Source: an uncultured Candidatus Saccharibacteria bacterium (GTDB lineage: Bacteria > Patescibacteriota > CALEFQ01). From it: a DNA stretch of 64,000 nt. Location of the stretch: contig OZ246404.1 in the NCBI GenBank assembly GCA_965230955.1, positions 685,426 through 749,425 of the forward strand, read 5' to 3'. A program made the translations under genes and the position numbers. Under the pieces are notes generated by a model, which saw only the letters and a program-made list of their open reading frames with translations, did no database searches and was not told the DNA's origin. This document shows, in pieces, positions 1 through 64,000 of this stretch (positions within the stretch are counted from its first letter, which is position 1; each line of letters starts with the position of its first letter).

Positions 1-253
1 AGCGGTACAATTCATCCACCACCCGCTGGGAACGACGCAGATTATATAAACCGCCGAGAGCAAAAATTGCCAGCCAAACCAAAGCAATCATGACCACGAT
101 CCCGGAATATTCCCGGAAGGTGAAAAGCAACGGATCTTCTCCCGCCACATCGGTACGAAGGCGAACATAATAAGCCAAGGCCGCCGCCGCCGCGATGGCG
201 ATAAAATCTACCGGAACTTGAATGACCGCAAAAGCCAGTTCGGATTTTTTCAT
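1..253 (-). CDS. Membrane protein, 5' end only (gene runs off the window). The N-terminus MKKSELAFAVIQVPVDFIAIAAAAALAYY resembles a polyprenyl-phosphate sugar transferase, but this is uncertain.
   Basis: ATG at 251-253 on the minus strand, with an open frame to the window edge and a hydrophobic N-terminus. The track ORF 42..263 is in a different frame and is likely spurious. Confidence 0.45.
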   Translation of the reverse strand, partial: MKKSELAFAVIQVPVDFIAIAAAAALAYYVRLRTDVAGEDPLLFTFREYSGIVVMIALVWLAIFALGGLYNLRRSQRVVDELYR

Positions 254-329
254 AATTTAACAAATTCAGCCAAAAACCACGTGGTCAAAAGTTACGTGGA
301 TTTAATTTGGCTCAATCAAAATATCTAAA

Positions 330-760
330 GTACCCAAGAAGACCTGTAAGCCGAGTTCTGTTCCCGCCATAGGCGGGAGACGACCATCTATCTGGGCCGG
401 GCATTACTGCTCGGCTCAAGCTGTCGGATTCTATACCCGAAGGCACAGAGTCCACCGACATTACACCAGGTAGGGTTTGTAGCCGGCGGCTGTCACCAGC
501 CGCGGAGAGGGGTCTTACTCCCTCACTTTTCATCCTTACCCTGTGCCAAATGGCACAAGGCGGTATAGTCTCTGTTACACTTTCCCTGGGCTTCGCCGTT
601 TAAAAAGGCATATGCACTTTTCAAATGACTGCTCCCGCTGGACGTTATCCAGTACCACTTTCACCCTTAATCGGGTTTGGTGCTCGGACTTTCCTCTCCA
701 CCCAGCCCCAAAAAGGAGCGTAGTGGAGCGATCATCCGGTAATCTTGGGTAGTGAAATCA
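330..760 (-). ncRNA. rnpB: RNase P RNA (bacterial type A-like)
   Basis: The minus strand contains GAGGAAAGUCCGAGCACC (P4 5' strand; E. coli has GAGGAAAGUCCGGGCUCC). It also has AAGGGUGAAAG (P10/11 region), ACAGAGA and ACAGAACUCGGCUUACAGG (P4 3' strand; E. coli has ACAGAACCCGGCUUAUCGG). These are in the correct order and spacing. Boundaries are approximate. Confidence 0.75.
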
Positions 761-834
761 TACCTAAAATAGAGGGCGAAGTCAAGAAAAACCCCGCTAA
801 TGCAGATGCACTAGCGGGGAACAATCAATGGCGT

Positions 835-1509
835 TTATTGGGGCGGAAGCTTGATCTTCGAGCCGAAGAAAAGCTTCAGCTCTTCGGCGGGAGTACGCCC
901 TGTTTGAAGCGGTCCCCCGCACGGCTCGTAAAGAAGCTGTGCTAATTCCTCTTCCGCACCGGCTTTCTTTTGAACGATTTTCCAATCGTTCATTGCCCTT
1001 TCTGTCGCTACCTTTTTACAAGGAGGCTGCATAAGGGCAATTTGCTCCAGATTGGAATAAACGAATTCGCACTCGTAACAATCCAATCCCAGGAAGAGCA
1101 TAGTCGATTTCCGCACTAAATCGACAAAAATTTCCTGATCTGCTGGCAACGAAGATCTGCCAAGGAAAAAAATGGCATCGGTCAGCACCGAACTCCAATG
1201 GTTGTTGTCGGGATGGTCACCCGCGTACCTCGGATCCACTGGAATATTGTGCTCCAAACTTTCTTCGACGAGATAGCGAATTCCCCGGAAATCATCCGAT
1301 GTCTCCACCATTTTTTTCGCGGCCTCCAAAGCCATGATTGGCTTGGTTTGACCGACCAAATTCTGAACATTTTCGAACATCGGATCGGTTTCTTCAAGCA
1401 TCTCCTGCTCAGACTCCGGAGAGTCCGGCATGACGGAGAGCCGATCTTCGGCAGACGCAAAACCCACAAAACAAGCACTCATCAAAATGACCCAAATATA
1501 GAACCGCAT
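835..1509 (-). CDS. Hypothetical secreted protein. The signal peptide is MRFYIWVILMSACFVGFASA.
   Basis: Long ORF. I placed the start at the internal Met, which gives a signal peptide. A sigma70-like promoter lies just upstream. Confidence 0.6.
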   Translation of the reverse strand: MRFYIWVILMSACFVGFASAEDRLSVMPDSPESEQEMLEETDPMFENVQNLVGQTKPIMALEAAKKMVETSDDFRGIRYLVEESLEHNIPVDPRYAGDHPDNNHWSSVLTDAIFFLGRSSLPADQEIFVDLVRKSTMLFLGLDCYECEFVYSNLEQIALMQPPCKKVATERAMNDWKIVQKKAGAEEELAQLLYEPCGGPLQTGRTPAEELKLFFGSKIKLPPQ

Positions 1510-1565
1510 ATAGATCCTCCTTCTTTTTTGATCGCGGTTATTGGATACGCCAATTGAATAAAAAC

Positions 1566-1594
1566 AGTCTACCATATATGCATAATTTTGTCAA
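1566..1594 (-). promoter_or_regulatory. Sigma70-like promoter (TTGACA, 17 nt, TAGACT) for the 835..1509 gene
   Basis: The minus strand reads TTGACAaaattatgcatatatggTAGACT. Confidence 0.5.
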
Positions 1595-1595
1595 T

Positions 1596-1626
1596 AGAAA
1601 AAGGCCCCTAAAATAAGGCCTTTAAA
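1596..1626 (-). terminator. Intrinsic terminator after rnhA/recJ
   Basis: The minus strand reads aaaggccttattttaggggccttttt. A short 4-5-bp stem is followed by a T-run. Confidence 0.5.
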
Positions 1627-1720
1627 CATGGGAAAATCGCTTTGTCCGTCACATCGGGCGTCTGTACTTGTTGTGTTTTAGAGTGGTTTTAAACCGCATA
1701 TTCCTGTTCGCCATTCCGGT

Positions 1721-2134
1721 TTAATTTTTACCTGTTGCCTGATCGATCGCTTCATTCACCAACTTATCCGCTTCTTTGTTTTTTTCGCGAGGAATATGAT
1801 GAAAAGCTATTGAATTGAATTTATTGGTCAGGGCCAACGATTTCGCGAACAAAGGCTTGAGATCCGCATTTTTCACCCGGTACTCTCCCCGCATTTGCTT
1901 CACGATCAATTCACTGTCCATAAAGACCTTCAAATCTTCAACTTGTTCCGTTCTTGCCAGTTCCAATCCAGCAATCAATGCCTGATATTCCGCCTGATTA
2001 TTCGTCGCGGTCCCAATAGTTTTTTTGACTTTTGACTTTTGACCTTTGACTTTCAAAACAACCCCGATCCCCGCCGGTCCGGGATTGCCCCGGGCTCCTC
2101 CATCGGTATATAGTTCCGCATTATTCTTTAACAT
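1721..2134 (-). CDS. rnhA: Ribonuclease HI
   Basis: YTDGGARGNPGPAGIGVV and the catalytic core are conserved. The protein carries an in-frame KVKGQKSKVKK insert encoded by a GTCAAAR heptad array. Confidence 0.85.
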   Translation of the reverse strand: MLKNNAELYTDGGARGNPGPAGIGVVLKVKGQKSKVKKTIGTATNNQAEYQALIAGLELARTEQVEDLKVFMDSELIVKQMRGEYRVKNADLKPLFAKSLALTNKFNSIAFHHIPREKNKEADKLVNEAIDQATGKN

Positions 2135-3842
2135 TGGTGCGTATATCTAAAATATTTAATTGAAGCTCTCTATTCCCATTCCATTCGTTGGCCTCAAGCT
2201 CGTAGGCCACATCGACAGTGTCCTGGAAATTGATCCGATTCACCATTTCCCCGAAACCGAAAGCAATGGCCGGAATAACATTGGCCGGAGCTTCCGCCGA
2301 GCGCAAATCAAGTTTGAGATGTTTTCCCTGCTTACCCACCGCTCTCACGCCGGCCACCAATAATTGCTTGGTGGCAAAACGAGGCTTTTCATTGGCGAAA
2401 CCATGCGGCTCAAAAACCTTCAAGGCATCGTGCAATTCCCAATTAATCTGATCCGGCCGCAAAACGGAATCGATCGCCAGCTCACTGCGCAAATCATCGG
2501 GGGCTAATTTTTTCTTGGCCACCGCCTTGAGCCGGCGGGCGAAACTATCAAGATTCTTGTTCGGTACCGTACAACCGGCGGCCTGAGAATGGCCGCCATG
2601 TTTTTCCAGCAAATCATCACACATTCGTATCGCTTCGATAATATTAAATTTGGCGGTACTGCGCGCCGAGCCGACACTGAAAGTCGCCTTTTTTTCCAAA
2701 ATTAACACCGGCCGGGCGTGGCGTTCGCACAGCTTGCCGGCAACCAAACCAACCACACCGGAAGGCCAGTTTTCGCTATAAGCCACCAGGAGGGATTTCT
2801 CATCGGTCACATCCCCGATCTGCGTTTCCGCCTCTTTCATGAATTTATCGGTAATCACTTGGCGCTGGCGATTGATCAAATCCAATTCCTGGGCCAAGGC
2901 CAAAGCTTTTTCCCCGGAATCGGCCATCAGCAAATCAAAAGCTATTTGGGAATGCTTGAGACGGCCGGCGGCATTCAGCCGCGGACCGATACGAAAACCG
3001 ATATCATAAGTGTCCAAATCCTGAAGATCAACTTGCGATTTTTCCATGAGCGAACGTAACCCGGTCCGTTTGGTTCGCGCCAGCACTTGCAAACCGTATT
3101 TCACCAAGGTGCGGTTTTCCCCGATAATCGGCGCGCAATCGGCCACGGTGCCCACCGCCACCAAATCAAGATACCATTTTTCCGACTGGGCTAATTTTTG
3201 TCCGGCCGGCAATTTGGTCTTGAGCGCTTGAATCATTTTAAAAGCCACACCGACACCGGCTAATTGTTTGAAAGGATATTTGTCGTCTTGGCGCGAAGGA
3301 TTGATGACCGCATCCGCCGCGGGAATTTTATCCGGCACGGTATGATGATCGGTGATTACCACGTCCATTCCCAGTTTTTTGGCCAGGGCCACCTCGGTAA
3401 TATTGGTAATTCCGCAATCCACGCTGACGATCAAATTAACGCCATCCGCCTTAAACTTTTTGATAGCTTCTTGATTGATACCGTAGCCCCCTTCTTGCCG
3501 GGACGGAAGAAACACACCTACATCCGCTTTGAGTCCTTTGAGGACATCAAACAAAAGAACGGCGCCACTGACGCCATCGGCATCATAATCGCCGTGGATT
3601 AATATTTTTTCCTTTTTGGCCAGTGCTTTTAAAATTCGCGCCACTCCCCGATCCATATCTTTCATCAGAAAAGGGTCGTGCAAATCCTGTTCGTAATCCG
3701 GATTGACAAATTCATCCACCAGGGCCTGCGTTTTGATTCCACGATTAAAAAGCAACTGCGCCACAATTGAAGAATACTCTGGAAATTTCTTCAGAAATTC
3801 CCGCGGGACAGCCGGAGCGATTTTCCAATCTTGATTTAACAT
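2121..3842 (-). CDS. recJ: Single-stranded-DNA-specific exonuclease RecJ
   Basis: DHH motif HGDYDADGVSG and a DHHA1 domain, about 570 aa. Confidence 0.85.
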   Translation of the reverse strand: MLNQDWKIAPAVPREFLKKFPEYSSIVAQLLFNRGIKTQALVDEFVNPDYEQDLHDPFLMKDMDRGVARILKALAKKEKILIHGDYDADGVSGAVLLFDVLKGLKADVGVFLPSRQEGGYGINQEAIKKFKADGVNLIVSVDCGITNITEVALAKKLGMDVVITDHHTVPDKIPAADAVINPSRQDDKYPFKQLAGVGVAFKMIQALKTKLPAGQKLAQSEKWYLDLVAVGTVADCAPIIGENRTLVKYGLQVLARTKRTGLRSLMEKSQVDLQDLDTYDIGFRIGPRLNAAGRLKHSQIAFDLLMADSGEKALALAQELDLINRQRQVITDKFMKEAETQIGDVTDEKSLLVAYSENWPSGVVGLVAGKLCERHARPVLILEKKATFSVGSARSTAKFNIIEAIRMCDDLLEKHGGHSQAAGCTVPNKNLDSFARRLKAVAKKKLAPDDLRSELAIDSVLRPDQINWELHDALKVFEPHGFANEKPRFATKQLLVAGVRAVGKQGKHLKLDLRSAEAPANVIPAIAFGFGEMVNRINFQDTVDVAYELEANEWNGNRELQLNILDIRTNVKE

Positions 3843-3982
3843 AAAAATCCCTAGACGGGGGTTTGTGGATTAGCTTCTAACATTGTAACGCAAAAATCCC
3901 AATAAAACAAGGCTATACTCCTCGCCAACAAAGCACTCTGAAAACAAAAAGACAACCTCAATCATGGTGTCTTTTTGATTGA

Positions 3983-4052
3983 AATTCAAAATGCATAATT
4001 CATAATGCAAAACTACTAATCCAGATTATGCATTTTGAATTTTGAATTATCA
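3983..4052. repeat. Inverted repeat ttcaaaatgcataat / attatgcattttgaa (family E, TGCATTTTGAATT)
   Basis: Perfect 15-bp arms with a 26-nt spacer. A related motif occurs at 22017-22050. Confidence 0.6.
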
Positions 4053-4053
4053 A

Positions 4054-4851
4054 TTATTTCGGCACTTCTATGTCCGGCACGTATTTTTTGTATATCCTTT
4101 GCAAAGTACCGTCGTGCTTTATTTCATCAAAAGCATCTTGCCAATCAGCCGCTATTTTTGGGTCAGTCCCTTTTGATACAGCAATGTAAAACTCGGTTTC
4201 CAATATTTGATACAGAGACTTGATCTCGTCCGGTGAATAGCCGGCATCTTGGACTAAATTACTCACGGTCATGTCGGTAAAAACCGATAAATCTGCTTTC
4301 CTGTCGATTAATTGACGCACATCTTCCTGGGGATCGGTGAAACTTTGTAAATTAGTAAAACCCTGATCTCTGAGATATTGCTCGGTAAACCAAGAAGAAC
4401 AAGTCGCGATCTTGGGCACTTTTTTGGCCTGCGCCAAATCACCGATTTTTAGATCCGAATCGCGGTGAACGTAAAAATATGTTCGATTACGGCCCAGTGG
4501 GCCGACCCAATTAAACAAAGTCTCGCGCTCAGCCGTCCGCTCCGTGCTGAAAAGAATCGTATTGGGATTTGTTTTCGCTTGCGCGTAGGCCTCATCCCAG
4601 GGCAAAAGCGCCAGATCGTAATTACGCACCTCGAGTCGCTTCATGATCTCGGTCACTATCTCCGTCGCCAGGCCGGAAATCCGACCATCTTTTTCGCGAT
4701 AAGTGATCGGGGGATACTCTTCGGTCAGCAGTGTCAATTTAACTTCGCTCACGGGCCGTGTTTTTACGGCAGCAAAATATATCCCCAAGCAACCGGCGAC
4801 GATCACCATCAGCACCATGGCGATAATAAATTTCTTCATTTTGGTTAGCAT
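4054..4851 (-). CDS. Family-3 solute-binding protein (amino-acid ABC transporter or sensor type) with an N-terminal TM/signal segment
   Basis: N-terminal hydrophobic segment. The architecture is that of a periplasmic binding protein (SBP_bac_3-like). Confidence 0.6.
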   Translation of the reverse strand: MLTKMKKFIIAMVLMVIVAGCLGIYFAAVKTRPVSEVKLTLLTEEYPPITYREKDGRISGLATEIVTEIMKRLEVRNYDLALLPWDEAYAQAKTNPNTILFSTERTAERETLFNWVGPLGRNRTYFYVHRDSDLKIGDLAQAKKVPKIATCSSWFTEQYLRDQGFTNLQSFTDPQEDVRQLIDRKADLSVFTDMTVSNLVQDAGYSPDEIKSLYQILETEFYIAVSKGTDPKIAADWQDAFDEIKHDGTLQRIYKKYVPDIEVPK

Positions 4852-4902
4852 TTCCTCCGATTAATAACAAGCGGGGCGGCAAAACTTACACCCCGACAAA
4901 AA

Positions 4903-5799
4903 TTATAATTTTTGCAAACTCTCCAATCTCAACCACTGCTCACCAATCTCTCGCTTCAACCGCTCCATCCCCTCTTTATCTTTAAATAACTTTGCGAAAC
5001 GCTTTTGCGGCTTCATAAATTCTTCCAGCTCTTTCGGCTTTTCTACCGGCACCGTAATTTTATAACGCCCATTTTCAACTTCGTACATCGGCCAGTAGCG
5101 AGATTCGACTGCCAACTTAGATAACTCAATCGCCATATCCGTCTCGATTTTCCAGCCAGGAATACACGGAGAAAAAACATTCAAAAACTTCGGTCCGGGA
5201 ATGGAAAAAGCCTTGTGCGCTTTTTGGTATAAATCATTCCACGGCCACAAGGCCGTCTGGGCCGCGTAGGGCAAATCATGCGCGGCGATAATTCTGGTCA
5301 GATCTTTTCTTTTTCCCGACTGTCCCGCCGGAGTTGTCGTCGTTGAAGCGCCGAACGGAGTCGCGCCGGACTTCTGGGCGCCGGTATTCATATAGGCCTG
5401 ATTATCGTAGCAAACATAGAGAAAATCATGGCCGCGCTCAATGGCGGCCGAAAGAAACTGCAAACCGGCGTCATAAGTCGCTCCGTCGCCGGCAAAAACC
5501 ACAAATTTGATCGGCCGATCAATTCGTCCGCGTTTTCTCATGACTTTATAAGCCGCCTCTATTCCGCTGATCGTAGCCGCGGGATTTTCCAAAAGCGAAT
5601 GAACAAAAGGCACCCGCCAAGAAGTCTGCGGGAAAACAGAGGTGGTCACTTCCAAGCACCCGGTTGCCACCGCCACCACGACCGGATCGTCGGTCGCCCG
5701 TAAAACATGCCGAACGATCGTCGTGATCGGACAGCCGGCGCAGGTGCGATAGCCGGGCGCAAGAGTAGGGCGTTTAGTTGTGAGTGAAGCGAGGCGCAT
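4903..5799 (-). CDS. porB: Pyruvate:ferredoxin oxidoreductase beta subunit (TPP-binding)
   Basis: GDGATYDAG TPP motif, and its position in a porGDAB gene order. Confidence 0.85.
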   Translation of the reverse strand: MRLASLTTKRPTLAPGYRTCAGCPITTIVRHVLRATDDPVVVAVATGCLEVTTSVFPQTSWRVPFVHSLLENPAATISGIEAAYKVMRKRGRIDRPIKFVVFAGDGATYDAGLQFLSAAIERGHDFLYVCYDNQAYMNTGAQKSGATPFGASTTTTPAGQSGKRKDLTRIIAAHDLPYAAQTALWPWNDLYQKAHKAFSIPGPKFLNVFSPCIPGWKIETDMAIELSKLAVESRYWPMYEVENGRYKITVPVEKPKELEEFMKPQKRFAKLFKDKEGMERLKREIGEQWLRLESLQKL

Positions 5800-5920
5800 G
5801 AGACGAAATTTAAAGCTAAAAATTTAAAAGAAATTTAAAGATTAAAAACGAAAACCGCGATTTTAATTTTCGGCTTTAAATTTATTTCAAACTTTGATTT
5901 TTTAATTTTAAATCTTGATA
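5800..5920. repeat. AT-rich tandem approx. 12-mer repeats (aaatttaaag-type) in the porA-porB spacer
   Basis: Sequence aaatttaaagctaaaaatttaaaagaaatttaaagattaaaaacg. Confidence 0.5.
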
Positions 5921-7054
5921 TCATATCGATTTAACAATCTCTTCAACGGTAACATCCTTTCCCCCCAATCCATATATCCGACTGATCACTTCCGGCGCCG
6001 GTTCCAGCCCATAGAGCGCGTTCCGGATTTCACCGACCAGCGGAGCTTGCGCGCCGTAAGACATCGAGCGGTCATAAACAATCACGCGGCGCACTCCCGC
6101 CAGAGCGCGGCGGATTTCATTATAAGGAAAAGGACGAAAAAGTATCGGCTTCAGCAAACCGACTTTCCGCCCGTCGCGGCGCAAGACCTCAACCGCTTCT
6201 TTGGCCGTACCGGCGGTGGAATTAAGAAAAACCAAAGCCGTGTCAGTATCACCGAATTCTTCGACCGCCTCGTCCTCATACAACTCAAACAGCGGATAAG
6301 CTCGCCCGGTCAGAGATGAAAGCTGTTCGCCCAACTCAATATATTTTGCCTTGACGCTTTCCAAAGTCTCGTGCTGATTTATCCGAAAATCCATGTACTG
6401 CTCCGGCAGAACCAGCGGCCCCCAGGTGGAAGGATGATCGACATCCAAAGCGCTTTTCTCGATGGAACGCCCGCCGACAAATTCCGCCGCCGATTGATCA
6501 TTCAGAATCTCCAGGTTTTCCAGAGAATGAGTCGTGACAAAGCCATCCAACAGGACCATCGCCGGCAACTGGATATCTTTGTCCTCGGCAATCTTCGTCG
6601 CCAACAACATGTGTTCATAAACCTCCTGAACATTTTCACAAGCGATTTGTATCCAGCCCAGATCGCGAGTGCCCATGCTATCCGAATGGTCGCAGTGAAT
6701 ATTAAGCGGGCTGGAAATCGCCCGGTTGCCGACAGCCATCACAATCGGCAAACGTAAACCGGCGGCGACACCCAAAACTTCCCACATCAGCGCGATCCCT
6801 TGCGAGGCCGAAGCCGTGATCACGCGAGCGCCGGCGATCGAAGCCCCGACGGCGATACTCATAACCGCATGTTCCGATTCGGCCCGGACCACTTCTCCGT
6901 CGAGCCGACCTTGCGCCGCCATGTCAGCGACCGTTTCAATGATTTGAGTTTGCGGAGTAATCGGATATACCGGAATCACGTCAACTTGCAATTGGCGTAT
7001 CGCTTCGGCCACCGCTTGCGAGCCGGTTAATAATGTTTTATTTACTGTCTTCAT
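5921..7054 (-). CDS. porA: Pyruvate:ferredoxin oxidoreductase alpha subunit
   Basis: Conserved POR/KOR alpha N-terminal domain with the transketolase-like fold. Confidence 0.85.
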   Translation of the reverse strand: MKTVNKTLLTGSQAVAEAIRQLQVDVIPVYPITPQTQIIETVADMAAQGRLDGEVVRAESEHAVMSIAVGASIAGARVITASASQGIALMWEVLGVAAGLRLPIVMAVGNRAISSPLNIHCDHSDSMGTRDLGWIQIACENVQEVYEHMLLATKIAEDKDIQLPAMVLLDGFVTTHSLENLEILNDQSAAEFVGGRSIEKSALDVDHPSTWGPLVLPEQYMDFRINQHETLESVKAKYIELGEQLSSLTGRAYPLFELYEDEAVEEFGDTDTALVFLNSTAGTAKEAVEVLRRDGRKVGLLKPILFRPFPYNEIRRALAGVRRVIVYDRSMSYGAQAPLVGEIRNALYGLEPAPEVISRIYGLGGKDVTVEEIVKSI

Positions 7055-7304
7055 CGATCATTTCTATGGCTTTGCGCGGCGCCGGACAAACTTGGGCGCA
7101 AACTCCGCAGCCTTTACAATAAGTTAAATCCAAGCCGGAAATTTTACCGTCTTCGGCTTGCCAGCACTGATCCGGACAAAAGTTAACACAAGACAAACAA
7201 TTGATGCAATTTTGCTTCAAATGTTCGGGTTTTTTACCCGTCCGCCAAGAACCGGTTTGGTAATTGATAGACGAGCCGGGTTGGTCGATACGCGAAGAGG
7301 ACAT
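7038..7304 (-). CDS. porD: Pyruvate:ferredoxin oxidoreductase delta subunit (2x[4Fe-4S] ferredoxin)
   Basis: CINCLSCVNFCP and CKGCGVCAQVCP motifs. Confidence 0.85.
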   Translation of the reverse strand: MSSSRIDQPGSSINYQTGSWRTGKKPEHLKQNCINCLSCVNFCPDQCWQAEDGKISGLDLTYCKGCGVCAQVCPAPRKAIEMIDEDSK

Positions 7305-7307
7305 AAA

Positions 7308-7388
7308 TCAGGTAACAAGTATCAAGTAATAGGTAACAAAAAGGAAATTATTCCAATTTGATACTTGTCACCTGTTACTTGTTAATTT
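7308..7388. repeat. Palindromic heptad-repeat element, family C (GGTAACA/TGTTACT)
   Basis: Sequence ggtaacaagtatcaagtaataggtaacaaaaaggaaattattccaatttgatacttgtcacctgttacttgtt. It is near-identical to the copy at 43741-43832. Confidence 0.7.
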
Positions 7389-7963
7389 TAATATTTTATC
7401 TGCTCGACAGCTTTCTCCATTAACTTCACATTCAGCTGGCCCATTTCCGCATTATATTTCTTGGTGAAAAAATCGCCGACCACTTTTTTCAGCACCGTGG
7501 CATCAATAAAATTAATGGCTCGAACGGCGGCGGCCAAGACCGCCATATTGGGCAAATTTTTTCCCAAAGCGGCTCGGGCGATGGGCGAAGCGTCGATAGT
7601 CGCCGCTCGGCCTCGGAATCCCAATAAAGTTTTTATTTCACCGGCCGAACGATTATCATTCACCACCAACCAGCCGTTATCATTTAAACCGGCGACCACG
7701 TTTTCGGATTTGAGCAGCGAAGCATCGATGACCATTACCGTCTGCGGACGATAAACCAGACTGTGAATTTTGATGGGCGCCGATGAAATTCGCACAAAGG
7801 TTTGCATCGGGGCACCGGTCCGCTCCGGACCATAGGAAGGAAAAGCCTGGACAAACCGGCCACACCTAAATGCCGTCTCAGCGATCATCTGAGCGGTAGT
7901 TTCCGCGCCTTGTCCGGCGCGCGCGTGGATTCTAAGTTCGTATAGAAATGCCATCTGGGTCAA
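7388..7963 (-). CDS. porG: Pyruvate:ferredoxin oxidoreductase gamma subunit
   Basis: POR gamma (CoA-binding) domain, first gene of the por cluster. Confidence 0.8.
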   Translation of the reverse strand: MTQMAFLYELRIHARAGQGAETTAQMIAETAFRCGRFVQAFPSYGPERTGAPMQTFVRISSAPIKIHSLVYRPQTVMVIDASLLKSENVVAGLNDNGWLVVNDNRSAGEIKTLLGFRGRAATIDASPIARAALGKNLPNMAVLAAAVRAINFIDATVLKKVVGDFFTKKYNAEMGQLNVKLMEKAVEQIKY

Positions 7964-8022
7964 AAGTCAAAGGTCAAAAGTAAAAAGTTAATGATTGTAC
8001 TTTTGATTTTTGACTTTTTACC
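7957..8022. repeat. Palindromic heptad-repeat element, family A (GTCAAAR)
   Basis: Sequence gtcaaaagtcaaaggtcaaaagtaaaaagt ... actttttgatttttgactttttac. Confidence 0.7.
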
Positions 8023-8326
8023 TGGCTAAAGGGTCATGCCCTGTTTCAACTTCCTGCTGATCGGAATAACCATCGCTATCGGTATCGACCAAAAAGAGAT
8101 CGGTACCGAGCTCGACTTCCCGGCTATCCGGCAAACCGTCACGATCGGAATCAATCTCGGCCACTTCAGTCGAAGTCGGAACGGGTGTCGTTTCCGAAAC
8201 CGGTTGGCTAATCGCCGTCCCACTGTCGGTATTAGTCACATCTCCGCAGGAAAAACCCAAACCGGCAAAGCCCAAAATACAAACGCTCAGAGCCAAAGGA
8301 ATAAAAATTTTTGTAAAAACATTCAT
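8018..8326 (-). CDS. Small secreted or lipoprotein-like protein with two DxDxDG calcium-binding (thrombospondin type-3-like) repeats
   Basis: Signal peptide with an LGFSC lipobox-like motif. Repeats DSDRDGLPDSRE and DTDSDGYSDQQE. Confidence 0.55.
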   Translation of the reverse strand: MNVFTKIFIPLALSVCILGFAGLGFSCGDVTNTDSGTAISQPVSETTPVPTSTEVAEIDSDRDGLPDSREVELGTDLFLVDTDSDGYSDQQEVETGHDPLAR

Positions 8327-9379
8327 CTATCTTTCCGCCAGTTTAAGAGTCTCGCGCGCGATCAAAACCTCTTCTTTTGGAGCAAAATGCAGAACTTTTA
8401 TTCCTCGCGCCAGCGCCAGATCTTTCAGTACCAGCTGGCGAATATATTCGCTTCCCTCCCCGATCGCGCCGGTAAAAACCAAGGCATCAACTCGATTGAG
8501 CACTGCGAAATAAGCTCCCAAATATTTTTTCAGGCGGTAGGCGTAAAAATCCAGCGCCGCCAATGCTTTTGCCTCGCCCGACTTCGCCGCTTCCTCTATT
8601 TTCAGCATGCCGTCCTTGATTCCTGATAGCGCCGTCATGCCCGATTCTCGATTGAGCAACTGATAAACTTGTTCGGCGCTCATCTTCGCCTGTTTCTGCA
8701 AATAGAGAGGAATTGCCGGATCGATGTCGCCACACCTAGTCATCATGACCAATCCCTCCATGGGTGTGAATCCCATGCTGGTATCAATCGGCTGACCGGC
8801 CTTGATCGCCGCGACGGAGGCTCCGCCGCCGAGGTGAATCGTAATCAAATTAAGTTTATTCAGGTCTTGCTCCAATTCTTGGGCGGCTTGCTGCGCCACC
8901 GATTGGTGAGAAATCCCGTGAAAACCGAAACGGCGCAGGTGATATTTTTCTTCCAAATCAGCCGGCAAGGCATAATGCCGAGCCACGGCGGGCAAATTCG
9001 CGAACCAGCCTGTATCAAAGACGGCAACATTGGGAATATTTTGGCCCAAATTTTTCAAACTCGCCCGGAGACAAGCCAGGCCGGGAGGATTATGCAACGG
9101 CGCCAAATCATTATAGCGCTCCAGACGCCGGATGATAATCTCATTGGCGATCAGCGGGTCGAAAAATTCCTCACCGCCATGAACAATCCGGTGCCCGATC
9201 GCCATCAAATCAGCCTCGCCGTTTAAATCATCCAACATCATTTGGAACGCCATGTCATGATTTTTCACCAAGGTACCAATTTCTCGGATAGTACCGGCGC
9301 TTTTTTGATTCAACTCTCTATCAAATAAAATATACTTCAGCGAAGTTGATCCGGCATTGATGACTAAGATATTGTTCAT
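8327..9379 (-). CDS. ackA: Acetate/propionate-family kinase (acetate kinase-like)
   Basis: N-terminus MNNILVINAGSTSLKY. It is shorter than the usual 400 aa, so it could also be a butyrate-kinase type. Confidence 0.75.
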   Translation of the reverse strand: MNNILVINAGSTSLKYILFDRELNQKSAGTIREIGTLVKNHDMAFQMMLDDLNGEADLMAIGHRIVHGGEEFFDPLIANEIIIRRLERYNDLAPLHNPPGLACLRASLKNLGQNIPNVAVFDTGWFANLPAVARHYALPADLEEKYHLRRFGFHGISHQSVAQQAAQELEQDLNKLNLITIHLGGGASVAAIKAGQPIDTSMGFTPMEGLVMMTRCGDIDPAIPLYLQKQAKMSAEQVYQLLNRESGMTALSGIKDGMLKIEEAAKSGEAKALAALDFYAYRLKKYLGAYFAVLNRVDALVFTGAIGEGSEYIRQLVLKDLALARGIKVLHFAPKEEVLIARETLKLAER

Positions 9380-9948
9380 AAGATTATTATTTTTCCACTC
9401 GATCGCCCGGTCAGACCCAGAGCGTTTCCTTCGTCAGTATCCAAATGAAAAGACATCTGAAAACCCGGCTTAATTCTGACCACGCATTGATCCAACCGTC
9501 CTCCCCGCTCTCCCGCCACTTCCAGCGCTACTAGCTGGTCATTGTTCAAATCAAATTTGGCCGCATCCTCGGGGCCGATATGCAAATGACGCTTGGCGAT
9601 AATCATACCTTCCGACAGATCAACCGTACCGTTCGTGCCGATCAACTTGACCGGCGCCGAACCTTTCACGTTTCCCGATAAACGCAGAGGGACTCGGGCT
9701 TTTAGCGTGCGTGCATCGGTCAGGGAGATTTCAATCTGATCATGTTCGCGACTAGGCCCCAGCACTCGAACCTTTTCTATTTTCCGATCACCCGATTGAA
9801 TGGTCAAAGTAAAATCCGAAGCAAACTCATCCGCCTGGCTCAGCTTCTTATGCGACTGCATTTTCGCCGCCTGACCAAACAGTTTAACCAAAGTCGCTTC
9901 GGTCAAATGCGCGTGACGGGCGGAGATTTCTATGGGAATGGTGACCAT
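9376..9948 (-). CDS. pduL: PduL-type phosphate acyltransferase (phosphotransacetylase function)
   Basis: Duplicated PduL motif IEISARHAHL, about 190 aa, adjacent to the acetate kinase. Confidence 0.75.
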   Translation of the reverse strand: MVTIPIEISARHAHLTEATLVKLFGQAAKMQSHKKLSQADEFASDFTLTIQSGDRKIEKVRVLGPSREHDQIEISLTDARTLKARVPLRLSGNVKGSAPVKLIGTNGTVDLSEGMIIAKRHLHIGPEDAAKFDLNNDQLVALEVAGERGGRLDQCVVRIKPGFQMSFHLDTDEGNALGLTGRSSGKIIIL

Positions 9949-9978
9949 ATTTGGATAAAAATTTATAATATTTGGATT

Positions 9979-10377
9979 TTAGCGATCCCACGGCTTGGCC
10001 TCCGGCTGAAAATCAACTTGGTATGCCGGAATTCCCAAAGAAATTCCGTATTTTTTAGCCTGATCGTATTGCTCCGAGCTGGTTCGATCTATCTTGAAAA
10101 CACGTCCACGAAAAACTATATAGTGCCATTGATCATTCTTGAAATCGGCGTACCAATTGTGCCTGGAATCCAATGACCGACTGACGGCTTGCGCTATTGA
10201 CGCGGCTTTTTCTGCCGGGACTTCCACCGTATGCATGGTCCATTGCTTGATCCAAGGAGTTTGGTGTTCCGCGGCCACCTTTTCAACTTCTGTCTTGATT
10301 ATTTTTATGCTGCCCAAGATATCCTTTTTTTCCAAGCTTTCTTCGATGATCACTCCGCGAAAAAAATCATTCAACAT
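9979..10377 (-). CDS. Hypothetical protein
   Basis: ORF in an operon context with no recognisable motif. Confidence 0.45.
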   Translation of the reverse strand: MLNDFFRGVIIEESLEKKDILGSIKIIKTEVEKVAAEHQTPWIKQWTMHTVEVPAEKAASIAQAVSRSLDSRHNWYADFKNDQWHYIVFRGRVFKIDRTSSEQYDQAKKYGISLGIPAYQVDFQPEAKPWDR

Positions 10378-10379
10378 AA

Positions 10380-11366
10380 TTATAATTCCGTTACCATGAT
10401 CTTGTCCAAATGATTCTCGATTTCCTCCAGTTTCATGGCCCCGTCATGAGCGCCCCAGCGGCGCGTGACCGCGCCGGCATTGATCGCCCCCATTTTCAAA
10501 GAGGTGGTAATGTCCTTCCGCATCATCAACCCGCCGACAAAAGTAGCGCCGAAAGTATCACCGGCCCCCGTCGCGTCCACCGACTCAAAGCGGTAGAGCG
10601 GAACCTGATACCAGCGGCGTCCGTCGTAAAGCGAAGTTCCCTCTTTGCCCTGCGTCAGCAAGATATACCGCGGTCCCAGATCGGATAACTTTTTTAGGAT
10701 GGTGCGTAAATCGTTCATTTCTTCTTTATCAGTGATGCGCAACAAACGAACCGCTTCATGATGATTCAGAATCAGCACCTCCACTCTTTTAAGCAAAACC
10801 GCCAGCGCTTCCGGCTCGTTCAGCTGGACCAGTCCCGGATTCCAAGCCAGAGCGACTGTTTTCGGCAACCGGGCTAAATAGTCGATGTCTTCCTGCCAAG
10901 TTGCGCCGGACAAGGCCGAGAGATAAATCCATTCGGACGGGGGTAATCCCCGCTCGGCCAGCCCCAAACTGTCGCTGGCCCCTTTGTAATTAAACGACAA
11001 ATGTTCTTGGCTCATGACATCATGAATCAGAAAAGACAATCCGGTTTGTTGGCCGGAAGCCACTTTTACCAAGGAAGTATCAAGACGGGAATTTACCAGA
11101 TAGCGCACGAGATTTTTACCGCTACTGTCATTTCCCACCTGAACCAGCGGGACGGCGGAACAGCCCAGTTGGGCCAAAACCATCGCCGTATTCACACCGG
11201 CGCCGCCGAATCTGACGCGTAAATTTTCCATCGGGATTTTGTCATCCAGTCCGAAACCCAAAAGCGCCGGAACGCTAACCACCCCCGGCTGTTTAACCAC
11301 TTGCCCGCCGGCAATTTCCCCGAAAAAATCCTGCAAGGCGCTGCCGATTGTAATGATGTCGAACAT
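10380..11366 (-). CDS. PfkB-family carbohydrate kinase. It may be a phosphofructokinase or ribokinase-like enzyme heading the glycolytic cluster.
   Basis: DATGAGDTFGATFV motif and N-terminal GG motifs. Confidence 0.75.
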   Translation of the reverse strand: MFDIITIGSALQDFFGEIAGGQVVKQPGVVSVPALLGFGLDDKIPMENLRVRFGGAGVNTAMVLAQLGCSAVPLVQVGNDSSGKNLVRYLVNSRLDTSLVKVASGQQTGLSFLIHDVMSQEHLSFNYKGASDSLGLAERGLPPSEWIYLSALSGATWQEDIDYLARLPKTVALAWNPGLVQLNEPEALAVLLKRVEVLILNHHEAVRLLRITDKEEMNDLRTILKKLSDLGPRYILLTQGKEGTSLYDGRRWYQVPLYRFESVDATGAGDTFGATFVGGLMMRKDITTSLKMGAINAGAVTRRWGAHDGAMKLEEIENHLDKIMVTEL

Positions 11367-11369
11367 ATA

Positions 11370-11446
11370 TGGTCTTTAGTCGTTAGTCTTTGGTCTTTAG
11401 ATTAATCGAGAAAAGCTAAAGACTAAAGACGAAAGACTAAAAGATC
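11370..11446. repeat. Palindromic heptad-repeat element, family B (TCTTTRG)
   Basis: Sequence tggtctttagtcgttagtctttggtctttag ... ctaaagactaaagacgaaagactaaaag. The right arm overlaps the gpmI stop codon. Confidence 0.7.
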
Positions 11447-13038
11447 AAACTCCGCCCGGTCATGTAGGACGGGCGCTCAATGCCCATCAGCTCTAAAATC
11501 GTCGGCGCGATATCAGTCAGCACGCCTGAAGGCGTCTCGGGTTTGAAGCCGAAATTGACTCCGGGAGGCGAATACTGCCGGCGCTCAAAACCATCGGCCA
11601 CAATGGCAAACGGAATCGGATTGGAGGAATGTTCTTTTTCGATCTCGCCGGTCGCCGGATCGCGCAACTGTTCGGCATTACCGTGATCGGCCGTCACGAT
11701 GACCGCACCGCCGAGAGGCAAAATCGTATCCAGTAAGCGCCCCAAGCAAGCATCGACCGTATTGATCGCCACTTTGGTTGCTTCAATGTTTCCCGTATGG
11801 GCCACCATATCCGGATTGGCGAAATTGACCAAAATAAAATCGTATTGATTTGAGGAAATTTTTTCAATCAGCTGATCCGTCAGGGTGGCCGCACTCATCT
11901 CCGGCGCCTGATCATAAGTATTAACATCGCGCCGCGAATGCACCAGTAAAAATTCTTCCCTGGGGAAAGGCTTATTGCTGCCGCCGTCAAAAAACGACGT
12001 AACATGGGCGAATTTCTCCGTCTCGGCGCCATGAATTTGCTTCAGGCCGTGCTCGCTGATAATTCGCGCGATGGGATACTCTATTTTTTGGGGATGGAAA
12101 GCAATATGTAGCGGCAAATCGACGCCGTAATCATTCATGGCCGCAAAATAAATATTTTTCAACCGCGGCTCATTTTCACCGGTCGAGGAAAATTTATTGA
12201 AGCCGGGCAAAAGAAAAGCTTTGCACATTTCGCGCGCCCGATCGGGGCGATAATTGAAGAAAATTATCGCGTCATTATCTTTGATCGGCTGATAAGGATG
12301 TTCGGGTGAATCAAGAATCACCGGCACGAAATTCTCATCAAAGACATTACGCTGGTAGGAATCGGTAATCGCCGCGGCCGCCGAAGGATATTTCGGTCCA
12401 TGTCCTTTGACCATGGCGTCATAAGCAAATTTTACGCGATCCCAGTGCTCATCGCGATCCATCGCATAAAAACGACCGCTGAGCGAATCAATTTGCCCGA
12501 TTTTCGCCGCTTGCAGTTTATTTTCCAGCTCGGTGATAAATTCCAAGCCGCTTTTCTCCGGAGTATCACGACCGTCCAGCCAGGCGTGGATATAAAGCTG
12601 GCTGACTTCTTTGTCCTTGGCAAAATCGATTAAGGAAAAAAGATGTTCGTTGTATGAGTGAACCTTGCCCGAGCTGACCAATCCCATGATATGCAAGGCG
12701 GAATTGTTTTTTCGGACGTGCTCCACTGCCTGGCGAAACGATTCGTTGCGGAAGAAAGAGCCGTCGCGGATAGCGCTGTTGATTTTGCTCACCTCCTGAT
12801 AGACGGTAAAACCCGCCCCCATATTCATATGGCCGACTTCGGAATTGCCCATCTCGCCCCACTCCAAACCGACAATCTCACCCGAGGCCTGTAAAGTCGT
12901 CGCGTAGTACTCTTTTTCAATCCTGTCCATTATCGGCTTATCCGCCAAAGTAATGCCGTTATAAGATGAAGCCGGAGCGATTCCCCAACCATCTAAAATA
13001 ATCAGCGCGACCGGACGATATTTTTTGTTTAAAGACAT
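11437..13038 (-). CDS. gpmI: 2,3-bisphosphoglycerate-independent phosphoglycerate mutase
   Basis: N-terminus RPVALIILDGWG, about 530 aa. Confidence 0.9.
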   Translation of the reverse strand: MSLNKKYRPVALIILDGWGIAPASSYNGITLADKPIMDRIEKEYYATTLQASGEIVGLEWGEMGNSEVGHMNMGAGFTVYQEVSKINSAIRDGSFFRNESFRQAVEHVRKNNSALHIMGLVSSGKVHSYNEHLFSLIDFAKDKEVSQLYIHAWLDGRDTPEKSGLEFITELENKLQAAKIGQIDSLSGRFYAMDRDEHWDRVKFAYDAMVKGHGPKYPSAAAAITDSYQRNVFDENFVPVILDSPEHPYQPIKDNDAIIFFNYRPDRAREMCKAFLLPGFNKFSSTGENEPRLKNIYFAAMNDYGVDLPLHIAFHPQKIEYPIARIISEHGLKQIHGAETEKFAHVTSFFDGGSNKPFPREEFLLVHSRRDVNTYDQAPEMSAATLTDQLIEKISSNQYDFILVNFANPDMVAHTGNIEATKVAINTVDACLGRLLDTILPLGGAVIVTADHGNAEQLRDPATGEIEKEHSSNPIPFAIVADGFERRQYSPPGVNFGFKPETPSGVLTDIAPTILELMGIERPSYMTGRSLIF

Positions 13039-13046
13039 AGGATGTA

Positions 13047-13105
13047 GAGTCTTTGGTCTTTAGTCTTTGGCTAACGACCAAAGAATAAAAACCGCTGACC
13101 AAAAA
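13047..13105. repeat. Heptad-repeat element, family B
   Basis: Sequence agagtctttggtctttagtctttggctaacgaccaaagaataaaaacc. Confidence 0.6.
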
Positions 13106-13122
13106 ACAAAATCAAAATACTT

Positions 13123-14439
13123 TTACAATCCGCTATATTTCCCCATGCCATCGGCTCGCAATTCATCTTCAATTTCCATCAAACGATTGTATTTGGCGAC
13201 CCGTTCCCCGCGCGAGGGCGCGCCGCTTTTGATCCGGGTGGCATTGACCGCCACCGCCAAATCGGCGATGAAAGTATCGGTGGTCTCGCCGGAACGATGG
13301 GAAACGAAAGCCCGCATTTTGTTTTGGTACGCGAGAGCGATAGTTTCAAAAGTTTCCGAAAGGCTGCCGATCTGATTGACTTTAATCAACACCGTATTGC
13401 AAGCTTTGTTGTCGATCGCCATCTGCACCCGCACCTTATTGGTCACCAAAAAATCATCGCCGACAATCTGGATCTTCGATCCGCAGAGTTCGTTCAGTTT
13501 CTTCCAGCCATTTAAATCATCTTCCGCCAGGCCGTCTTCAACCAAGATCAATTGGTAAGCCTCGATCCATTGTTTCACAAAATCAACCATCTGCTCGGTC
13601 GTCAGAGACTGGTCTTTTTCCTTAAAAGCCATATGATACTGGCCCGACTTGAAAAATTCCGAAGCCGCCATGTCCGCTCCGACACCGACCTGAGAACCAT
13701 ATTTATAGCCCGCGTCGACGATCGCCTTTTTCAAAAGAACCAGCACTTGTTCATCCGGATCCCGGTTCGGCGCACTTTTGGCCTCGAGCGACGGAGCAAA
13801 ACCGCCCTCATTGCCGACATTGGTCGAAGCTTTCAGTTCTTTCAAAATTTTCTCCAAGTGATGGAAAACTTCCGAGCCCATCCGCACCGCCTCCCGAAAA
13901 CTCTCCGCCCCGACCGGGCCGATCATGAATTCCTGGCAGTCAAGATTATTATCGGCGTGCGCCCCGCCATTGATCACGTTGAACATCGGCACCGGCAACA
14001 AATAACCTTCCAGATCGTAATAGTTATCAAATAATTCACGCAGATAGACATAGAGCGGCATTTTGCGTGACTGCGCCGCCGCTTTGGCGCAGGCGAGCGA
14101 GACGGATAAAATCGCGTTGGCACCGAGATTTTTTTTCTGGGGATCGCCGTCCAGCTTGATCATTTCGTGATCCAGCATTTTTTGGTCGAAAACATCGCGT
14201 CCCTGCAAATGATTGGCAATCTTGACATTGACGTTTTCACACGCTTTCAAAACCCCTTTGCCCAAAAATCTTTTTTTATCGCCGTCGCGCAATTCCCAGG
14301 CTTCATGCACGCCGGTTGAGGCGCCCGATGGCACGCCAAATTCACCGCGTGAACCATCTTCGAGCGTCACGACCGTGTTAATCGTCGGTTCGCCGCGAGA
14401 ATCCAAAATCTCTCGCGCTTGGATTGATTTGATATTCAT
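13123..14439 (-). CDS. eno: Enolase
   Basis: N-terminus MNIKSIQAREILDSRGEPT and the enolase signature. Confidence 0.92.
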   Translation of the reverse strand: MNIKSIQAREILDSRGEPTINTVVTLEDGSRGEFGVPSGASTGVHEAWELRDGDKKRFLGKGVLKACENVNVKIANHLQGRDVFDQKMLDHEMIKLDGDPQKKNLGANAILSVSLACAKAAAQSRKMPLYVYLRELFDNYYDLEGYLLPVPMFNVINGGAHADNNLDCQEFMIGPVGAESFREAVRMGSEVFHHLEKILKELKASTNVGNEGGFAPSLEAKSAPNRDPDEQVLVLLKKAIVDAGYKYGSQVGVGADMAASEFFKSGQYHMAFKEKDQSLTTEQMVDFVKQWIEAYQLILVEDGLAEDDLNGWKKLNELCGSKIQIVGDDFLVTNKVRVQMAIDNKACNTVLIKVNQIGSLSETFETIALAYQNKMRAFVSHRSGETTDTFIADLAVAVNATRIKSGAPSRGERVAKYNRLMEIEDELRADGMGKYSGL

Positions 14440-14444
14440 GAAAG

Positions 14445-14506
14445 TTGTCTTTAGTCGTTAGTCTTTAGTCTTGGGCTAACGACCAAAGACTAAAGACCAA
14501 AGACTT
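14445..14506. repeat. Palindromic heptad-repeat element, family B
   Basis: Sequence gtctttagtcgttagtctttagtcttgggctaacgaccaaagactaaagaccaaagac. Confidence 0.7.
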
Positions 14507-14509
14507 TAA

Positions 14510-15697
14510 TTATCCCTTATCCAAAGCATCTATCGCCACCAAATGCCCGTCGGCCAGGAAATCCAGCATGGCTCCCCCGCCGGTAGACACAAAACTGAGC
14601 TTATCTTTTACTTTCATTTCATCCAGGAAATCGACAGTCTCACCGCCGCCGACAACGGTATGCGCCTTTGTCGCCGCCAGCGCTTCCACGATTCCCTTGG
14701 TCCCGGCCCGAAAATGCATATGTTCGAAATAACCCATCGGACCGTTCCACAAAACCAGCTGGGATTTAGCGATTATTTCTGAATACCGTTTGACAGTGCG
14801 TGGTCCAATATCATAAATAATGTCATCCGTCCCAATCTCTCTAACCGCGCAGGTTCTGGCATCACGCGGCTTCGCTTGCGGTTCGTCTTTTTCCAGTTCC
14901 CGGGAAACCGCCACATCGACCGGAATCAGTAATTTTGCATCGGTAATTTTCGGCACCAGCGTCACCGCCTCGCTCAAAGCCCGACCGCTCACTTTCGACG
15001 CGCCGACCGGCGCTCCGCTGGCCTTCAGTAACGTGTTCGCTATTTCGCCACCGATCAGAACATGATCGGCCTGCTGGACGAATATTTTCAGCAATTTCAG
15101 CTTGGTCTCCAATTTCGCGCCGCCCAGGATAAAAGTAAAAGGGTGCGGCGGATCCGTGCGCACCGCGCTCAATTCGCGGACTTCTTTGTCCAGCAACAAT
15201 CCGGCCGCTCCGGGCAGATATTTCAGAATTCCGGTCATGCTGGCATGCTCGCGATGACAATTGGCGAAAGCATCGTTGACATAAAATTCACCGTTTCGCG
15301 CCAGTTCTTTTGCGAAAGCGTCGTCATTTTTTTCTTCTTCCGGATGAAATCGAAGATTTTCCAGAAAATAAATATTGTTCTCTCGATTGCCGAGGGCCGA
15401 ACGCACGGGCTCTCCGATACAATCGTCAAGTTTGGTCACCGGCTGCCCGATTAATCGTTCCAACCGACGAGCGACTCCCGTGGTACGATACTTCTCCACC
15501 ACTTGCCCCTCCGGACGCCCGACATGTGTCATCAAAATCAAAGTACAGTTTTGCGAAAGCAAATATTTCAGGGTCGGGATTGTCGAGCGGATCCGATAAT
15601 CATCTTGGGGATTCCCTTGAGAATCCAGCGGTTCATTAAAATCCACGCGCACCAATATGCGCTTTCCTTTTAAATCGAAGTCCTTGATCGTTTTCAT
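14510..15697 (-). CDS. pgk: Phosphoglycerate kinase
   Basis: N-terminus KRILVRVDFN, with conserved PGK domains. Confidence 0.9.
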   Translation of the reverse strand: MKTIKDFDLKGKRILVRVDFNEPLDSQGNPQDDYRIRSTIPTLKYLLSQNCTLILMTHVGRPEGQVVEKYRTTGVARRLERLIGQPVTKLDDCIGEPVRSALGNRENNIYFLENLRFHPEEEKNDDAFAKELARNGEFYVNDAFANCHREHASMTGILKYLPGAAGLLLDKEVRELSAVRTDPPHPFTFILGGAKLETKLKLLKIFVQQADHVLIGGEIANTLLKASGAPVGASKVSGRALSEAVTLVPKITDAKLLIPVDVAVSRELEKDEPQAKPRDARTCAVREIGTDDIIYDIGPRTVKRYSEIIAKSQLVLWNGPMGYFEHMHFRAGTKGIVEALAATKAHTVVGGGETVDFLDEMKVKDKLSFVSTGGGAMLDFLADGHLVAIDALDKG

Positions 15698-15698
15698 T

Positions 15699-15732
15699 AT
15701 TGTTACTTGTTCCGTGTTACTTGTTACTTATC
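15699..15732. repeat. Heptad tandem array, family C (TGTTACT). It is a half-element that overlaps the gap 3' end.
   Basis: Sequence tgttacttgttccgtgttacttgttactta. It encodes the C-terminal ...ISNK of GAPDH. Confidence 0.55.
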
Positions 15733-16751
15733 TTTTCCGCCATCTCCACCAATCGGACCGAATAAGCCCATTCGTTATCATACCAGGCCACGACTTTAGC
15801 CAGATTTCCGCCAACCACTTTGGTAAAAGGCAGGTCGACGATTGACGATTCGGTCGATCCGATGATATCGGAAGAAACAATATCATCATCCGAAACGGCG
15901 AGGATGCCTTTCATTTTTCCCTGAGACGCCGCCGTCAGCTTGGCGTTAATTTCCTCTACGGTCGTATCTTTTTTCAGAACCATGGTGATGTCGGCAATCG
16001 AACCGCAGATGACCGGAACACGAATCGCCGTCCCGTCAAAAATTCCTTTCAATTCCGGAATCGCTTTCGTCGTCGCAATCGCCGCGCCGGTACTCGAAGG
16101 AGCGCTATTGGCCGCGCCGGCCCGTCCCCGACGATGGTCTTTTTTGTCCGGCCCATCAACCAATAATTGAGTCGCCGTGTAAGCGTGGGTCGTCACCATC
16201 ATTGATTTGGCCACGCCGAATTCATCGCACATAACCTTCATGACCGGAGCAATGCAGTTCGTCGTACACGAAGCGTTGTCGATGATTTTTTCGCCCCGGT
16301 ACTCTTCGTCATTTACTCCTCGGATATAAGTCGGCACCGGGTCTTTTTCATTGGAAGGCGCGGACAACAAAACTTTTTTAGCTCCGGCTTTTAGATGCAA
16401 ATCCATGTCGGCCGCTTTGGTAAAAACACCGGTGCATTCCAGAACCACATCAACCCCGAGTCTACCCCAAGGCAGTAGAGCGGGATCTTTTTCGCGGAGC
16501 ACTTTAATTTTTTTGCCGTCGATGACCAGATTATCCCCGTCCACTTTGACCGACTTGTCATATCGGCCATAAACCGTGTCGAAACGCATCAGATAAGCCA
16601 GGGCCTCTATATCCCCCAGATCATTAATAGCCACAATCTCCAGATTTTTTTTGGCGAAAATTATTTTGCAGGCGGCCCGGCCGATCCGGCCGAAGCCATT
16701 GATCGCGATCTTTAGCATAAAATTACAATTAAGCGATAAGTCAAAAGTCAA
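15717..16751 (-). CDS. gap: Glyceraldehyde-3-phosphate dehydrogenase
   Basis: N-terminus INGFGRIGR and catalytic SCTTNC. Confidence 0.92.
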   Translation of the reverse strand: MTFDLSLNCNFMLKIAINGFGRIGRAACKIIFAKKNLEIVAINDLGDIEALAYLMRFDTVYGRYDKSVKVDGDNLVIDGKKIKVLREKDPALLPWGRLGVDVVLECTGVFTKAADMDLHLKAGAKKVLLSAPSNEKDPVPTYIRGVNDEEYRGEKIIDNASCTTNCIAPVMKVMCDEFGVAKSMMVTTHAYTATQLLVDGPDKKDHRRGRAGAANSAPSSTGAAIATTKAIPELKGIFDGTAIRVPVICGSIADITMVLKKDTTVEEINAKLTAASQGKMKGILAVSDDDIVSSDIIGSTESSIVDLPFTKVVGGNLAKVVAWYDNEWAYSVRLVEMAEKISNK

Positions 16752-16800
16752 AGGTCAAAAGTAAAAAGTGCCAGACTTTTGACTTTTGATTTTTGACCTG
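16738..16800. repeat. Palindromic heptad-repeat element, family A
   Basis: Sequence agtcaaaagtcaaaggtcaaaagtaaaaagtgccagacttttgacttttgatttttgacc. It is followed by the GC palindrome cctgcctgccggcaggcagg (16797-16816). Confidence 0.7.
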
Positions 16801-16817
16801 CCTGCCGGCAGGCAGGC

Positions 16818-17687
16818 TTAGATAATATGCCCGTCCGCTTTTCCGGAAACTCCGAATTCATCCATCTTTTCTTCGACCACCGCCGCCACCGCCCGCCGGC
16901 ACGGAGCAATCAAGACGCGCGGGTCGAGCTCGGTCGGCTTCGCCTGAATGGTCTTTTTGAGCATCAAGGTAAAGGCTTGCCGTAATTCCGAATCGATATT
17001 GACATCATTAATACCGCCGGCGATGAGACGTTTGATATCTTCGGCCTTGATCCCCGATCCGCCATGCAGGACTAAAGGAATATCAATCGCATTACGTAAC
17101 TGTTTCAACAAATCATAGTGCAAAGAGGCCTCAAATAAACCATGGCAGTTTCCGATCGAAATGGCCAGAGTGTCCACTCCGGTCTCGGCCACAAACCGAA
17201 TCGCTTCATTTACGTCAGTCAATGCGCCTTTAATCACTCGGGTTTTTTCGGCCGTGGAATGAACCCCGGGAATGCGCCCGACTTCGCCCTGCACAATGAC
17301 ATTTCGACTGTGCGCATATTCGACAATTTGCTTGGTCAACATAATGTTTTCATCAATCGCCAGGCTCGAGCCGTCAATCTGAACCGAGGTAAAACCGGCG
17401 TTGATCGTTTCCACCACCGAGTGGAATTTTTTACCGTGATCAAGATGCAACGCCACCGGAACGGTCACCGCTTCGTTTTTGGCGATAGTGCTCACGATAT
17501 GTGTTATCGGTTTGAGGCCGGCATACTCGATTGTGCCTTCGGAAACCATAATAATCACCGGGGCGTTTTTATTACTGGCCGCGTCGACGATGCCCTGGGT
17601 AACTTCCAGATTGTAAGTATTAAAAGAACCGACCGCGTACGAGCGTTGAAAAGCGTCTTTAATCAGGTCTTTGGCGTGAGCGAGCAT
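16818..17687 (-). CDS. fba: Class II fructose-bisphosphate aldolase
   Basis: Class II aldolase family with an HLDHG motif. Confidence 0.85.
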   Translation of the reverse strand: MLAHAKDLIKDAFQRSYAVGSFNTYNLEVTQGIVDAASNKNAPVIIMVSEGTIEYAGLKPITHIVSTIAKNEAVTVPVALHLDHGKKFHSVVETINAGFTSVQIDGSSLAIDENIMLTKQIVEYAHSRNVIVQGEVGRIPGVHSTAEKTRVIKGALTDVNEAIRFVAETGVDTLAISIGNCHGLFEASLHYDLLKQLRNAIDIPLVLHGGSGIKAEDIKRLIAGGINDVNIDSELRQAFTLMLKKTIQAKPTELDPRVLIAPCRRAVAAVVEEKMDEFGVSGKADGHII

Positions 17688-17692
17688 AGAAT

Positions 17693-17725
17693 TAAGTCAA
17701 AAGTCAAAAATAAAAAGTCAAAATT
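17693..17725. repeat. Heptad tandem array, family A (one arm only)
   Basis: Sequence aagtcaaaagtcaaaaataaaaagtcaaaa. Confidence 0.5.
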
Positions 17726-17728
17726 GCA

Positions 17729-17962
17729 TTAGGATGCGCCCAGGTATTCAAAGCGGGGAATTTTTTTTCCGTCTTTTTCAACCGTTTCCATAAACATCTT
17801 TTTCGGCCGAGCCCAGAGCGCCCCGCGACCGTATTTGGGCTGATCGTAAAGAGCGCGATAAAAAACCAGTTCTTCCAGGGTTTCCGAATGATGCCCCACG
17901 CCGATAACTTCGTATTCATTTCCTTTGTAATGCCGATAGCGGCCGATCTTAACCTCGTCCAT
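17729..17962 (-). CDS. DUF1653-family small protein
   Basis: Motif YRHYKGNEYEVIG...HSET...VFYRALY. Confidence 0.6.
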   Translation of the reverse strand: MDEVKIGRYRHYKGNEYEVIGVGHHSETLEELVFYRALYDQPKYGRGALWARPKKMFMETVEKDGKKIPRFEYLGAS

Positions 17963-18719
17963 AATAATTAGCCGTTTGTTTTATGATCGAAGCGAATTCT
18001 TTCGGTTCCAGGCTCGCCCCGCCGACTAAAAATCCTTGATTATCTGGCAACGAAAAGAATTGAATGATATTTTTGCTATCGACGCTGCCGCCGTAAAGCA
18101 GACGGCCGGGCAAACGGTGCCGAGCCAGGCACTGCTTGATAACGGCATAAGCCGACCGGACATCCTCCGCCGTCGCCGGCGACCGACTCCCCACCGTTCC
18201 CGTCCCGATCGCCCAGACCGGCTCATACGCGACCAAGAGCGACGATATCTGATTGGCGGAAAATCCATCAAGCGCAATTTTGATCTGCTCGCCCAAAACC
18301 CATTCGGTTTTATGTTCGGCCTTTTCCTTGGCTTGCTCACCGACGCATAAAACCGGCGTCAATTCATGCCGCCAAGCCGCCTCAAGTTTTTTATGAATCA
18401 TGGCGTCCGTCTCGCCCATTTTCCAGCGGCGTTCCGAATGACCGACCAAAACATACTGACAACCGGCTTCACGAAGCATTCCGCCGGAAATCTCGCCGGT
18501 GTAAGTCCCGTCATCGGCCCAGTGCAGATTTTGGGCGCCTAAAATAAGGCCGTCTTTGTTCCGGCCGACCTCATCCAAAGAAGTGTAAGGAGGACAAACC
18601 ACAATCTCGGTTTTTTCCTTCGGGACATGAGCCATTTCGGATTTCAAAGCCGCCAGCCAGGTTTGGCTTTCGGCAATGGTCTTGTTCATTTTCCAATTGG
18701 CGATGATAACCGGTTTCAT
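17949..18719 (-). CDS. tpiA: Triosephosphate isomerase
   Basis: Motifs IIANWKMN and VGHSERR. I trimmed the start to MKPVIIANWKMN, which removes the overlap with galT. Confidence 0.9.
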   Translation of the reverse strand: MKPVIIANWKMNKTIAESQTWLAALKSEMAHVPKEKTEIVVCPPYTSLDEVGRNKDGLILGAQNLHWADDGTYTGEISGGMLREAGCQYVLVGHSERRWKMGETDAMIHKKLEAAWRHELTPVLCVGEQAKEKAEHKTEWVLGEQIKIALDGFSANQISSLLVAYEPVWAIGTGTVGSRSPATAEDVRSAYAVIKQCLARHRLPGRLLYGGSVDSKNIIQFFSLPDNQGFLVGGASLEPKEFASIIKQTANYYGRG

Positions 18720-18723
18720 AAAA

Positions 18724-19743
18724 TTATATTTTGGTTTCGCGTAAAAATTTGGCCGCATCTTCCGGCTTGACCACGTTGATCATAATACCGGTGCCGTACT
18801 CAAAACCGGCGCGAGTGGTCAGGTGCGGCAGGATCTCCAGATGCCAGTGATAATGATTGTATTCCTGTCCGTCACTGGGCGCGGATTGAATATAATAATT
18901 AAAAGGAGGATTATCCAGGCCGACGTAGTATTTTTTCAGAACCGCTCTCAAGCATTCGCCCAGCTGGACGCGTTCCATGTAATCGACAATTTGGAAAAAA
19001 GGATTATGGCGGCGCGGCAAGATCCAGACTTCAAAAGGATTCTGAGAAGCGTAAGGACAAAGAGCAATAAAACCCTCGTTTTCAAAAACCACGCGCTGTT
19101 TTTTTGCCTCCTTAACTTCGTTCTCGATGATCCGGCAGAAAACGCATTGCTGATGTTTCCGGTAAAAAGACGCCGCACCATCCAATTCCTGGCGCAGATA
19201 ATTGGAAATCACGGGAATGGCAAACAATTGGGAATGAGGGTGAGCCAGTGAAGCGCCGGCTTCTTGTCCGTGATTGTAAATAATCAAAACATATTTGACC
19301 AGCTCGTTGGAACAGTGGACTTGAAAACGCTCTTCGTAGGCGCGAATCATCATTTCCATTTCGGTACTGGAAAAAAGAGCCGGCGGTTTGGAATGATCGA
19401 CGGTGGCGATAATCTCGTGCCAGCCAATCGCTTGGCCGACATGATAAACTTCATGGTGCAATGATTCGAATTTTTGGCCGGGAATGAGCGCCGGAAATTT
19501 ATTCGGGAAAACCCGCACTTGCCAACCGGGCTGGTTCGGTTTACGGTTTCCGGCCGGATACGCCAAAACTTCAGCCGGAGTTTGCTTCTCGTGCCCCTCG
19601 CAAAAAAAACAACCATCAACGACTTTGGGGCCGTTCGTGGGCGGAACTTGCCTGTTTTTGGTGAAATCTTCCGGGCGTTTGGCTCGCTCCGTCGCGATAA
19701 TCACCCATTCGCCCCGCACCAAATCTTTTCTAAATTCCGGCAT
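18724..19743 (-). CDS. galT: Galactose-1-phosphate uridylyltransferase (HIT family)
   Basis: Zinc site CFFCEGHE and active-site AHPHSQ (HxHxQ). Confidence 0.8.
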   Translation of the reverse strand: MPEFRKDLVRGEWVIIATERAKRPEDFTKNRQVPPTNGPKVVDGCFFCEGHEKQTPAEVLAYPAGNRKPNQPGWQVRVFPNKFPALIPGQKFESLHHEVYHVGQAIGWHEIIATVDHSKPPALFSSTEMEMMIRAYEERFQVHCSNELVKYVLIIYNHGQEAGASLAHPHSQLFAIPVISNYLRQELDGAASFYRKHQQCVFCRIIENEVKEAKKQRVVFENEGFIALCPYASQNPFEVWILPRRHNPFFQIVDYMERVQLGECLRAVLKKYYVGLDNPPFNYYIQSAPSDGQEYNHYHWHLEILPHLTTRAGFEYGTGIMINVVKPEDAAKFLRETKI

Positions 19744-19756
19744 ATTTTCTCTTCTT

Positions 19757-19795
19757 AAATCTTATATCTTATATCTTATTTCTTATTTCTTTCTG
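19757..19795. repeat. Heptad tandem array, family D (TAAGATA)
   Basis: Sequence cttaaatcttatatcttatatcttatttcttatttc. Confidence 0.55.
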
Positions 19796-19802
19796 TAGCC
19801 CG

Positions 19803-20636
19803 TCATTGTTGCTGTTTTAATTTCTGCCACCTCTTATCCAGCCCCTCGCCTTTGATCCGGTCATACAAGCCGCTTTTTATTTGTCGTCTGATCCGCAGTA
19901 AGTCCGACATGGTATTGGTATACGAACTGCCTTTGATTAAATCCGTTTCCATGTGGTACCAGGTCACCGGCACTTCGGCGATTTTATAATTCCATTTCCG
20001 AGCCAAGGCCAAGACTTCGATATCAAAGCCCCAGCGCTCAATCGTAATCGCGGAAAAAATATCATGAGCCGCTTTTCTGGTAAAAACCTTGAAACCGCAC
20101 TGGGTATCGGAAATCCCCGGCACCGCCAGCATTCGAATCATCAGATTTCCCGCCCGCCCCATCATCTCCCGCATAAACGGCTGTTTTTTCGCCAGCTTGG
20201 CACCCTTGATGCGGCGCGAACCGATGACGACGTCATAGCCGGCTTCAAACTTGGGCCAGACTTTATCCATTTCTTCAATCCGCGTGGCATTATCGGCATC
20301 CATGAACAAAATATAATCGCCCCGCGTTTGCGCCACGCCGCGCTGAACCGTACAGCCCTTCCCCGGACACGGTTCGTGCAAAACAAAAACCGCCGAGTGC
20401 TCGACTTCGTCACGATATCGGCGCACGACCGCCGCGGTATCATCGGTCGAACCATTATCCACCACAATAATCTCGTACATGTAAGGCTGCTTTTGCAGAT
20501 ACCGATCAATATCAATCAAAGTCGGCTTGATCCGTTTGGCTTCATTGCGTGCCGGGATCACGACCGATAATTTAACCTGCTTGGGATCAGAGCCGGTAAA
20601 TCCCGGATGAATTTTCGACGAGAATTCTAGCGGCAT
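19803..20636 (-). CDS. Family 2 glycosyltransferase (dolichyl/polyprenyl-phosphate sugar transferase-like)
   Basis: Motifs VVIPARNE, VDNGSTDDT and DAD. Confidence 0.8.
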   Translation of the reverse strand: MPLEFSSKIHPGFTGSDPKQVKLSVVIPARNEAKRIKPTLIDIDRYLQKQPYMYEIIVVDNGSTDDTAAVVRRYRDEVEHSAVFVLHEPCPGKGCTVQRGVAQTRGDYILFMDADNATRIEEMDKVWPKFEAGYDVVIGSRRIKGAKLAKKQPFMREMMGRAGNLMIRMLAVPGISDTQCGFKVFTRKAAHDIFSAITIERWGFDIEVLALARKWNYKIAEVPVTWYHMETDLIKGSSYTNTMSDLLRIRRQIKSGLYDRIKGEGLDKRWQKLKQQQ

Positions 20637-20720
20637 AAAAAAGTATTAATTGCTGAAATTTTTATCCTGCCCCGGCTTCATCCGGAAATTATTTTCGCGC
20701 TTGAACATCGGGCGGACAAA

Positions 20721-21131
20721 TCACTCCTCTGGAATATTATCTTGGACTGAATCCAAGTAGGCTTGTAATATCACCTGGGCGCTCAACGAATCAATCGAAG
20801 CTTTGGGATTCTCGCGTTGTAAACGCTGGGCCGCCTGGGTGCTGAGACGCTCATCGGCTAAATGCACGGGGATTTTGGTTTCGGCCGCCAATCGATCGGC
20901 AAAGCTCCTCGCCCGCCGCGCCGCCATCTCGCTGGTGCCGCGCAAGGAGAGCGGCCAGCCAACCACCACCTCGGTGATTTCCTCGTCAATAATCAGCCGT
21001 TGTAAATCGGTAATCAGCTGATCGTCATTTTGCCGTCTCAGCGGTGAGCGAGCCAGAGAAATCCGCGTCTCGCCATCGCCCGTCGCCAAACCGATATTTT
21101 TTTCGCCGTAATCGATACCGAGTAAACGCAT
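20721..21131 (-). CDS. ruvX: Putative Holliday junction resolvase / pre-16S rRNA nuclease YqgF (RuvX)
   Basis: Motifs LGIDYGEKNIGLA and VVGWPLSL. Confidence 0.8.
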   Translation of the reverse strand: MRLLGIDYGEKNIGLATGDGETRISLARSPLRRQNDDQLITDLQRLIIDEEITEVVVGWPLSLRGTSEMAARRARSFADRLAAETKIPVHLADERLSTQAAQRLQRENPKASIDSLSAQVILQAYLDSVQDNIPEE

Positions 21132-21133
21132 AA

Positions 21134-21877
21134 TTATTCCGTTAGAACTTCACAGCCGTCCGCCGTGACCGCTACCGTGTGCTCGAAATGAGCATTGAGG
21201 CGTCCGTCAGCCGAAACAAAAGTCCAGCCGTCAGGCAAGCATTTGACTTCCGGCTGACCGAGAGCCAGCATCGGTTCGATCGCCAGGGTCATCCCCTCTT
21301 TTAATTTTATCCCTTTGCCGGGCGTTCCGAAATTAGGAATCTGGGGCTCTTCATGGACCCGGTGTCCGACCCCATGCCCGACCAAATCGCGAATGACGCT
21401 ATAGCCCTGCTCATCGGCCACTCTTTCCACCGCCGCTCCGATATCGCCCAGAGTATTGCCGGGCTTCACTTGCTGAATCGCCGCCGCTAAAGATTTTTCG
21501 GTTGTATCGATCAGTTTTTGGACGGAACCGGGACCGCGGACAACCAATTGAGATAAAGCCGCATCGGTATATAGCCCTTTATAGCGCACCCCTAAATCCA
21601 GACTGATCAGATCACCTTTTTTTATTAAACGATTGCCAGGAATGCCGTGGACTATTTGGTCATTAAGTGAAACACACAAAGCGGCCGGATAACCCTGAAA
21701 ATTTTTGAAGGACGGTTCGGCCCCGCGCTTGGCCAGCTCTTGCTCGACAAATATTTCTAATTCTTTAGTCTTTATGCCGGGCTTAATTCGTCCGGCCGCT
21801 AAATTTAAAACTTCAGCTAAAATTCGCCCGCCCGCGCGCATTTTCGCGATTTCTTCGGTTGTTTTGATCAGTCCCAA
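21134..21877 (-). CDS. map: Type I methionine aminopeptidase
   Basis: Conserved MetAP fold. In the spc operon it normally follows secY and adk. Confidence 0.88.
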   Translation of the reverse strand: MGLIKTTEEIAKMRAGGRILAEVLNLAAGRIKPGIKTKELEIFVEQELAKRGAEPSFKNFQGYPAALCVSLNDQIVHGIPGNRLIKKGDLISLDLGVRYKGLYTDAALSQLVVRGPGSVQKLIDTTEKSLAAAIQQVKPGNTLGDIGAAVERVADEQGYSVIRDLVGHGVGHRVHEEPQIPNFGTPGKGIKLKEGMTLAIEPMLALGQPEVKCLPDGWTFVSADGRLNAHFEHTVAVTADGCEVLTE

Positions 21878-22016
21878 GGCTTTGAATTACGCAAAAACGG
21901 TCTTTTCCAGCGAGCCGGAAAAGCGATTTTTCCTTTAAAATTATAACATTTTAACTATAATTCTTCAATTTTCAAAAGGGGAAAACTATTCAATTAAAAA
22001 CATGAAATTGTAATCT

Positions 22017-22050
22017 TGATTTTGCATTTTGAATTATGAATTCTGAATTT
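22017..22050. repeat. Family E motif (tttgcattttgaattatgaatt)
   Basis: Similar to the element at 3983-4052. Confidence 0.5.
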
Positions 22051-22105
22051 CTTAAAAAAAATCTCCCCACCCGGTTACCCAGGCAGGGAGAAAAATTCAC
22101 ACGGT

Positions 22106-22870
22106 CTAGAACTCCTCAACCCCCAGCGGAAAACACCCGAGAAGGCTGAGACGACCGCCATCACCGCAGTCCCAGTCGATGCAAAAGAGGCCATTACCAT
22201 CGAAGCCGCCGATCAGCAGGCGCAAATCATCCGAACGCACCGTATCGGTTCGTACCCAGTTGCAGTCCAGCGGAACCCGCTCGCCGATGCGTTTGAAGTG
22301 GGAGAGGATCAGGCCGGAGAGCAGAGCGGCGCTACCGAAATTGGAAAGGTGATGCTCGGGAAGCGAATGAGCTTGCCGGAGATCTGCTAAAAGCTGGAGC
22401 TGCTCATCTTTGTTCTTTCCCGTGCTGTTGGCAACCAACCGAGGCACGAAGAAGACCAGAGCATCAGGCGTCGGCTCGTCATTCTTGAGCTCACAATCCT
22501 GCAAGTACCCGAACCCCTCATAGCAGGGACCGGCCAGCGGGGCGTGAACCTTCAGGATGAAACCGGCACGCACCAGAATCGCTACCGGCCCGGTGTAGCC
22601 CAGGCTGGTCGCAATCTGGCGCCATTCCCGAACAACACGCTCCGCCTCAGTGCGCTCGTAACCCTTGCGGGACACCAGCATCTCGATCGCCTCTTCGTCG
22701 GAAAAGTAAGTAAAGTAAGTCGACTCCACCACACGTCGCACGAGATCTGCCGCGAACGCCTTGAGGTCATCGAGATGATCCACCAGCACGACTAACTCTT
22801 CGTCGGTCAGCTGATCGAGCACGGCGACCACGCCTTTGAAACTCGCTTTTCTTTCTTTCACATTGTCCTC
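22106..22870 (-). CDS. Hypothetical protein with a Cys-rich C-terminus. It is GC-rich and looks foreign.
   Basis: I placed the start at a GTG at about 22870, preceded by GGAGGacaat. GC content and codon usage are higher than in the neighbouring genes. The track start at 22957 would lie inside the flanking repeat. Confidence 0.55.
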   Translation of the reverse strand, partial: EDNVKERKASFKGVVAVLDQLTDEELVVLVDHLDDLKAFAADLVRRVVESTYFTYFSDEEAIEMLVSRKGYERTEAERVVREWRQIATSLGYTGPVAILVRAGFILKVHAPLAGPCYEGFGYLQDCELKNDEPTPDALVFFVPRLVANSTGKNKDEQLQLLADLRQAHSLPEHHLSNFGSAALLSGLILSHFKRIGERVPLDCNWVRTDTVRSDDLRLLIGGFDGNGLFCIDWDCGDGGRLSLLGCFPLGVEEF

Positions 22871-22897
22871 CTTTTCCCGAAATGGGAAAACGCCCTT

Positions 22898-23014
22898 CGG
22901 CGGGATATTTTTTCTGCTATCCAAATTTTTATCATCTGCCCCTGTTATGCAGGGCATCCTTCCATTTCGCCTCGCTCAGGGTCAGGAGACTCAGTCAATT
23001 TACCTTTTGCATTA
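22898..23014. repeat. Left copy of a ~115-bp direct repeat flanking the 23130..23597 gene
   Basis: About 90% identical to 23680-23789. Sequence cggcgggatattttttctgctatccaaatttttatcatctgcc...cgctcagggtcaggagactcagtcaatttaccttttgcatt. Confidence 0.8.
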
Positions 23015-23033
23015 TTTCGTCTCATCCCAATAC

Positions 23034-23062
23034 TTGACAAAAACAGCGAAAGAGAGTATAGT
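23034..23062 (+). promoter_or_regulatory. Sigma70-like promoter TTGACA, 17 nt, TATAGT
   Basis: Sequence cTTGACAaaaacagcgaaagagagTATAGTg, about 70 nt upstream of the 23130 ATG. Confidence 0.6.
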
Positions 23063-23129
23063 GTATATATCGAAATTACCGTTTTTCCAATTCTGGTCAG
23101 CAGTTTATTGACTGCAAGGAGGTACGCAA

Positions 23130-23597
23130 ATGAAATACAGTTTTGGTGTGTTGGCGCTGGTTCTACTGTCTGCCTTTAATTCCGTGCTCGCTGATGCCGT
23201 TGACTTTCCGCCCGGTAACAACAAAAAGATGCCCGAAGTAGGATTGGCCGCTGCCGAGGATTACGGAGATCGACAGTTTGCAGCGTGGTTACCTTACTTC
23301 CCAAGCGACAAGGATCACGGTACCTTCGAAGTAAGCACCCGCTACACTCTGTTCGTGCTAATCCCGGAGAGCTTTGGACCCGGCGCAACCGTCAAGGTTT
23401 CGGTCAGTCGTGAAGACGCAAAGGTTCCAATCGATGCTGAAGTTCTACTTTTATCAGAAAAGCTGACAACACATTTTCCCTTAGCGCCTGATGGCATCTT
23501 ACGTATTCCCGACAGTGGCGCCTCAATCATGTTACGCGCGCTACCGCCCCTGACCGTCAAATTCGAGAAAGTACCGAGCCTAACGGACGCGCAGTAG
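23130..23597 (+). CDS. Hypothetical secreted protein. The signal peptide is MKYSFGVLALVLLSAFNSVLA.
   Basis: ATG ORF with its own promoter and terminator. Flanked by direct repeats. Confidence 0.6.
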   Translation: MKYSFGVLALVLLSAFNSVLADAVDFPPGNNKKMPEVGLAAAEDYGDRQFAAWLPYFPSDKDHGTFEVSTRYTLFVLIPESFGPGATVKVSVSREDAKVPIDAEVLLLSEKLTTHFPLAPDGILRIPDSGASIMLRALPPLTVKFEKVPSLTDAQ

Positions 23598-23611
23598 CGC
23601 ACAACATCAGA

Positions 23612-23655
23612 CGGAGTACCCCAGCCACTATGGCCGGTACTCCGTTCTTTTTTTA
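23612..23655 (+). terminator. Intrinsic terminator
   Basis: Hairpin cggagtacc...ggtactccg followed by ttcttttttt. Confidence 0.7.
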
Positions 23656-23659
23656 TAAA

Positions 23660-23692
23660 AAAACCGCCTCTCGGCGGGATATTTTTTCTGCT
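23660..23692 (-). terminator. Intrinsic terminator downstream of secY
   Basis: On the minus strand ccgccgagaggcgg is followed by a T-run. Confidence 0.6.
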
Positions 23693-23789
23693 ATCCAAAT
23701 TTTTATCATCTGCCTCTGTTATCTAAGGGATCCTTACCCTTCGCTTCGCTCAGGGTCAGGAGACTCAGTCAATTTTACCTTTTGCATTT
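23680..23789. repeat. Right copy of the ~115-bp direct repeat
   Basis: See 22898-23014. Confidence 0.8.
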
Positions 23790-23798
23790 TACCTTTAT

Positions 23799-25082
23799 CT
23801 AGAACCCCTCGTAATCCCTCATCACCAACTGCGCGTCCAGCTGTTTCATCGTTTCAAGAATTACACTGACCACGATCAAGAGTGCGGTGCCGCCCAAAGT
23901 CAGGGTCTGCACGCCAGTGATAAATTGGATAGTGAGCGGTAAAACCGCAATGATTCCCAGGAAAATCGAACCGGTCAGAGTAATGCGATTAGTAATCTTT
24001 TTAAGATAATCGGCTGTATTTTTACCCGGCCGGATTCCCGGAATAAAGCCGCCGTTCTTCTGGATATTTTCGGAAATATATTTGGGATCGAAGGTGACGG
24101 AAGTATAGAAATAAGTAAACGCAATAACCAAAATGAAATAGAAAATCCCGTAAAAAAGCTGATTTTGGAATAAATCGGCCACTTTTTGGGCACCAGTCGC
24201 GACCCAGCCCCAATTAAGACCGGCGACAAACTGAGCGATAACGCCAGGGAAAAGCATAATGGAGATGGCGAAGATAATAGGCATAACTCCGGCTTGATTG
24301 ACCCGCAAAGGCAAATGCGCCGACGTGCCGCCGTACATTTTGCGTCCGCGCACCCGTTTGGCATAAGACACTGGTATATTTCGCTGGCCTTCCGTCAGCA
24401 AAACCACACCGGCGATGGTGACCACTGCGATGGCGCCAAAAGCGATAATACCGGTCAATTGGGTCGGATCAAAAACCGCTACCGTTTGCTGAAGTTCGGC
24501 CGGCAAACGAGCAATAATACCGGCAAAGATCAGCAGTGAAATTCCGTTGCCGACTCCCTTTTCTGAAATCATTTCTCCGATCCACATCAGGAAGATCGTA
24601 CCGCCGGTAACCGTCACGATAATCGTGACAAAATTCCAAAAACTCAAATTGGTAATCAGAGGCACCGGGCCGCGATTAAGTAAGCTAATCAAACTATAAG
24701 CCTGGAGAGCCGCCAGCGGCACAGTCAAATAACGGGTCCAGCGGTTGATCTTGCGGCGTCCTTCTTCCCCTTCTTCCTTGGCGATTTTTTCCAATTTTGG
24801 AATGACCATCGTCAAGAGCTGCAAGATGATGGACGCGGTGATGTAAGGACCGACGCCCAACATGACGATCGACAGGTTATCCAAACCGCCGCCGGAAAAA
24901 ATATTCAATAAACCGAAAAGCTGATTGTTCTGCATGAACGACCGTAAAGCATCGACATCGACGCCCGGCACCGGAATGGCCGCCGCCACACGAAAGACGA
25001 TCAACATCGCCAGGGTAAACAAAATTTTGTTCCGGATCGACGGAATTTTGAAAATCTGGACGATTTTTTGATACCAAGCCAT
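23799..25082 (-). CDS. secY: Preprotein translocase SecY
   Basis: Ten-TM SecY fold with conserved motifs. It follows rplO, as in the spc operon. Confidence 0.92.
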   Translation of the reverse strand: MAWYQKIVQIFKIPSIRNKILFTLAMLIVFRVAAAIPVPGVDVDALRSFMQNNQLFGLLNIFSGGGLDNLSIVMLGVGPYITASIILQLLTMVIPKLEKIAKEEGEEGRRKINRWTRYLTVPLAALQAYSLISLLNRGPVPLITNLSFWNFVTIIVTVTGGTIFLMWIGEMISEKGVGNGISLLIFAGIIARLPAELQQTVAVFDPTQLTGIIAFGAIAVVTIAGVVLLTEGQRNIPVSYAKRVRGRKMYGGTSAHLPLRVNQAGVMPIIFAISIMLFPGVIAQFVAGLNWGWVATGAQKVADLFQNQLFYGIFYFILVIAFTYFYTSVTFDPKYISENIQKNGGFIPGIRPGKNTADYLKKITNRITLTGSIFLGIIAVLPLTIQFITGVQTLTLGGTALLIVVSVILETMKQLDAQLVMRDYEGF

Positions 25083-25142
25083 GTTTTAGTCTTTGGTCGT
25101 TAGTCTTTGGTCTTTGGTCTTTTGTCGCTTGTCTTTGGTTTT
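25083..25142. repeat. Heptad tandem array, family B (TCTTTGG). It overlaps the 3' end of rplO.
   Basis: Sequence tagtctttggtcgttagtctttggtctttggtcttttgtcgcttgtctttgg. It encodes the L15 tail KPKTSDKRPKTKD. Confidence 0.6.
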
Positions 25143-25624
25143 TCAGACTGGGCGGTTGTTTTCGGCTGTCCGACTGTCTCTATCTTTCCGCCAGACTTGA
25201 GAATCGCCGCTTGCGCTGACTGGCTGAAAGAGATATTTCGAAAACGCATAGAATCAATTTTCCCGGCACCGATAATTTTGGCGCCGCCGCGAGAAGCTTT
25301 GATTAAACCGCGCTGGCATAATGATTTCGGAGTAACCAATTCCCCGTCTTTGAAATGCTTGGCCAAACGGCTCAAACTGACTTCCTCGGCATAAAAACGA
25401 GCGGTTCGCGCGCGAGGATTCTTGTAACCCATACCGCGCAATTTGGGAATTCTCTCGACCAACGACGTCTGTTCGCCTTCAAAACCCAGGCGTTGTCGAC
25501 CGCCGCTGCGCGATAGTTGTCCTTTTTGACCTCGGCCGGATTTGGCGCCTTTGCCACTACCAATACCGCGTCCCCGGCGAAGCTTCTTGTGCTGACGAAA
25601 AATTTTGATATCGTTTATTCTCAT
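25100..25624 (-). CDS. rplO: 50S ribosomal protein L15, with a repeat-encoded C-terminal extension
   Basis: GRGIGSGKGAKSGRGQKGQ motif. Confidence 0.9.
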   Translation of the reverse strand: MRINDIKIFRQHKKLRRGRGIGSGKGAKSGRGQKGQLSRSGGRQRLGFEGEQTSLVERIPKLRGMGYKNPRARTARFYAEEVSLSRLAKHFKDGELVTPKSLCQRGLIKASRGGAKIIGAGKIDSMRFRNISFSQSAQAAILKSGGKIETVGQPKTTAQSEKPKTSDKRPKTKD

Positions 25625-26223
25625 TTTTTTGATACAGGTTTAACGGGCGGCTTCGCCGGAACAGCCGGCTTGGACGCCGGGCGATCTGTTTTCGGCTGGC
25701 GCACACCCAACTCCGACAAGGTCTTGCCGCGCGTGGTAGCTACTGTTTGAGGCATTCGCAACGCGGAGAGCGCCAACAAAGTAGCGCGGATATTGTTGAT
25801 CTTGTTGGCAGAACCGAGCATCTTGCTCAGCAAGTTTTTGATCCCGGCCAATTCCGCCACGGCGCGCACACCGCCGCCGGCAATAATACCGGTACCCGGA
25901 CGAGCCGGTTTCAAGAATACCGAGGCACTGCTGTATTTGTAAGTGATTTCATGAGGAATTGTTTCATTGACCAGCGGCACCATAATAAAATTCTTCTTCG
26001 CTTGGTTTACCGCTTTCGCGATCGCCGTCGTCACGTCCGGTCCCTTGGCCACACCCATACCGACTTTTCCCTTACGATCACCAATCACAATAGTAGCCCG
26101 AAAACGAAAACGTTTACCGCCCTTGACGACGCGAGCCACCCGAGCGACATCCACCAGCGATTGGTCAAAATCACGCGGTTTACGGCTTCCACCCCGGCGA
26201 CCGAATTGTTTCTTTTCACTCAT
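25621..26223 (-). CDS. rpsE: 30S ribosomal protein S5
   Basis: S5 dsRBD and C-terminal domain. rpmD (L30) is absent between rpsE and rplO. Confidence 0.9.
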   Translation of the reverse strand: MSEKKQFGRRGGSRKPRDFDQSLVDVARVARVVKGGKRFRFRATIVIGDRKGKVGMGVAKGPDVTTAIAKAVNQAKKNFIMVPLVNETIPHEITYKYSSASVFLKPARPGTGIIAGGGVRAVAELAGIKNLLSKMLGSANKINNIRATLLALSALRMPQTVATTRGKTLSELGVRQPKTDRPASKPAVPAKPPVKPVSKK

Positions 26224-26232
26224 AGTAAAAAA

Positions 26233-26583
26233 TTAAAATTTCAAACCGCCCTCACGGGCGCCTTCGGCCAAAGACTTAACCAAACCATGATAAGCATACG
26301 CGCCTCGATCAAAAGCCACTTCCAGCACTTTTTTCTTGGCCGCGCGATCGGCCACCAATTTACCCACCAGCTTGGCTCGCTCCATACCGGATTTACCTTT
26401 TACTTCCAGATCAGAAGCACTGACCAATGTTTGCTGTTTTTTATCATCAATAATCTGAGCCGTCAGGTGTTTGGAACTGCGAAAAACGCACAAGCGAGGA
26501 CGAAGCGACGTCCCCCGAAGCTTGGTACGCACCCGATGAGCCCGTTTCTGGCGCAGAATCAATTTATTGCTTAGTTCTTTCAT
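26233..26583 (-). CDS. rplR: 50S ribosomal protein L18
   Basis: spc operon order and L18 motifs. Confidence 0.9.
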
Positions 26584-26594
26584 AAATATTTAAT

Positions 26595-27146
26595 TTAAGC
26601 GCTACCTTCGGCAGCGGCGGCTTTCTTTCCTTCCTTGCGACGAACATGCTCGTCGGAATATTTTATACCTTTGCCTTTATATGGTTCCGGCGGTTTTAAT
26701 CCCCGGACTTCAGCCGCGAATTGTCCCAGTAATTCTTTTTTGATGCTGGTCAAAATCAGGACATTTTTAACGACCTTCGCCTCAATTCCTTCCGGGATCA
26801 CAATTTCGATCGGATGAGAAAACCCCAAATTGAGAGTCAGCTTTTTACCCTGGACCGCCACGCGGAAACCTACCCCCGTCAGCTCGAGCTTTTTTTCATA
26901 TCCCTGACTGACGCCGATAATCAAATTAGCGACCAATGAGCGCTCTAACCCCCAGAGCATCATGGCGTGTTCTCGTTGGGCATCAACCGTCAGTATTACC
27001 TTGCCCTGATCCGCTTTGACCGTCACGCCCGGATGAAGCGTATGCTTCAACTCGCCTTTACCGCCCTTAACCGAAAGCTGCTGTCCGTTGATTTTAATTT
27101 CAACACCAGCCGGGACAACGATAGGTTTTCGTCCAATCTTTGACAT
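26595..27146 (-). CDS. rplF: 50S ribosomal protein L6
   Basis: I trimmed the start to MSKIGRKPIVVP. Confidence 0.9.
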   Translation of the reverse strand: MSKIGRKPIVVPAGVEIKINGQQLSVKGGKGELKHTLHPGVTVKADQGKVILTVDAQREHAMMLWGLERSLVANLIIGVSQGYEKKLELTGVGFRVAVQGKKLTLNLGFSHPIEIVIPEGIEAKVVKNVLILTSIKKELLGQFAAEVRGLKPPEPYKGKGIKYSDEHVRRKEGKKAAAAEGSA

Positions 27147-27150
27147 AAAT

Positions 27151-27540
27151 TTACCAAATCTTACAAATGATCTCGCCGCCAAGCTTTTGTTTCTTGGCTT
27201 CGCGGTCAGTCATCAAACCCTTGGAAGTAGAAATAATTGAAATACCTAAACCTTGTAAAACCTTCGGCAATTCGGTCGCCCGTCGATAAACCCGACGGCC
27301 CGGTTTGCTGATGCGCTCCAGGGTATCGATAATCCCCTTGCCCTGTTCGTATTTCAACAACAAACGCAATTTGGGACCGCGTTGGCCTTCTTGTTCTTCA
27401 AAATCAGCCAAATAACCTTCCGCTTTAAGAATTTCAGCCATCCGCTTCTTGATCTTTGAGAACGGCACAAAAACTTCCTCAAGCTTGACCGCTTGGGCAT
27501 TACGGATGCGTGTTAGCATGTCGGCAATAGGATCATTCAT
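27151..27540 (-). CDS. rpsH: 30S ribosomal protein S8
   Basis: MNDPIADMLTRIRNA. Confidence 0.92.
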   Translation of the reverse strand: MNDPIADMLTRIRNAQAVKLEEVFVPFSKIKKRMAEILKAEGYLADFEEQEGQRGPKLRLLLKYEQGKGIIDTLERISKPGRRVYRRATELPKVLQGLGISIISTSKGLMTDREAKKQKLGGEIICKIW

Positions 27541-27555
27541 AAATATATTGACGTT

Positions 27556-27750
27556 TTACCAGCTAGCTTTTCGAATCCCGGGAATATCACCGCGGGTGGC
27601 CATTTCTCGAAAACAAATGCGACATAAACCAAACTTACGCATGTAACCATGCTTGCGACCGCAACGCCAACAGCGCCGTACCACTCGGGTCATATATTTA
27701 GCGCGCTTGATCGATTTATTCGCTTTGTACTCTTTAGCTTCTGTAGACAT
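27556..27750 (-). CDS. rpsZ: 30S ribosomal protein S14 type Z (zinc-binding)
   Basis: 61-aa S14 with [23 protein letters not shown]. Confidence 0.9.
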
Positions 27751-27760
27751 AAATTATCAA

Positions 27761-28396
27761 TTAGGCTTTCTTGGCTGGCTCGGCCGCCCCGGACGAGGCA
27801 CCGGTAGTCTGACCGGACGGTTTTTGAAAACGACGCTTCTTTTTCTTCTTGCGCTTTTCATGGCGGAAAGGAATACCAAGCAAGGTGAAAAGACGTAAAC
27901 CTTCGGCCTGATTGTGAGCGGTCGTGTTGATCGTTACTTCCAAACCGTGAATTTTTTCAACTTCATCAGGATTAATTTCCGGAAAAACCATATGCTCTTT
28001 GAAACCAAGGGCTAAATTTCCCTGGGCATCAACCGAATAATCCGGGATACCGCGGAAATCACGCACCCGAGGCAAAACCACGCGCGTTACCTTCTCCAAA
28101 AAATCATACATTTTTTGCTTGCGTAAGGTGACCATCAGGCCGACTACCATACCGGCGCGAATTCCGAAACCCGATACCGCCTTGCGAGCCAAAGTCTTGA
28201 CGGGACGCTGGCCGGTAATGCGCTGGAGAGTATCGGTCATAACATCAAGATATTTGGCATCTTTGATCGCTTTGCTCAATCCAATATTAACACTCACCTT
28301 TACTAAGCGCGGCACCGCCAAAACATTGGTATAGCCGAACTCTTTCTGTAAAGCCGGGACGATTTCCGATCGATATTGTTCAAGTAATCGCTTCAT
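27761..28396 (-). CDS. rplE: 50S ribosomal protein L5, with a K-rich C-terminal tail
   Basis: L5 domain and operon order. Confidence 0.9.
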   Translation of the reverse strand: MKRLLEQYRSEIVPALQKEFGYTNVLAVPRLVKVSVNIGLSKAIKDAKYLDVMTDTLQRITGQRPVKTLARKAVSGFGIRAGMVVGLMVTLRKQKMYDFLEKVTRVVLPRVRDFRGIPDYSVDAQGNLALGFKEHMVFPEINPDEVEKIHGLEVTINTTAHNQAEGLRLFTLLGIPFRHEKRKKKKKRRFQKPSGQTTGASSGAAEPAKKA

Positions 28397-28399
28397 AGT

Positions 28400-28708
28400 C
28401 TAAAATTTCTCCTTACATTTACGGCAAATACGCCATTTTTTACCCGCTTCAATCTTGGTTCGTCCCACTCGATTGGGTTTGTTGCACTTGGGACAGACGA
28501 CCTGGACATTGGACATATGCAAAGGGGCGTTAAATTCTACGATTTGTCCTTTCTCGCCCTGGCGTCGGGGCCGGACATTTTTCTTGCGCATATTGATATT
28601 TTCTATCACTAATCGCTCGGCACTGGTAAGAACCTGCAAAACCTTCCCGGTTTTACCGCGATCTTTGCCTGACAGCACTTTTACATTGTCGCCTTTATGA
28701 ATTTTCAT
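28400..28708 (-). CDS. rplX: 50S ribosomal protein L24 with a C-terminal zinc-ribbon extension (CPKC...CRKC)
   Basis: KOW motif KGDNVKVLSGKDRGKTGKV. I placed the start at MKIHKGD. The track start at 28786 would overlap rplN. Confidence 0.85.
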   Translation of the reverse strand: MKIHKGDNVKVLSGKDRGKTGKVLQVLTSAERLVIENINMRKKNVRPRRQGEKGQIVEFNAPLHMSNVQVVCPKCNKPNRVGRTKIEAGKKWRICRKCKEKF

Positions 28709-28712
28709 AATC

Positions 28713-29084
28713 TTAGATAACTTCAGGAGCGAGTGAAATAATTTTTTGGAAGCCGGCTTTGCGGACTTCGCGAGCCACCGGGCCAAAAATACGAGTGCCG
28801 CGCGGTTCTTGATCGTCCTTGTTGACGATTACCGCCGCATTTTCATCAAAACGAATATAGGAACCGTCTTCGCGGCGATGCTCTTTCTTTACCCGCACCA
28901 AAACCGCTCGAACCACATCGCTTTTCTTGACGATCCCGCGGGGAATAGCTTCTTTAACCGCACCGACAAAAACCTCGCCTAACCGAACATAGCGTCGTCG
29001 GGTGCCACCCAAAACACGGATGCACTTGATTTCTCGAGCGCCGGTATTGTCTGCTACTTTTAGCCAGGTTCCGGTTTGAATCAT
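28713..29084 (-). CDS. rplN: 50S ribosomal protein L14
   Basis: [16 protein letters not shown]. Confidence 0.92.
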
Positions 29085-29091
29085 ATATTTC

Positions 29092-29349
29092 TTACTTTGC
29101 TTTAGGATAAACTACGCGCCAGCGCTTGGTGCGCGACAAGGGTCGGCATTCTTCAAAGTTAATCGATTCACCTTCTTTGAATTTACCCTGCTCGTCATGA
29201 ACATGATAAAGCTTGGTCACCAAGTAGCGCTTGCGGTACTTGGGATGCTCTTTCTGCCGATCAACCGATACCACCAAAGTCTTCTTCATTTTGGCTTTCA
29301 CCACAATACCTTGCAGGGTCCGTTTAATTTTATGATCTGGCTTATTCAT
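29092..29349 (-). CDS. rpsQ: 30S ribosomal protein S17
   Basis: Operon order and an OB-fold. Confidence 0.88.
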
Positions 29350-29359
29350 AACGTAAAAA

Positions 29360-29545
29360 TTATTTAGTCTCGTTTATGACAGTCAAGATCCGAGCGATAT
29401 CCTGACGCAATTTCTTGTGCTCGCGGTAATTCTTCACTTGCTTATTGGCAATCCGAAAATTCAAATCCCGCAGCTTTTCTCTCAGACTGGCGAGCTGTTT
29501 ATGTAAATCAGGTTTGGATTTTGAGCGCAGGTCTTTCGCTTGCAT
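29360..29545 (-). CDS. rpmC: 50S ribosomal protein L29
   Basis: 61 aa, with the L29 helix pattern. Confidence 0.85.
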   Translation of the reverse strand: MQAKDLRSKSKPDLHKQLASLREKLRDLNFRIANKQVKNYREHKKLRQDIARILTVINETK

Positions 29546-29553
29546 ATCTTTAG

Positions 29554-29970
29554 CTATTCTTTAGCTTCTTGTGAAACGATTTTGGATGTGACCGGTAATT
29601 TATGGGAAGCCAAGCGCAGAGCCTCATCGGCGATCTGCGGCGTCACACCATCGATCTCAAACATTATTTTGCCCGGCTTAACTACCGCTACAAAATGATC
29701 CACGCCGCCTTTTCCGCCACCCATGCGATTTTCTGATCCGTGAAAAGTAACCGGTTTGTCGGGGAAAATGCGAACCCAGATTTTACCGCCGCGCTGAACA
29801 AATCGGGTCATGGCTCGCCGCGCCGCTTCGATCTGGCGCGCCGTCACCCAAGCTGATTCTTGGGATTTCAAACCCCAGGAACCAAAACTCAGGCGGTTTC
29901 CGCGACCGGCCGTCCCGGTCATGCGACCGCGGTGCTGCTTGCGATGTTTTACTTTACGTGGCATCAACAT
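29554..29970 (-). CDS. rplP: 50S ribosomal protein L16
   Basis: [16 protein letters not shown]. Confidence 0.92.
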
Positions 29971-29985
29971 ATAAGAATCTGGTAA

Positions 29986-30657
29986 TTATTTTTTCTTAAC
30001 CGGAGCGGCTGATTTTTCGAAAACTTCACCGGAATATATCCAAACTTTTACACCTACCGCCCCATAAGTCGTACGGGCCGTGTAACAAGCGAAATCGATA
30101 TTGGCTCGAATCGTATGCAAAGGGATATTGCCTTTGGCTAACCACTCGCGTCGTCCCATATCGGAACCGTTCAAGCGTCCGGAAACGGCGATCTTTACTC
30201 CTTTGACATTCTGAGCTTCCATAACTTTCTCGGCCATTTGCTTCATGATCCGGCGGAAAGCAACACGTTTTTCCAATTGTTCCGCGACCGCCTGAGCCAC
30301 TAATTTGGCATGGCCGTAAGGATTGCGAATTTCTTCAATATTTACCTTCACTTCCATCTTTTGATTGGCAGCCGAAATCTGCTTCTTAACTTCATTCTTG
30401 AGCTGCTCCACCCCCGCTCCGCCTCGACCGATAATCAAACCGGGACGCGAAGTCTGAACAGTAATCGTAATCAAACGAGGAGAACGCTCGATTTCAATGC
30501 CCGCTACGCCCGCTTCTTTCAGCTTGCGCTCCAAAAACTCACGGATGCGGGTATCTTCCTGCAGCATTTCGCGAAAATTCTTTTTCCCAAACCATTTCGA
30601 AGGCCAGGAATACAGAACCCCTAATCGGAAACCTCTTGGATGAACTTTTTGCCCCAT
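29986..30657 (-). CDS. rpsC: 30S ribosomal protein S3
   Basis: MGQKVHPRGFRLG, with a KH domain. Confidence 0.92.
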   Translation of the reverse strand: MGQKVHPRGFRLGVLYSWPSKWFGKKNFREMLQEDTRIREFLERKLKEAGVAGIEIERSPRLITITVQTSRPGLIIGRGGAGVEQLKNEVKKQISAANQKMEVKVNIEEIRNPYGHAKLVAQAVAEQLEKRVAFRRIMKQMAEKVMEAQNVKGVKIAVSGRLNGSDMGRREWLAKGNIPLHTIRANIDFACYTARTTYGAVGVKVWIYSGEVFEKSAAPVKKK

Positions 30658-30666
30658 AGTAGGATA

Positions 30667-31224
30667 TTAATTCTCAGACGATTTGCGTCGGAAAATCTTA
30701 TTCATAAAACCACCCGTTCCCGGACCAGATTTTTTCTCAGGGTGCTGCTCTTTAAATTTACCGGACCGCTTCTTGTCGGAAGCGTCAGTCTCGGTGTTTC
30801 CCAGCTTGGCGATATCATCCTTGGTCTTGAGCCGGGTAACTTTGGGCTGGCCGGATTTGCTCTTCTTCACTTTCGGCTTTTTCTTCCCTTTAACTCTTTC
30901 TTCAAGCACAATGACAACTTGTGAAGTTCGCTTAAAAATTTCTGCCGCGACGCCCTTGGCTTCCGCGTGCCAGCGTTTGTAAGTCGGACCGGGATTGACC
31001 ATTATTTCCTTGACGAATAAATTATTTTTATCCATCTCGAAATTATTTTCCGCATTGGCCATGGCCGAGCGTAGCAAAGACAGAACCGGCCGCGCCGCTG
31101 TTTTCGACAGAAAAGCCAATTGCTGTTCCGCCGCCACCGCATCAAGTCCGCGAATCAAATTAACCACCAGTCGCACTTTGCGCGGTGAAATTCTGATTTG
31201 TTTGACGGAAGCTTTTACTGACAT
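30667..31224 (-). CDS. rplV: 50S ribosomal protein L22, with a K-rich C-terminal extension
   Basis: L22 core and operon order. Confidence 0.88.
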   Translation of the reverse strand: MSVKASVKQIRISPRKVRLVVNLIRGLDAVAAEQQLAFLSKTAARPVLSLLRSAMANAENNFEMDKNNLFVKEIMVNPGPTYKRWHAEAKGVAAEIFKRTSQVVIVLEERVKGKKKPKVKKSKSGQPKVTRLKTKDDIAKLGNTETDASDKKRSGKFKEQHPEKKSGPGTGGFMNKIFRRKSSEN

Positions 31225-31244
31225 ATCTTCAAATAATTAACTGA

Positions 31245-31583
31245 TTACTTTTTGGCGGGAGCCGCCGGTTCTTTGGCCGCTTTGGGACTATCGGCCTCTT
31301 TGGCCGCCGCGGCTTCTTCCGCCGCTTTGCGACCGCCGTGCGCCACAAACTTCCGGGTCGGCGAAAATTCACCTAATTTATGTCCCACCATATTTTCAGT
31401 GATGAAAACCGGTAAGTGTTGTTTACCATTATGTACTCCGATCGTCAAACCAACCATTTCCGGAAAAATAACCGAATCACGCGACCAGGTCTTGATCATC
31501 GTTTTGTCACCAGGCTTCAAATTCTTGATTTTTTCCATCAGCCGAGGATCGGCGAATGGCCCTTTTTTAAGACTTCGTGACAT
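31245..31583 (-). CDS. rpsS: 30S ribosomal protein S19, with an Ala/Lys-rich C-terminal tail
   Basis: [10 protein letters not shown]. Confidence 0.9.
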
Positions 31584-32418
31584 GGCCTTGACGATTATGG
31601 ATAATAAACTTGTTGGAACTTTTCTTCTTGGAGCGCGTCTTGACTCCCAAAGCCGGCTTGCCCCATGGAGTGCGCGGACCTTTCTTCAAACCGATGGAAG
31701 TATGTCCTTCACCGCCACCGTGCGGGTGATCAACCGGATTCATGGCCGTACCAACCACTGTCGGACGAATACCCATCCAGCGCTGTCGGCCAGCTTTTCC
31801 GATAGTCACATTTCCGTGATCTTCATTGCTCACTTGACCGATCGTGGCCAAACAAGTACCGAGAAAATTCCGGACTTCCCCCGAAGGAAGCTTCAACTGG
31901 GCATATTTACCTTCATGACTCATCAATTGCGCCATGGTACCGGCCGAACGTACGACTTGTCCGCCCCGGCCCGGCTGTAATTCGATATCGTATAAGAAAA
32001 CACCGTCTGGTAAATGTTGCAAAGGCATCCGATTGCCGATTTTCACTTCAATTTTATTATGCGAAGACAGAACATCCGCTCCGGTTTTCAATTCATGAGG
32101 AGCAATGATGTAGCGCCGTTCGCCATCGGAATAAACAATCAAGGCGATAAAAGCCGAGCGATTTGGATCATATTCCAAAGCTTCCACTTTTGCCGGAATA
32201 TCAAATTTGTCGCGGCGAAAATCCACAAAACGATAGCGCTGGCGATGTCCGCCTCCCTGGTGCCGAACCGTGATCTTGGCGCCCATTCCCCGGCCAGAAT
32301 GTTCCTTTTTGGTCTGGGTCAATTTTTTATGGGGTCGCTTTTTAGTGAGTTCACTAAAATCGACGGTCGTCATGTATCGTCGGGAGGGAGTAAGCGGTTT
32401 GTAAGTTTTAATTGGCAT
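31567..32418 (-). CDS. rplB: 50S ribosomal protein L2
   Basis: L2 signature GGGHRQRYR. Confidence 0.92.
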
Positions 32419-32442
32419 TAGATAGTAGTTAGTCGTCGGAAA

Positions 32443-32859
32443 TTAGACTCCTTCATAAATCTGGATCTTCTGTCCGGCCGGAAGCGTGACAATGGCCTTT
32501 TTCCAATTCTGGGTCTGACCCTGGCTGCGGCCACTGCGTCGGCGCTTGCCCAAAACATTTATCACGCGTACACACACAGGCTTGATTCCGTAAACGTGAT
32601 ACACGGCTCGGGCGATTTCCGGTTTCGAAGCGGCTTTCGCCACTCGAAACAAATAAGTATTCTGCTCGGCTAAAATTGTTCCCTTTTCAGAAATGATCGG
32701 ACGCATCAAAACCCGGTAAGCGAGTTTGGTATCGGCCTTAAGCTTTTTATCTTTCGGCTTTGCCGTTTTTTCGCCTTTTCCCGGCTGCACTAAACCAACT
32801 CCGCGGCTCGGCGCCGAGGCAGGCTGATCAGATTTTGATTTTCCGCCGAAAAGAGCCAT
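32443..32859 (-). CDS. rplW: 50S ribosomal protein L23, with a K/P-rich N-terminal extension of about 45 aa
   Basis: L23 core YRVLMRPIISEKG. The start is uncertain. Confidence 0.85.
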   Translation of the reverse strand: MALFGGKSKSDQPASAPSRGVGLVQPGKGEKTAKPKDKKLKADTKLAYRVLMRPIISEKGTILAEQNTYLFRVAKAASKPEIARAVYHVYGIKPVCVRVINVLGKRRRSGRSQGQTQNWKKAIVTLPAGQKIQIYEGV

Positions 32860-32860
32860 A

Positions 32861-33592
32861 TTATTTCTTTACAGGTTTTTTAATCTTCTTCTTCGGTGCC
32901 GCGACTGCTTTCGCACCGGATTTCTGGCCACCCTTTTTCACCAGCGATGCCCCGAAAGTCTGACTGATGACCGCAATGCTATCTTTCAACAAAATCAATT
33001 CTTCATAATCCAACAAATCTTTGATGTTCAAACTATCCGCTCGAGTCAGTTTGATCACCGGAATATTGCGCCCGGCTCGGTAAATCATCGATTCTTCTTT
33101 CAGACCGCGCAAGGCCACCAAAGTGGTTTTTCCCGCTACCGGCAATTTCATCAAAATCGCGGCTAATTCCTTCGTCTTGGGCTGTTCAAGTTTCAAAGCA
33201 TCCAAAACCACCAATTGCTTATCCAGAACTTTTGAAGTCAGAGCCATAAATAAAGCTTTGTGCCGAGCTTTGGCATTCATTTTCTTGCTGTAATTCCGTT
33301 CATTGCGCGGACCGAAAGTCGTACCGCCGCCGATCCAAATCGGAGACCGAATAGACCCGGCGCGAGCGCGGCCAGTCCCTTTTTGCTTCCAGGGTTTTTT
33401 CCCGCCGCCGCGAACTTCGCCGCGGGTTTTGGTATGAGCCCAGGGAGTGCGAGCATTGGCCGTCTGGGTAACCAAGGCTTGATGCAAAACATTCATCTTC
33501 GGCTTCACTTCAAATATCTCGGCCGGCAAATTAACTTCACCGACTTTTTCACCGGATTGATTGTGCACTGCGATCTTCGCCATATTAGTCAA
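32861..33592 (-). CDS. rplD: 50S ribosomal protein L4
   Basis: L4 family and operon order. Confidence 0.9.
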   Translation of the reverse strand: MTNMAKIAVHNQSGEKVGEVNLPAEIFEVKPKMNVLHQALVTQTANARTPWAHTKTRGEVRGGGKKPWKQKGTGRARAGSIRSPIWIGGGTTFGPRNERNYSKKMNAKARHKALFMALTSKVLDKQLVVLDALKLEQPKTKELAAILMKLPVAGKTTLVALRGLKEESMIYRAGRNIPVIKLTRADSLNIKDLLDYEELILLKDSIAVISQTFGASLVKKGGQKSGAKAVAAPKKKIKKPVKK

Positions 33593-34191
33593 GCGTATGA
33601 ATTTGAATAAGAGTCTTCGGCGCTCCGGGCAAAGGTCCTTTGATCGCTAAAATCCCGGCGGCGCTATCTACCTTGACCACCCAGGTCTGTCGCGTGACGC
33701 GATCATGCCCCATCCGACCAGCCATTTTCAAACCCTTGCGAGTATGCTGGGGAAAACGGGCACCGGCAGAACCTGGCTTGCGCTCGTCATGACGATGGCC
33801 ATGGGTGGATGATTGGCCGGCAAAGTTATGACGACGAACCACGCCTTGATAACCCTTCCCTTTGGATAAAGCTACGATCTTAACTTTGTCGCCGTCTTTG
33901 AATATTTCGGCCGTGACTTTATCGCCGCGCTTGAATTGAGCATCCGCTCCAACTCGAAATTCCCGTAAATAACGAAAAGTTTCCAGATCTTTCAAGTGAC
34001 CTTGAAGCGGTTTGGTCAGGTGTTTGCGCCTTCCGAAACCAAGCTGAACCGCCCGATACTTATCTTTGTCGGCATCTTTGATTTGGGTCACCGTGCAAGG
34101 ACCGGCCTGAACTAAAGTTACCGGGGTAACTTTCCCGGTCTGATCGAAGACCTGCGTCATGCCTAATTTTTGACCCAAAATAAATTTCATA
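33585..34191 (-). CDS. rplC: 50S ribosomal protein L3
   Basis: I trimmed the start to MKFILGQKLGMTQVF. Confidence 0.9.
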
Positions 34192-34201
34192 GTAATCGTA
34201 A

Positions 34202-34268
34202 ACAAAAAAACTGTAATTGCCTGAGATCGACCTCTCTAAACTGCGCCGTCATTTCAGGCACTTACAGT
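34202..34268 (-). terminator. Terminator- or attenuator-like hairpin immediately upstream of the rplC start
   Basis: A 15-bp stem (actgtaattgcctga / tcaggcacttacagt, one mismatch) with a 29-nt loop. On the minus strand it is followed by a T7 run about 11 nt before the rplC ATG. Confidence 0.55.
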
Positions 34269-34401
34269 TTTTGGGCCGATTCAGTATCGCCCCCTCTCTC
34301 AAAAATTTATAAATAAATCTTTGGTGAGGAGGGACTTAAATCCGTGTCCCCCTACACTCAAGCGCTCAACCATAAGACTTGAACGTTTGAGTGTGGGAGG
34401 A

Positions 34402-34764
34402 TTACATTTTTATCTCAACATCGACTCCACTGGGAAGATTCAGATTCATCAGCGAATCAATTGTTTTCGCTGTCGGCTGCTGAATGTCAATCAGTCGCTT
34501 GTGAACCCGCATTTCGAATTGTTCCCGGGAATCTTTTTTCGCAAAGGAGGCCCGAATCACAGTATACTTACTGTTTTCGGTTGGCAAGGGAATCGGACCG
34601 AGTACCTGCGCACCTGTGCGCTGGGCGGTCTCGACAATCTGCTTGGCGGATTGATCAATAATCTTATGATCATAAGCTTTGATCTTTATCCGGATCCGCT
34701 GACTGCCTTCTTCGTTTTCAACCTCTTTCTTATCCATGAGACTGGTTGTTAATGTCTCGCTCAA
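34402..34764 (-). CDS. rpsJ: 30S ribosomal protein S10. The start may be the internal MDKK.
   Basis: [15 protein letters not shown]. Confidence 0.9.
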
Positions 34765-34926
34765 TCGAGTAATTACTCGATAAAGTTTTAATCAATAAAG
34801 TCTGCCAGCAAAGTAATTTTTCAACTTCCTGGTAGAAAAGGAAATGACGATTCATTTCCCTTCCTTATCAAGAAATTACCCGCGCACCGACCCCGAAGTA
34901 ATTTCGAGCCGGTGCAAGGTGAGTGC

Positions 34927-36135
34927 TTACTTGATTATTTTCGTGACCAATCCGGCGCCGACGGTTTTGCCGCCTTCGCGGATAGCAAACTTCATCTCTT
35001 CTTCCATGCCGACAGCTGAGGTCAATTTGATTTTCAAATTAACGTCATCGCCAGGCATAACCATCTCGGCTTTTTCGGGCAGAGCCGTCACTTCACCGGT
35101 CACATCGGTCGTACGGATATAGAATTGGGGTTTGTACCCTTTGAAAAACGGAGTGTGCCGTCCACCTTCTTCTTTGGTGAGAATATACACTTTCGCTTCG
35201 AATTCGCTGTGCGGTGTGATAGAACCCGGTTTGGCCAAAACTTGGCCGCGTTGCACTTCATCCTTTTTGGTACCGCGGAGCAAAATACCGGCATTATCAC
35301 CAGCCATACCTTCATCCAGAGATTTGTTGAACATTTCAATGCCGGTCACGACGGTTTTCTTGGTCTCGCCCAAACCGACAATTTCGACTTCGTCGTTGAT
35401 CTTGACCATGCCGCGCTCGATGCGTCCGGTAACAACCGTTCCGCGACCTTCAATGGTAAAGATATCTTCGATCGGCATCAATAAAGGCTTATCGGTATCG
35501 CGCTTCGGATCGGGAACATTTTCATCTAAAGCTTTGATCAAGTCGAAAATCGGCTTGCAAGTGGGACATTCCGGTTTCTTATCCTTGCATTCCAGAGCTT
35601 TGAGAGCTGAGCCGCGAATGACAGCTGTTTTTTCGCCGTCGAATTCATACTTAGTCAGGAGTTCGCGAACTTCTTGCTCGACTAAATCAATCAATTCCGG
35701 ATCATCAACCGTATCGACTTTATTCAGGAAAACGACAATGGTCGGCACGCCGACTTGGCGAGCGAGCAAAATATGTTCTTTAGTTTGAGGCATAGCACCA
35801 TCAGCGGCTGACACAACTAAAATTGCGCCGTCCATCTGGGCTGCGCCAGTAATCATGTTTTTGATATAGTCGGCATGTCCCGGACAATCGACGTGAGCAT
35901 AGTGGCGCTTGGCTGATTCGTACTCAACGTGCGAAGTGGCAATTGTAATGCCGCGTTCTTTTTCTTCCGGAGCGTTGTCAATGGTGTCAAAGGCACGAGC
36001 TTTAGCTAAACCCTGAGCCGCTAAACAAGACGTAATAGCCGCGGTCAAAGTAGTCTTGCCGTGATCGACATGACCAATCGTCCCGACATTGACATGGGGC
36101 TTAGATCGGTCGAATTTGGCTTTTTCTTCAGCCAT
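34927..36135 (-). CDS. tuf: Elongation factor Tu
   Basis: [11 protein letters not shown]-loop and full-length EF-Tu. Confidence 0.95.
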
Positions 36136-36443
36136 GGTGGTGGTTTTTTGTCACCGCAATTACCCACGCGGTGAATTAGAAACGTTTAAATAAAAAGATA
36201 AGTTAAAATAACGAACTCACGATATCCTGCAATCAATTACTGAGTTTAACAGCCTTCTTTTGAACCGTCAAGAGCTGGACAATATTATAGAGGAGTCTCC
36301 CGGAAAGAGCAAGTTGATAAATCCAAAACATGACATTCGAAGCCCGAAACAATATTCAAATCAAAACCCCAAAATACTAGTATTTAAATGCCGGGATTTC
36401 AGATTTAGAAATTGTTTCGGATTTCGAATTTATGGTTTCGCGC

Positions 36444-38522
36444 TTATTCCTTCTCTTCTCCCGTAATCTGGCGCGCAATATTCGGCGGAACTTCGGCGTA
36501 ATGATCGAACTGCATATTCGGCACCCCGCGTCCCTGAGTCAAAGAGCGTAAAGTAGTCGTATAGCCAAACATTTCAGCCAGCGGAACTTTGGCATCAATC
36601 ACTTTTAATTTACCGCGATCATTGATGGCATCGATTTGCGCCCGCTTGGCATTCAAGTCACCGACAACATCACCCATGTAATTATCCGGACAAATAACTT
36701 CCAATGACATGATCGGTTCCAACAAAATCGGATTGGCTTTACGCACGCCTTCTTTCAAAGCCTTTGATCCGGCGACTTTGAAAGCCGCCTCGGAAGAATC
36801 GACTTCATGGTAAGACCCGTCAAAAATCGTAACACTGACATCGATCACAGGATAGCCGGCAATAACGCCATTGTCCATGGCTTCTTTTACACCTTTTCCA
36901 ACCGGAGCAATATACTCTTGGGGAACAACACCGCCTTTAATATCATCAATAAATTCAAAGCCTTTACCCCGTTCTCTCGGTTCCAATTTCAGCCAGACAT
37001 GACCATACTGTCCGCGACCGCCAGTTTGCTTGATATACTTGCCTTCGGATTCAACAGCTTTTTTGATAGTTTCTTTGTAAGCGACTTGCGGTTTCCCGAC
37101 ATTGGCTTCCACCTTAAACTCACGACGCATGCGTTCGACCAAAACTTCCAACTGTAATTCACCGACGCCGGAAATAATCGTCTGACCGGTTTCTTCATCG
37201 GTCTTGACGCGGAAAGTCGGATCTTCAATCGCCAGCTTATTAAGGGCAATGCCCAATTTTTCTTGGTCGGCTTTTGTCTTGGGTTCAATCGCCATCGAGA
37301 TGACCGGTTCGATGAAAGTAATGCTTTCTAATTTTATGGGGTGCGTCTCATCACACAAGGTATCGCCGGTGCGAGTATTTTTTAAACCGACCACCGCGGC
37401 GATTTCCCCGGCATAAACCACATCGACATCTTCGCGTTTATTGGAATGCATCCGCAAAATGCGGCCGATGCGTTCTTTATCGCCGCGTACCGGATTCAGA
37501 ACATAAGTTCCAGCCGTCAATGTACCGGAATAAACGCGGAAAAAAGTCAGAGTTCCCACAAAAGGATCGGTCGCAATCTTAAAAGCCAAAGCGGCAAAAG
37601 GCTCGGCGTCATCGGTTTTGCGAACTAATTTCTTTTTTTCATCGCTGGGATCAGTTCCTTCAATCGGCGGTACATCAAGAGGCGAGGGCAAATAATCCGA
37701 TACGGCATCGAGAAGCGCCTGGACCCCTTTGTTTTTCAAGGCGGAACCGCACAATACCGGAATAAGTTTCAAGGTCAAGGTCGCCCGGCGCAAAGTCTTT
37801 TTTAAATCGGCAGGACTGACTTCTTTTCCCTCTAAATAATCGGCCATTAGTTTATCATCCTGCTCAACAATCTTTTCCACCAGTTTTTCGCGCCATTTTT
37901 TAACTTCCGCTTTCAATTCTTCCCGGACAGGTTTTTCGGTCACGTCCTTTCCCAATTCACCGCTGAAAATCTGCTCTTTCTGCTCGATCAAATCAACTAC
38001 GCCTTCAAAAGAATCCTCAATGCCAATCGGGATTTGGATCGGCACGGCATCCTCCGTCAATCGATCATAAATGGAAGCCACATCAGCGTCGAAATTCGCG
38101 CCGGTACGGTCCAATTTATTAATAAAACAAATACGGGGAACTTTATATTTGTCGGCTTGGCGCCAGACAGTTTCTGATTGGGGCTCGACTCCGGCGACAC
38201 CGTCGAAAACAACAACACCGCCATCCAGCACACGCAAGGAACGTTCAACTTCGGCGGTAAAATCAACGTGACCGGGAGTATCGATCAGATTTATTCGAAT
38301 CCCCTTCCAAAAACAAGTGGTCGCGGCGGAAGTAATAGTGATTCCGCGTTCACGCTCCTGATCCATCCAATCCATTTCGGCCGCGCCCTCGTGAACTTCG
38401 CCGATTTTGTGTTTTTTACCGGTGTAATACAAAATTCGCTCCGAAACCGTCGTTTTACCAGCATCGATGTGAGCGATAATACCGATATTGCGTGTATTGG
38501 CGAGAGAATATTCGCGGGGCAT
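36444..38522 (-). CDS. fusA: Elongation factor G
   Basis: AHIDAGKTT, 692 aa. Confidence 0.95.
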
Positions 38523-38615
38523 CTTAGTTAGTCTTTAGTCTTTAGTCTTTAGTCTTTAGTCTTTAGCCGCGTTTTTAGTCTACCGACTAAAGACTAACGA
38601 CCAAAGACCTAGGAA
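38523..38615. repeat. Palindromic heptad-repeat element, family B
   Basis: Five copies of tagtctt, then a loop, then gactaaagactaacgaccaaagacc. It lies between fusA and rpsG. Confidence 0.75.
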
Positions 38616-38617
38616 AA

Positions 38618-39085
38618 TTATTGGGCGAAATGAGCAAAAGCTTTATTGGCATCGGCCATTTTGTGAACCATATCGCGCTTGCGGATAGCGCCACCTTCTT
38701 TGTTAGCCGCGTCCATGATTTCAGCCGACAGTTTTTCTTGCATCGAATGGCCCTTTCGGCTTTCGGCCGCGCCGATTATCCAGCGGAAAGCCAGAGCTTG
38801 GCGCCGGTGCCCGCGAACTTCGTGCGGGATCTGATAATTAGCTCCGCCGATTCGCTGGCCTTTGACTTCCAGCAACGGGCCGACATTTTGGATGGCTTTT
38901 TCAAAAATTTCCAGCGGATCCTTTTTGGCCTTTTCTTTAATAATCTCAAATGAACGATAAACAATCTTCTGGGCGATACTCTTCTTCCCCCGTTTCATTA
39001 CGACATTAACAAACTTGGCCACGATAACACTATTGAAAATCGGGTCGGGAGTGATTTTGCGTTTTTTAGCACGAGCTCTGCGCAT
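38618..39085 (-). CDS. rpsG: 30S ribosomal protein S7
   Basis: S7 family and str operon order. Confidence 0.92.
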   Translation of the reverse strand: MRRARAKKRKITPDPIFNSVIVAKFVNVVMKRGKKSIAQKIVYRSFEIIKEKAKKDPLEIFEKAIQNVGPLLEVKGQRIGGANYQIPHEVRGHRRQALAFRWIIGAAESRKGHSMQEKLSAEIMDAANKEGGAIRKRDMVHKMADANKAFAHFAQ

Positions 39086-39088
39086 AAT

Positions 39089-39160
39089 TGGTCTTTAGTC
39101 ATTAGTCTTTGGTCATTGGTTCAGTCGAAAGACGAAAGACCAAAGACGAAAGACCTAAAT
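39089..39160. repeat. Palindromic heptad-repeat element, family B
   Basis: Sequence ggtctttagtcattagtctttggtcattgg...cgaaagacgaaagaccaaagacgaaagacc. Confidence 0.7.
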
Positions 39161-39163
39161 AAA

Positions 39164-39607
39164 TTATTTAGCGGCTGCTTCTTTCTTCGCCCCACTGCCA
39201 CGTTTAGTACCATATTTTGATCGACCGCGATTACGTCCCTCAACACCGGCAGTATCCAGGCGACCGCGAACAACATGATATCTGACACCGGGTAAATCTT
39301 TGACGCGACCGCCGCGGATCACAACGATAGAATGTTCTTGTAAATTGTGTCCTTCACCCGGAATATAGGCGGTAACTTCCATCCCATTGGTCAAACGGAC
39401 ACGGCAAATCTTCCGCAAAGCCGAGTTAGGCTTCTTCGGAGTGGTGGTGGAAACTTTGATGGCCACACCACGCTTGAACGGACTACCCTTTTTCAGCTTA
39501 ACCGAGCGATTCTTGTTATGGTTAAACTGGCTCTGCAGTGCAGGAACCGTAGATTTGTACTTAGTTTTTTTGCGTCCCTTACGGACGAGCTGATTGATTG
39601 TTGGCAT
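39164..39607 (-). CDS. rpsL: 30S ribosomal protein S12, with a K-rich C-terminal tail
   Basis: Start at [12 protein letters not shown]. Confidence 0.92.
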
Positions 39608-39682
39608 AAAAATACTTACCACTGTGAATAATCAGTAGACGTGGCCTAGTTTAACAAAAGAGTTTTGGGACGTCAAGGGCTA

Positions 39683-39720
39683 GATTAAGATATAAGAATT
39701 AAGATATAAGATTCAAGAAG
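39683..39720. repeat. Heptad tandem array, family D (TAAGATA)
   Basis: Sequence tagattaagatataagaattaagatataagattcaag. Confidence 0.55.
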
Positions 39721-39741
39721 AAATATGGACTTCGGACGGTT

Positions 39742-40497
39742 TTAATTGCCAGATTTAAGGAAATTAGAAACCTTTTTATAAATCCCTTTCTTCTTCATTA
39801 AAATTGAGCCGCCCATATGACCCCCGCTTTTTAATATCGTCAGCCGGCATTCGGTCAGTCGGGCAAATTTTTTAACCGGGGCGATCGAACAGGAATGGTC
39901 ATCTTGAGCATGAATGATTAAAGTTTTTTGGCCAGAAACTTTGCCGGGATCATTAATCGGACTATAAAACTTGCCGGTAAAAAGCTTGCGCCAGTGTTTT
40001 TGCCAGCCACGATAGCCAGCACCGAAAGCATCTCGTACGAAAGGAACTAATTTGGTCGGCGGTTCATCCCGACTGGGATAACGCCAATCAATCACCGGCG
40101 AAATTGCCACCACCTTCGTCACGCGCGGATCGTTGGAAACCAGCAGTGCGGCCGGTCCGCCAAAACTATTTCCGATGACAAATAACTTTTCCGGCTTAAG
40201 CTTATACTTACGGCCGCTCCTCAAGTCCGTGAAACCTCGCGGCAGCTGGTCAATAATATCCAAAATATCTTGGTGGGGAGAGACTTTTAAGAATTCTCCC
40301 CCGCTCTCCCAACTGCCACGATAGCGAGGTAAAAACACCCAATACCCTTTGGCGGAAAAAAAGCGTAACAGAGCGTCTTTTTTCGGAATACTGGGCATCC
40401 CGCTACACAAAATAATCACCTTCCGGGAAGGCTTGCGAGGAGATAAAAATTCAGACACAATGTCTTGGGCAAAACGGGTGCGAAGTATTTCGGGCAT
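39742..40497 (-). CDS. Alpha/beta-hydrolase fold protein (dienelactone hydrolase / peptidase S9-like)
   Basis: GNSFGG nucleophile elbow, with C-terminal D and H residues. Confidence 0.65.
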   Translation of the reverse strand: MPEILRTRFAQDIVSEFLSPRKPSRKVIILCSGMPSIPKKDALLRFFSAKGYWVFLPRYRGSWESGGEFLKVSPHQDILDIIDQLPRGFTDLRSGRKYKLKPEKLFVIGNSFGGPAALLVSNDPRVTKVVAISPVIDWRYPSRDEPPTKLVPFVRDAFGAGYRGWQKHWRKLFTGKFYSPINDPGKVSGQKTLIIHAQDDHSCSIAPVKKFARLTECRLTILKSGGHMGGSILMKKKGIYKKVSNFLKSGN

Positions 40498-40502
40498 AAT
40501 AA

Positions 40503-40590
40503 TTTAAGATGTAAGATATAAGAATTAAGAACAGAAGACGTTTTATCTTACATTTTATTTCTTAAATCTTATATCTTAGAATATCAAACT
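40503..40590. repeat. Palindromic heptad-repeat element, family D
   Basis: Sequence taagatgtaagatataagaattaaga ... tcttaaatcttatatcttagaat. Confidence 0.7.
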
Positions 40591-41202
40591 ATATACCCAC
40601 TGCACCACCGTGTTGAAAAAAGCGCCGAAAAAAGAGCCGGCAAAAATAACGACAAAAATAAGTAAATACGAACCCCAACGTTCAAATGCCATCACGGCAC
40701 CAAGAGCACGCGCAGGTAAGAATGCGTATATAACTTTGGATCCGTCTAAAGGCGGAATCGGAATCAGGTTAAAAACCGCCAGCACAACATTAATCACGAT
40801 CATGGCATTCAACAATTGAATCAATCCGTTTTCGAAAGGGATTGCGCTGTAAATGACAAACAACTTAAGTATTACGGCAAAAATGGCCGCCAGGACGATA
40901 TTCATAAGTGGCCCCGCCAGCGAGACAAAAGCCGGTCCCCAGCGTTGATATTTAAGATTGTAGGGATTAAACGGCACTGGACGCCCCCAGCCGAAACCAG
41001 CGAAAATTAAAAGCAGCGTCCCGACAATATCGAGATGCTTGAGCGGATTGACCGTCAGCCGCCCTAAATCTTTGGCGGTGTTATCGCCCAGCGTGTAAGC
41101 CATCCAAGCGTGAGCAAATTCGTGCAGTGAAATCGAAAGAACCATGGCCACAATCCAGGCTAAGGCGACAATTGGAGATGAGAATAGTAAATCAAAAAGC
41201 AT
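40576..41202 (-). CDS. Peptidase M50 (site-2 protease family) membrane metalloprotease
   Basis: HEFAHAWMA (HExxH) motif in a TM helix, about six TM segments. Confidence 0.75.
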
Positions 41203-41376
41203 ATAGTCTTATGTTAGCGAGTCTGGAGGATATTTCAAGGAAAATTTAAAATCTAAAAATTAAATTCAAAAGAAATTCACAACATAAAATCTAAAATATT
41301 CAAGTCTTTTTAATTTTCATTTAAAATTTCTTTTTATTTTTTTATTTTAAGCTTTGGATTTCAACCCTATCTACTC

Positions 41377-41405
41377 TTGCCAATCTTCTCTTATTCATAT
41401 ATACT
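41377..41405 (+). promoter_or_regulatory. Sigma70-like promoter TTGCCA, 17 nt, TATACT upstream of rpmB, in an A-tract-rich region
   Basis: Sequence cTTGCCAatcttctcttattcataTATACT. Confidence 0.45.
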
Positions 41406-41444
41406 CTTCTTTGTCCCTATAACTTTCACTAAATATACAAATCT

Positions 41445-41630
41445 ATGTCTCGCGTTTGCTCTATCTGCGGCAAAGGCTCAAAAGTCGTCACTAAGACCGT
41501 ATTTTTGCGTTCGCATACCAATCCCACCGGCAAGAGACGCCAATACCCCAACCTGCAAAAAACGACTTATCAGGGCAAAAAGGTTCGAGCCTGCGTTAGC
41601 TGTATCAAAAAACAGAACAAGACTAAGTAA
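41445..41630 (+). CDS. rpmB: 50S ribosomal protein L28
   Basis: MSRVCSICGKG...RSHTNPTGKRR. Confidence 0.88.
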   Translation: MSRVCSICGKGSKVVTKTVFLRSHTNPTGKRRQYPNLQKTTYQGKKVRACVSCIKKQNKTK

Positions 41631-41682
41631 AAAGTCAAAAGTAGAATTACAAAATTTTTTACTTTTGACCTTCGACTTTTAA
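41629..41682. repeat. Palindromic heptad-repeat element, family A
   Basis: Sequence aaaagtcaaaagtagaattacaaaattttttacttttgaccttcgactttt. Confidence 0.65.
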
Positions 41683-41862
<180 letters not shown>

Positions 41863-41867
41863 TTCCA

Positions 41868-41912
41868 CGCCAATTAAAAAGGTGTGGCCTTTTGGCCACA
41901 CCTTTTTAATTG
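41868..41912 (+). terminator. Intrinsic terminator
   Basis: Sequence aaaaaggtgtggccttttggccacaccttttt. Confidence 0.75.
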
Positions 41913-41918
41913 GCGAAA

Positions 41919-42581
41919 TTATTTCCCCTGCAGCAGATCCATAATCTTCGGCACCATTTCATCCGGTCCGGCCGTCGCTCGAAAAACTTTGACCAGCCCC
42001 TTTTTATTGTAATACATAATAATCGGGTCGGTCAGCTTGTGATAAAACATCAAGCGCTGTTTGACCGTTTCTTCCGTGTCGTCACTGCGTTGCATGAGCT
42101 TGCCGCCGCATTTATCACACTGGCCGTCTTGTTTCGGCATTAGAGCCGGCATCTTTATCCCCTGTTCGTCAATTTCAATGACGTTGTATATTTCTCCGCA
42201 TTTTTCACAAACGCGACGCGCCGTGATTTTTTTGATCAAAATATTTTCGGGTAAATCGACATGCAAAACAGTATCAATCGGGGTAATTTCTTCCAAAATT
42301 TTAGCCTGCTCCAGATTGCGCGGAAACCCATCCAGAATAAAACCCTTTTGAGCATCGGGTTTTTTCAATCTCTCTTTAATCATGCCCACAATCATCTCAT
42401 CAGGCACCAATTTCCCTTGGTCCATGAATACTTTGGCTTCGCGCCCCAATTCGTTCCCCTTCTTTACTTCGGCTCGCAGCAAATCACCGCTGGAAATATG
42501 CGGAATGCCGAGCTTCGGACCGATTTTTTTGGCATACGTCCCCTTGCCCACTCCCGGGGCACCGATGAAAATCAGTTTCAT
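41919..42581 (-). CDS. adk: Adenylate kinase (zinc-lid type)
   Basis: P-loop GAPGVGKGT. Zinc-lid cysteines CEKCGEIY...CDKCGGKL. Confidence 0.92.
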   Translation of the reverse strand: MKLIFIGAPGVGKGTYAKKIGPKLGIPHISSGDLLRAEVKKGNELGREAKVFMDQGKLVPDEMIVGMIKERLKKPDAQKGFILDGFPRNLEQAKILEEITPIDTVLHVDLPENILIKKITARRVCEKCGEIYNVIEIDEQGIKMPALMPKQDGQCDKCGGKLMQRSDDTEETVKQRLMFYHKLTDPIIMYYNKKGLVKVFRATAGPDEMVPKIMDLLQGK

Positions 42582-42597
42582 AGATTTTATTAGTAAA

Positions 42598-43737
42598 TTA
42601 TTTAATCAACTGAATGATATCCTGCGCCACCGCCACGGCCGCTCGGGGCCGAGCCAAACGGGCGATGTTTTCTTTGATTGACGCTTGTTTGGCTTGATCG
42701 CGGAAAAACAAATTCAATTTGTAATCTAGTAAATCCGGAATCTCGACATTAAGCGCCGCTCCCTGCTCCAAAACAAAATTACGATTAGTTTCCTCCTGGC
42801 CCATAATCGGATTGACAATCATCAGCGGCAAACCCATCGACAGAGTTTCGGCGATAGTTAGTCCGCCCGACTTGGAAATCAGCACATCCGCCAGAGCATA
42901 GTATTCTTCGATATTAGAAACCCGGTCAATCACCCTTAAATCATGCGCCGTATGGCGCAGAGCTTCGATCATAGTCGCCCTGACCTTGGGCGAGGAGGCA
43001 ATCACAAATCCTTGCAAAGATAAGTGCATCTGCTGAAGCTGTCGAGTCATTTTAGTCAGAAAAATCTTTTCGATGCCGTCAAGAATCATCAAAACGGTCG
43101 GCTGGCTCAGCTTCAGTTGGTACTTGGACCGCAACTGCGCCTGATCAAACTTTTGAGAAAATCGATCGCTGATCGGGATGCCCAAGGCCTTCACAATCTC
43201 CGGATTAACTCCCTGGGACTTAATATAGGCGCCGACTTCCTCAGTCGCCACATAATACCGCTCGACCGTCGGGTGAACCCAAAAACGGTGTCCGCTAAAA
43301 TCCGTCAAAACAGCCAAGTTTTTTGCCTGGGGAAATTTATGATGCTTCTTCCAGTACGATACCAGACTAAGCGGCAAATGATGGGTATTAATAATCGCAT
43401 CCGGCTCGAACTTCTTGATTAGGCGTTCAAGCTTCCAGGCATTCATTTCCTCCATCACTACACGAGGCTTAAATACAATTTGCTGAAATTTTCTGAAATC
43501 TTCTGTTTCCTTGTAAATATACTTCCAAGCCACCGGAGCTCGGCGAATAGCAAACCCGTACCAGTCTTTATAGATACCTTCAACTAACTTGCTTATATAT
43601 TCCAGGGAATCTACCGTTTGAATTTCCCAATTTGGACGGAGTTGCTGCAATTTTTCCTGAATAGCCAACGACGCCCGCAAATGGCCGCTGCCGATGGAAG
43701 CCTGGAGCAATAAAATTTTCTTGGTATCAGTAGGCAT
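42598..43737 (-). CDS. GT28-family glycosyltransferase (monoglycosyldiacylglycerol synthase / UgtP-like)
   Basis: N-terminus KKILLLQASIGSGHLRAS, typical of MGDG synthases. I placed the start at MPTDTKK. The track N-terminus is encoded by the family C repeat. Confidence 0.75.
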   Translation of the reverse strand: MPTDTKKILLLQASIGSGHLRASLAIQEKLQQLRPNWEIQTVDSLEYISKLVEGIYKDWYGFAIRRAPVAWKYIYKETEDFRKFQQIVFKPRVVMEEMNAWKLERLIKKFEPDAIINTHHLPLSLVSYWKKHHKFPQAKNLAVLTDFSGHRFWVHPTVERYYVATEEVGAYIKSQGVNPEIVKALGIPISDRFSQKFDQAQLRSKYQLKLSQPTVLMILDGIEKIFLTKMTRQLQQMHLSLQGFVIASSPKVRATMIEALRHTAHDLRVIDRVSNIEEYYALADVLISKSGGLTIAETLSMGLPLMIVNPIMGQEETNRNFVLEQGAALNVEIPDLLDYKLNLFFRDQAKQASIKENIARLARPRAAVAVAQDIIQLIK

Positions 43738-43740
43738 AGG

Positions 43741-43832
43741 GACAAATAACAGGTAAAAAGTAACAGGTAACAAAAGGGATTAATCATTCCAATTTGTGAC
43801 CTGTTACTTGTGACTTGTTACCTGATTCTAAC
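43741..43832. repeat. Palindromic heptad-repeat element, family C
   Basis: Sequence aacaggtaaaaagtaacaggtaacaaaagggattaatcattccaatttgtgacctgttacttgtgacttgttacc. Confidence 0.7.
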
Positions 43833-43839
43833 AAACCTT

Positions 43840-44664
43840 TTATTCCAAGTCTACAGTAATATCCCCATCTTGATCAGTCCGCCTGATGACAATCCCCGCT
43901 TGTTCCACCCGCTGAAGTGTCTCACTGGCCGGATGGCCAAAGCGATTGTCAGCGCCCACAGAAAAAATCACTTCTTGCGGCGACACGGCCTTGATCCAGG
44001 CGGCACTGGTGGAATTTTTACTGCCGTGATGACCGGCTTTCAGTATATCGGCCGCGACATTCGACCGGTGATCGAGCAGTTGTTCCTCCACATCAAAACC
44101 GGCATCACCGGATATAAGGATCGACTTTTTCGGAGAATCCACCCGAACCACCACCGAGGTATCATTAATATTTTTCGGCGTTTGACCGCGCCACTGATCT
44201 TCTTCGAGTGGAAATAAGACAGACAGACGAGCCGAGCCGATTTCAAACTGATCACCCGCGTTCGCTATTTCTTCCGTTGCTCCTTCCCGGGATAATGAAT
44301 CCAGGAAGGTCTCAAAATCCCGGCCCTTGTTCAGAGCTCCCGTCCAGACAAAAGTTTTCACGTCAAATCGATCCAGGACATCAATCAGGCCGGCAAAATG
44401 ATCGCTGTCAGCGTGAGTCAAAATAACCACTTCTATCTCTCGGTCAAAATAAGGCATGGCTTCGCCTAATTTTTCAACGATAGTACGCGACGGACCGCCA
44501 TCAACCAATATCTGGGTCGTCCCCTTTTGGATCAGAGCGGCGTCCCCTTGCCCGACGTCAAAAAAAGTCAGCGTAGCGGGTATTTGTGACTGGCAACCGG
44601 CTACTGCTACCAAGACGGCAGTAATGCCGATGGCGACTAAACTATAAAGTAAATTCTTTTTCAT
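43840..44664 (-). CDS. comEC: ComEC/Rec2 metallo-beta-lactamase domain lipoprotein. It corresponds to the C-terminal part of ComEC but is encoded separately.
   Basis: MBL motif ILTHADSDHFAG. The lipoprotein signal ends in AGC. Confidence 0.75.
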   Translation of the reverse strand: MKKNLLYSLVAIGITAVLVAVAGCQSQIPATLTFFDVGQGDAALIQKGTTQILVDGGPSRTIVEKLGEAMPYFDREIEVVILTHADSDHFAGLIDVLDRFDVKTFVWTGALNKGRDFETFLDSLSREGATEEIANAGDQFEIGSARLSVLFPLEEDQWRGQTPKNINDTSVVVRVDSPKKSILISGDAGFDVEEQLLDHRSNVAADILKAGHHGSKNSTSAAWIKAVSPQEVIFSVGADNRFGHPASETLQRVEQAGIVIRRTDQDGDITVDLE

Positions 44665-44676
44665 GAATTTCTAGTC

Positions 44677-44705
44677 TTGACAAATAGAAATAATTGGCTT
44701 AATAT
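44677..44705 (+). promoter_or_regulatory. Strong sigma70-like promoter TTGACA, 17 nt, TAATAT with no downstream ORF
   Basis: Sequence cTTGACAaatagaaataattggctTAATAT. Confidence 0.5.
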
Positions 44706-44711
44706 CCTAAA

Positions 44712-44889
44712 TTGGATCGTCAGTCAGTATTTGGCATAAACCTCATCAAGCGCCGGCAGCAATGGAGTAGTCTAGGTTGTCCACCGACATCCCAAGCATT
44801 CCAGATTCCGGCCCAAGACGGAGCAGCCATCTAAAGACTTTCTGATCCCGCCCTCGACTTCTACGGAAGTTCGAGGGCTCATTTTTTTT
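44712..44889 (+). ncRNA. Candidate small non-coding RNA of about 175 nt. It is an orphan promoter-terminator unit and its function is unknown.
   Basis: It is bounded by the promoter at 44677-44705 and the terminator at 44850-44889. It has no ORF (only ATGGAGTAG). Confidence 0.35.
44850..44889 (+). terminator. Intrinsic terminator
   Basis: A 12-bp GC-rich hairpin gccctcgacttc-tacg-gaagttcgagggc followed by tcaTTTTTTTT. Confidence 0.75.
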
Positions 44890-46333
44890 CCCGGCTCTGC
44901 TTTTTCATCATTTCCCACGCCAAAACAGAAATCACAATAACCATATAGACAGCTAAAACTAACCACCGCCCTTCACCGGCTATCTGCATTGACACCCCGG
45001 GGAGGGACGCTCCCCATTTTACCACTCTTATCCCGTACGTCAGAATCAGCCAAGCCGGATAAGACGCGATCTCCCCCAGCGGCACCGCCACCAGTCCGGC
45101 CAGAGCGACGATAAAAGACGCCGTCATCGCCATCGGAATCGAGGGAAGCAAGATGACATTGATGATTGGCGCGAGCGGAGATACCTGACCGAAATATACC
45201 AAGCTAATCGGAAAAGTCATGGCATTGGCGGACAAAGTCGCCGTCAGGGATTCCCGTAACATCAAAACTTTTGGAACTTTTATCAGATATTTTTCCAACA
45301 GCGGTCCGACATAAACCAATCCCAACACGGCCATAAAAGACAGCTGGAAGCCAATATCAAATCTCAGCACCAACGGATTTATTGCCACCATAATAACCGC
45401 CGTGGCTACCAAGACATTCCGCACGCCGGAAGTTCGACCGCTCTGTTGCGCCAATAACACCAATCCTCCCATCAGCGCCGCACGCACCACCGAGGCTTGC
45501 GCCCCCGTGATCAAAACAAAAGCCGTAATTCCGATTACCGCGATGAAAAAAGACCAGCGCCGACCGGCCCATTTGGTCGCACTGATCATCAAGGTCGCCA
45601 CAATGGTAATGTTATAACCGGAAACCGCCATGACATGCATCGTTCCGCTATCCCGAAAAGCTGATTGGGTCAATTCTCCCACGGCAGATTTTTGACCGAG
45701 CAATATTCCCAAAGCAAAACCCGCTTCCGGCTCCGGCACGGTTTTTTGAAGTGATTGGGCCAGATACTTTTTGGCAACCAAAAGTGCCGCCAGTACCGGA
45801 TTACCTCCCCGGCCGATCACTTCAATCGCCGGCTCATACATAGTTGAATAAATGCCGTACCGCGCCAAATAGTTTTGATAATCAAATTCGGCGAAATTTT
45901 CCGGAGCCTGGAGCTTCCCGCCAAACTCGATTTTCTGTCCATACTCATAAGTCGGATAACGCGGCACCAAAACCAAAACCTTGCCCGCCGCCGCTTCTCC
46001 CTCTGCCTGTTCAACCGCTACGATGAGTTTAGTCCGCGCGGCTAGTTCTTCCGGTTCGGCCGCAATCGTCCCGGTTAATTTTACCTTTTGATCGTTCCAA
46101 TTCCCGACATGATTATCCGGCAGATCTCTCGCCTGACACAGGCGAATCATTCCCAAACCAATAAACAATATTATCAAACCCATCATTAGGCACTTACTAT
46201 TTATCAGGGCCAGGAAAAACCCCGCCGATAATAGTGCCACGGGCCAATACCAATCCGGTTCCCAAAAAGATGCTATTCCCACCCCCGAGAGGAAAGCCGC
46301 TCCGGACCAGAAGAAAATTTTTCCGCGAGACAT
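44879..46333 (-). CDS. comEC: ComEC/Rec2 competence membrane channel domain (DUF4131 plus competence domain)
   Basis: Polytopic membrane protein with the ComEC core. Confidence 0.8.
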   Translation of the reverse strand: MSRGKIFFWSGAAFLSGVGIASFWEPDWYWPVALLSAGFFLALINSKCLMMGLIILFIGLGMIRLCQARDLPDNHVGNWNDQKVKLTGTIAAEPEELAARTKLIVAVEQAEGEAAAGKVLVLVPRYPTYEYGQKIEFGGKLQAPENFAEFDYQNYLARYGIYSTMYEPAIEVIGRGGNPVLAALLVAKKYLAQSLQKTVPEPEAGFALGILLGQKSAVGELTQSAFRDSGTMHVMAVSGYNITIVATLMISATKWAGRRWSFFIAVIGITAFVLITGAQASVVRAALMGGLVLLAQQSGRTSGVRNVLVATAVIMVAINPLVLRFDIGFQLSFMAVLGLVYVGPLLEKYLIKVPKVLMLRESLTATLSANAMTFPISLVYFGQVSPLAPIINVILLPSIPMAMTASFIVALAGLVAVPLGEIASYPAWLILTYGIRVVKWGASLPGVSMQIAGEGRWLVLAVYMVIVISVLAWEMMKKQSREKK

Positions 46334-46334
46334 A

Positions 46335-46394
46335 AAAGAAACCCTCAGGGAGGGTTTTTATAGTCTTTGGTCTTTAGTCTTTAGACTCTAGGCT
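46335..46394. repeat. Terminator hairpin (aaaccctcagggagggttt) plus a short family B element
   Basis: On the minus strand aaaaccctccctgagggtttctttt lies immediately upstream of the comEC ATG. Confidence 0.6.
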
Positions 46395-46652
46395 AGTTAT
46401 TTCTACAATTTTTTCTCGGCTTTTTAGCCCATGCACGATATGTACCGCTCGTTTCTTCACCTGGTACCAATCGGCCAGACTGGCAATTACCGCCTGGTTA
46501 GCCTTACCGTCAACCGCCGGTTCGGTAACGTAAACTTTTAAGGAATCAGGAGCCGACTGAGCTTCAATCCGAGCCTGCTTGGCTCGTGACACGACTTTTA
46601 TATTAATCCTGATCATCTGAAGAAATTTAGCATATTTACCACTGATTGGCAA
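46374..46652 (-). CDS. DUF167 / YggU-family protein (UPF0235)
   Basis: About 90 aa, with the YggU pattern. Confidence 0.6.
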   Translation of the reverse strand: MPISGKYAKFLQMIRINIKVVSRAKQARIEAQSAPDSLKVYVTEPAVDGKANQAVIASLADWYQVKKRAVHIVHGLKSREKIVEITSLESKD

Positions 46653-47351
46653 TCAACGCACCTGACATTTCTCCACATAACGCCTCGCCACCTCCGCCAG
46701 CGCTCGCATCTCCTCCGGCGCAAAACTACGCTCCTGCATAAACGCCTCGTCCAAGGTATTCCGCGGGACAAAATTTTGGAGATAATACAGCTGCGCGCCT
46801 TTGATAAAACGAGCCATTTTTTCAACTTCGGCTTCCGGATGGAAGCGCGGCAAGATGGTCGAACGAAATTCATAGCCGATCTTGCCTTCCATCACGATCT
46901 GCACACTCTCTTTGATCTTGGCCATGTCAACATTGACCCCGCTCACTTCGGCATATTTTTCGGGCGAAGCTTTGATATCAAAGGCCACGTAGTCAATGAG
47001 TTTCTGGGTATATAAATCTTTGAGCAATCGAGGATTGGTCCCGTTGGTATCGAGTTTTACCGCCAAACCCAATTTTTTAATGGCGGCGATGAAGGAAACA
47101 ATGTCGTTATAAATCAAAGGTTCTCCCCCGGTCACGCAGACACCTTCCAGGTATTTGCGCCGCTGTTTCAAATAACCCAAAACTTCCTCCGGCGATATTT
47201 TTTGGAGCCACTGTTCATTTAATACCAGATTACGATTGTGGCAAAACGGACAGCGGAAATTACAGCCCGCCAAAAATATCGTGGAAGCGATTTTCCCGGG
47301 GTAATCGATGAAGGTGGTTTTTTGGATCCCGCTGATAATCATAATAAGCAA
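46653..47351 (-). CDS. nrdG: Anaerobic ribonucleoside-triphosphate reductase activating protein (radical SAM)
   Basis: CNFRCPFCHN. Confidence 0.88.
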   Translation of the reverse strand: MLIMIISGIQKTTFIDYPGKIASTIFLAGCNFRCPFCHNRNLVLNEQWLQKISPEEVLGYLKQRRKYLEGVCVTGGEPLIYNDIVSFIAAIKKLGLAVKLDTNGTNPRLLKDLYTQKLIDYVAFDIKASPEKYAEVSGVNVDMAKIKESVQIVMEGKIGYEFRSTILPRFHPEAEVEKMARFIKGAQLYYLQNFVPRNTLDEAFMQERSFAPEEMRALAEVARRYVEKCQVR

Positions 47352-47424
47352 GCAAAGAGAGCGTGAAAGTTTGAGACCGATTAGTATAACACGCTCTCTT
47401 TAGGGAGAGAAGCTGGTTTTAAAA

Positions 47425-47595
47425 TTAGTGGTTGCCGCAGCCGCAAATGTGGGAAGATTTGTCGCCGACGCTATAAGTCTTGCGATCAGACCATTCGCCG
47501 CCGATCCCCTTGCCCTTGTTCCAATTCTGAACCGGATTGTGATATCCGACCACTCGGCTATAAACTAAAGTTTTTTTGCCGCATTTTGATTCCAT
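47425..47595 (-). CDS. nrdD: Glycyl-radical C-terminal domain of NrdD, encoded as a separate 56-aa ORF in frame with nrdD
   Basis: Translation MESKCGKKTLVYSRVVGYHNPVQNWNKGKGIGGEWSDRKTY...CGCGNH. It contains an RVxGY glycyl-radical motif. Confidence 0.6.
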   Translation of the reverse strand: MESKCGKKTLVYSRVVGYHNPVQNWNKGKGIGGEWSDRKTYSVGDKSSHICGCGNH

Positions 47596-47628
47596 AGGAT
47601 TGTAATTTGTTTTTATATAATTAATTAT

Positions 47629-49668
47629 TTATTTGCTTTTGCTACTCAAGACCTGATTGCACTCATAATGTTCCCCGGAAATGTAACCGTGTTCCGGACA
47701 GATGCTGAAAGTCGGCGTAATGGTAAAATACGGCAGATGGAAATTATAAGCGATCGCTTTTACCAGTTTGCCGCAAGTTTCGGGATCGCTGATTCGCTCG
47801 CCCAAAAAACCGTGGAAGACCGTACCGCCGGTGTACTTGGTCTGTAATTCATCCTGTAATTCCAGCGCCTCAAAGATATCGTCGGTATAATCCACCGGCA
47901 GGTGGGTAGAATTCGTATAATATGGATTCTCTTTGCCGCGAGCAATGATGTCGGGAAATTTTTTCTTGTCGATTTTAGCAAATCGATAAGAAGTCCCCTC
48001 GGCCGGCGTCGCTTCCAAATTATATATATTGCCGGTCTCTTTTTGAAATTTTTCCAATTTGCCCCGCATGAAATCCAGCACCCGAACGGAAAACTGGCGA
48101 CCTTCTTCGGTTGACATATTGACATCGGGACCGAAAAAGTTCTGGAGCGCTTCATTCATGCCATTTATGCCAATCGTCGCAAAATGATGCTCCAGACTGC
48201 CTAAATATCTTTTGGTATAAGGCAATAAACCATTATCCATATTGCGCTGAACCATTTCCCGCTTAATTTCAAGCGATTTTTTGCCCAGATCCATCAATCG
48301 ACCTAGTCGCGACATAAATTCTTCTTCGTTTTTAGCCTGGTAGCCAATCCGGGGCAAATTTATGGTGATGACGCCCAGAGAACCGGTTTTTTCACCAGAG
48401 CCAAAGAGGCCGCCGGTCTTTTGTTTAAGCTTGCGCAAATCCATCTGAAGACGGCAACACATACTGCGAACATCACTCGGTTTGAGCTCGCTATTGATGA
48501 AATTTTGAAAATAAGGCAAGCCGTATTTGGCCGTCATTTCAAACAAAAGCTTGGCATTGTCTGATTCCCAATCAAATTCTTTGGTAATGTTATAGGTCGG
48601 GATCGGAAAAGTAAAAATCCGCCCCTTCATGTCACCAGCCAACATGACTTCAATGAAGGCTTTATTGATCATGTCCATTTCCCGCTGGTAATCTCCGTAT
48701 TTGGTGTCCAGAATTTTACCGCCGACAATTACATTTTGATTTTTAAGGTCGGCCGGCACGGTCCAGTCAAAAGTCAGATTAGTAAATGGCGTCTGGCACC
48801 CCCAACGTGAGGGAGTATTCATACTAAAAACAAATTGTTGGATGTTTTGCTTTACCCTTTTGTAGTCACACTTATCGGCTCTGACAAAAGGCGCCAAATA
48901 GGTATCAAACGAACTGAAAGCCTGAGCGCCCGCCCATTCGTTTTGCAGCGTACCCAGAAAATTAATCAGCTGGCCGATGACGGTTTCCAAATGCTTGGCC
49001 GGACCGGATTCAACCTTAGAAGGAACTCCATTGAATCCTTCCAAGAGTAAATCTTTTAAGCTCCACCCGGCACAATAGCCGTTAATACCCATGGACAGAT
49101 CGTGAATATGCAAATCGCCGCTCTTGTGGGCATCGGAAATTTCCCGAGGATAGATATTTTCCAGGACATAATTGGCAATAATCGACCCGGATAAATGAAG
49201 AGCCAACCCGGAAAAAGAATAATTCACATTACTGTTTTCATTGACCCGCCAGTCTTCCCGTTTCAGGTATTCATCCATCGTCTTGGTGGCATCAACCAAA
49301 ATAGTTTTGGTATCGCGGATTTTTCGATGCTGCTCGCGATACAGAATATAAGCCTTGGCGGTATCAGCATATCCCGCATGAATTAAAACCCGCTCGACGA
49401 CATCCTGTACTTCCTCCACGGCCGGAATATATCCTTTGTCCTTGCCAGATAGTCTCTTTTCTAATTCAGCCACCGCGCGCCAAGCCAGATTACTGGCGGT
49501 CTCTCGATCTTTTCCTCCGACAGATTGAGCGGCTTTAAAAATAGCAGATTCCATTCGATTAACATCAAAATCGACGATCCGCCCATCACGCTTGCGCACT
49601 TTCTCAAAAGGTACAGTCTGTTTTATTTTGGTCATGGAGGTTTGCTTCCTGCCGGCGGACAGTGACAC
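47629..49668 (-). CDS. nrdD: Anaerobic ribonucleoside-triphosphate reductase (class III), main body. It ends at an in-frame TAA 11 codons before the glycyl-radical ORF.
   Basis: N-terminal ATP cone and the class III RNR core. Confidence 0.85.
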   Translation of the reverse strand: MSLSAGRKQTSMTKIKQTVPFEKVRKRDGRIVDFDVNRMESAIFKAAQSVGGKDRETASNLAWRAVAELEKRLSGKDKGYIPAVEEVQDVVERVLIHAGYADTAKAYILYREQHRKIRDTKTILVDATKTMDEYLKREDWRVNENSNVNYSFSGLALHLSGSIIANYVLENIYPREISDAHKSGDLHIHDLSMGINGYCAGWSLKDLLLEGFNGVPSKVESGPAKHLETVIGQLINFLGTLQNEWAGAQAFSSFDTYLAPFVRADKCDYKRVKQNIQQFVFSMNTPSRWGCQTPFTNLTFDWTVPADLKNQNVIVGGKILDTKYGDYQREMDMINKAFIEVMLAGDMKGRIFTFPIPTYNITKEFDWESDNAKLLFEMTAKYGLPYFQNFINSELKPSDVRSMCCRLQMDLRKLKQKTGGLFGSGEKTGSLGVITINLPRIGYQAKNEEEFMSRLGRLMDLGKKSLEIKREMVQRNMDNGLLPYTKRYLGSLEHHFATIGINGMNEALQNFFGPDVNMSTEEGRQFSVRVLDFMRGKLEKFQKETGNIYNLEATPAEGTSYRFAKIDKKKFPDIIARGKENPYYTNSTHLPVDYTDDIFEALELQDELQTKYTGGTVFHGFLGERISDPETCGKLVKAIAYNFHLPYFTITPTFSICPEHGYISGEHYECNQVLSSKSK

Positions 49669-49682
49669 TGCCTACCGTTTTA

Positions 49683-50132
49683 TTATTGAAATTTTTTTAG
49701 TTCCTGAGAAAAGCTGTCGATACTATCAAAGGAGCGATAAACCGAAGCGAAACGTATATATCCGACTTCGTCCCAATTTTTCATCTCTTTTAGAACAATC
49801 TCGCCAATTTTTCCTGTCTTTATCTTTCCCTGCTCGGCGACATTGACCACTTCCCGTTCGATATTAGCCAAAATGGTTTTAATTTCCTTTTCACTAACCG
49901 GCCGCTTCTTCAGCGCCTGACGCAAACCCACTTCAATCTTTTCCAAGCTATAGGGTTCAACTCGGCCGTCTTTCTTGATTACACTGAGATCGAGGACTTC
50001 CAACTGCTCATAGGTGCTAAAACGCGCTTTACATTTCAAACACTCGCGACGGCGGCGGATAGCCTGCCCCTCATCCACCTCGCGCGAATCGATCACTTTC
50101 GATTCACTTTTTTCACAGACCGGACAATTCAT
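49683..50132 (-). CDS. nrdR: Transcriptional repressor NrdR
   Basis: Zinc ribbon MNCPVCEKSESKVIDSRE plus an ATP cone. Confidence 0.9.
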   Translation of the reverse strand: MNCPVCEKSESKVIDSREVDEGQAIRRRRECLKCKARFSTYEQLEVLDLSVIKKDGRVEPYSLEKIEVGLRQALKKRPVSEKEIKTILANIEREVVNVAEQGKIKTGKIGEIVLKEMKNWDEVGYIRFASVYRSFDSIDSFSQELKKFQ

Positions 50133-50242
50133 ATATTTTCAGCCAAATTTGAGGTCAAAAAAATACCTAGCCGTTCACCCGTGGTTTCCTAAGAAAGAGC
50201 TATTTATCCACGACCAGAAAGATTTTCTACCAGCTGGCCTCT

Positions 50243-50285
50243 AGATATAGTGCTAATATTTTTATTATAGCACTATATATAAATC
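50243..50285 (-). promoter_or_regulatory. NrdR-box-like palindrome overlapping a TATAAT -10 element. I read it as the operator/promoter of nrdR-nrdD-nrdG.
   Basis: atatagtgcta / tagcactatat are 11-bp inverted arms. gCACTATATATA matches the left half of the NrdR-box consensus ACACTATATATAGTGT. Confidence 0.45.
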
Positions 50286-50377
50286 TCTAAAAGTTCCCTC
50301 CCTACCTGAATATTTAGCTTATAATAAAGGAAAACTACCAGTATTTATATCACTTATGTATAACCACGGGGTATTTC

Positions 50378-50386
50378 TGTGGATAA
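50378..50386. promoter_or_regulatory. Perfect DnaA box (TGTGGATAA). A second near-consensus box TTATCCACG is at 50204-50212.
   Basis: Exact match to the DnaA-box consensus in the 540-nt nrd upstream region. Confidence 0.4.
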
Positions 50387-50617
50387 CTCTAATGTTTTCC
50401 GAAGCAATTGAAATTTTTTTAGAAAATCCCCCAGCCAATCTGTCAAACACCCTGCCGAATAAAAATTTTCGCGGTTGAAAAAAATTTTCCGGCGAAAAGT
50501 TTTTTTATTGTAGCAGTCCTTTACCCGACTGGGAAGTTTTTTTCTGGGGATAAATAAAAGTCCGGCCAGAATAGTCCCCGCTGGCAAAAAAAAACGGTGA
50601 CTCCGAACGTTTTAACG

Positions 50618-50660
50618 GCCAAAACAAAAGCTGGTTGACTCGCGCCAACCAGCTTTATGT
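50618..50660 (-). terminator. Intrinsic terminator after ftsZ
   Basis: On the minus strand aaagctggttggcgcgagtcaaccagcttttgtttt. Confidence 0.7.
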
Positions 50661-50671
50661 TTTCTAGAATA

Positions 50672-51871
50672 CTATTTCATCTTCCGGCGAATAAAAGCAG
50701 GAATATCCAGTTCTTCCTCGTTAGCCACTTCTTCCTTGGCAGTAGCGGTGACGAGAGCCGGCTTCTTTTTCTGGAAAGAAGCGGCATTTTTCTTATTATC
50801 TACTTCGACGCTATGCTTTTGGAAAAGAGATGCACTGGGTTTTCCGGGTTCGATCGTCGTCCCCCACGGGGTACGGATCGGGCGTTCTTTCTTTTCAACT
50901 TTTTTGACTTTCTTGGACGCTTCATCGAAACCGGTCGCAACCACGGTGATACGGAATTCGCCTTTTTCCATCGATTCATCAATGACGGCACCAAAGATAA
51001 CCTTTGCCTCCGGATCAGCCGACTCGGTAATAATCTTGGCCGCTTCGTCAATTTCAAACATTCCGAGATCCGGTCCACCGGTAATATTGAAGAGAATACC
51101 CTTAGCTCCGTCAATCGACATTTCCAGCAACGGACTGTCAATCGCTTTCTTGGCCGCTTCCACCGCTCGATTTTCACCGTTTGCTTGACCGATACCCATC
51201 AGAGCCGAGCCGGTGTTTTGCATGATCGCCTGGACGTCGGCGAAATCAACATTAACCACCCCGGGAACCGTTATTAAATCTGAAATCCCTTGGACACCCT
51301 GGCGCAACACATCATCTACAATAGAGAAAGCTTCCAGCAACGAAGTTTTGCGATCGATAATCTGTAGCAAACGATCATTGGGAATAGTGATTAGAGTGTC
51401 GACGCGCTGCCCCATTTCGTTCATCCCTTCTTCCGCAATCGCCCGACGCTGTGAACCCTCAAAAGTAAAAGGTTTGGTTACAACGGCGACCGTCAAGGCA
51501 CCGACTTCTTTTGCGATATCAGCAATAACCGGAGCGGCACCGGTCCCGGTTCCGCCACCGGCTCCATAAGTGACAAAAACCATGTCGGCTCCTTCCAGGG
51601 CCTTCTTGAGATCTTCTTGGGATTCTTCCGCCGCACTTCGGCCGATTTCCGGATTCATGCCGGCACCGAGCCCTTTGGTCAGAGTCTTTCCGATCTGAAC
51701 TTTTTTGGGAGCTTGGTTGTGATGCAGTGCCTGAGCATCAGTATTAACCGCAATAAATTCGATCCCCTTGAGCCGGGATTCCATCATGCGGGTAATGGCA
51801 TTGCCGCCACCGCCGCCGACGCCAACAACTTTGATTTTGGCGAAGGTTTCGAGTTCTGGCTTGATTTCCAT
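50672..51871 (-). CDS. ftsZ: Cell division GTPase FtsZ
   Basis: Tubulin-like GGGTGTG motif. Confidence 0.95.
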
Positions 51872-51941
51872 AAAATTACATCTTTATGGTGTAACTTTTC
51901 TCACACCAGCTCGAGAAAAAGTTCACTCATTTATTAATTAA

Positions 51942-51992
51942 GTTAAAAGTCAAAGGTCAAAAGTCGAAACTTTTTACTTTTGACTTTTTACT
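51942..51992. repeat. Palindromic heptad-repeat element, family A. It is followed by the GC hairpin gccccgaggtgtctcggggc.
   Basis: Sequence aagtcaaaggtcaaaagtcgaaactttttacttttgacttttt. Confidence 0.7.
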
Positions 51993-52042
51993 TAGTAATA
52001 AAAATGCCCCGAGGTGTCTCGGGGCGCAACTATTATAGTTGT

Positions 52043-53287
52043 TTATGGCAGGAAGGTTTTGAACCACTTCTTCATTTTCCCGACAGTATCGGAAACGGAA
52101 GAAGGTAAACCGCCGCGTTTGAAACGGCCGGTTCGAACCTCGGTTCCTGCACCCCATAAGACTAAACCTACGGCTGTGGCAAAAGAAGGATCTTCAATCT
52201 TATCGACGGCGACCGGAATTCCAGTCGGCAAACCAATTTGCGCCGGCAAGCGTAATTCTTCTTTGGCATAGTCGACAATGTCAGGCATCTTGGCTCCGCC
52301 TCCGGTCAAAACAACACCGGCGGGAAGCTGCCCGCTTTTGCCAACCTTGCGTAATTCTTTATCAACGAGCGAAAATATTTCCGACAATCTGGCTTCGACA
52401 ATTTCAGCGATTTCTTTGCGATCAACAGTCTGAGCTTCGTGACGATCGATTTTAGCCAGGTTGATTTCTTCTTTTTCAGTGATAGTCGAAGGCAAAGCAG
52501 TTCCGTATTCCAATTTGACCGTTTCGGCCACATCAACCGAAGTCCTGAGTCCGATCGCGATATCATTTGTAATATGTTCGGCTCCGACCGGTAAAACTTT
52601 GGTATGGATCAAATCGCCTTCTTCGTACGCGATCAAACTGGTGGTACCCGCCCCGACATCAACCAGGACTACACCCAATTCCTTTTGGCGCTTGGTCAAT
52701 ACCGCTTCCGCGGCTGCCAAAGGAGAAAGAACCAAATCATCAATATCAACTCCGGCACGATATATGCATTTCGTCAGATTTTTAATGAAAGACGACGCTC
52801 CTTGGATAATGTGGGCTTCCACTTCCAGCCGGACGCCGCTCATGCCAATCGGATCTTTGATACCTTCTTGATCATCGACAATAAAAGTTTTAGGAATAAC
52901 ATGTAGAATTTCCCGATTGCTTGGTAAAGAAATGGCCTGAGCCGCTTCTATCACTCGGGAAACATCATCTTCGCCGATTTCACCATCCGCCCGCGAGACC
53001 GCAATTACGCCTCGGCTCAATTGCGAAGTTACGTGGGCGCCGCCGATGGAAACATAAGCCGATTCAATCGGAAAGCCGGTAACTCTTTCCGCCTTTTCCA
53101 GGGCAGTGGAAATGCTGCCCACTGCTTCTTCCACATCAACAATCACGCCACGTCGGATTCCGGAAGACGGAGCCAGACCGACACCAATAATATGAGGCTT
53201 TTCATCATTCGCCGCATACTGTCCGACTAACACTCGGACTATACTGGAGCCGATATCCAGACCAACAATTATTTCTTCTTTAGCCAT
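52043..53287 (-). CDS. ftsA: Cell division protein FtsA
   Basis: Start at MAKEEIIVGLDIGSS, with an actin-like fold. The track start is TTG. Confidence 0.9.
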   Translation of the reverse strand: MAKEEIIVGLDIGSSIVRVLVGQYAANDEKPHIIGVGLAPSSGIRRGVIVDVEEAVGSISTALEKAERVTGFPIESAYVSIGGAHVTSQLSRGVIAVSRADGEIGEDDVSRVIEAAQAISLPSNREILHVIPKTFIVDDQEGIKDPIGMSGVRLEVEAHIIQGASSFIKNLTKCIYRAGVDIDDLVLSPLAAAEAVLTKRQKELGVVLVDVGAGTTSLIAYEEGDLIHTKVLPVGAEHITNDIAIGLRTSVDVAETVKLEYGTALPSTITEKEEINLAKIDRHEAQTVDRKEIAEIVEARLSEIFSLVDKELRKVGKSGQLPAGVVLTGGGAKMPDIVDYAKEELRLPAQIGLPTGIPVAVDKIEDPSFATAVGLVLWGAGTEVRTGRFKRGGLPSSVSDTVGKMKKWFKTFLP

Positions 53288-53406
53288 TCGCTTGAGGAAG
53301 AAGCTCGGGAGATTGAACAAATTTACTGTTCTTCGAAACCCGCGGTTTTGTTCAAATCAACCTCTGCGTTCTTAATTATAATTAGTTTACCGATAAAGTC
53401 AATGCA

Positions 53407-53796
53407 CTAGGAAAAACAATTTACAATTTTTGGGATGATAATCAGCGAGCCCACCACCGCCGAACCGAGAGCCGCTACCAGGACCCCGCCCGCGGTCATG
53501 TCTTTCATGATACCGACGGCACGATTAAACTTAGGGTCGATATAGTCTAGTAAATTTTCGAGAGCGGTATTTAGCAATTCCAAGGACAGAACAATCATGA
53601 TACACAAACAGATCACCGCCCATTCGACCAGAGTCGCATTGATCAGGAACATGACCGCGATAACTCCCACTGCAGCCACGACTTCTATTTTGAAATTTCT
53701 TTCACTCTTGATGACCGCGCCAATCCCCTTGAAGGCAGATCTAAAACTATTACCGATCGTTCCTTGATTTTTGAAGACCTCTTTATCGTCAGACAT
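53407..53796 (-). CDS. dgkA: Diacylglycerol / undecaprenol kinase, DgkA family
   Basis: Three TM segments and an ELLNTALE motif. Confidence 0.75.
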   Translation of the reverse strand: MSDDKEVFKNQGTIGNSFRSAFKGIGAVIKSERNFKIEVVAAVGVIAVMFLINATLVEWAVICLCIMIVLSLELLNTALENLLDYIDPKFNRAVGIMKDMTAGGVLVAALGSAVVGSLIIIPKIVNCFS

Positions 53797-54217
53797 GGAA
53801 TTGCCGTACTAATTTATCTTGGAGAGTGAACATCTTCTGGGCTTGTTTAAGCGAAACATTCTCGTGCTCATAACCAGCCAGGTGCAGTATACCATGAATA
53901 ATCAACCAAAGGAACGCCCGACTTAAACTGATGTTTCGTTCAGAGGTTATCTTCACCGCCTCATCATGACACAATACAATTTCACCTTGAATTCCCGGGA
54001 CCGAACGCTGGTGCAGATCAAAACTTAGCACATCGGTTGGTTTATTTTTACCGCGGTAAACTCGATTCCAGCGTTTCATCTTGATCCGCCCGACGATAAC
54101 CACACTAACATCTATCGGTTCGCTCAGTTTGAGTTTGCGGATAACCTGTTTGATTTTTTTTATCAGCCAACCGGGCTTCACCCGCGCCGCGGTCAAATTA
54201 GTTATCGTGATTTCCAT
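53789..54217 (-). CDS. ybeY: Endoribonuclease YbeY
   Basis: HGILHLAGYEH. Confidence 0.88.
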   Translation of the reverse strand: MEITITNLTAARVKPGWLIKKIKQVIRKLKLSEPIDVSVVIVGRIKMKRWNRVYRGKNKPTDVLSFDLHQRSVPGIQGEIVLCHDEAVKITSERNISLSRAFLWLIIHGILHLAGYEHENVSLKQAQKMFTLQDKLVRQFHV

Positions 54218-54337
54218 GGAAATAAATTATTCCGGCGAAACAACAAGCCATGTAATTATTTACGCCGATGACGCACAGTTGTTCAACTTGTCCACAGGGG
54301 CTGTTCGAGTCAGAAAACCATCGAGCACATTTATTGT

Positions 54338-54793
54338 TCAACTCTGTTTCTTCGTCAGTTCCTGACGAACCAGCTTTTGAACTAGAGTACCGTCAGCTTT
54401 ACCCTTTAGTTCTTTCATGGCCAGACCCATAACCTTACCCATATCAGCCGGACCGGAGGCGCCGGACTGACTAACAGCCCTGGCAACCACTTCGGCTATT
54501 TGCTTCTCCGATAGCTGGGCCGGCATGTATTTCATGAGCAGGTCGATTTCTTTTTGCTCCTTGGTCGCCAGATCTTGGCGCTGGCCGGAAGTGTACTGCG
54601 AAACCGAATCCTTCCGCTGTTTTATCTCGTGACTGATAATCGCTATCAAATCGCTATCGGTTAATTCCCCTTTTTTGTCGATTTCCCGGTAGCGGATAGC
54701 CGTCCGCACCATTGTTAAAACATCCGCTTCAGTTTTCTTTTGGGCCTTGCGAGCCGCAATAAAATCTTGATTGAGCCTATCTTTTATACTCAT
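54338..54793 (-). CDS. GatB/YqeY-domain protein
   Basis: YqeY-like helical domain. Confidence 0.65.
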   Translation of the reverse strand: MSIKDRLNQDFIAARKAQKKTEADVLTMVRTAIRYREIDKKGELTDSDLIAIISHEIKQRKDSVSQYTSGQRQDLATKEQKEIDLLMKYMPAQLSEKQIAEVVARAVSQSGASGPADMGKVMGLAMKELKGKADGTLVQKLVRQELTKKQS

Positions 54794-54807
54794 TGTATTT
54801 TAGCAAG

Positions 54808-55131
54808 CTATTTAGATTCGGGACGAGCGGCATTTTGAGCCAAAGTATGTTTTTTTTCAAGAGCCTTGGGACGACGCATTTGAAAAATGCGTTGCTGGCT
54901 ACGGCGGAACTTATGCATACCGAAGCGACCAAGTTTTTTAAGATGTTCTCGTCGTTCCATAATCATGTTTTTGCGCATGGCCTCTTCTTTCAGAATCGTC
55001 CGGCTCTTGGTTTTCTGATGAAAACGAATTTTGCGGGCACGATAAATATTCCCGCTTTGTTGAAGCTTTTTAGTGAAGCGTCGGATCATGCCTTCAATTG
55101 ATTCCCGATCTTTTCGTTTAATTTCAACCAT
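54808..55131 (-). CDS. rpsU: 30S ribosomal protein S21, with a C-terminal extension
   Basis: Start at MVEIKRKDRESIEGMIRRFTKK. Confidence 0.75.
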   Translation of the reverse strand: MVEIKRKDRESIEGMIRRFTKKLQQSGNIYRARKIRFHQKTKSRTILKEEAMRKNMIMERREHLKKLGRFGMHKFRRSQQRIFQMRRPKALEKKHTLAQNAARPESK

Positions 55132-55331
55132 TAAACTCACCTCTCTTTCAATGCAAGTTATCAAATTAAATTGACCTTTTTAGCAAAGGTTTCGACCAAG
55201 TGATGTGATTCAATAATAATATAAAGGACTTGAAATGTCAAAGGCTTGCGCCTATTTTACTATTCTGACAATCGCCGCACGTTGGCGGATAATTTAAGCA
55301 AACGGCCATCCTACATTCGCTGAATTTTAAG

Positions 55332-55676
55332 TTAAATTTCACCTTTCAGTTCTTTGCCGCCTAACAAATGCATATGGAGATGAGAAACAAGCATTTCAAC
55401 ATGGGGACCACCTTTGTTGATTACCAGCTTGAAGCCAGTTTCCGCCACCCCTTCACTGGCCGCGATTTTTTTCACACAGAGCATCATTTCCGCCGCTGCC
55501 GCCCGATCCTGCTCTTCCAGTTCCGTGACGGAATTAACATGTCTCTTCGGGACGATTAAGATGTGTGTTGGTGCCAGCGGGTTGATATTCCGAAAGGCAA
55601 CGACCTTGTCTCCCTGATAAACAAAATCCGAAAGCGATTTGCCGGCAATAATTTTGCAAAAGATGCAATCGTCCAT
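55332..55676 (-). CDS. HIT-family nucleotide hydrolase
   Basis: Histidine triad HLHMHLLGG. Confidence 0.85.
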   Translation of the reverse strand: MDDCIFCKIIAGKSLSDFVYQGDKVVAFRNINPLAPTHILIVPKRHVNSVTELEEQDRAAAAEMMLCVKKIAASEGVAETGFKLVINKGGPHVEMLVSHLHMHLLGGKELKGEI

Positions 55677-55679
55677 GTT

Positions 55680-55725
55680 AGTGGTCTTTAGTCATTAGTC
55701 TTTGGTCTAGAGACTACTGACTGAT
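55680..55725. repeat. Short family B element between the HIT gene and the miaB-like gene
   Basis: Sequence ggtctttagtcattagtctttggtctagagactac. Confidence 0.55.
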
Positions 55726-56970
55726 TAATGTTGCCAACGTTTGGTTAGCAGTAACGGCCATTATTTTCGCGGTCACTAAAGTATTTGTTTTACCGTCGGA
55801 ATCAAAATTTATTTTGAGCCCGGCCGGGCTTAACCCGGACCGAGAAGTCTCCAACAATACCGTGACTTTTTTGCCGAGCTGGCTACGGCGATACTTCAGA
55901 TTTAATTGATCGCTCAAGCGGCGCAGGCGCCGGCTACGACCGACAATAACCTCTGGACAGAGCTGGCCGGGATAATGACTAGCCTCCGTCCCTTCCCTAT
56001 TAGAATAGCTAAAAACGTGAATTTTCGCAAAGCCTGCCAGGCGACAAAATTCGGCAGTGCGTCGAAAATCAGTCTCACTCTCTCCCGGAAAGCCAACGAT
56101 AACATCGGTCGACATAAAAACCCCGGGAACCGTCTTTTTTATCCGCGCAATCAGTGCCATTAATTGCTTGGCGGAATAGCGTCTTTTCATCATTTTTAAT
56201 ACTCGATCCGATCCGCTCTGGATCGGTAAATGCAGAAAAGGGCAAATCCGCGGCTGTCTGAATAATTTCAATATCTCTGGCGACAGATGCTGAGGTTCGA
56301 TGGAGCTAAATCTAATCCGTGATATCTGTGTCTGGGTCAAGATTTTTTTTACCAGACCGGCCAGCGATAAACCCTGACTGTGGTAGCTGCCAATATGAAC
56401 ACCGGTCAAGACAATTTCTTTGCCCCCCATGGACTCGATTTGTTTAACTTTTCCTAAAATTTTCGCCCCGGGAACACTGTGCGGTTTTCCCCGCCGAAAA
56501 GGCACGATACAATAAGTACAAAACTCATCGCATCCATCTTGAATTTTTAACAAGACCCGAGTCCGACCGTTTGACAACAATGTCTTCCCTGTTTTCAATT
56601 TTTGATTTTGCACTTGCTGGCACAAAAAAGCGCCGAATTTCTTAACTATAATATCCGCCGTCCTCGCTTTATCCTTTAGCGGTATCGCCAAATCGACTTC
56701 CGGCATTTTTTTCAGTTCAGGTTCACTGCACCCCCAAACGACGATTTTTGCCCGGGGCCAACGGTGATGGTAAATCCTGAGCGACTGGCGTGATTTGCGA
56801 GCGGCAACATGAGTGACAGCACAGGTATTGACTATCAAAATATCCGCTCCGGCTTTGCCTGAAACCACGCTGAAACCAGCCGAGGCTAAAGCTTCAGCCA
56901 AATCTTGGCTTTCGGCTTGATTAAGCCGGCAACCAATCGTCAGCAAGCATAAAGAAATAGTTTTCCGCAC
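55714..56970 (-). CDS. Radical-SAM methylthiotransferase (MiaB/RimO/MtaB family)
   Basis: MTTase N-terminal domain ILIVNTCAV. Radical-SAM cluster CDEFCTYC. TRAM-like C-terminus. Confidence 0.82.
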   Translation of the reverse strand: MRKTISLCLLTIGCRLNQAESQDLAEALASAGFSVVSGKAGADILIVNTCAVTHVAARKSRQSLRIYHHRWPRAKIVVWGCSEPELKKMPEVDLAIPLKDKARTADIIVKKFGAFLCQQVQNQKLKTGKTLLSNGRTRVLLKIQDGCDEFCTYCIVPFRRGKPHSVPGAKILGKVKQIESMGGKEIVLTGVHIGSYHSQGLSLAGLVKKILTQTQISRIRFSSIEPQHLSPEILKLFRQPRICPFLHLPIQSGSDRVLKMMKRRYSAKQLMALIARIKKTVPGVFMSTDVIVGFPGESETDFRRTAEFCRLAGFAKIHVFSYSNREGTEASHYPGQLCPEVIVGRSRRLRRLSDQLNLKYRRSQLGKKVTVLLETSRSGLSPAGLKINFDSDGKTNTLVTAKIMAVTANQTLATLISQ

Positions 56971-57106
56971 AAAAAATAATTATTGGTAAAAGAGGTAAGA
57001 TCCTAAATCAGTAATTTATTAACAGTCTTTCGCCCCGTTCATTTCCAGATCATTGACAAACGGTCCGACTTCATCTAAGCTGGCGGCAACGGAAAGGAGG
57101 GTTTCG

Positions 57107-57565
57107 ATGAAATCAGAAGACAGAGTAAACGTATTCATAAAAATCTATGGGTTCCCCAGCGGCTCGCGCTGGATCGGCAATGAGACAGTAACGGTGAAAA
57201 TCGATCCGACAGAAAAGAAGGTGGTCGGCTCAGAAGGAGGAATTATCAATCCCTTGTTGCCCAAGAATATTCTGGATCTTTGGACTAACGTTTGGCAATC
57301 TCAAGCCGGACAATTTCGGAGCGCATACGCCATCATGAATTCCGAGGTTCAAGTTGGCCCAATTATCTCAAGTCCAATTGTTTTGAGCTCCCATCCGGTG
57401 ATTGAAATTCATTTCCTGCACTTCCCCGATCCCAACAGCCAAAGAGTAATTCGACCAGCGGTGTCCGAGTTTAAAAAAAGGGTCTGGCAACTGTTTCGGC
57501 TGGCCAGAGAAAAAGTCTCCGACCTGGATATTATCGACCCGATTTTTATCGAGTACGAGCACTGA
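57107..57565 (+). CDS. Hypothetical protein
   Basis: Start at MKSEDRVN, preceded by GGAAAGGAGGG. It is the only plus-strand gene in this stretch. Confidence 0.5.
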   Translation: MKSEDRVNVFIKIYGFPSGSRWIGNETVTVKIDPTEKKVVGSEGGIINPLLPKNILDLWTNVWQSQAGQFRSAYAIMNSEVQVGPIISSPIVLSSHPVIEIHFLHFPDPNSQRVIRPAVSEFKKRVWQLFRLAREKVSDLDIIDPIFIEYEH

Positions 57566-57572
57566 CAAACGA

Positions 57573-57602
57573 AAACCGGTCCGCTCAGGCGCACCGGTTT
57601 TA
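57573..57602. terminator. Bidirectional terminator between convergent genes
   Basis: Hairpin aaaccggtccgctcaggcgcaccggtttt with A/T runs on both sides. Confidence 0.7.
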
Positions 57603-57612
57603 TATTATCTAC

Positions 57613-59061
57613 TTATTTTCCCTTGGGCTCAGGCGCTGAGATGTCCGCTGGTTTTTCGGCATTCTTTTCATTTTCTTTTTCCAACAAACGACGCCTCATA
57701 TATTTTATCATTTGCTCCTGTGAAATCACTTCTTGCACCCCGGTCGCCATATCACGCATGATCATTGTACCGTCCACGGCCTCTTTTTGCCCTAAGATCA
57801 AGGTGAAGAGGACTTGTTTCTTTTCCGCCTGCTTCAATTGCGATTTGAGACTATCGCGACCCAACGATTCAATCACATCAATTCCCGCCGCAAACAAGTC
57901 TTCGAAAATTTTGAAGCTCTGTTTTTTGGCTTTCTCGCCCAATTGAGCCAAGAAGACTCTCGGCGCCGGAGCGATCGGAGCTTTGATATTTTGCTTTTTC
58001 ATTTCCTCAATCACCCGCTCAATTCCCAACGCCACACCCACCGCCGGGGTCGGCTGTCCGCCCATTAACTCCACCAAGCCATCGTAACGGCCGCCGCCGC
58101 CCAGGGAAGACTGAGCCAGTTCGCCACCTTTCATTTCCGGCCAAATTTCAAAAACTGTCCGGCGATAATAATCCAAACCGCGTACCAAACGCGAATTCAA
58201 ATTATAAGGTATGTCCAGCTCATCGAGCATTTCCAAAACCAATTTGAAATGGTCGTGGCAAGCTTCGCACAAATTATCAAACATCTGCGGAGCGTTTTGC
58301 GCTATTCTTTGACACTTTTCTTCTTTGCAATCAAGCAACCGCAAAGGATTGCGCTTGATCCGCTTTTTGCAATCGGCACAGAGTTTATTGACGTGCGGCC
58401 GGTAATAATCCAATAACGTCTGGCGATAAATCGGCCGACAATCCGGACAGCCGATACTGTTAATTTGCACGGTGAGACCTTTCAGGCCCAAACGCTCTAA
58501 AATGCGCCAGGTCAATTGAATCACCTGGACGTCTAATGCCGGCTTAGAACCGCCGAAAATTTCAAAATCCAGCTGGTAAAACTGACGAAAGCGGCCGGCC
58601 TGGGGACGTTCGGCTCGAAACAGGGGTCCATAGGCGTAAATTTTCACCGGCTGGGGACGTGAATTCATGCCGTCCTCAATATAAGCGCGCACCAATCCGG
58701 CCGTAAATTCCGGACGCAGGGCTAATTTTTCTCCGCCACCGCGATCCTTGAGCGCGAACATTTCCTTTTCCACGATATCGGTACTCTCGCCGATCGCACG
58801 GGCAAACAGATTGATATTTTCAGCCACCGGAACATCCATATGGTCAAACTCGTGTGATTTAAGAACTGATTCCGATGTTCGCAAAACAAAATCCTGGTAC
58901 TGCCAATCTTCCGGCAGTACATCGTGCATCCCACGCGGACGTTGCAGACGATCCTTGCGTCGTAACGGAGCCGCTTTCAGCTCCAAGACCGATTGCTTGC
59001 TCTGATCAGGCTCTTCCTTACGCGGCGGTTTAGGACGCGCCGCAATTTTCTTTTTTACCAT
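57613..59061 (-). CDS. hisS: Histidyl-tRNA synthetase, with a K/P-rich N-terminal extension of about 44 aa
   Basis: Motif RPRGMHDVLPED (HisRS motif 1 region), class II core and an anticodon-binding domain. Confidence 0.88.
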   Translation of the reverse strand: MVKKKIAARPKPPRKEEPDQSKQSVLELKAAPLRRKDRLQRPRGMHDVLPEDWQYQDFVLRTSESVLKSHEFDHMDVPVAENINLFARAIGESTDIVEKEMFALKDRGGGEKLALRPEFTAGLVRAYIEDGMNSRPQPVKIYAYGPLFRAERPQAGRFRQFYQLDFEIFGGSKPALDVQVIQLTWRILERLGLKGLTVQINSIGCPDCRPIYRQTLLDYYRPHVNKLCADCKKRIKRNPLRLLDCKEEKCQRIAQNAPQMFDNLCEACHDHFKLVLEMLDELDIPYNLNSRLVRGLDYYRRTVFEIWPEMKGGELAQSSLGGGGRYDGLVELMGGQPTPAVGVALGIERVIEEMKKQNIKAPIAPAPRVFLAQLGEKAKKQSFKIFEDLFAAGIDVIESLGRDSLKSQLKQAEKKQVLFTLILGQKEAVDGTMIMRDMATGVQEVISQEQMIKYMRRRLLEKENEKNAEKPADISAPEPKGK

Positions 59062-59111
59062 ATAACCTCAATTCCCCTCAGGCCATAGGAGTCCATGAAG
59101 GAAAGATTATT

Positions 59112-59702
59112 TTAATAATGAGTATCTGGAATCAAACCAAAATCCGGAAAAACTCGAAGCAAAACCTTGCCGATAATCATGTCACGGGGCAATTCTCCCC
59201 AACTGCGCGAATCCGAACTGGCATTGCGATTATCGCCCATGACAAAATAATTACCCGGATCGACTTCAAATTCTTTATTGCCCGGAGTGCGTTCGTGCGG
59301 TTTCAGATATGGGGATTCATCCAGCGCGAAACAATCGGGGTGATCGCTATTACAAATCCAAACTTCGCCGTTTTGAATTTTGACTGTTTCACCCGGCAGA
59401 CCGATCACGCGCTTGATATAATACTCGCGAGGATTTCCGGGATAACGGAAAACAATCACATCTCCGCGTTCGATTTCATGGAAGCGATAACTGATTTCAT
59501 CCACCACTAAGTAATTACCGTCAGAGAAATTTTGCTCCATACTAGCTCCTTTTACCTGAAAAGGCTGAACCAGGAAATAGCGTACCGGAATAATGATCAT
59601 GGCCGCAATCAAAACGACTTTGACCAATTCCCAAAAGAAAGAACCGCCTGATTGCTTAGGCTCTTTGGTCTCCACGCCTAACTTGTCGGTTTCATCAACC
59701 AT
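59112..59702 (-). CDS. lepB: Signal peptidase I
   Basis: Catalytic Ser motif GASMEQ and the GDNRNASSDSR box. Confidence 0.88.
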   Translation of the reverse strand: MVDETDKLGVETKEPKQSGGSFFWELVKVVLIAAMIIIPVRYFLVQPFQVKGASMEQNFSDGNYLVVDEISYRFHEIERGDVIVFRYPGNPREYYIKRVIGLPGETVKIQNGEVWICNSDHPDCFALDESPYLKPHERTPGNKEFEVDPGNYFVMGDNRNASSDSRSWGELPRDMIIGKVLLRVFPDFGLIPDTHY

Positions 59703-59789
59703 ATCAATAATATTAACATTCTAGATAATAACATATCGCCGTGGTCATGGCAAGAGCGAGAAATGGGGAAATCCAGGCAAATTTAACAT

Positions 59790-59819
59790 TTGACGCAACC
59801 GGGCAAAATCATTTATAAT
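59790..59819 (+). promoter_or_regulatory. Sigma70-like promoter TTGACG, 17-18 nt, TATAAT for the LCP gene
   Basis: Sequence tTTGACGcaaccgggcaaaatcatTTATAATa. Confidence 0.6.
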
Positions 59820-59866
59820 ACAAGTACTCTCAGACGAACTGATAGTTTTGGTTTTAGTAAAACAAA

Positions 59867-61711
59867 ATGAAGCATCTAGACATTGCTACACGGTCAAGCC
59901 GCGCAGAGCGGATTGATTTAAGGACCTCACGCGTAAAAGAATATTCTACAATTAGAACGCACCACCCCAAGCCGGTGGCGCCTTTTGTTACTCCGGCAAT
60001 TTCACCGGCGACAAAACCCGACCAAACGGCGAAATTGTCTCCCCTGATACCATCGGCACCGAGGAAAAAACAGCCGATCGCCCCCGCCGCCAAACCATCC
60101 TTGTCTGCCAAAAAGACGAAAGAGGTAAAAGACCTCTGGGAAGAGCGCGGATCGGACCATCAAGCCGAGCAAATTTTTTCCAATGAAGAAGTACCCTCCA
60201 AACCCATCCAGATTTTTCCTCAAAAAAAGATAAAGAGCCAAAAGAAATTTGTCCTGGCGATCAAAACCGTTATTTCGGTTTTAATTATTTTCTTACTGAT
60301 AGGCGTCGCCCTGTTTGGACGAGCTTTTTTTACCGGAGCCAATATCTTCAACAACGAGGGTTCTTCACCTTTGGATCAAATTAAGCAACTGGTGCTATCA
60401 AACGATAAACAACTTCAGGGTGAAGCCGATGGCCGAATCAATGTTCTGCTGCTCGGAATGGGCGGGGAAGGCCATGACGGCGCCCTACTGACCGACACAG
60501 TCATGATCCTCAGTATCAAACCAGACACCAAGCAAATGGCCATGATTTCTTTGCCCCGCGACCTCTGGGTCAAATCAGAAAAGTTTGGCTACTCAAAATT
60601 AAACAAAGTAAATTTTTACGGAGAAACGGAAGGCAATAAAGGCGACGGCCCCAAATACACCCGCGATGTGGTCCAAGAAATTACCGGATTGACGATCCCC
60701 TATTACGTGCGCATTGATTTCTCCGGCTTTGAAGATATCGTTAATAGTATTGGCGGTGTTGATGTAAACGTTGAAAACGGTTTTGTCGACAAAGAATATC
60801 CCACTGACGATTACGGTTACCAGACGATAAAATTTGATCGCGGTTTACAGCATCTGGACGGAGAAGCCGCTCTGCAATACGCCCGATCGCGCCATGGAGT
60901 GATAACTGATCACGACCCGGAAAGTCCCGTCAGAGACGAGGCCTCCGATTTCGCCCGATCGCGCCGCCAGCAAAAACTGATTGCCGCCATCAAAGACAAG
61001 GCCCTAACCACTGGTGTCCTCGCCAATCCCCAAAAACTAAACTCTTTATTTGAAGCCTTGGGAAAACACATCAATACTAACGCGCAGATGTGGGAAGGAG
61101 TGCGCCTGTTTGAACTAACTCGAGACTTCCAATTCAATAATGTCAAAATCAACGTCATCTCAAATGAAAAATATCTAAAAGTTTACACTACGCCAGATGG
61201 CGCCTATACCCTGATTCCAGTGGATGGCTTTGGCCAATACGGAAGAATCCAAGAACTGGCTCTGAATACCTTTGATCAAGGCGAAGATCAAAACGGCGCG
61301 AATGAAATCAGCGTGCCGACCGGAGAAGCGCCGCCGGAAGAGCGGACGACAGGATATGACGAGTTGACCCAGGCAGAGCAAACCGCCGCCGAACAAAAGG
61401 AAACCACGGCTACCATCGCCATTCAGAATGGTACAACCACCAACGGGATCGGCGCCAAAGCCGGCAATGAATTGCGTAACAGCGGGTATACGATTGTCGC
61501 CGTCGGCAATGCCGCCGATCAAACCCGCCAGCACACGGTAATCTATGACAACACTAACGGCAAAAAATCACAGCAGCTTCAAGCAATAGCGGCGCAATTC
61601 GAAGCCGATATCATCACCGAAGCCGCCCCAGCCAACAAAGCCGGCGTCAGAGAAAGCGCTGACTTCGTATTGATCTTAGGTGCTGAAAGCGCAGCAAACA
61701 GCAAGATTTAA
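59867..61711 (+). CDS. LytR-CpsA-Psr (LCP) family cell-envelope phosphotransferase with a C-terminal LytR_C domain
   Basis: Motif GRINVLLLGMGGEG...LTDTVMILSIKPD...LPRDLWV, and a proline-rich N-terminus with a TM segment. Confidence 0.85.
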   Translation: MKHLDIATRSSRAERIDLRTSRVKEYSTIRTHHPKPVAPFVTPAISPATKPDQTAKLSPLIPSAPRKKQPIAPAAKPSLSAKKTKEVKDLWEERGSDHQAEQIFSNEEVPSKPIQIFPQKKIKSQKKFVLAIKTVISVLIIFLLIGVALFGRAFFTGANIFNNEGSSPLDQIKQLVLSNDKQLQGEADGRINVLLLGMGGEGHDGALLTDTVMILSIKPDTKQMAMISLPRDLWVKSEKFGYSKLNKVNFYGETEGNKGDGPKYTRDVVQEITGLTIPYYVRIDFSGFEDIVNSIGGVDVNVENGFVDKEYPTDDYGYQTIKFDRGLQHLDGEAALQYARSRHGVITDHDPESPVRDEASDFARSRRQQKLIAAIKDKALTTGVLANPQKLNSLFEALGKHINTNAQMWEGVRLFELTRDFQFNNVKINVISNEKYLKVYTTPDGAYTLIPVDGFGQYGRIQELALNTFDQGEDQNGANEISVPTGEAPPEERTTGYDELTQAEQTAAEQKETTATIAIQNGTTTNGIGAKAGNELRNSGYTIVAVGNAADQTRQHTVIYDNTNGKKSQQLQAIAAQFEADIITEAAPANKAGVRESADFVLILGAESAANSKI

Positions 61712-61778
61712 GATATAAGATGTAAGAAAGTAAATCGATCTTATATTTTATATCTTAAATCTTATATCTTACATCTTG
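61706..61778. repeat. Palindromic heptad-repeat element, family D
   Basis: Sequence tttaagatataagatgtaagaaag ... cttatattttatatcttaaatcttatatcttacatctt. Confidence 0.7.
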
Positions 61779-61790
61779 CTTTTTCACTGT

Positions 61791-62330
61791 ATGCCGATAA
61801 ACATTCCAACAGATACCAAGTTGGTGATCGGTCTGGGAAATCCCGGATCGCGTTTTTCAAATACCCGGCATAATGTCGGCGCCATGGCCGTGGAAAAATT
61901 GGCAGAACACCGAGGCGCCATCAAGAAAACTGATAATCAAGCCGGCGCCACTATTTACGAAGAACCGAATCTACACCTGATGACTCCTCTCTGTTTCATG
62001 AATGAAGCCGGACAGGCGGTAGCTGCCGTGTTAAAAAAACTCGATCTCCGGCCGGCAAATATTCTGGTCATCCATGATGATTTGGACTTACCGCCGGGAG
62101 AAATGAAACTTAAAGAAGGCGGTTCGGCCAGCGGACACAACGGCGTACGTTCAATTATTGCCCATCTGAAAACCGACAAATTTCCCCGGCTGCGCGTCGG
62201 GATCGGACGGCCTTTCCCCCATAAACCAACCACGCCGGAGGAAGAAGCGATCGTCTCGCAATTTGTCCTGGAATCTTTCAACGACACGGAACAGACTCTC
62301 ATAGAAAAATCTCTGGAAGAAATCGCCTAG
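61791..62330 (+). CDS. pth: Peptidyl-tRNA hydrolase
   Basis: Start at MPINIPTDTKLVIGLGNPG. The track start at 61776 is TTG inside the repeat. Confidence 0.9.
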   Translation: MPINIPTDTKLVIGLGNPGSRFSNTRHNVGAMAVEKLAEHRGAIKKTDNQAGATIYEEPNLHLMTPLCFMNEAGQAVAAVLKKLDLRPANILVIHDDLDLPPGEMKLKEGGSASGHNGVRSIIAHLKTDKFPRLRVGIGRPFPHKPTTPEEEAIVSQFVLESFNDTEQTLIEKSLEEIA

Positions 62331-62349
62331 ACGGGAAAAATTACAATTA

Positions 62350-62380
62350 CAAAAACAACGCTCTAGGCGTTTTTTTTGTA
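62350..62380 (+). terminator. Intrinsic terminator after pth
   Basis: Sequence aacgctctaggcgtttttttt. Confidence 0.7.
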
Positions 62381-62601
62381 AAAAAACTCCTCCAATGGCA
62401 TTTCGGACGGTCTGGCGGGATCAAGTCGCCTGGGCGGGACAATCGGAGCTGAGCGGCGACAATGTTTATGACGACCGGCAGGATACCGAAAATGGAGGAG
62501 TTAGGTAAGTCCAGCGTAGCAGAAAAGATAAAAACGTCAATGATTCACTTTGCTTTTTACTCGGGGCTTGTTAAGATAGCCTTATCCGTAACCAGTCTTT
62601 T

Positions 62602-64000
62602 GTGAGTATTTCGGTTCACCCTCAAGCCGAGCTGACCAAACAGCTTGGCCGGCAATCAAAAGTCCTGCTGTCGGGCATAATCGAAAACGCGAAAGCCCGA
62701 GTAGTCAGCGACTTATTGACCTACCCCCAACTAGACGCCAAGTCTGGAGTTTTTTGGTTTGTCGATGACAAAAAAATGCCGGACAACGCGGCGCGTTTCC
62801 GTTTTTGGAATGCCGAAAAAACCCGGCTGTTCGTTTTCCAAGAAAACGATCTCGACTTGCTGAATCGATTGGCCGCTGAAAACCGAGGTCTCTTTATCCT
62901 GCCGCTCGGTTTGTCTCAGAAATTTTTTCCGCAGTTAAAAGATTATCAAAGACATTGCCTGGCAATACAAAAAGGGACTTCCCTATCATTCACCCAACTG
63001 TCAAAATTTTTAGTCGATGAGGGATATGAACTAGCCGACACGGCGGCGGAGAGGGGCTACTGGGCCAAACGCGGAAATTTAATCGAAGTTTTTCCCGGGA
63101 ACCAAGCCGATCCTCTGCGCTTGGAATTTGACGGCCAGGTCCTGGACCGACTGGAAACTTTTGATCCGCGCACCAAACAAACAAAAAAATCTCTGGCCGC
63201 CGCCAATTTGATACCGGCTCGAATTCCGACCGGACATACGACGCTTTTATCTCTGCTGGCCGCCGACAAGCATTCGATTTTTATCCATGATGATTTAGTC
63301 AGTTGGCCCGCCATTGGCAGCCGCGAAATAATTTTCCAAACCTTTGCCGATGGAAAAATCAAATTTGATTATACCCCCGCCACTTCTTACTACGGCAACC
63401 AACGATTGCTCGCGGCTGATTTGGAAAAATTTTCCCGGAAAAATTACCACACTACGATTTACGCCAAACAGACGGACCAACTGGCCAAATCCCTGGCTCA
63501 CCTGAAAAACATTTCATTTCAAAATGCGACGTTTGATTTCCCCCTGGGGTATATCGACAACCAGAATAAAAAAATCTGGCTCGGACCGCGAGAAATTTTC
63601 GGGATAGAACGCAGTAAATTACGACCGGCGAAAGCCGACCTGGCTTTTTTGAGTTCACTGAAACCAGGAGATTATGTCGTCCATATCGACCACGGTATCG
63701 GCCGTTTTATCGGCATGCAAAAACAGCGGGTGGATGAATGCGAACATGAATATTACCTCCTGGAATACGCCGACGGCGATAAGCTTTACGTACCGGTCGA
63801 ATACGCCGACAAGATCAGCCGCTACCTGGGACAATCCAATCCCATCATCCACCGCCTCCATGGCACCCAATGGCATCAAGTGAAACGTCGAATTCAGGAG
63901 CAAACGCGGGAAATAGCCGGCGAACTTATCAAGATCTACGCCAAGCGCGCCGTCAGCAGCGGACACACCTATCTAAACGACACCGCCGAACAGATCGAGC
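62602..64000 (+). CDS. mfd: Transcription-repair coupling factor Mfd, N-terminal part (the gene continues past the window)
   Basis: Open frame to the window end. It contains the TRCF motif LKPGDYVVHIDHGIGRFIGM...KLYVP. The start is uncertain; I placed it at a GTG near 62602. Confidence 0.8.
   Translation, partial: MSISVHPQAELTKQLGRQSKVLLSGIIENAKARVVSDLLTYPQLDAKSGVFWFVDDKKMPDNAARFRFWNAEKTRLFVFQENDLDLLNRLAAENRGLFILPLGLSQKFFPQLKDYQRHCLAIQKGTSLSFTQLSKFLVDEGYELADTAAERGYWAKRGNLIEVFPGNQADPLRLEFDGQVLDRLETFDPRTKQTKKSLAAANLIPARIPTGHTTLLSLLAADKHSIFIHDDLVSWPAIGSREIIFQTFADGKIKFDYTPATSYYGNQRLLAADLEKFSRKNYHTTIYAKQTDQLAKSLAHLKNISFQNATFDFPLGYIDNQNKKIWLGPREIFGIERSKLRPAKADLAFLSSLKPGDYVVHIDHGIGRFIGMQKQRVDECEHEYYLLEYADGDKLYVPVEYADKISRYLGQSNPIIHRLHGTQWHQVKRRIQEQTREIAGELIKIYAKRAVSSGHTYLNDTAEQIE

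Follow-up and report, generated by a model that had tools for sequence, protein, structure and literature searches.

The spacer between rpsG and fusA in the DNA analysed here is taken up by a long palindrome of tandem heptamers (38523..38615, minus strand), which raises the question of what such an element is, how it arose and what it might do in an mRNA that carries it. An earlier note on the same 64 000-nt stretch, hereafter the window, had placed it in a family of eight or more intergenic palindromes (family B) and compared these to REP/BIME elements with an unusual heptad periodicity. In our best reading, the arrays are of an already-known kind, the STRR/LSSR-type heptanucleotide repeats in the wider sense of that class. 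With somewhat better than even confidence, we regard them as slippage repeats that are transcribed as intercistronic hairpins and whose orientation is under selection, any function being putative.

Tandem heptamers in the window

Tandem TCTTTRG heptamers are present at all eight coordinates that the earlier note had named, and TRF reports a period-7 array with 3-8 copies at each of them. A two-unit TCTTTRG pattern with up to 2 mismatches matches the window 46 times, as opposed to 1.51 expected matches and at most 4 in 100 shuffles. Among the strong tandem runs of the window, 23-24 have a period of 7, whereas each of the other periods within 4-12 accounts for 0-1. In total, the 64 kb contain ~24 heptamer arrays (about 1 per 2.7 kb, which is unusually dense) that fall into at least five unit families, family B being one of them, and 23 of the 24 lie mostly in the non-coding ~10% of the sequence.

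The organism is present in SRR10083292/94/96. Three Logan assemblies from different runs match the window with 100% identity across as much as 10.5 kb, and the stretch that is identical across them includes the elements at 39089 and 46361; three identical, independent assemblies rule out an assembly artefact. All three end within the perfect (CTAAAGA)5 run at 38537. In such genomes, arrays of this kind interrupt assemblies from short reads, and gene calling can suffer as well, with wrong start codons or repeat-encoded C-terminal tails as the result.

The architecture originally described for family B, i.e. an array, a short loop, the reverse-complement array and a stem of 20-30 bp, holds for five of the eight loci (11370, 13047, 14445, 38523 and 39089). 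It does not hold for 25083, which is a direct array only, nor for 46361 and 55680, which are short and partial. Folding of the transcripts yielded five hairpins with 20-29 paired positions and minimum free energies of -20.9 to -37.8 kcal/mol. In the mRNA of the rpsG>fusA element (dG -37.8, z -8.1), the 5′ arm, which is ~4 GUCUUUR-type units long, begins 8 nt after the UAA stop codon and is followed by the loop and the 3′ arm, with another 14 nt before the fusA AUG; a perfect run of 5.6 CUAAAGA units is confined to the 3′ arm (TRF 38528-38566, 100% match). The rpsL>rpsG spacer (39089..39160, minus strand; dG -26.9, z -5.3) is spanned by a stem that reaches from 8 nt after the rpsL stop codon to 4 nt before the rpsG AUG and is mismatched at every seventh position, with GUCUUUC opposite YAAAGAC. 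The other three palindromes, likewise on the minus strand, separate glycolytic genes: pgk>eno (14445..14506; dG -32.8, z -9.1), where the stem runs from 5 nt after the stop codon to 7 nt before the AUG; eno>gpmI (13047..13105; dG -22.0, z -2.4), which is shorter than the others; and gpmI>pfkB (11370..11446; dG -20.9, z -4.8), whose stem ends 5 nt before the pfkB AUG.

Three loci, again on the minus strand, deviate from this plan. The direct array at 25083..25142 (8.4 copies by TRF, no inverted arm) reads AAAGACY in the mRNA, has its final unit 6 nt before the secY AUG and is predicted to be fully unstructured (dG 0.0); its 5′ part encodes the Lys-rich C-terminal tail of L15 (rplO). At 46361..46394, ~3 CYAAAGA units in the mRNA precede a conserved GC hairpin with a T run (46339-46357) and then the comEC start. 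The ~3 units at 55680..55725 (CAAAGAC UAAUGAC UAAAGAC) end 7 nt before the AUG of a HIT-family gene, and the inverted segment here is small and partial, as is the one at 46361. Overlap with stop codons, which had been noticed before, is seen at gpmI (UAG, within the 5′ arm), rplO (UAA, within the array), the DUF167 gene (UAA, within the array at 46361) and the radical-SAM gene (UAG, under the inverted segment at 55680). The main units of family B are GTCTTTG and GTCTTTA, and its CYAAAGA arm ends 4-14 nt before an AUG at seven of the eight loci.

Similar structures are built from other units. Family A palindromes (GUCAAAA ... UUUUGAC) are found on the minus strand in the fba>gap spacer (16738..16797), with a GC-rich perfect palindrome just before it in the transcript; upstream of the PFOR gamma-subunit gene, where the 3′ arm ends 4 nt before the AUG (7959..8018); and in the ftsA>ftsZ spacer (51940..51993), with a canonical terminator (52006-52025) just upstream. 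Another lies in the ferredoxin-like/rpmB spacer (41625..41685, no strand assigned). Family C palindromes (AUAAGAU ... AUCUUAU) occupy the M50 peptidase>hydrolase spacer, where 7 nt separate the palindrome from the AUG (40505..40578, minus strand), and the LytR-family>pth spacer (61703..61777, plus strand). One family D palindrome (GUAACAA/GUCACAA ... UUGUUAC; 43747..43821, minus strand; dG -34.0) is flanked by a beta-lactamase-fold gene and an MGDG-synthase-like gene, and one of family E (UUCAAAA/AUGCAUA type; 3983..4057, minus strand) lies upstream of recJ. These eight palindromes also fold, and together with the five of family B, all 13 span dG values of -19 to -38 kcal/mol. Direct arrays on the minus strand comprise a family D array (AAGUAAC) that takes up the gap>pgk spacer to within 4 nt of the pgk AUG (15700..15729), a family A array (UUUUGAC) with 9 nt between it and the fba AUG (17694..17723) and a family C array (AUAAGAU) upstream of a galT-like gene (19753..19791). 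Nearly all arrays stay outside coding DNA or reach only into the very 3′ end of a gene; a family A array within the RNase H gene (2023..2053, minus strand) inserts KVKGQKSKVKK in frame.

A known kind of repeat and its turnover

Far from being unusual, the heptad periodicity is the defining trait of a known class of repeats, which includes STRR, LSSR and TAACTGA repeats. Such heptamer repeats have been known since 1990, and to our knowledge there is no agreed function for them. Mazel et al. reportedly described STRR1-3 in 1990 with the units CCCCAGT, TTGGTCA and CAACAGT; by comparison, GTCATTG, a variant unit of the window, is STRR2 in rotated form, from which a single base separates the main unit. 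The original STRR definition does not extend to the present arrays, as their host is not a heterocystous cyanobacterium and their units are unlike STRR1-3. What they have in common with the wider class are tandem 7-nt units beyond chance that are dispersed, non-coding and of several families, copy-number instability between close strains, and inverted arrays able to fold between genes of one transcription unit.

Cyanobacterial STRR, like the arrays in the window, are tandem 7-bp units of several families that are intergenic and often form inverted pairs. STRR hairpins with 7-bp units are located between the co-transcribed hupS and hupL as well as in nif intergenic regions, the spacers are ‘highly variable but structured’ between close relatives, and the roles proposed for them concern the stability of transcripts or the coupling of translation (PMC2670836). 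In contrast to STRR, the host here is a ~1-Mb-class Patescibacterium, and the arrays belong to the str and glycolytic core operons, whose spacers are short enough for the arrays to touch the stop codon on one side and the start codon on the other. TAACTGA repeats, which occur in marine Beggiatoaceae, Cyanobacteria and Bacteroidetes and sporadically across phyla, adjoin start codons, including those of ribosomal-protein genes, where Shine-Dalgarno (SD) sequences are rare (MacGregor 2015, PMC4679880). They are similar to our arrays in lying a few nucleotides upstream of the start codons of SD-poor genes in one preferred orientation. Yet their unit is a different one, their sets are 169 direct to 1 indirect (PMC4679880), and they lack the coexistence of several families and the prevalence of inverted pairs among long arrays seen here; the window itself contains no TAACTGA palindromes or arrays.

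LSSRs have units of 5-11 nt, heptamers being the commonest, and have been put down to polymerase slippage (Mrazek 2007, as summarised in PMC4679880). The likeness extends to arrays longer than chance, richness in heptamers, the absence from coding DNA of units that are not multiples of three, an origin by slippage and variable copy numbers. LSSR is, however, a statistical class, of which the stop/start polarity and palindromic pairing documented here are not a part. In the literature searched, we found no report of heptamer repeats or LSSRs in Patescibacteria, nor of tandem GTCTTTG arrays.

REP elements, to which the palindromes had been likened, are imperfect palindromes of ~20-40 nt with a unique sequence, a conserved foot, a link to RAYT and no internal tandem periodicity; co-transcribed hairpins of the REP type can stabilise the upstream mRNA. 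REP, BIME and REPIN elements are extragenic palindromes as well, often found just past a stop codon where the neighbouring genes are co-transcribed or convergent, and rarely between divergent genes. Unlike them, the stems described here are made wholly of 7-nt repeats and have no REP-like conserved foot, and a Pfam scan of 50 window ORFs returned no transposase, RAYT, other HUH nuclease, Csp, RNase III or S1 gene. The elements are not members of the REP/BIME group.

Comparison of orthologous spacers revealed that the arrays are kept in a close relative, with altered copy numbers or units. The near-identical strains L001 and L002 differ in the rpsL-rpsG spacer, one having 2 units there and the other 4, and polymorphism between close strains is of the slippage type only. 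A ~77%-identical relative retains the rpsG-fusA hairpin, and its rpsL-rpsG element has the unit GTCTATA and decayed arms; the orthologous rpsL-rpsG hairpin of L001 is decayed (z -1.4). Even the family can change, as the ferredoxin-like/rpmB spacer holds a family A palindrome in the window and a family D palindrome (GTAACAA) in L001. The corresponding spacers of the more distant relative L005 measure 19-24 nt and have no arrays. In L078 (Marinilabiliaceae), the units of a single tandem run grade from GTTATCA, which is TAACTGA in complement, via GTTTTCA, GTCTTCA and GTCGTTA into GTCTTTA. Replication slippage makes the arrays grow, shrink and homogenise, each arm largely independently of the other.

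Slippage alone leaves two things unexplained: the origin of the inverted arm and the recurrence of GTCTTTR and its TCGTTAG variant at eight loci and in many phyla. The GTCTTTR heptamer is found in many phyla, with Patescibacteria, Acidobacteriota, Bacteroidota and Cyanobacteria among them, and exact (TCTTTRG)3 arrays occur in one Nostocaceae and one Coleofasciculus genome. The host genomes range from 28 to 66% GC, which suggests horizontal spread. One could therefore picture non-autonomous mobile elements, MITE- or REPIN-like, with a founder palindrome for each family that a trans-acting transposase or HUH nuclease would copy. Within the window, this idea draws on a single unit with the higher-order variant TCTTTGG-TCGTTAG common to six of the eight loci, on the one fixed arm order of each family and on start-proximal ends (UAAYGAC UAAAGAC C) that read alike at five loci. 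Nevertheless, we consider mobility quite improbable: judged by eye against the empty L005 spacers, neither target-site duplications nor conserved non-repeat termini are visible; the scanned ORFs encode no enzyme of the required type; close strains differ in slippage-type changes only; and units mutate gradually within the one L078 array. The TCGTTAG variant, being the commonest variant in unrelated phyla as well, is not decisive as a marker of common descent. A phage origin was likewise dismissed, threefold arrays occurring in just 16 viral contigs.

Polar hairpins between genes of one operon

The gene context is as the earlier note had read it. On the minus strand, the elements separate pgk>eno>gpmI>pfkB and rpsL>rpsG>fusA, co-directional genes that appear to form single transcription units (fba-gap-pgk-eno-gpmI-pfkB and rpsL-rpsG-fusA), with promoter-like TTGACG-17-TAAACT sites upstream of rpsL and tuf only. 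S7 relatives identify the host as a member of the Patescibacteria. It shows no SD signal, GGAG, GAGG or AGGA occurring at -18 to -7 in 6 of 69 genes, at or below chance. RNase P RNA is the sole match of the window to Rfam 15 at gathering score, leaving the elements outside the known RNA families modelled there; in E-value mode, they match just eukaryotic miRNA-precursor hairpins at sub-threshold scores that we regard as noise. No tRNA or tmRNA genes were found in the window. From the sequence, we infer that the elements would be co-transcribed within their operons, may fold in vivo and may affect expression.

Long, stable hairpins right after stop codons could terminate, attenuate or pause transcription and thereby make the genes of an operon differ in expression. 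Family A speaks for this with its U-rich 3′ arm and the GC hairpins or terminators beside two of its palindromes. Family B makes a poor case, as had been anticipated: its stems are AT-rich instead of GC-rich, lack a U-tract and lead into A-rich sequence, and none of its elements is among the terminator-like sites of the window, although canonical terminators with a GC stem and T run were found elsewhere in it. Moreover, the essential rpsG and fusA lie downstream without a promoter of their own, and transcribing the GTC arm first places the U-rich arm upstream, the least terminator-like arrangement. We therefore reject transcription terminators and hold a broader role in attenuation or pausing to be very improbable.

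The orientation of the arms follows a rule. GTC-first outnumber GAC-first palindromes by 4:0 in the window and by 14:1 among loci chosen regardless of their partners, i.e. 18 of 19 together, and a second count gave 12:2. Direct arrays follow suit: within 40 nt of a start codon in other genomes, 27 have the CYAAAGA sense versus 7 with the TCTTTRG sense. Between co-directional genes, a start codon lies within 15 nt of 12 of the 27 CYAAAGA arrays and a stop codon within 22 nt of 7 of the 12 GUCUUUR arrays. Metagenomic palindromes fall between co-directional genes in 45 cases, convergent genes in 9 and divergent genes in 2. The resulting rule—GUCUUUR after the upstream stop codon, CYAAAGA before the downstream start codon—is clearly non-random across phyla. 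It is an advance on the first reading of the elements and can be tested directly. The notion that a longer start-proximal arm provides a free landing pad found no significant support in a 7:3 split.

The same rule bears on a role at the DNA level, in which the arrays would be iterons, nucleoid-protein or cruciform sites for replication, chromosome structuring or an UP-like action at promoters. The symmetry of the palindromes, which have no sense/antisense bias, would suit such a role. So would a family C direct array (AUCUUAU; 39682..39719, minus strand) that lies directly upstream of the rpsL -35 hexamer and is absent from L001, the TTGAC contained in family A units, and the effect of Nostoc heptamer repeats near promoters on NtcA and LexA action (bioRxiv 10.1101/2022.06.06.494920). 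On the other hand, the strong stop/start orientation and the depletion between divergent genes point to constraints at the transcript level, a 7-bp period is out of step with the helical repeat, and we have identified no candidate binding protein. A DNA-level role thus strikes us as extremely improbable.

Selection on the fold of the RNA itself left little trace. G.U pairs in the 13 window palindromes number 18 in the sense versus 26 in the antisense strand and so give no sense-strand signature, the antisense fold is the more stable one in 8 of the 13, and 51 metagenomic family B palindromes from between co-directional genes show no difference between sense and antisense (mean dG -30.2 versus -29.6, p = 0.38). 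Covariation between the arms at the R/Y position is weak (159 Watson-Crick versus 90 G.U or A.C pairs), and its odds ratio of 3.1 is possibly inflated by the choice of folding register. Translational coupling through unwinding of the stem by a terminating ribosome is doubtful, because the stem starts at or beyond the reach of the ribosome in four of the five hairpins (5, 8, 8 and 22 nt past the stop codon), positions at least 5 nt beyond the stop codon being at or past its footprint.

How, then, might slippage repeats be accommodated in such short spacers? With both arms present, the RNA or either DNA strand could fold into a hairpin of 20-29 pairs without a U-tract, which would loop out the inserted repeat and leave an effective distance of 5-31 nt between stop and start codon across the base of the stem, close to the 19-24 nt of the element-free spacers in the distant relative. 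Stop and start codon being kept near each other in this way, expression of the downstream cistron would therefore be preserved or modestly modulated. The A/C-rich CYAAAGA arm just before that start codon is intrinsically unstructured. The stem could additionally serve as an intercistronic exonuclease barrier or processing site. Selection would act mainly on orientation, i.e. on which arm faces the start codon, and not on perfect pairing. Tolerated or weakly modulatory passengers are a more likely description of the arrays than dedicated regulators.

Cold-shock proteins as possible readers of the heptamer

An unlikely alternative follows from the identity of the main unit. The heptanucleotide consensus of Bacillus subtilis CspB is 5′-GTCTTTG/T-3′, with a strong preference for C3, T2, T4 and T6 (PMC1904285), its co-crystal ligand is GUCUUUA (PDB 3PF4; PMC7825780), and its dissociation constants are 159 nM for GUCUUUA and 158 nM for GUCUUUG, with weaker binding of AUCUUUG (485 nM) and CUCUUUG (822 nM; PMC6467422). 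GTCTTTG and GTCTTTA, the main units of family B, are exactly these published ligand heptamers, which are in vitro ligands of one Bacillus protein. Family B would accordingly consist of tandem candidate sites for cold-shock domains (CSDs), one per heptamer, and a Csp on the GUCUUUR arm would prevent or melt the hairpin, so that the Csp level, set by temperature and growth state, would determine intercistronic structure and downstream translation. We know of no natural tandem arrays of the CspB ligand that have been described.

Several observations fit this idea. The 7-nt period equals the footprint of a CSD; the arrays vary at positions 5 and 7, which are less specific, and the GTCTATA unit of L001 keeps T2, C3, T4 and T6; and the Csp-type arm is transcribed first in almost all palindromes and avoided beside start codons. 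A universal trans-acting factor would also account for the recurrence across phyla. Csp has been proposed before as a generic binder of heptamer repeats (PMC4679880), and csp genes are among the top expressed ones in groundwater ultra-small prokaryotes (PMC9938205).

However, the match was found post hoc, and base composition permits just five C-position isomers. In a comparison of these isomers that covered viral contigs only, threefold arrays of GTCTTTR showed no excess (16 loci, against 28 for GCTTTTR, at least 120 for GTTCTTR, 30 for GTTTCTR and 89 for GTTTTCR). The other families of the window share period and architecture without matching the consensus, families A and C having their U-rich arm as the 3′ arm, and ~200 distinct heptamer units occur among the loci examined. 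Neither the window nor the CPR loci examined yielded a CSD gene, and csp genes lie beside arrays in other genomes at 2 of 119 loci, which is chance level. Furthermore, the consensus is not better kept in one arm than in the other, variant units appearing by reading at similar rates in both, and CSDs are of limited sequence selectivity (PMC7825780). We thus think it unlikely that Csp occupancy of the first-transcribed GUCUUUR arm would decide co-transcriptionally whether the hairpin forms. The identity of the unit with the CspB ligand is nonetheless a new lead that can be tested directly.

Should the Csp reading prove true, heptamer repeats of the STRR type would gain a universal trans-acting factor that explains both their 7-nt period and their recurrence across phyla, and Csp levels would be linked to the expression of core operons (str and glycolysis) in bacteria that do without Shine-Dalgarno sequences. 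The arrays are set in the most conserved operons of a minimal genome without an SD signal, where an influence of any kind on translation or on the fate of the mRNA should be strong and readily read.

Heptamer hairpins inside operons

The earlier note described tandem TCTTTRG heptamers (family B) at eight places in the window, and such arrays are indeed present on the plus strand at all eight (11370, 13047, 14445, 25083, 38523, 39089, 46361 and 55680). The two-unit TCTTTRG pattern, allowing up to two mismatches, matches the window 46 times vs 1.51 expected and a maximum of four in 100 shuffles. Tandem Repeats Finder reports a period-7 array at each locus, and a simple run detector found 23–24 strong period-7 runs in the window vs 0–1 for each other period within 4–12. 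Over stretches of up to 10.5 kb, the window is matched at 100% identity by three Logan assemblies built from separate sequencing runs, so the elements are real and not the assembly artefacts that the note had considered. All three (L126–L128; Logan SRR10083296/92/94) break off within a perfect (CTAAAGA)5 run at window position 38537; the elements thus break short-read assemblies, and in this lineage such arrays are a cause of MAG fragmentation.

The proposed architecture of array, short loop and reverse-complement array holds for five loci and fails for three. On the transcribed strand, the five palindromes fold with dG values of −20.9 (11370), −22.0 (13047), −32.8 (14445), −37.8 (38523) and −26.9 kcal/mol (39089), with z-scores of −2.4 to −9.1 and 20–29 paired positions. 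Locus 25083 is a direct array without structure (dG 0.0), the larger part of which codes for the end of L15, namely its Lys-rich C-terminal tail and the stop codon, and loci 46361 and 55680 are arrays of about three units with small partial inverted segments.

The window, whose closest S7 proteins are metagenomic or labelled Patescibacteria, is about 90% coding, with nearly all genes on the minus strand. Family B lies in co-directional operon spacers within pgk>eno>gpmI>pfkB and rpsL>rpsG>fusA, as had been claimed, and between rplO>secY, DUF167>comEC and a radical-SAM gene>HIT-family gene. Promoter-like TTGACG-17-TAAACT sequences with TG ahead of the second hexamer occur only upstream of rpsL and tuf, as near-identical CTTGACG-N17-(TG)TTAAACT sites at 39648–39676 and 36243–36271 (minus strand); both are kept in a ~77%-identical relative (L001 9332–9464 and 12626–12771), and one family C array adjoins the −35 hexamer of the rpsL site. 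No family-B element was called terminator-like, in keeping with the suggestion that they make poor terminators, and canonical terminators with a GC stem and T-run are found elsewhere in the window (e.g. 22062–22091 and 52006–52025). Since promoter-like sites occur only upstream of rpsL and tuf and the elements lack terminator features, the family-B hairpins sit within transcription units.

Seen in the mRNA, the GUCUUUR arm lies beside the upstream stop codon and the YAAAGAC arm beside the downstream start codon. For 11370, 13047, 14445, 38523 and 39089, respectively, the distance from stop codon to stem is 0, 22, 5, 8 and 8 nt, and that from stem to AUG 5, 9, 7, 14 and 4 nt. The effective stop-to-start distance over the stem base is therefore 5–31 nt, similar to the 19–24 nt element-free spacers at orthologous positions in L005, a more distant relative. 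UAG occurs in units with R = A, and UAA in the complement of such units; because 7 = 1 mod 3, three units give a stop codon in every frame. From the sequence it follows directly that arrays can overlap or supply stop codons and are otherwise kept out of ORFs. Such overlap had been noted earlier and is borne out for gpmI, rplO, DUF167 and the radical-SAM gene. Heptamer units encode the C-terminal residues and stops of L15 (rplO, 25100–25142) and the DUF167 protein (46374–46391), where either arrays encroached on genes or ORFs ran on into arrays.

Several other features of the window were recorded. A full-length class A bacterial RNase P RNA lies at 331–747 on the minus strand (Rfam RF00010, 201 bits), across which the crude ORF list contains spurious ORFs; genes for S21 (54808–55164) and YbeY (53789–54217) also occur. 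The rpsJ>rplC, tuf>rpsJ and fusA>tuf spacers (34206–34401, 34765–34926 and 36136–36443) are unusually long at 160–310 nt, the first two being well conserved with L001 and containing GC-rich hairpins; these spacers may encode leader or attenuator RNAs of ribosomal-protein genes, and none matched Rfam at gathering score. Two perfect palindromes differ in character: GCCTGCCTGCCGGCAGGCAGG (16797–16817) adjoins a family A element, and 41868–41915, located after adk, folds into a hairpin with 20 or more pairs and has a terminator-like call on the plus strand.

Multiple families and rapid turnover

Confined to intergenic regions, the elements fall into multiple families. Families A (GTCAAAA/TTTTGAC), C (ATCTTAT/ATAAGAT), D (GTAACAA/TTGTTAC) and E (a TTCAAAA-type unit) contribute eight more palindromes and several direct arrays to the window, and every spacer of the DUF1653>fba>gap>pgk>eno>gpmI>pfkB operon carries an array. 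One family A GTCAAAA array (2023–2053) lies in frame within an RNase H gene (1721–2134, minus strand), where it adds KVKGQKSKVKK downstream of the conserved GGARGNPGPAGIGVV motif.

Orthologous spacers were compared with L001–L003, a relative that is syntenic with the window (S7 85% identical, DNA ~77%). There, rpsG and fusA are separated by a family-B hairpin of other copy numbers (dG −24.7, z −5.5), and rpsL and rpsG by a derived unit, GTCTATA, with arms that are now unpaired (z −1.4) and a 5′ arm of two units in L001 vs four in L002. The ferredoxin-like/rpmB spacer carries a family D palindrome vs family A in the window, and the lactB-MGDG spacer only remnants. In L005 (S7 72% identical), the 24- and 19-nt spacers are free of arrays. 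This comparison shows that arrays persist in place yet turn over rapidly by slippage-type changes; arm-to-arm pairing is not strictly maintained. Between the ferredoxin-like gene and rpmB, L001 (6194–7189) has ~280 extra bases relative to the window (41203–41918), a GC-rich, apparently structured insert that may represent either a remnant or a gene for a small RNA, and a 732-nt insert separates its M50 peptidase and hydrolase genes.

Polarity and a cold-shock-protein lead

The elements obey a stop/start polarity rule. Among loci picked regardless of an inverted partner, 14 have the GUCUUUR arm 5′ in the transcript (GTC-first) vs one with the opposite order (12:2 by other criteria); the ratio in the window is 4:0, and family A is GTCAAAA-first in 7:0. 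In ~2 Mb of loci, 36 unrelated palindromic heptamer families other than B were compared, and 26 of them have a G+T-rich 5′ arm (p = 0.011); over the 36, that arm holds 64 G vs 34 C, with identical polarity on both strands. Where a direct array comes within 40 nt of a start codon, its mRNA sense is CYAAAGA in 27 cases and TCTTTRG in seven. In co-directional spacers, CYAAAGA-sense arrays lie near the downstream start (12/27 within 15 nt) and GUCUUUR-sense arrays near the upstream stop (7/12 within 22 nt). The start-facing arm is A/C-rich and incapable of self-pairing. Such a bias in orientation points towards constraint on the transcript or on translation. Leaders upstream of the 69 window starts are AT-rich, and a scan of the 25 nt before each found the Shine-Dalgarno signal essentially absent (GGAG/GAGG/AGGA at −18 to −7 in 6/69 genes, at or below chance).

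Looking for selection on the hairpin as an RNA structure gave negative or weak results. Sense and antisense folding of 13 window palindromes is equal (G·U pairs 18 vs 26), the antisense fold being the more stable in eight, and 51 family-B palindromes between co-directional genes have an average dG of −30.2 (sense) vs −29.6 (antisense; p = 0.38). Pairs at the variable R/Y position in 114 palindromes comprise 91 A-U, 68 G-C, 52 G·U and 38 A·C, an association between arms, though a weak one (odds ratio 3.1, p = 2e-5), which may be inflated by how the folding register was chosen.

Could a protein read the arm? The main family-B units, GTCTTTG and GTCTTTA, match exactly, at the level of sequence, the heptanucleotide consensus of Bacillus subtilis CspB (5′-GTCTTTG/T-3′, with C3, T2, T4 and T6 preferred; PMC1904285) and its co-crystallized RNA GUCUUUA (PDB 3PF4; PMC7825780); the reported Kd values are ~160 nM (PMC6467422). 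MacGregor had earlier put Csp forward as a general candidate for binding such repeats, with one protein on each heptamer (PMC4679880). A Csp gating hairpin formation via the family-B arm would fit this identity of units and consensus ligand, a cold-shock domain (CSD) footprint equal to the repeat period, variable array positions that are CspB's unspecific ones, and the Csp-type arm being transcribed first. However, the match was noticed post hoc, the same architecture occurs in the remaining families, whose units do not match the consensus, and in viral contigs ×3 arrays of GTCTTTR (16 loci) are outnumbered by those of each of the four isomers that differ in C position (28, at least 120, 30 and 89). 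The DNA examined for this lineage contained no CSD gene. We regard Csp gating as unlikely. In Ulvibacter antarcticus (L067), a GUCUUUR-sense array (484–525, minus) has a csp gene ~530 nt upstream on its own strand (1057–1245, minus); among the 119 listed (TCTTTRG)3 loci, a csp gene accompanies two, which is chance level.

A cross-phylum member of a known repeat class

With one genome per species, (TCTTTRG)3 was found at 119 or more loci; of the 119 matches listed, ~46 are from Bacteroidota and ~34 from Acidobacteriota (mostly Pyrinomonadaceae and Blastocatellia), the other hosts including Gammaproteobacteria, Cyanobacteria, Chloroflexota, Nitrospirota, Planctomycetota and several Patescibacteria. 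The order GUCUUUR arm, loop, YAAAGAC arm, AUG recurs in two further CPR-like genomes (L062, and one carrying L009 and L026). Metagenomes yielded 117 GTC-first palindromes on contigs of 28–66% GC, usually near the upstream stop codon (median ~15 nt); by crude ORF calls, co-directional genes flank 45, convergent genes nine and divergent genes two, and one falls inside an ORF.

Similar repeats have been described before. Hairpins of 7-bp short tandemly repeated repetitive sequences (STRR) lie between the co-transcribed hupS and hupL and are said to be common in filamentous cyanobacteria; their role is unknown, with transcript stability or translational coupling proposed (PMC2670836), and Jackman and Mulligan (1995) are cited there on 'highly variable but structured intergenic regions'. 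TAACTGA repeats of Beggiatoaceae, Cyanobacteria and Bacteroidetes lie a few nt upstream of starts where Shine-Dalgarno sequences are rare (MacGregor 2015, PMC4679880), and Mrazek et al. (2007), as cited in that paper, found heptamers to be the commonest long simple sequence repeats (LSSR), blaming polymerase slippage. In Nostoc, TTTTGAA and GACYAAT repeats near start codons or promoters had modest reporter effects (bioRxiv 10.1101/2022.06.06.494920). A single array in a Marinilabiliaceae locus (L078, ~3520–3640, minus) shifts its unit stepwise from GTTATCA, the complement of the TAACTGA unit, through GTTTTCA, GTCTTCA and GTCGTTA to GTCTTTA, and a second unit-shifting run lies farther along; point changes spreading through one array link the TAACTGA family to family B.

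No paper in the literature searched describes heptamer repeats from Patescibacteria, or GTCTTTG in tandem. The elements are a new member, itself spread across phyla, of the known heptanucleotide STRR/LSSR class. Here a Patescibacterium carries them at high density in operon spacers. We infer that they would be co-transcribed and folded, with the hairpin holding stop and start codons effectively close; it may contribute to transcript stability or processing, and selection would act chiefly on the choice of arm that faces the start codon.

Follow-up and report, generated by a model that had tools for sequence, protein, structure and literature searches.

Family C palindromes of a Patescibacteria (CPR) genome are heptanucleotide repeats arranged as REP-like palindromes in intercistronic spacers

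Short tandemly repeated repetitive (STRR) sequences, whose canonical cyanobacterial units are CCCCAGT, TTGGTCA and CAACAGT, were reportedly described by Mazel in 1990 from heterocystous cyanobacteria. REP and BIME elements are multi-copy sequences with a clade-specific consensus that lie between co-transcribed genes and have been proposed to stabilise mRNA. Structurally, they are imperfect intergenic palindromes (Di Nocera 2013, PMC3733652). The commonest long simple-sequence repeats in prokaryotes are heptanucleotide repeats, for which polymerase slippage has been proposed (Mrazek 2007, as cited in PMC4679880). In marine Beggiatoaceae, Cyanobacteria and Bacteroidetes, TAACTGA arrays precede start codons by no more than a few nucleotides and occupy spacers without canonical ribosome-binding sites (MacGregor 2015, PMC4679880). 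They comprise 169 direct-repeat sets and one indirect repeat, and the downstream genes share no functional theme (PMC4679880). The (ATCTTTC)n repeats in the 5′-UTR of Haemophilus influenzae hmw1 form a long hairpin, and its cleavage by RNase III raises expression (PMC12721329). In Nostoc, heptamer repeats near start codons or promoters affect expression (10.1101/2022.06.06.494920). The genomes of Patescibacteria (CPR) are tiny and their spacers very short, so that any sequence retained in these spacers is informative.

Here, we describe palindromic elements, termed Family C, in a 64 kb stretch of DNA (the window) from such a genome. It was compared with syntenic loci from relatives, whose identity to the window was gauged in the glycosyltransferase (L139, 82%; L137, 78%; L140, 79%) or in PorA (L143, 86%; L141, 84%; L142, 80%; L146, 66%). 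Nearly all window genes lie on the minus strand, and the Family C elements are thus best read on this strand. Both palindromes that a preliminary description had placed at 43741-43832 and 7308-7388 are present, and their arms and centres can be aligned with each other. In the sense orientation, both read (GTAACAR)n, CAAATTGGAAT, loop, YCCYTTTTG, (YTGTTAC)n. Their inverted repeats measure 33-34 nt per arm with 76-82% complementarity, and the GC content of Family C is 0.28-0.35.

The element at 43738-43839 (minus strand) occupies the whole 102-nt spacer between the stop codon (43840) of an MBL-fold (ComEC-C-like) gene at 43840-44664 and the ATG (43737) of an MGDG-synthase-like glycosyltransferase, which has 379 aa in an independent gene call. 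Its predicted imperfect hairpin of 33 bp (MFE -32.4 kcal/mol, z -4.9) begins 15 nt past the stop codon and finishes 5 nt ahead of the ATG. The 5′ arm (43794-43828, minus strand) reads GAATCAG GTAACAA GTCACAA GTAACAG GTCACAA in mRNA sense, and the 3′ arm (43746-43773, minus strand), which adjoins the start codon, TTGTTAC CTGTTAC TTTTTAC CTGTTAT. Between them lies an apical module (43771-43796, minus strand; sense CAAATTGGAATGATTAATCCCTTTTG) that folds into a CAAA/UUUG stem, a 2x2 U.U/U.C mismatch, a GGA/UCC stem and an 8-nt terminal loop. Tandem Repeats Finder detects period 7 at 43747-43821, with 3.7 and 3.6 copies. In three metagenome samples of the same strain, the sequence is 100% identical to the window, this element included, and the samples show no variation in repeat number.

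The second element, at 7305-7387 (minus strand; MFE -27.9 kcal/mol, z -6.2), fills the 83-nt spacer from the porG stop (7388) to the porD start (7304), within the operon of the four-subunit pyruvate:ferredoxin oxidoreductase (porGDAB). Here, the hairpin begins 13 nt past the porG stop and finishes 4 nt ahead of the porD ATG. The apical module lies at 7337-7360 (minus strand; sense CAAATTGGAATAATTTCCTTTTTG), and period 7 extends over 3.1 copies at 7307-7328 (Tandem Repeats Finder). What had been noted as a half-element at 15699-15732 is a one-armed array, with 4.3 units of TTGTTAC at 15700-15729 (Tandem Repeats Finder). In its full extent of 15698-15729 (minus strand), it reads AAGTAAC AAGTAAC ACGGAAC AAGTAAC AATA-ATG in sense, spanning the entire 19-nt GAPDH-PGK spacer and contributing the TAA stop of GAPDH together with the three codons before it.

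Family C is real and non-random. When up to 3 mismatches were allowed, the two-unit arm pattern GTAACAGGTAACAA matched 18 times against an expectation of 2.9 ± 1.7, and none of 100 shuffles gave as many; 16 of the 18 matches fall within the three loci named above. The single heptamer GGTAACA is not enriched in the window (7 occurrences against 3.6 expected). The two palindromes fold with z values of -4.9 and -6.2 in sense and -6.2 and -6.0 in antisense, and no shuffle folded equally well. In the Family C alignment, 83% of the arm cells are paired, a figure that falls to 34-57% once the partner is shifted by 1-3 columns. Covariation in the arms, which the preliminary description had suggested looking for, was not significant within Family C (94 of 500 shuffles reached the observed score), the arms being too uniform. 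Of three occurrences of the exact 11-mer ATTCCAATTTG in the window, two are at the palindrome centres and one, at 52507, lies inside a gene. The latter match and a one-mismatch relative at 48051 were considered as further copies and discarded as chance matches, both lying in coding sequence.

Family C is no stand-alone motif but one flavour of a larger class of heptamer palindromes. By Tandem Repeats Finder and a periodicity count, the 64 kb hold 19 arrays of period 7 and none of period 5, 6 or 8-11, and shuffled sequences hold none. At least five flavours can be distinguished, namely GTCTTTR/YAAAGAC, GTCAAAA/TTTTGAC, TAAGATA/TATCTTA, the AATTCAAAATGCAT-type and GTAACAR/YTGTTAC (Family C), with GTAACAR, GTCTTTR, GTCAAAA, TAAGATA and ATTTTGA as unit sequences. 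The majority of arrays are inverted pairs that fill spacers between co-directional genes. Their hairpins fold with z values of -4.9 to -8.3 against shuffles, and the 3′ arm has its foot 4-17 nt short of the following start codon. With at least three head-to-tail 7-nt units at many intergenic loci, they qualify as heptanucleotide tandem repeats.

GTCAAAA/TTTTGAC hairpins lie in the TSP3-porG spacer (7964-8017, minus strand) and at 16752-16817, 41631-41691 and about 51915-51997. The GTCTTTR/YAAAGAC flavour forms a hairpin in the PGK-enolase spacer (14440-14509, minus strand), further hairpins at 11367-11436, 13039-13122, 38523-38617 and 39086-39163, and one-armed arrays at 25085-25143, 46334-46373 and 55677-55713. 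TAAGATA/TATCTTA hairpins are found at 40498-40575 (minus strand) and, between plus-strand genes, at 61712-61775, and one-armed arrays of this flavour at 19744-19802 and 39623-39741. The last of these, a TATCTTA array in the Hyd-S12 spacer, lies immediately 5′ of a conserved promoter-like sequence, TTGACG-17-TAAACT, that precedes rpsL; arrays can thus sit upstream of promoters too.

All arrays lie in spacers or spill into gene ends, with one exception. The GTCAAAA array at 2020-2056 is in frame within a minus-strand RNase H gene (1721-2134) and encodes KVKGQKSKVKK; L141 and L142 keep EVKSQKSKVKR, and the four-unit stretch is thus tolerated or used in the protein. The arrays at 25085-25143 and 15717-15729 enter the 3′ ends of genes and supply their stop codons. 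The C-termini affected are those of ribosomal protein L15 (ending in PKTSDKRPKTKD) and GAPDH (ending in ISNK). The 7.9 kb to the left of the window, a tightly packed glycosyltransferase operon, carry no heptamer elements. No Rfam family reached its gathering threshold for the heptamer elements, for which a search in E-value mode gave only miRNA-precursor-like matches (14-26 bits against thresholds of 42-211). The one family that passes in the window is RNase P, with a bacterial class A RNase P RNA of 201 bits at 331-747 (minus strand).

Comparing orthologous spacers reveals rapid change at fixed sites. In the MBL-MGDG spacer, where the window has Family C, L139 carries Family C with a flipped centre (sense CAAAAAGGGATTATTCCAATTTG), L137 a decayed copy that has lost the 5′ arm with centre and 3′ arm still recognisable, and L140 no heptamers. 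The porG-porD spacer holds a full palindrome in the window, only a start-proximal TGTTACY array in L143 (CTGTTACTTGTTAATTGTTACTT) and, shorter, in L141, and a remnant in L142; in L146 there is no spacer. By this comparison, the lineage of the window has gained a centre and another arm on top of a homologous array that was already there. Between ftsA and ftsZ, the window and L140 have a GTCAAAA hairpin, and L139 (CAAATTGGAATAGTTCCTTTTTG) and L137 (CAAAGAATCTCTAATTTG) have Family C. The S12-S7 spacer contains a GTCTTTR/YAAAGAC hairpin in the window and L140 and a GTCTATA/TATAGAC hairpin in L139 and L137, so both arms changed together between species. The region 3′ of adk carries GTCAAAA in the window, L139 and L140, and Family C in L137. 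In the enolase-iPGM spacer, L143 has (CAAAGAC)4 and L141 (CAAAGAC)2, a difference of exactly 14 nt or two units. The hairpin of the iPGM-pfkB spacer is absent from L143 and L141. Array density ranges from 6.8 per 10 kb in L139 down to 0 in L146. Taken together, these comparisons indicate that the hairpins keep their position, whereas the number and sequence of the units, the presence of a second arm and the direction in which the centre faces all turn over.

Such turnover raises the question of whether the elements do anything at all. They could be a neutral by-product, in which slippage expands arrays, snap-back template switching turns them into palindromes, and the products persist in spacers as harmless sequence. 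The fast gain, loss, decay and change in unit number among close relatives would fit, as would the range in density from 0 to 6.8 arrays per 10 kb, the spilling of arrays into 3′ gene ends and the occurrence of similar multi-flavour heptamer arrays in many phyla. Slippage is also the process proposed for prokaryotic heptanucleotide repeats in general (Mrazek 2007, as cited in PMC4679880). However, several species have hairpins at the same spacers, built there from different units, and the feet of the hairpins regularly lie next to stop and start codons. Moreover, mutation alone leaves the dominance of inverted pairs over single arrays unexplained, and the apical module is conserved over near-saturated divergence. 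We therefore consider a purely neutral origin unlikely, though far from negligible.

Three further features were noted in the course of these comparisons. A 132-aa ORF at 9979-10377 (minus strand), which has no Pfam match, lies within a 431-nt pfkB-PTAC spacer; as this spacer measures only 8-10 nt in the three closest relatives, the ORF is a lineage-specific insertion. A plus-strand ORF (23130-23597; 155 aa, no Pfam match) is flanked, at 22958-23129 and 23598-23798, by a direct repeat, AAAAGGTAAA(A)TTGACTGAGTCTCCTGACCCTGAGCGARGCGAA, some 45 nt long, and could be a small insertion or a duplication. The spacer at 50133-50353 upstream of nrdR-nrdD contains a palindromic block, TATATAGTGCTATAAT...ATTAGCACTATATCTAG, that is kept in all four related genomes and presumably resembles NrdR-box operators.

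A Shine-Dalgarno-like motif lies within 20 nt of the start codon in only 7 of the 73 window genes; what precedes the start codons is either AU-rich sequence or heptamer arrays. Being stable hairpins at gene ends, the elements might be Rho-independent terminators or attenuators. Yet Family C has AT-rich stems of 30 bp and no T-tract, unlike the GC-rich stem and T-tract of an intrinsic terminator, and a terminator scan returned no signature at 43738-43839 or 7305-7387. One copy, moreover, is internal to an operon (porGDAB) and comes within 4 nt of the porD start. Canonical terminators with a GC-rich stem and T-tract exist in this genome separately from the heptamer hairpins, for example after ftsA. 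A role in termination is thus hardly credible.

Directly 5′ of the 43738-43839 hairpin lies a promoter-like site, TAGACT-17-TGtTAGAAT (43825-43853, minus strand). Its extended -10 motif, TGnTAnAAT, is found at the same place in four of four related genomes (window, TGTTAGAAT; L139, TGGTAGAAT; L137, TGCTAATAT; L140, TGATACAAT), where the neighbouring spacer sequence is unalignable by eye. From this conserved motif we infer a promoter upstream of the 43738 copy, and of that copy only. With a start about 7 nt downstream of the extended -10, the transcript would begin at the foot of the hairpin, which would then form the 5′-terminal stem-loop of a glycosyltransferase-adk mRNA. A 5′-terminal stem-loop is a classic stabiliser arrangement. 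A duplex of at least 20 bp, as in the hmw type, is predicted at this copy, behind a putative promoter read from the conserved TGnTAnAAT.

The centre sets Family C apart from its sibling flavours. The two window palindromes share a centre of 24-26 nt. Folded, the centre of Family C gives CAAA/UUUG, a 2x2 U.U/U.Y mismatch, GGA/UCC and a loop of 3-8 nt. The preliminary description had called it a conserved loop; conserved the centre is, but most of it is base-paired, and the true terminal loop differs (UAAU vs AUGAUUAA). A search of 1.24 Mb by regular expression and a covariance model (R1) yielded seven copies of Family C, some of them decayed: three belong to L137, and the window and L139 have two each. 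A covariance-model scan had been proposed at the outset; R1 recovers the known copies and adds none beyond those found by eye or regular expression, and it also matches GTCAAAA hairpins at lower scores. The same search found no Family C copy in the 120 listed loci from other phyla. In JGI metagenomes, the arm-plus-centre pattern gave 13 matches, all of them chance matches inside unrelated genes, and the apical-module pattern gave 0 matches in viral contigs.

Conservation of the centre extends past the window, as both L139 copies (ftsA-ftsZ and MBL-MGDG) carry CAAATTGGAAT..YCCYTTTTG almost unchanged. Across the window and L139, the 11-nt CAAATTGGAAT is invariant in all four copies and YCCYTTTTG nearly so, and the nucleotides between them vary in length and sequence. 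Four-fold degenerate sites are only 42-53% identical between the window and L139, near saturation, which points to some constraint or copying drive on the module. Conservation this strong at such divergence, mismatches included, exceeds what a generic hairpin would require. The L137 module has diverged, with a clear GAA/UUC apical stem in one copy; another shows AGA/UCU in one pairing register only, with a single-pair tip in the symmetric register and the minimum-energy fold. These stems differ from GGA/UCC on both sides, a change that would be compensatory, clearly in the first copy and tentatively in the second. Relative to transcription, the module is oriented in sense in four of the seven copies and flipped in three, and the flip separates the orthologous MBL-MGDG copies of the window and L139.

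These additional copies bear directly on the proposal, made in the preliminary description, that the centre is recognised in a sequence-specific manner rather than forming a generic hairpin, a proposal that non-conservation of the loop in further copies was to refute. The module is kept in the two L139 copies, but the terminal loop varies and L137 has diverged. Under this proposal, the centre would be a sequence-specific site for a regulatory protein or RNA, such as an operator or riboregulator target, and the arms would serve to present it. The invariance of CAAATTGGAAT and YCCYTTTTG in four copies from two species speaks for such a site. Such a site is hard to reconcile with a gap between GGAA and TTCC of 3-8 nt, unlike a fixed dimer site, with the variable terminal loop and with the presence of both orientations. 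The L137 apical stems, moreover, depart from GGA/UCC on both sides, the downstream genes (porD, glycosyltransferase, ftsZ) are functionally unrelated, and JGI metagenomes and viral contigs contain 0 copies. At orthologous spacers, flavours lacking such a core take the place of Family C. Variable loop and spacing, both orientations and core-less replacements argue against a strand-specific ligand site, and the original claim of specific recognition is not supported; we consider a regulatory binding site very improbable.

Alternatively, the module with its 2x2 mismatch could be recognised by a trans-acting enzyme, a recombinase of RAYT/HUH type or another kind, that would copy, paste and flip the palindrome, making Family C a selfish or mobile REP-like element whose effect on the host is incidental. 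As short imperfect intergenic palindromes in multiple copies, the elements do conform to the description of REP/REPIN sequences. Two species carry the same module in spacers that are not orthologous (ftsA-ftsZ of L139, porG-porD of the window), it is found in both orientations, it is conserved even though four-fold sites are near saturation, its mismatches are retained and not corrected to a perfect palindrome, and flavours are replaced at orthologous sites. Against this stands the search for an enzyme. No transposase was found among 20 window proteins scanned against Pfam, all of which are housekeeping or unassigned, and neither these proteins nor the gene calls at the loci of the closer relatives include a transposase or RAYT. 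This amounts to about 200 kb of the clade, and some 6% of the genome, which makes the absence weak evidence. L146, in turn, has an rve-family integrase gene yet no heptamer arrays. By eye, the hairpin foot of both window copies bears no GTAG/CGTC tag, and sibling flavours behave alike without a special centre. Finally, relatives already carry a homologous TGTTACY array at the porD site, a pattern consistent with copying driven by homology. We regard mobility of this kind as unlikely, though not negligible. Two unrelated candidates were also rejected. A DNA-uptake sequence, conceivable with ComEC present, was rejected on account of the at least five different units and their confinement to spacers. 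TIGR arrays have been reported from CPR (PMC12045711). They are arrays of roughly 36-nt guide units, whereas the window elements are single hairpins of 7-nt units, and they were likewise rejected.

Taking these lines of evidence together, we favour the explanation that Family C acts in cis as a generic hairpin of the mRNA and arose by slippage of 7-nt units and by copying or template switching between arrays, and we would give it an even chance of being correct. We counted in its favour the anatomy and placement, fold stability, specificity for period 7 with at least five flavours, recurrence in the same spacer with different units, slippage, arm gain, flip, extended -10, lack of a terminator signature, scarcity of Shine-Dalgarno-like motifs and the precedents of the hmw1, TAACTGA and Nostoc heptamers. 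Counted against it were the dispensability of the elements at given sites (as in L140, L143, L141 and L146), the non-significant covariation within the family, the strong conservation of the apical module and the constant repeat number in three samples. Anatomy, placement, fold stability, distribution in the clade, turnover, flips and module conservation are shown directly; transcription of the elements, a function at the RNA level and the mechanism of slippage and conversion are what we infer from these patterns.

Under this explanation as an mRNA hairpin, Family C would be a sequence flavour of clade-specific tandem-heptamer palindromes in a Patescibacteria (CPR) genome of roughly 1.1 Mb. 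The plan of the element is (GTAACAR)3-5, an apical module of 23-26 nt and (YTGTTAC)3-5, filling the spacer of co-directional genes. When transcribed, it would fold into a mismatched hairpin of about 30 bp with its foot 13-15 nt past the stop codon and 4-5 nt ahead of the next start codon. Such a hairpin might protect or segment the mRNA, similar to 5′ stem-loop stabilisers, REP/BIME stabilisers or the long-duplex substrates of RNase III-type enzymes. It may also keep AU-rich intercistronic RNA folded, or set the access to start codons that have no Shine-Dalgarno site. The array DNA would be made and renewed by slippage of 7-nt units, and template switching or ectopic conversion between arrays could add a second arm, flip the centre or replace the flavour. 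The apical module would then be the conserved tip of the helix, inherited via copying, and not a ligand site. A dedicated recognition or mobilisation factor for the module seems rather unlikely to us. A more novel idea, and a distinct long shot, is that CAAAUU-GGA...UCC-YUUUUG, with its conserved 2x2 mismatch, is the handle of an undescribed trans-acting CPR system that copies, flips and swaps palindromes from one intercistronic spacer to another, with the flavours as addresses for different RNA- or DNA-binding factors in a genome-wide post-transcriptional code of bacteria poor in Shine-Dalgarno sites.

Tandem-heptamer hairpins make up the bulk of the spacers in central operons (glycolysis, por, ribosomal proteins, ftsAZ). 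If these act on mRNA, they would be one of the main means by which expression is controlled within operons, in a lineage where Shine-Dalgarno sites are hardly used, and a natural system in which simple-sequence repeats become structured RNA. If they are mutational or selfish, they would show that non-coding DNA can turn over in concert, and at an unusual rate, where genomes are reduced.

Arrays of this kind are widespread. In species-representative genomes, three consecutive GTCKTTR units occur at 120 or more loci from Acidobacteriota, Bacteroidota, Gemmatimonadota, Omnitrophota, Patescibacteria, Cyanobacteria and others. Among the matches listed, many loci (L017-L136) carry several heptamer flavours per 8 kb, some as inverted pairs. 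Examples of such loci, with arrays of GTCKTTR type and of other types, are L077 (5979-6063), L056 (5326-5413), L029 (7622-7776), L033 and L046. The presence of arrays in other phyla, some as inverted pairs, suggests that palindromic heptamer repeats are under-described.

Comparing Family C with REP/BIME and REPIN/RAYT elements, both are multi-copy imperfect intergenic palindromes with a clade-specific consensus. However, the arms of Family C are tandem heptamers, and its elements are longer (65-80 nt). A GTAG/CGTC tag is not apparent by eye, and RAYT was not found in the DNA examined here (about 6% of the genome).

In the hmw1 leader, a heptamer simple-sequence repeat is transcribed into a long imperfect hairpin between promoter and start codon, a cis-acting RNA established by experiment; a comparable hairpin behind a putative promoter is predicted for the 43738 copy. 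The right arm in hmw1 is formed by a G-rich region without repeats, and changes in repeat number bring about phase variation of a surface adhesin. In the window, by contrast, both arms are repeats, the genes are housekeeping genes, and no variation occurs among three samples.

With the TAACTGA repeats, the window elements have in common a placement close to start codons, spacers largely devoid of canonical ribosome-binding sites, the lack of a theme among downstream genes and a similar unit (TAACTGA vs TAACAGG/TAACAAG in the window). Unlike the TAACTGA repeats, hairpin-forming inverted pairs are the rule here, and several flavours coexist.

A close likeness also exists to STRR and heptanucleotide repeats, which equally consist of head-to-tail 7-nt units, with several units per genome, mostly in intergenic regions and at many loci; the cyanobacterial locus L028 carries equally multi-flavour arrays. 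The window units, however, match no canonical STRR unit and belong to the phylum Patescibacteria. The window arrays mostly form inverted arms that fill intercistronic spacers, and Family C has a conserved apical module that is not itself a repeat. Family C thus represents heptanucleotide, STRR-like repeats arranged as REP-like palindromes in CPR bacteria.

Follow-up and report, generated by a model that had tools for sequence, protein, structure and literature searches.

A candidate antisense small RNA gene between the channel and nuclease halves of comEC in a narrow clade of Patescibacteria

Introduction

Structured antisense RNAs start pairing with their targets through loop-loop contacts in the CopA/CopT system of plasmid R1 and in the RNA I/RNA II system of ColE1, and IsrR of Synechocystis is a chromosomal cis-antisense RNA. 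Systems of these types control replication, toxin or photosynthesis genes, and we know of none that is linked to comEC. The processing of a bicistronic mRNA can also be directed by antisense pairing, as GadY does for the gadX-gadW mRNA. In Escherichia coli, GadY base-pairs with the gadX mRNA that it overlaps and makes that mRNA more stable (Opdyke et al. 2004, as cited in PMC7373196), and double-stranded RNA cut by RNase III has been detected at the gadX-gadW locus (PMC7373196). In Legionella, RocR and RocRp silence comEA, comF, comEC, comM and radC, RocR being an RNA of 66 nt that acts in trans on 5′-UTRs together with the chaperone RocC (PMC6744872). RocR therefore sets a precedent for the control of competence genes, comEC included, at the RNA level.

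The Patescibacteria (CPR) are very small bacteria, most of them uncultivated, with conserved com genes for DNA uptake, and to our knowledge almost nothing is known about their regulatory RNAs. In one cultivated member of the group, deletion of comEC abolished detectable natural transformation (PMC10633639). Here we analyse a 64,000-nt stretch of DNA (the window) from an uncultivated member of the Patescibacteria, where it is placed by its ComEC-N protein, and describe a candidate small RNA (sRNA) unit between its two comEC genes. Like GadY, the candidate has its own promoter and terminator opposite a two-gene unit, lies in the spacer of that unit and overlaps the 3′ end of the upstream gene. 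It differs from GadY in having no sequence or structure similarity to it and no Rfam match, in being longer (about 175 nt), in folding as one long rod and in belonging to the Patescibacteria. With the classical antisense RNAs it shares a stable structure, loops complementary to those of the target, its own promoter and intrinsic terminator, and a size within about 70-180 nt. Unlike RocR, which is not encoded at comEC and acts in trans, it sits at the comEC locus itself, and the two RNAs have no sequence relation.

Results

In the window, the channel half of ComEC is encoded by comEC-N (44879..46333, minus strand), with a DUF4131 and a Competence channel domain, and the nuclease part is encoded separately by a gene for an MBL-fold (Lactamase_B) protein (43840..44664, minus strand). 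The candidate unit lies on the plus strand, opposite both of these neighbours; the last 11 nt of comEC-N overlap the 3′ end of the sRNA, and the MBL start is 13 nt away from the sRNA −35 element. The contigs carrying the closest ComEC-N and MBL homologues showed a conserved order, nrdD-nrdG-DUF167-comEC-N-spacer-MBL-MGDG synthase-adk. A promoter consensus scan listed no minus-strand site within the comEC-N/MBL spacer and no minus-strand terminator was seen there, so transcription of comEC-N probably continues across the sRNA gene into MBL, and the two genes would share one read-through transcript. The N-terminus of the MBL half (43840-44664, minus strand), MKKNLLYSLVAIGITAVLVAVAGC, reads as a lipoprotein-type signal with a lipobox-like VAGC, which suggests that this half may be exported and membrane-anchored on its own.

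A preliminary description of the window had reported, on the strand opposite the comEC genes, a sigma70-type promoter (TTGACA, 17 nt, TAATAT; 44677-44705) and an intrinsic terminator (12-bp hairpin plus T8; 44850-44889), and had proposed that they delimit an independent small-RNA gene, whose product might regulate the comEC junction as an antisense RNA. The promoter was borne out by direct reading and by the consensus scan, the terminator by reading and by the minimum-energy fold, and the opposite orientation by the position of both neighbours on the minus strand. Conservation in relatives, which the same description had put forward as a check, was also found: −35 and −10 elements at a fixed distance of 17 nt, a rod-shaped fold and a hairpin with a T-run all recur, and they support the proposed gene, whose transcription is a prediction.

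The −35 hexamer TTGACA (44677..44682, plus strand) lies within a conserved block, CTTGACAAA, and the −10 hexamer TAATAT (44700..44705, plus strand) follows 17 nt after it; both were identified by sequence reading and by the consensus scan. Judging from the position of the −10 element, transcription is predicted to start at 44712..44714 on the plus strand, just before a conserved GGATC (44714-44718). The promoter agrees with the consensus at 10 of 12 positions, a match reached at four sites in 10 kb, this one included. The scan found 28 promoter-like sites against 15.3 expected. Taken alone, the promoter and the terminator of the window are unremarkable and the promoter by itself does not go beyond chance; it is their conservation that gives them meaning.

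The block CTTGACAAA is identical in six of the seven full-length lineages, and the bases of the 17-nt spacer vary. All six lineages with the block have exactly 17 nt between it and a TAnnAT-like −10 element, the hexamers of the homologues being TATGAT, TATTAT, TATTCT or TATAAT. The remaining lineage, L002, lacks the TTGACA −35 element and carries TATAAT with only a weak −35-like hexamer. A GATC is found 8-10 nt past the −10 element in six lineages. On the other strand, the distance from the complement of the −35 element to the MBL start is variable (13-17 nt) and the intervening Shine-Dalgarno sequences also differ; hence the conservation of the CTTGACAAA block is not due to the MBL ribosome-binding site. 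The gene for RNase P RNA of the bacterial class A (331-747, minus strand; Rfam, 201 bits; promoter 785-757, terminator about 300-270) served as an internal control. It has TTGACT (785-780), a 17-nt spacer and TATGAT (762-757), its RNA starts about 10 nt later, and it ends in a hairpin and a T-run, the same design as that of the candidate unit. At the level of sequence prediction, the candidate possesses its own promoter opposite the target genes, as cis-encoded antisense sRNAs do.

The intrinsic terminator (44850..44889, plus strand) consists of a 12-bp GC-rich hairpin with one bulged base (44850-44878), of sequence GCCCTCGA-C-TTC / TACG / GAAG-TTCGAGGGC, equally written GCCCTCGA(C)TTC-TACG-GAAGTTCGAGGGC, followed by T8 (44882-44889). 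The hairpin was not listed by the terminator scan because of the bulge, and it is present in the minimum-energy fold. Counted from the predicted start at about 44712 to 44889, the unit measures about 175-178 nt. The TCA at 44879-44881, between the hairpin and T8, corresponds to the comEC-N stop codon read on the other strand, and T8 falls within the last comEC-N codons. Every lineage has, on the sRNA strand only, a GC hairpin with a T-rich run behind it, and the hairpin sequences differ among lineages yet stay paired. On the comEC strand an A-run precedes the hairpin and no U's come after it. The strand predicted to be transcribed thus carries the GC hairpin and U-run of a rho-independent terminator. 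In L065, L068 and L069 a second hairpin and T-run (for instance GGCCCUGGGGGGC UUUUUUU) comes right after the first one, which suggests a tandem terminator inside the 3′ coding region of comEC-N.

The extent to which the sRNA overlaps the comEC-N ORF varies, from 11 nt in the window to 44 nt in L070, 58 nt in L003, 61 nt in L069 and about 125 nt in L002, and the tail of the comEC-N ORF is unconserved. From this variable overlap and unconserved tail it follows that the RNA element, and not the protein tail, is the conserved entity. The overlap with the target that is expected of a cis-antisense RNA is found over the comEC-N ORF, and it would extend over the comEC-N-MBL read-through mRNA.

We then considered the fold. 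The 180 nt at 44711-44890 fold as a rod plus the terminator hairpin with −63.3 kcal/mol and z = −5.8 relative to dinucleotide shuffles. The rod itself (44714..44848, plus strand) is an unbranched hairpin of 135 nt with about 41 bp and small internal loops, closed by a GGAUC/GAUCC base helix; alone it reaches −41.6 kcal/mol (z −3.4). All seven full sequences fold individually into a single unbranched rod of 117-135 nt, with z-scores of −3.4, −5.4, −2.6, −2.6, −3.8, −1.2 and −5.7. The most conserved internal helix has the 5′ strand CUCAUC at 44742..44747 (plus strand), pairing with GACGGAG at 44817-44823. A helix of this CUCGUC/GACGAG type recurs across the lineages, helix 3 being 97% paired. 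The rod ends in an apical hairpin, GGuUGUC[CACC]GACAuCC (44775..44792, plus strand), with a conserved loop motif G-Y-C-C-R; the apical loops across the lineages read GUCCACC, GUCCGCC, GGUCCAAA or GCCCACC, and the U.U mismatch of the window in the apical stem is replaced by U-A or A-U in relatives. The largest internal loops measure about 6x4, 7x1, 2x6 or 5x3 nt and have no fixed central position. In the L065/68/69 subgroup the GAUC/GAUC pairing can be imposed only at a cost of 3-6 kcal/mol, which means that the base of the rod differs slightly between subgroups.

To count changes within the pairs, the rods of the seven full sequences were aligned rung by rung from their individual folds, giving 46 consensus pairs. 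Because this alignment was fitted to the minimum-energy fold of each sequence, its numbers lean towards pairing: standard pairs were formed in 95.4% of the pair cells, compared with 78.9 +/- 1.6% in column shuffles and 32-48% with slid partners, and 26 pairs were changed on both sides, compared with 13.1 +/- 2.2 in shuffles (none of 500 reached 26) and 3-5 with slid partners. The independent folds and their z-scores are the less biased evidence. Comparison by blastn gave no similarity between the unit of the window and the loci of the relatives, and sequence-only MAFFT plus RNAalifold alignments of all seven, or of four, sequences failed to reproduce the rod, its arms having diverged too far.

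Searches with covariance models linked the two subgroups poorly. A first model, R1, trained on the three sequences that are most alike, detected the L001 fragment (E 0.0025) and did not find the window RNA, even with filters off. The second model, R2, was weak; it came from the structure-guided alignment, in which N stood for each gap. When filters were off, L002, L065, L069, L068 and L074 (a stand-in for the window) came at the top with E 0.0004-0.02, and the seed loci L070 and L003 were recovered only at chance level.

The complementary strand also folds well, mean rod energies on the two strands being about −49.8 and −51.6 kcal/mol, and neither folding energy nor G-U content discriminated between them. 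The assignment of the strand rests for this reason on the promoter and the terminator. The equal stability on the minus strand could be taken to mean that the selected structure resides in the mRNA, as an intercistronic rod for processing or stability or for stop-start coupled translation, with the plus-strand signals being incidental. In the majority of distant relatives the two genes overlap or are separated by no more than about 40 nt, which suggests that translational coupling is ancestral and would fit this idea. We nevertheless regard it as quite unlikely, since it leaves unexplained both the conservation of CTTGACAAA at exactly 17 nt from the −10 element, with a GATC at the start, and the hairpin and T-run that in every lineage read as a terminator on the plus strand only, with the A-run placed before the hairpin and no U's after it on the minus strand.

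We next examined how the unit is distributed. A single-protein scan of genome contigs found no relatives, and alignment-based scans added one more close locus, L029, equal to L003 in the sRNA region, together with many distant loci without the element. The closest ComEC-N homologues are 66-68% identical to that of the window and the MBL homologues 67-76%. Besides the window, seven lineages have the unit on the strand opposite comEC, with spacers of 121-167 nt where measurable. It is full-length in L002, L003 (=L004/L029), L065, L068, L069 and L070 (=L066/L071-73), and L001 holds its 3′ half only. Relatives at 47-49% identity keep the gene order and lack the unit, their spacers measuring 27 nt (L005) and 42 nt (L076). 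The unit is also missing from L067, even though its MBL protein is the most similar found (76% identical); there, the comEC-N stop overlaps the MBL start by 4 nt (ATGA). Since L067 (470-560) retains a run, ...CCGGGAAAAAATG..., homologous to 44880-44895 of the window, the two loci differ by a clean indel, about 200 nt long, that covers hairpin, rod and promoter, and its absence from this close relative implies that the unit is dispensable. The element thus appears restricted to a narrow, roughly genus-level clade and dispensable within it, as far as the loci compared here indicate.

Many of the retrieved Patescibacteria loci (L005-L064) have ComEC split into a channel gene and an MBL gene next to it. 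Gaps between comEC-N and MBL in distant Patescibacteria are mostly −23 to +41 nt, a few loci are fused and some have inserts of 0.7-1.5 kb. The spacers of L033, L035 and L053 contained nothing similar to the sRNA. In the Yanofskybacteria loci L034 (3779-3997, plus strand) and L064, the same junction has a spacer of about 350 nt with a different insert, in which a conserved ORF of 72 aa with CxxC...C motifs lies on the comEC strand and a terminator-like hairpin comes after it. This larger spacer was considered as a form of the same RNA and rejected, as it holds the 72-aa CxxC ORF on the comEC strand.

The pattern at L067, which lacks exactly the block of about 200 nt with hairpin, rod and promoter, could also be produced by a palindromic insertion of the MITE or REP kind, functionless in itself and decaying at the comEC-N/MBL junction. 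The unit is a long, imperfect palindrome ending in GATC...GATC, and this, with an ancestral state that apparently had adjacent or overlapping genes, would agree with such an origin. The GATC...GATC that closes the rod lies inside the promoter-terminator unit, and no target-site duplication was evident at the flanks of the indel relative to L067. However, the 64-kb window contains a single copy of the unit, no further copy was found in the fetched loci, and phage and plasmid collections gave no match, which is not the multiple-copy pattern of MITE or REP elements. Moreover, lineages beyond the reach of blastn keep compensatory pairing, promoter and terminator, as a neutral relic would not. A functionless insertion is for these reasons very unlikely.

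An sRNA with targets in trans, or one that serves as the RNA component of a ribonucleoprotein, would also retain such features. The rod and its G-Y-C-C-R loop would then be a binding platform, and the position at comEC would reflect linkage only. A fold kept by compensatory changes and a conserved apical motif are not needed for pure antisense action, so that a protein partner or a role in trans might be involved, and a strong promoter and a terminator of its own are also what the housekeeping RNase P RNA gene has. Against this stand the occurrence of the unit at one locus only, always overlapping the comEC-N 3′ end, its absence from L067 and from relatives with 47-49% identity, hardly to be expected of a housekeeping RNA, and the finding of no partner or target in the DNA inspected for paralogues and trans targets (64 kb of the genome of about 1.14 Mb). 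We consider such an RNA unlikely, and prefer antisense action on the comEC genes.

Known RNA families were searched for over the same region. At the gathering threshold of Rfam 15, the RNase P RNA at 331-747 was the sole match in the whole window. At E<=10, the region 44600-44960 gave no SRP and no 6S match and only chance-level matches to snoRNA models; at E<=1, the six homologous loci gave neither SRP nor 6S; and a scan for tRNA and tmRNA (ARAGORN) returned nothing. Rod shape and similar size are common to the candidate and to SRP RNA (RF00169/RF01854) and 6S RNA (RF00013), and the GGAGCAGCC of the window recalls the AGCAGCC of SRP RNA, features that would suit a divergent SRP (4.5S) or 6S RNA of 135-180 nt. 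The preliminary description had likewise seen in a UCCGG...GGAGCAGCCA segment a loose resemblance to SRP domain IV. This resemblance did not hold, for the segment lies mid-way down the 3′ arm of the rod instead of at the apex and is unconserved in the homologues, and the GCAGCC of the window, about 30 nt from the apex and thus mid-rod, is likewise unconserved. The features that define the two families, a covariance match, a GNRA apex with the domain IV loops and a central bubble, are lacking: the apical loops are CACC, CACCGAA, CGCCGAA, GGUCCAAA(A) and CACCAC, none of them GNRA, and no rod has a large central bubble of the 6S kind (about 10 or more unpaired nt per side), the largest internal loops being about 6x4 nt. 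The RNA also evolves far too fast for SRP domain IV, having diverged beyond detection by blastn, and the locus is empty in L005, L067 and L076, at odds with the slow evolution and universality of SRP RNA. That the unit is an SRP or 6S RNA is, in our view, scarcely credible, and the scan for these and other families that the preliminary description had called for left the unit without a family.

With regard to coding potential, the same description had stated that the stretch has no ORF longer than two codons. This holds for ATG starts on the plus strand and fails for TTG starts, which open ORFs of 40 aa (44712-44834) and 22 aa; on the minus strand there is an ATG ORF of 36 aa. No ORF in the unit is conserved on either strand, as frames, lengths and sequences differ between lineages. 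Four lineages do have a GGAG-like motif 6-9 nt before a UUG or AUG at the apical stem, with peptides that begin MST(E)D or MSAED, as if a small protein were encoded. The peptides, of 10, 22, 23 and >33 aa, have however only their first 4-5 residues in common, the frames used in the remaining three lineages are others, no minus-strand ORF is conserved, and the shared residues are explained by the conserved nucleotides of the hairpin. A small protein is accordingly a most improbable product of the unit, which we continue to treat as noncoding.

Discussion

Promoter, rod fold and terminator recur in about eight lineages, and on this recurrence the unit is probably a real, narrowly distributed antisense regulator. 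Confidence differs between the parts of this reading. That a real conserved sRNA gene is present we hold to be very probable, given the signals and the fold that the lineages share. That it specifies a new noncoding RNA of about 175 nt on the plus strand, found in a narrow clade of Patescibacteria and acting as a cis-antisense RNA on comEC-N/MBL, is our preferred explanation, to which we give an even chance. The sRNA most likely represents a new RNA family, and a cis-antisense sRNA as such is a known kind, here in a poorly explored phylum.

As the sRNA gene lies inside the comEC-N/MBL pair and on the opposite strand, its RNA would be complementary at every position to the presumed transcript, over the spacer and over the final 11-125 nt of the comEC-N ORF. 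Its mode of action would be cis-antisense control of the comEC-N/MBL transcript. Both the sRNA and the complementary mRNA spacer are predicted to fold as rods with complementary loops, and from the geometry of these two rods it is conceivable that a loop-loop contact perhaps starts the pairing. A long sRNA-mRNA duplex could then be cleaved by RNase III or alter the stability of the mRNA. By analogy with GadY and with the loop-loop antisense systems, we infer that pairing would change the processing or stability of the bicistronic mRNA. Convergent transcription could in addition lessen read-through into MBL. The outcome would be that expression of the channel half and of the nuclease half, and also of the downstream MGDG-synthase and adk genes, is uncoupled or tuned.

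A bolder proposal assigns the RNA to a new structured class dedicated to the DNA-uptake machine of Patescibacteria, with the G-Y-C-C-R apical loop as a recognition site. In one version the RNA would gate the ComEC channel or the MBL nuclease, either as a mimic of double helix or while bound to a protein; in another, the unit would be a competence-silencing cassette of about 200 nt that is gained and lost, a version consistent with its absence from L067. We regard this proposal as speculative and improbable, and retain cis-antisense control of the comEC-N/MBL transcript as the working explanation.

A candidate sRNA placed between the channel and the nuclease halves of ComEC offers a concrete and testable candidate for control of DNA uptake at the RNA level in Patescibacteria. 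The promoter, rod and terminator, in seven full sequences and one 3′ fragment, also provide a seed for a new RNA family. The reach of these findings is that of a sequence-based prediction in a narrow clade, and is limited to that extent.

Two further hairpins were seen in the neighbourhood of these genes. In the window, the adenylate kinase gene (41919..42581, minus strand) has a perfect 20-bp hairpin (CGCCAATTAAAAAGGTGTGGCC TTTT GGCCACACCTTTTTAATTGGCG; 41868-41915) immediately downstream. In L068, an AT-rich hairpin of about 90 nt (1088-1180) lies between the MBL and MGDG-synthase genes; its only matches, weak and below threshold, were to microRNA models of plants and insects (E 0.0024) and, as far as the family is concerned, are surely due to chance.
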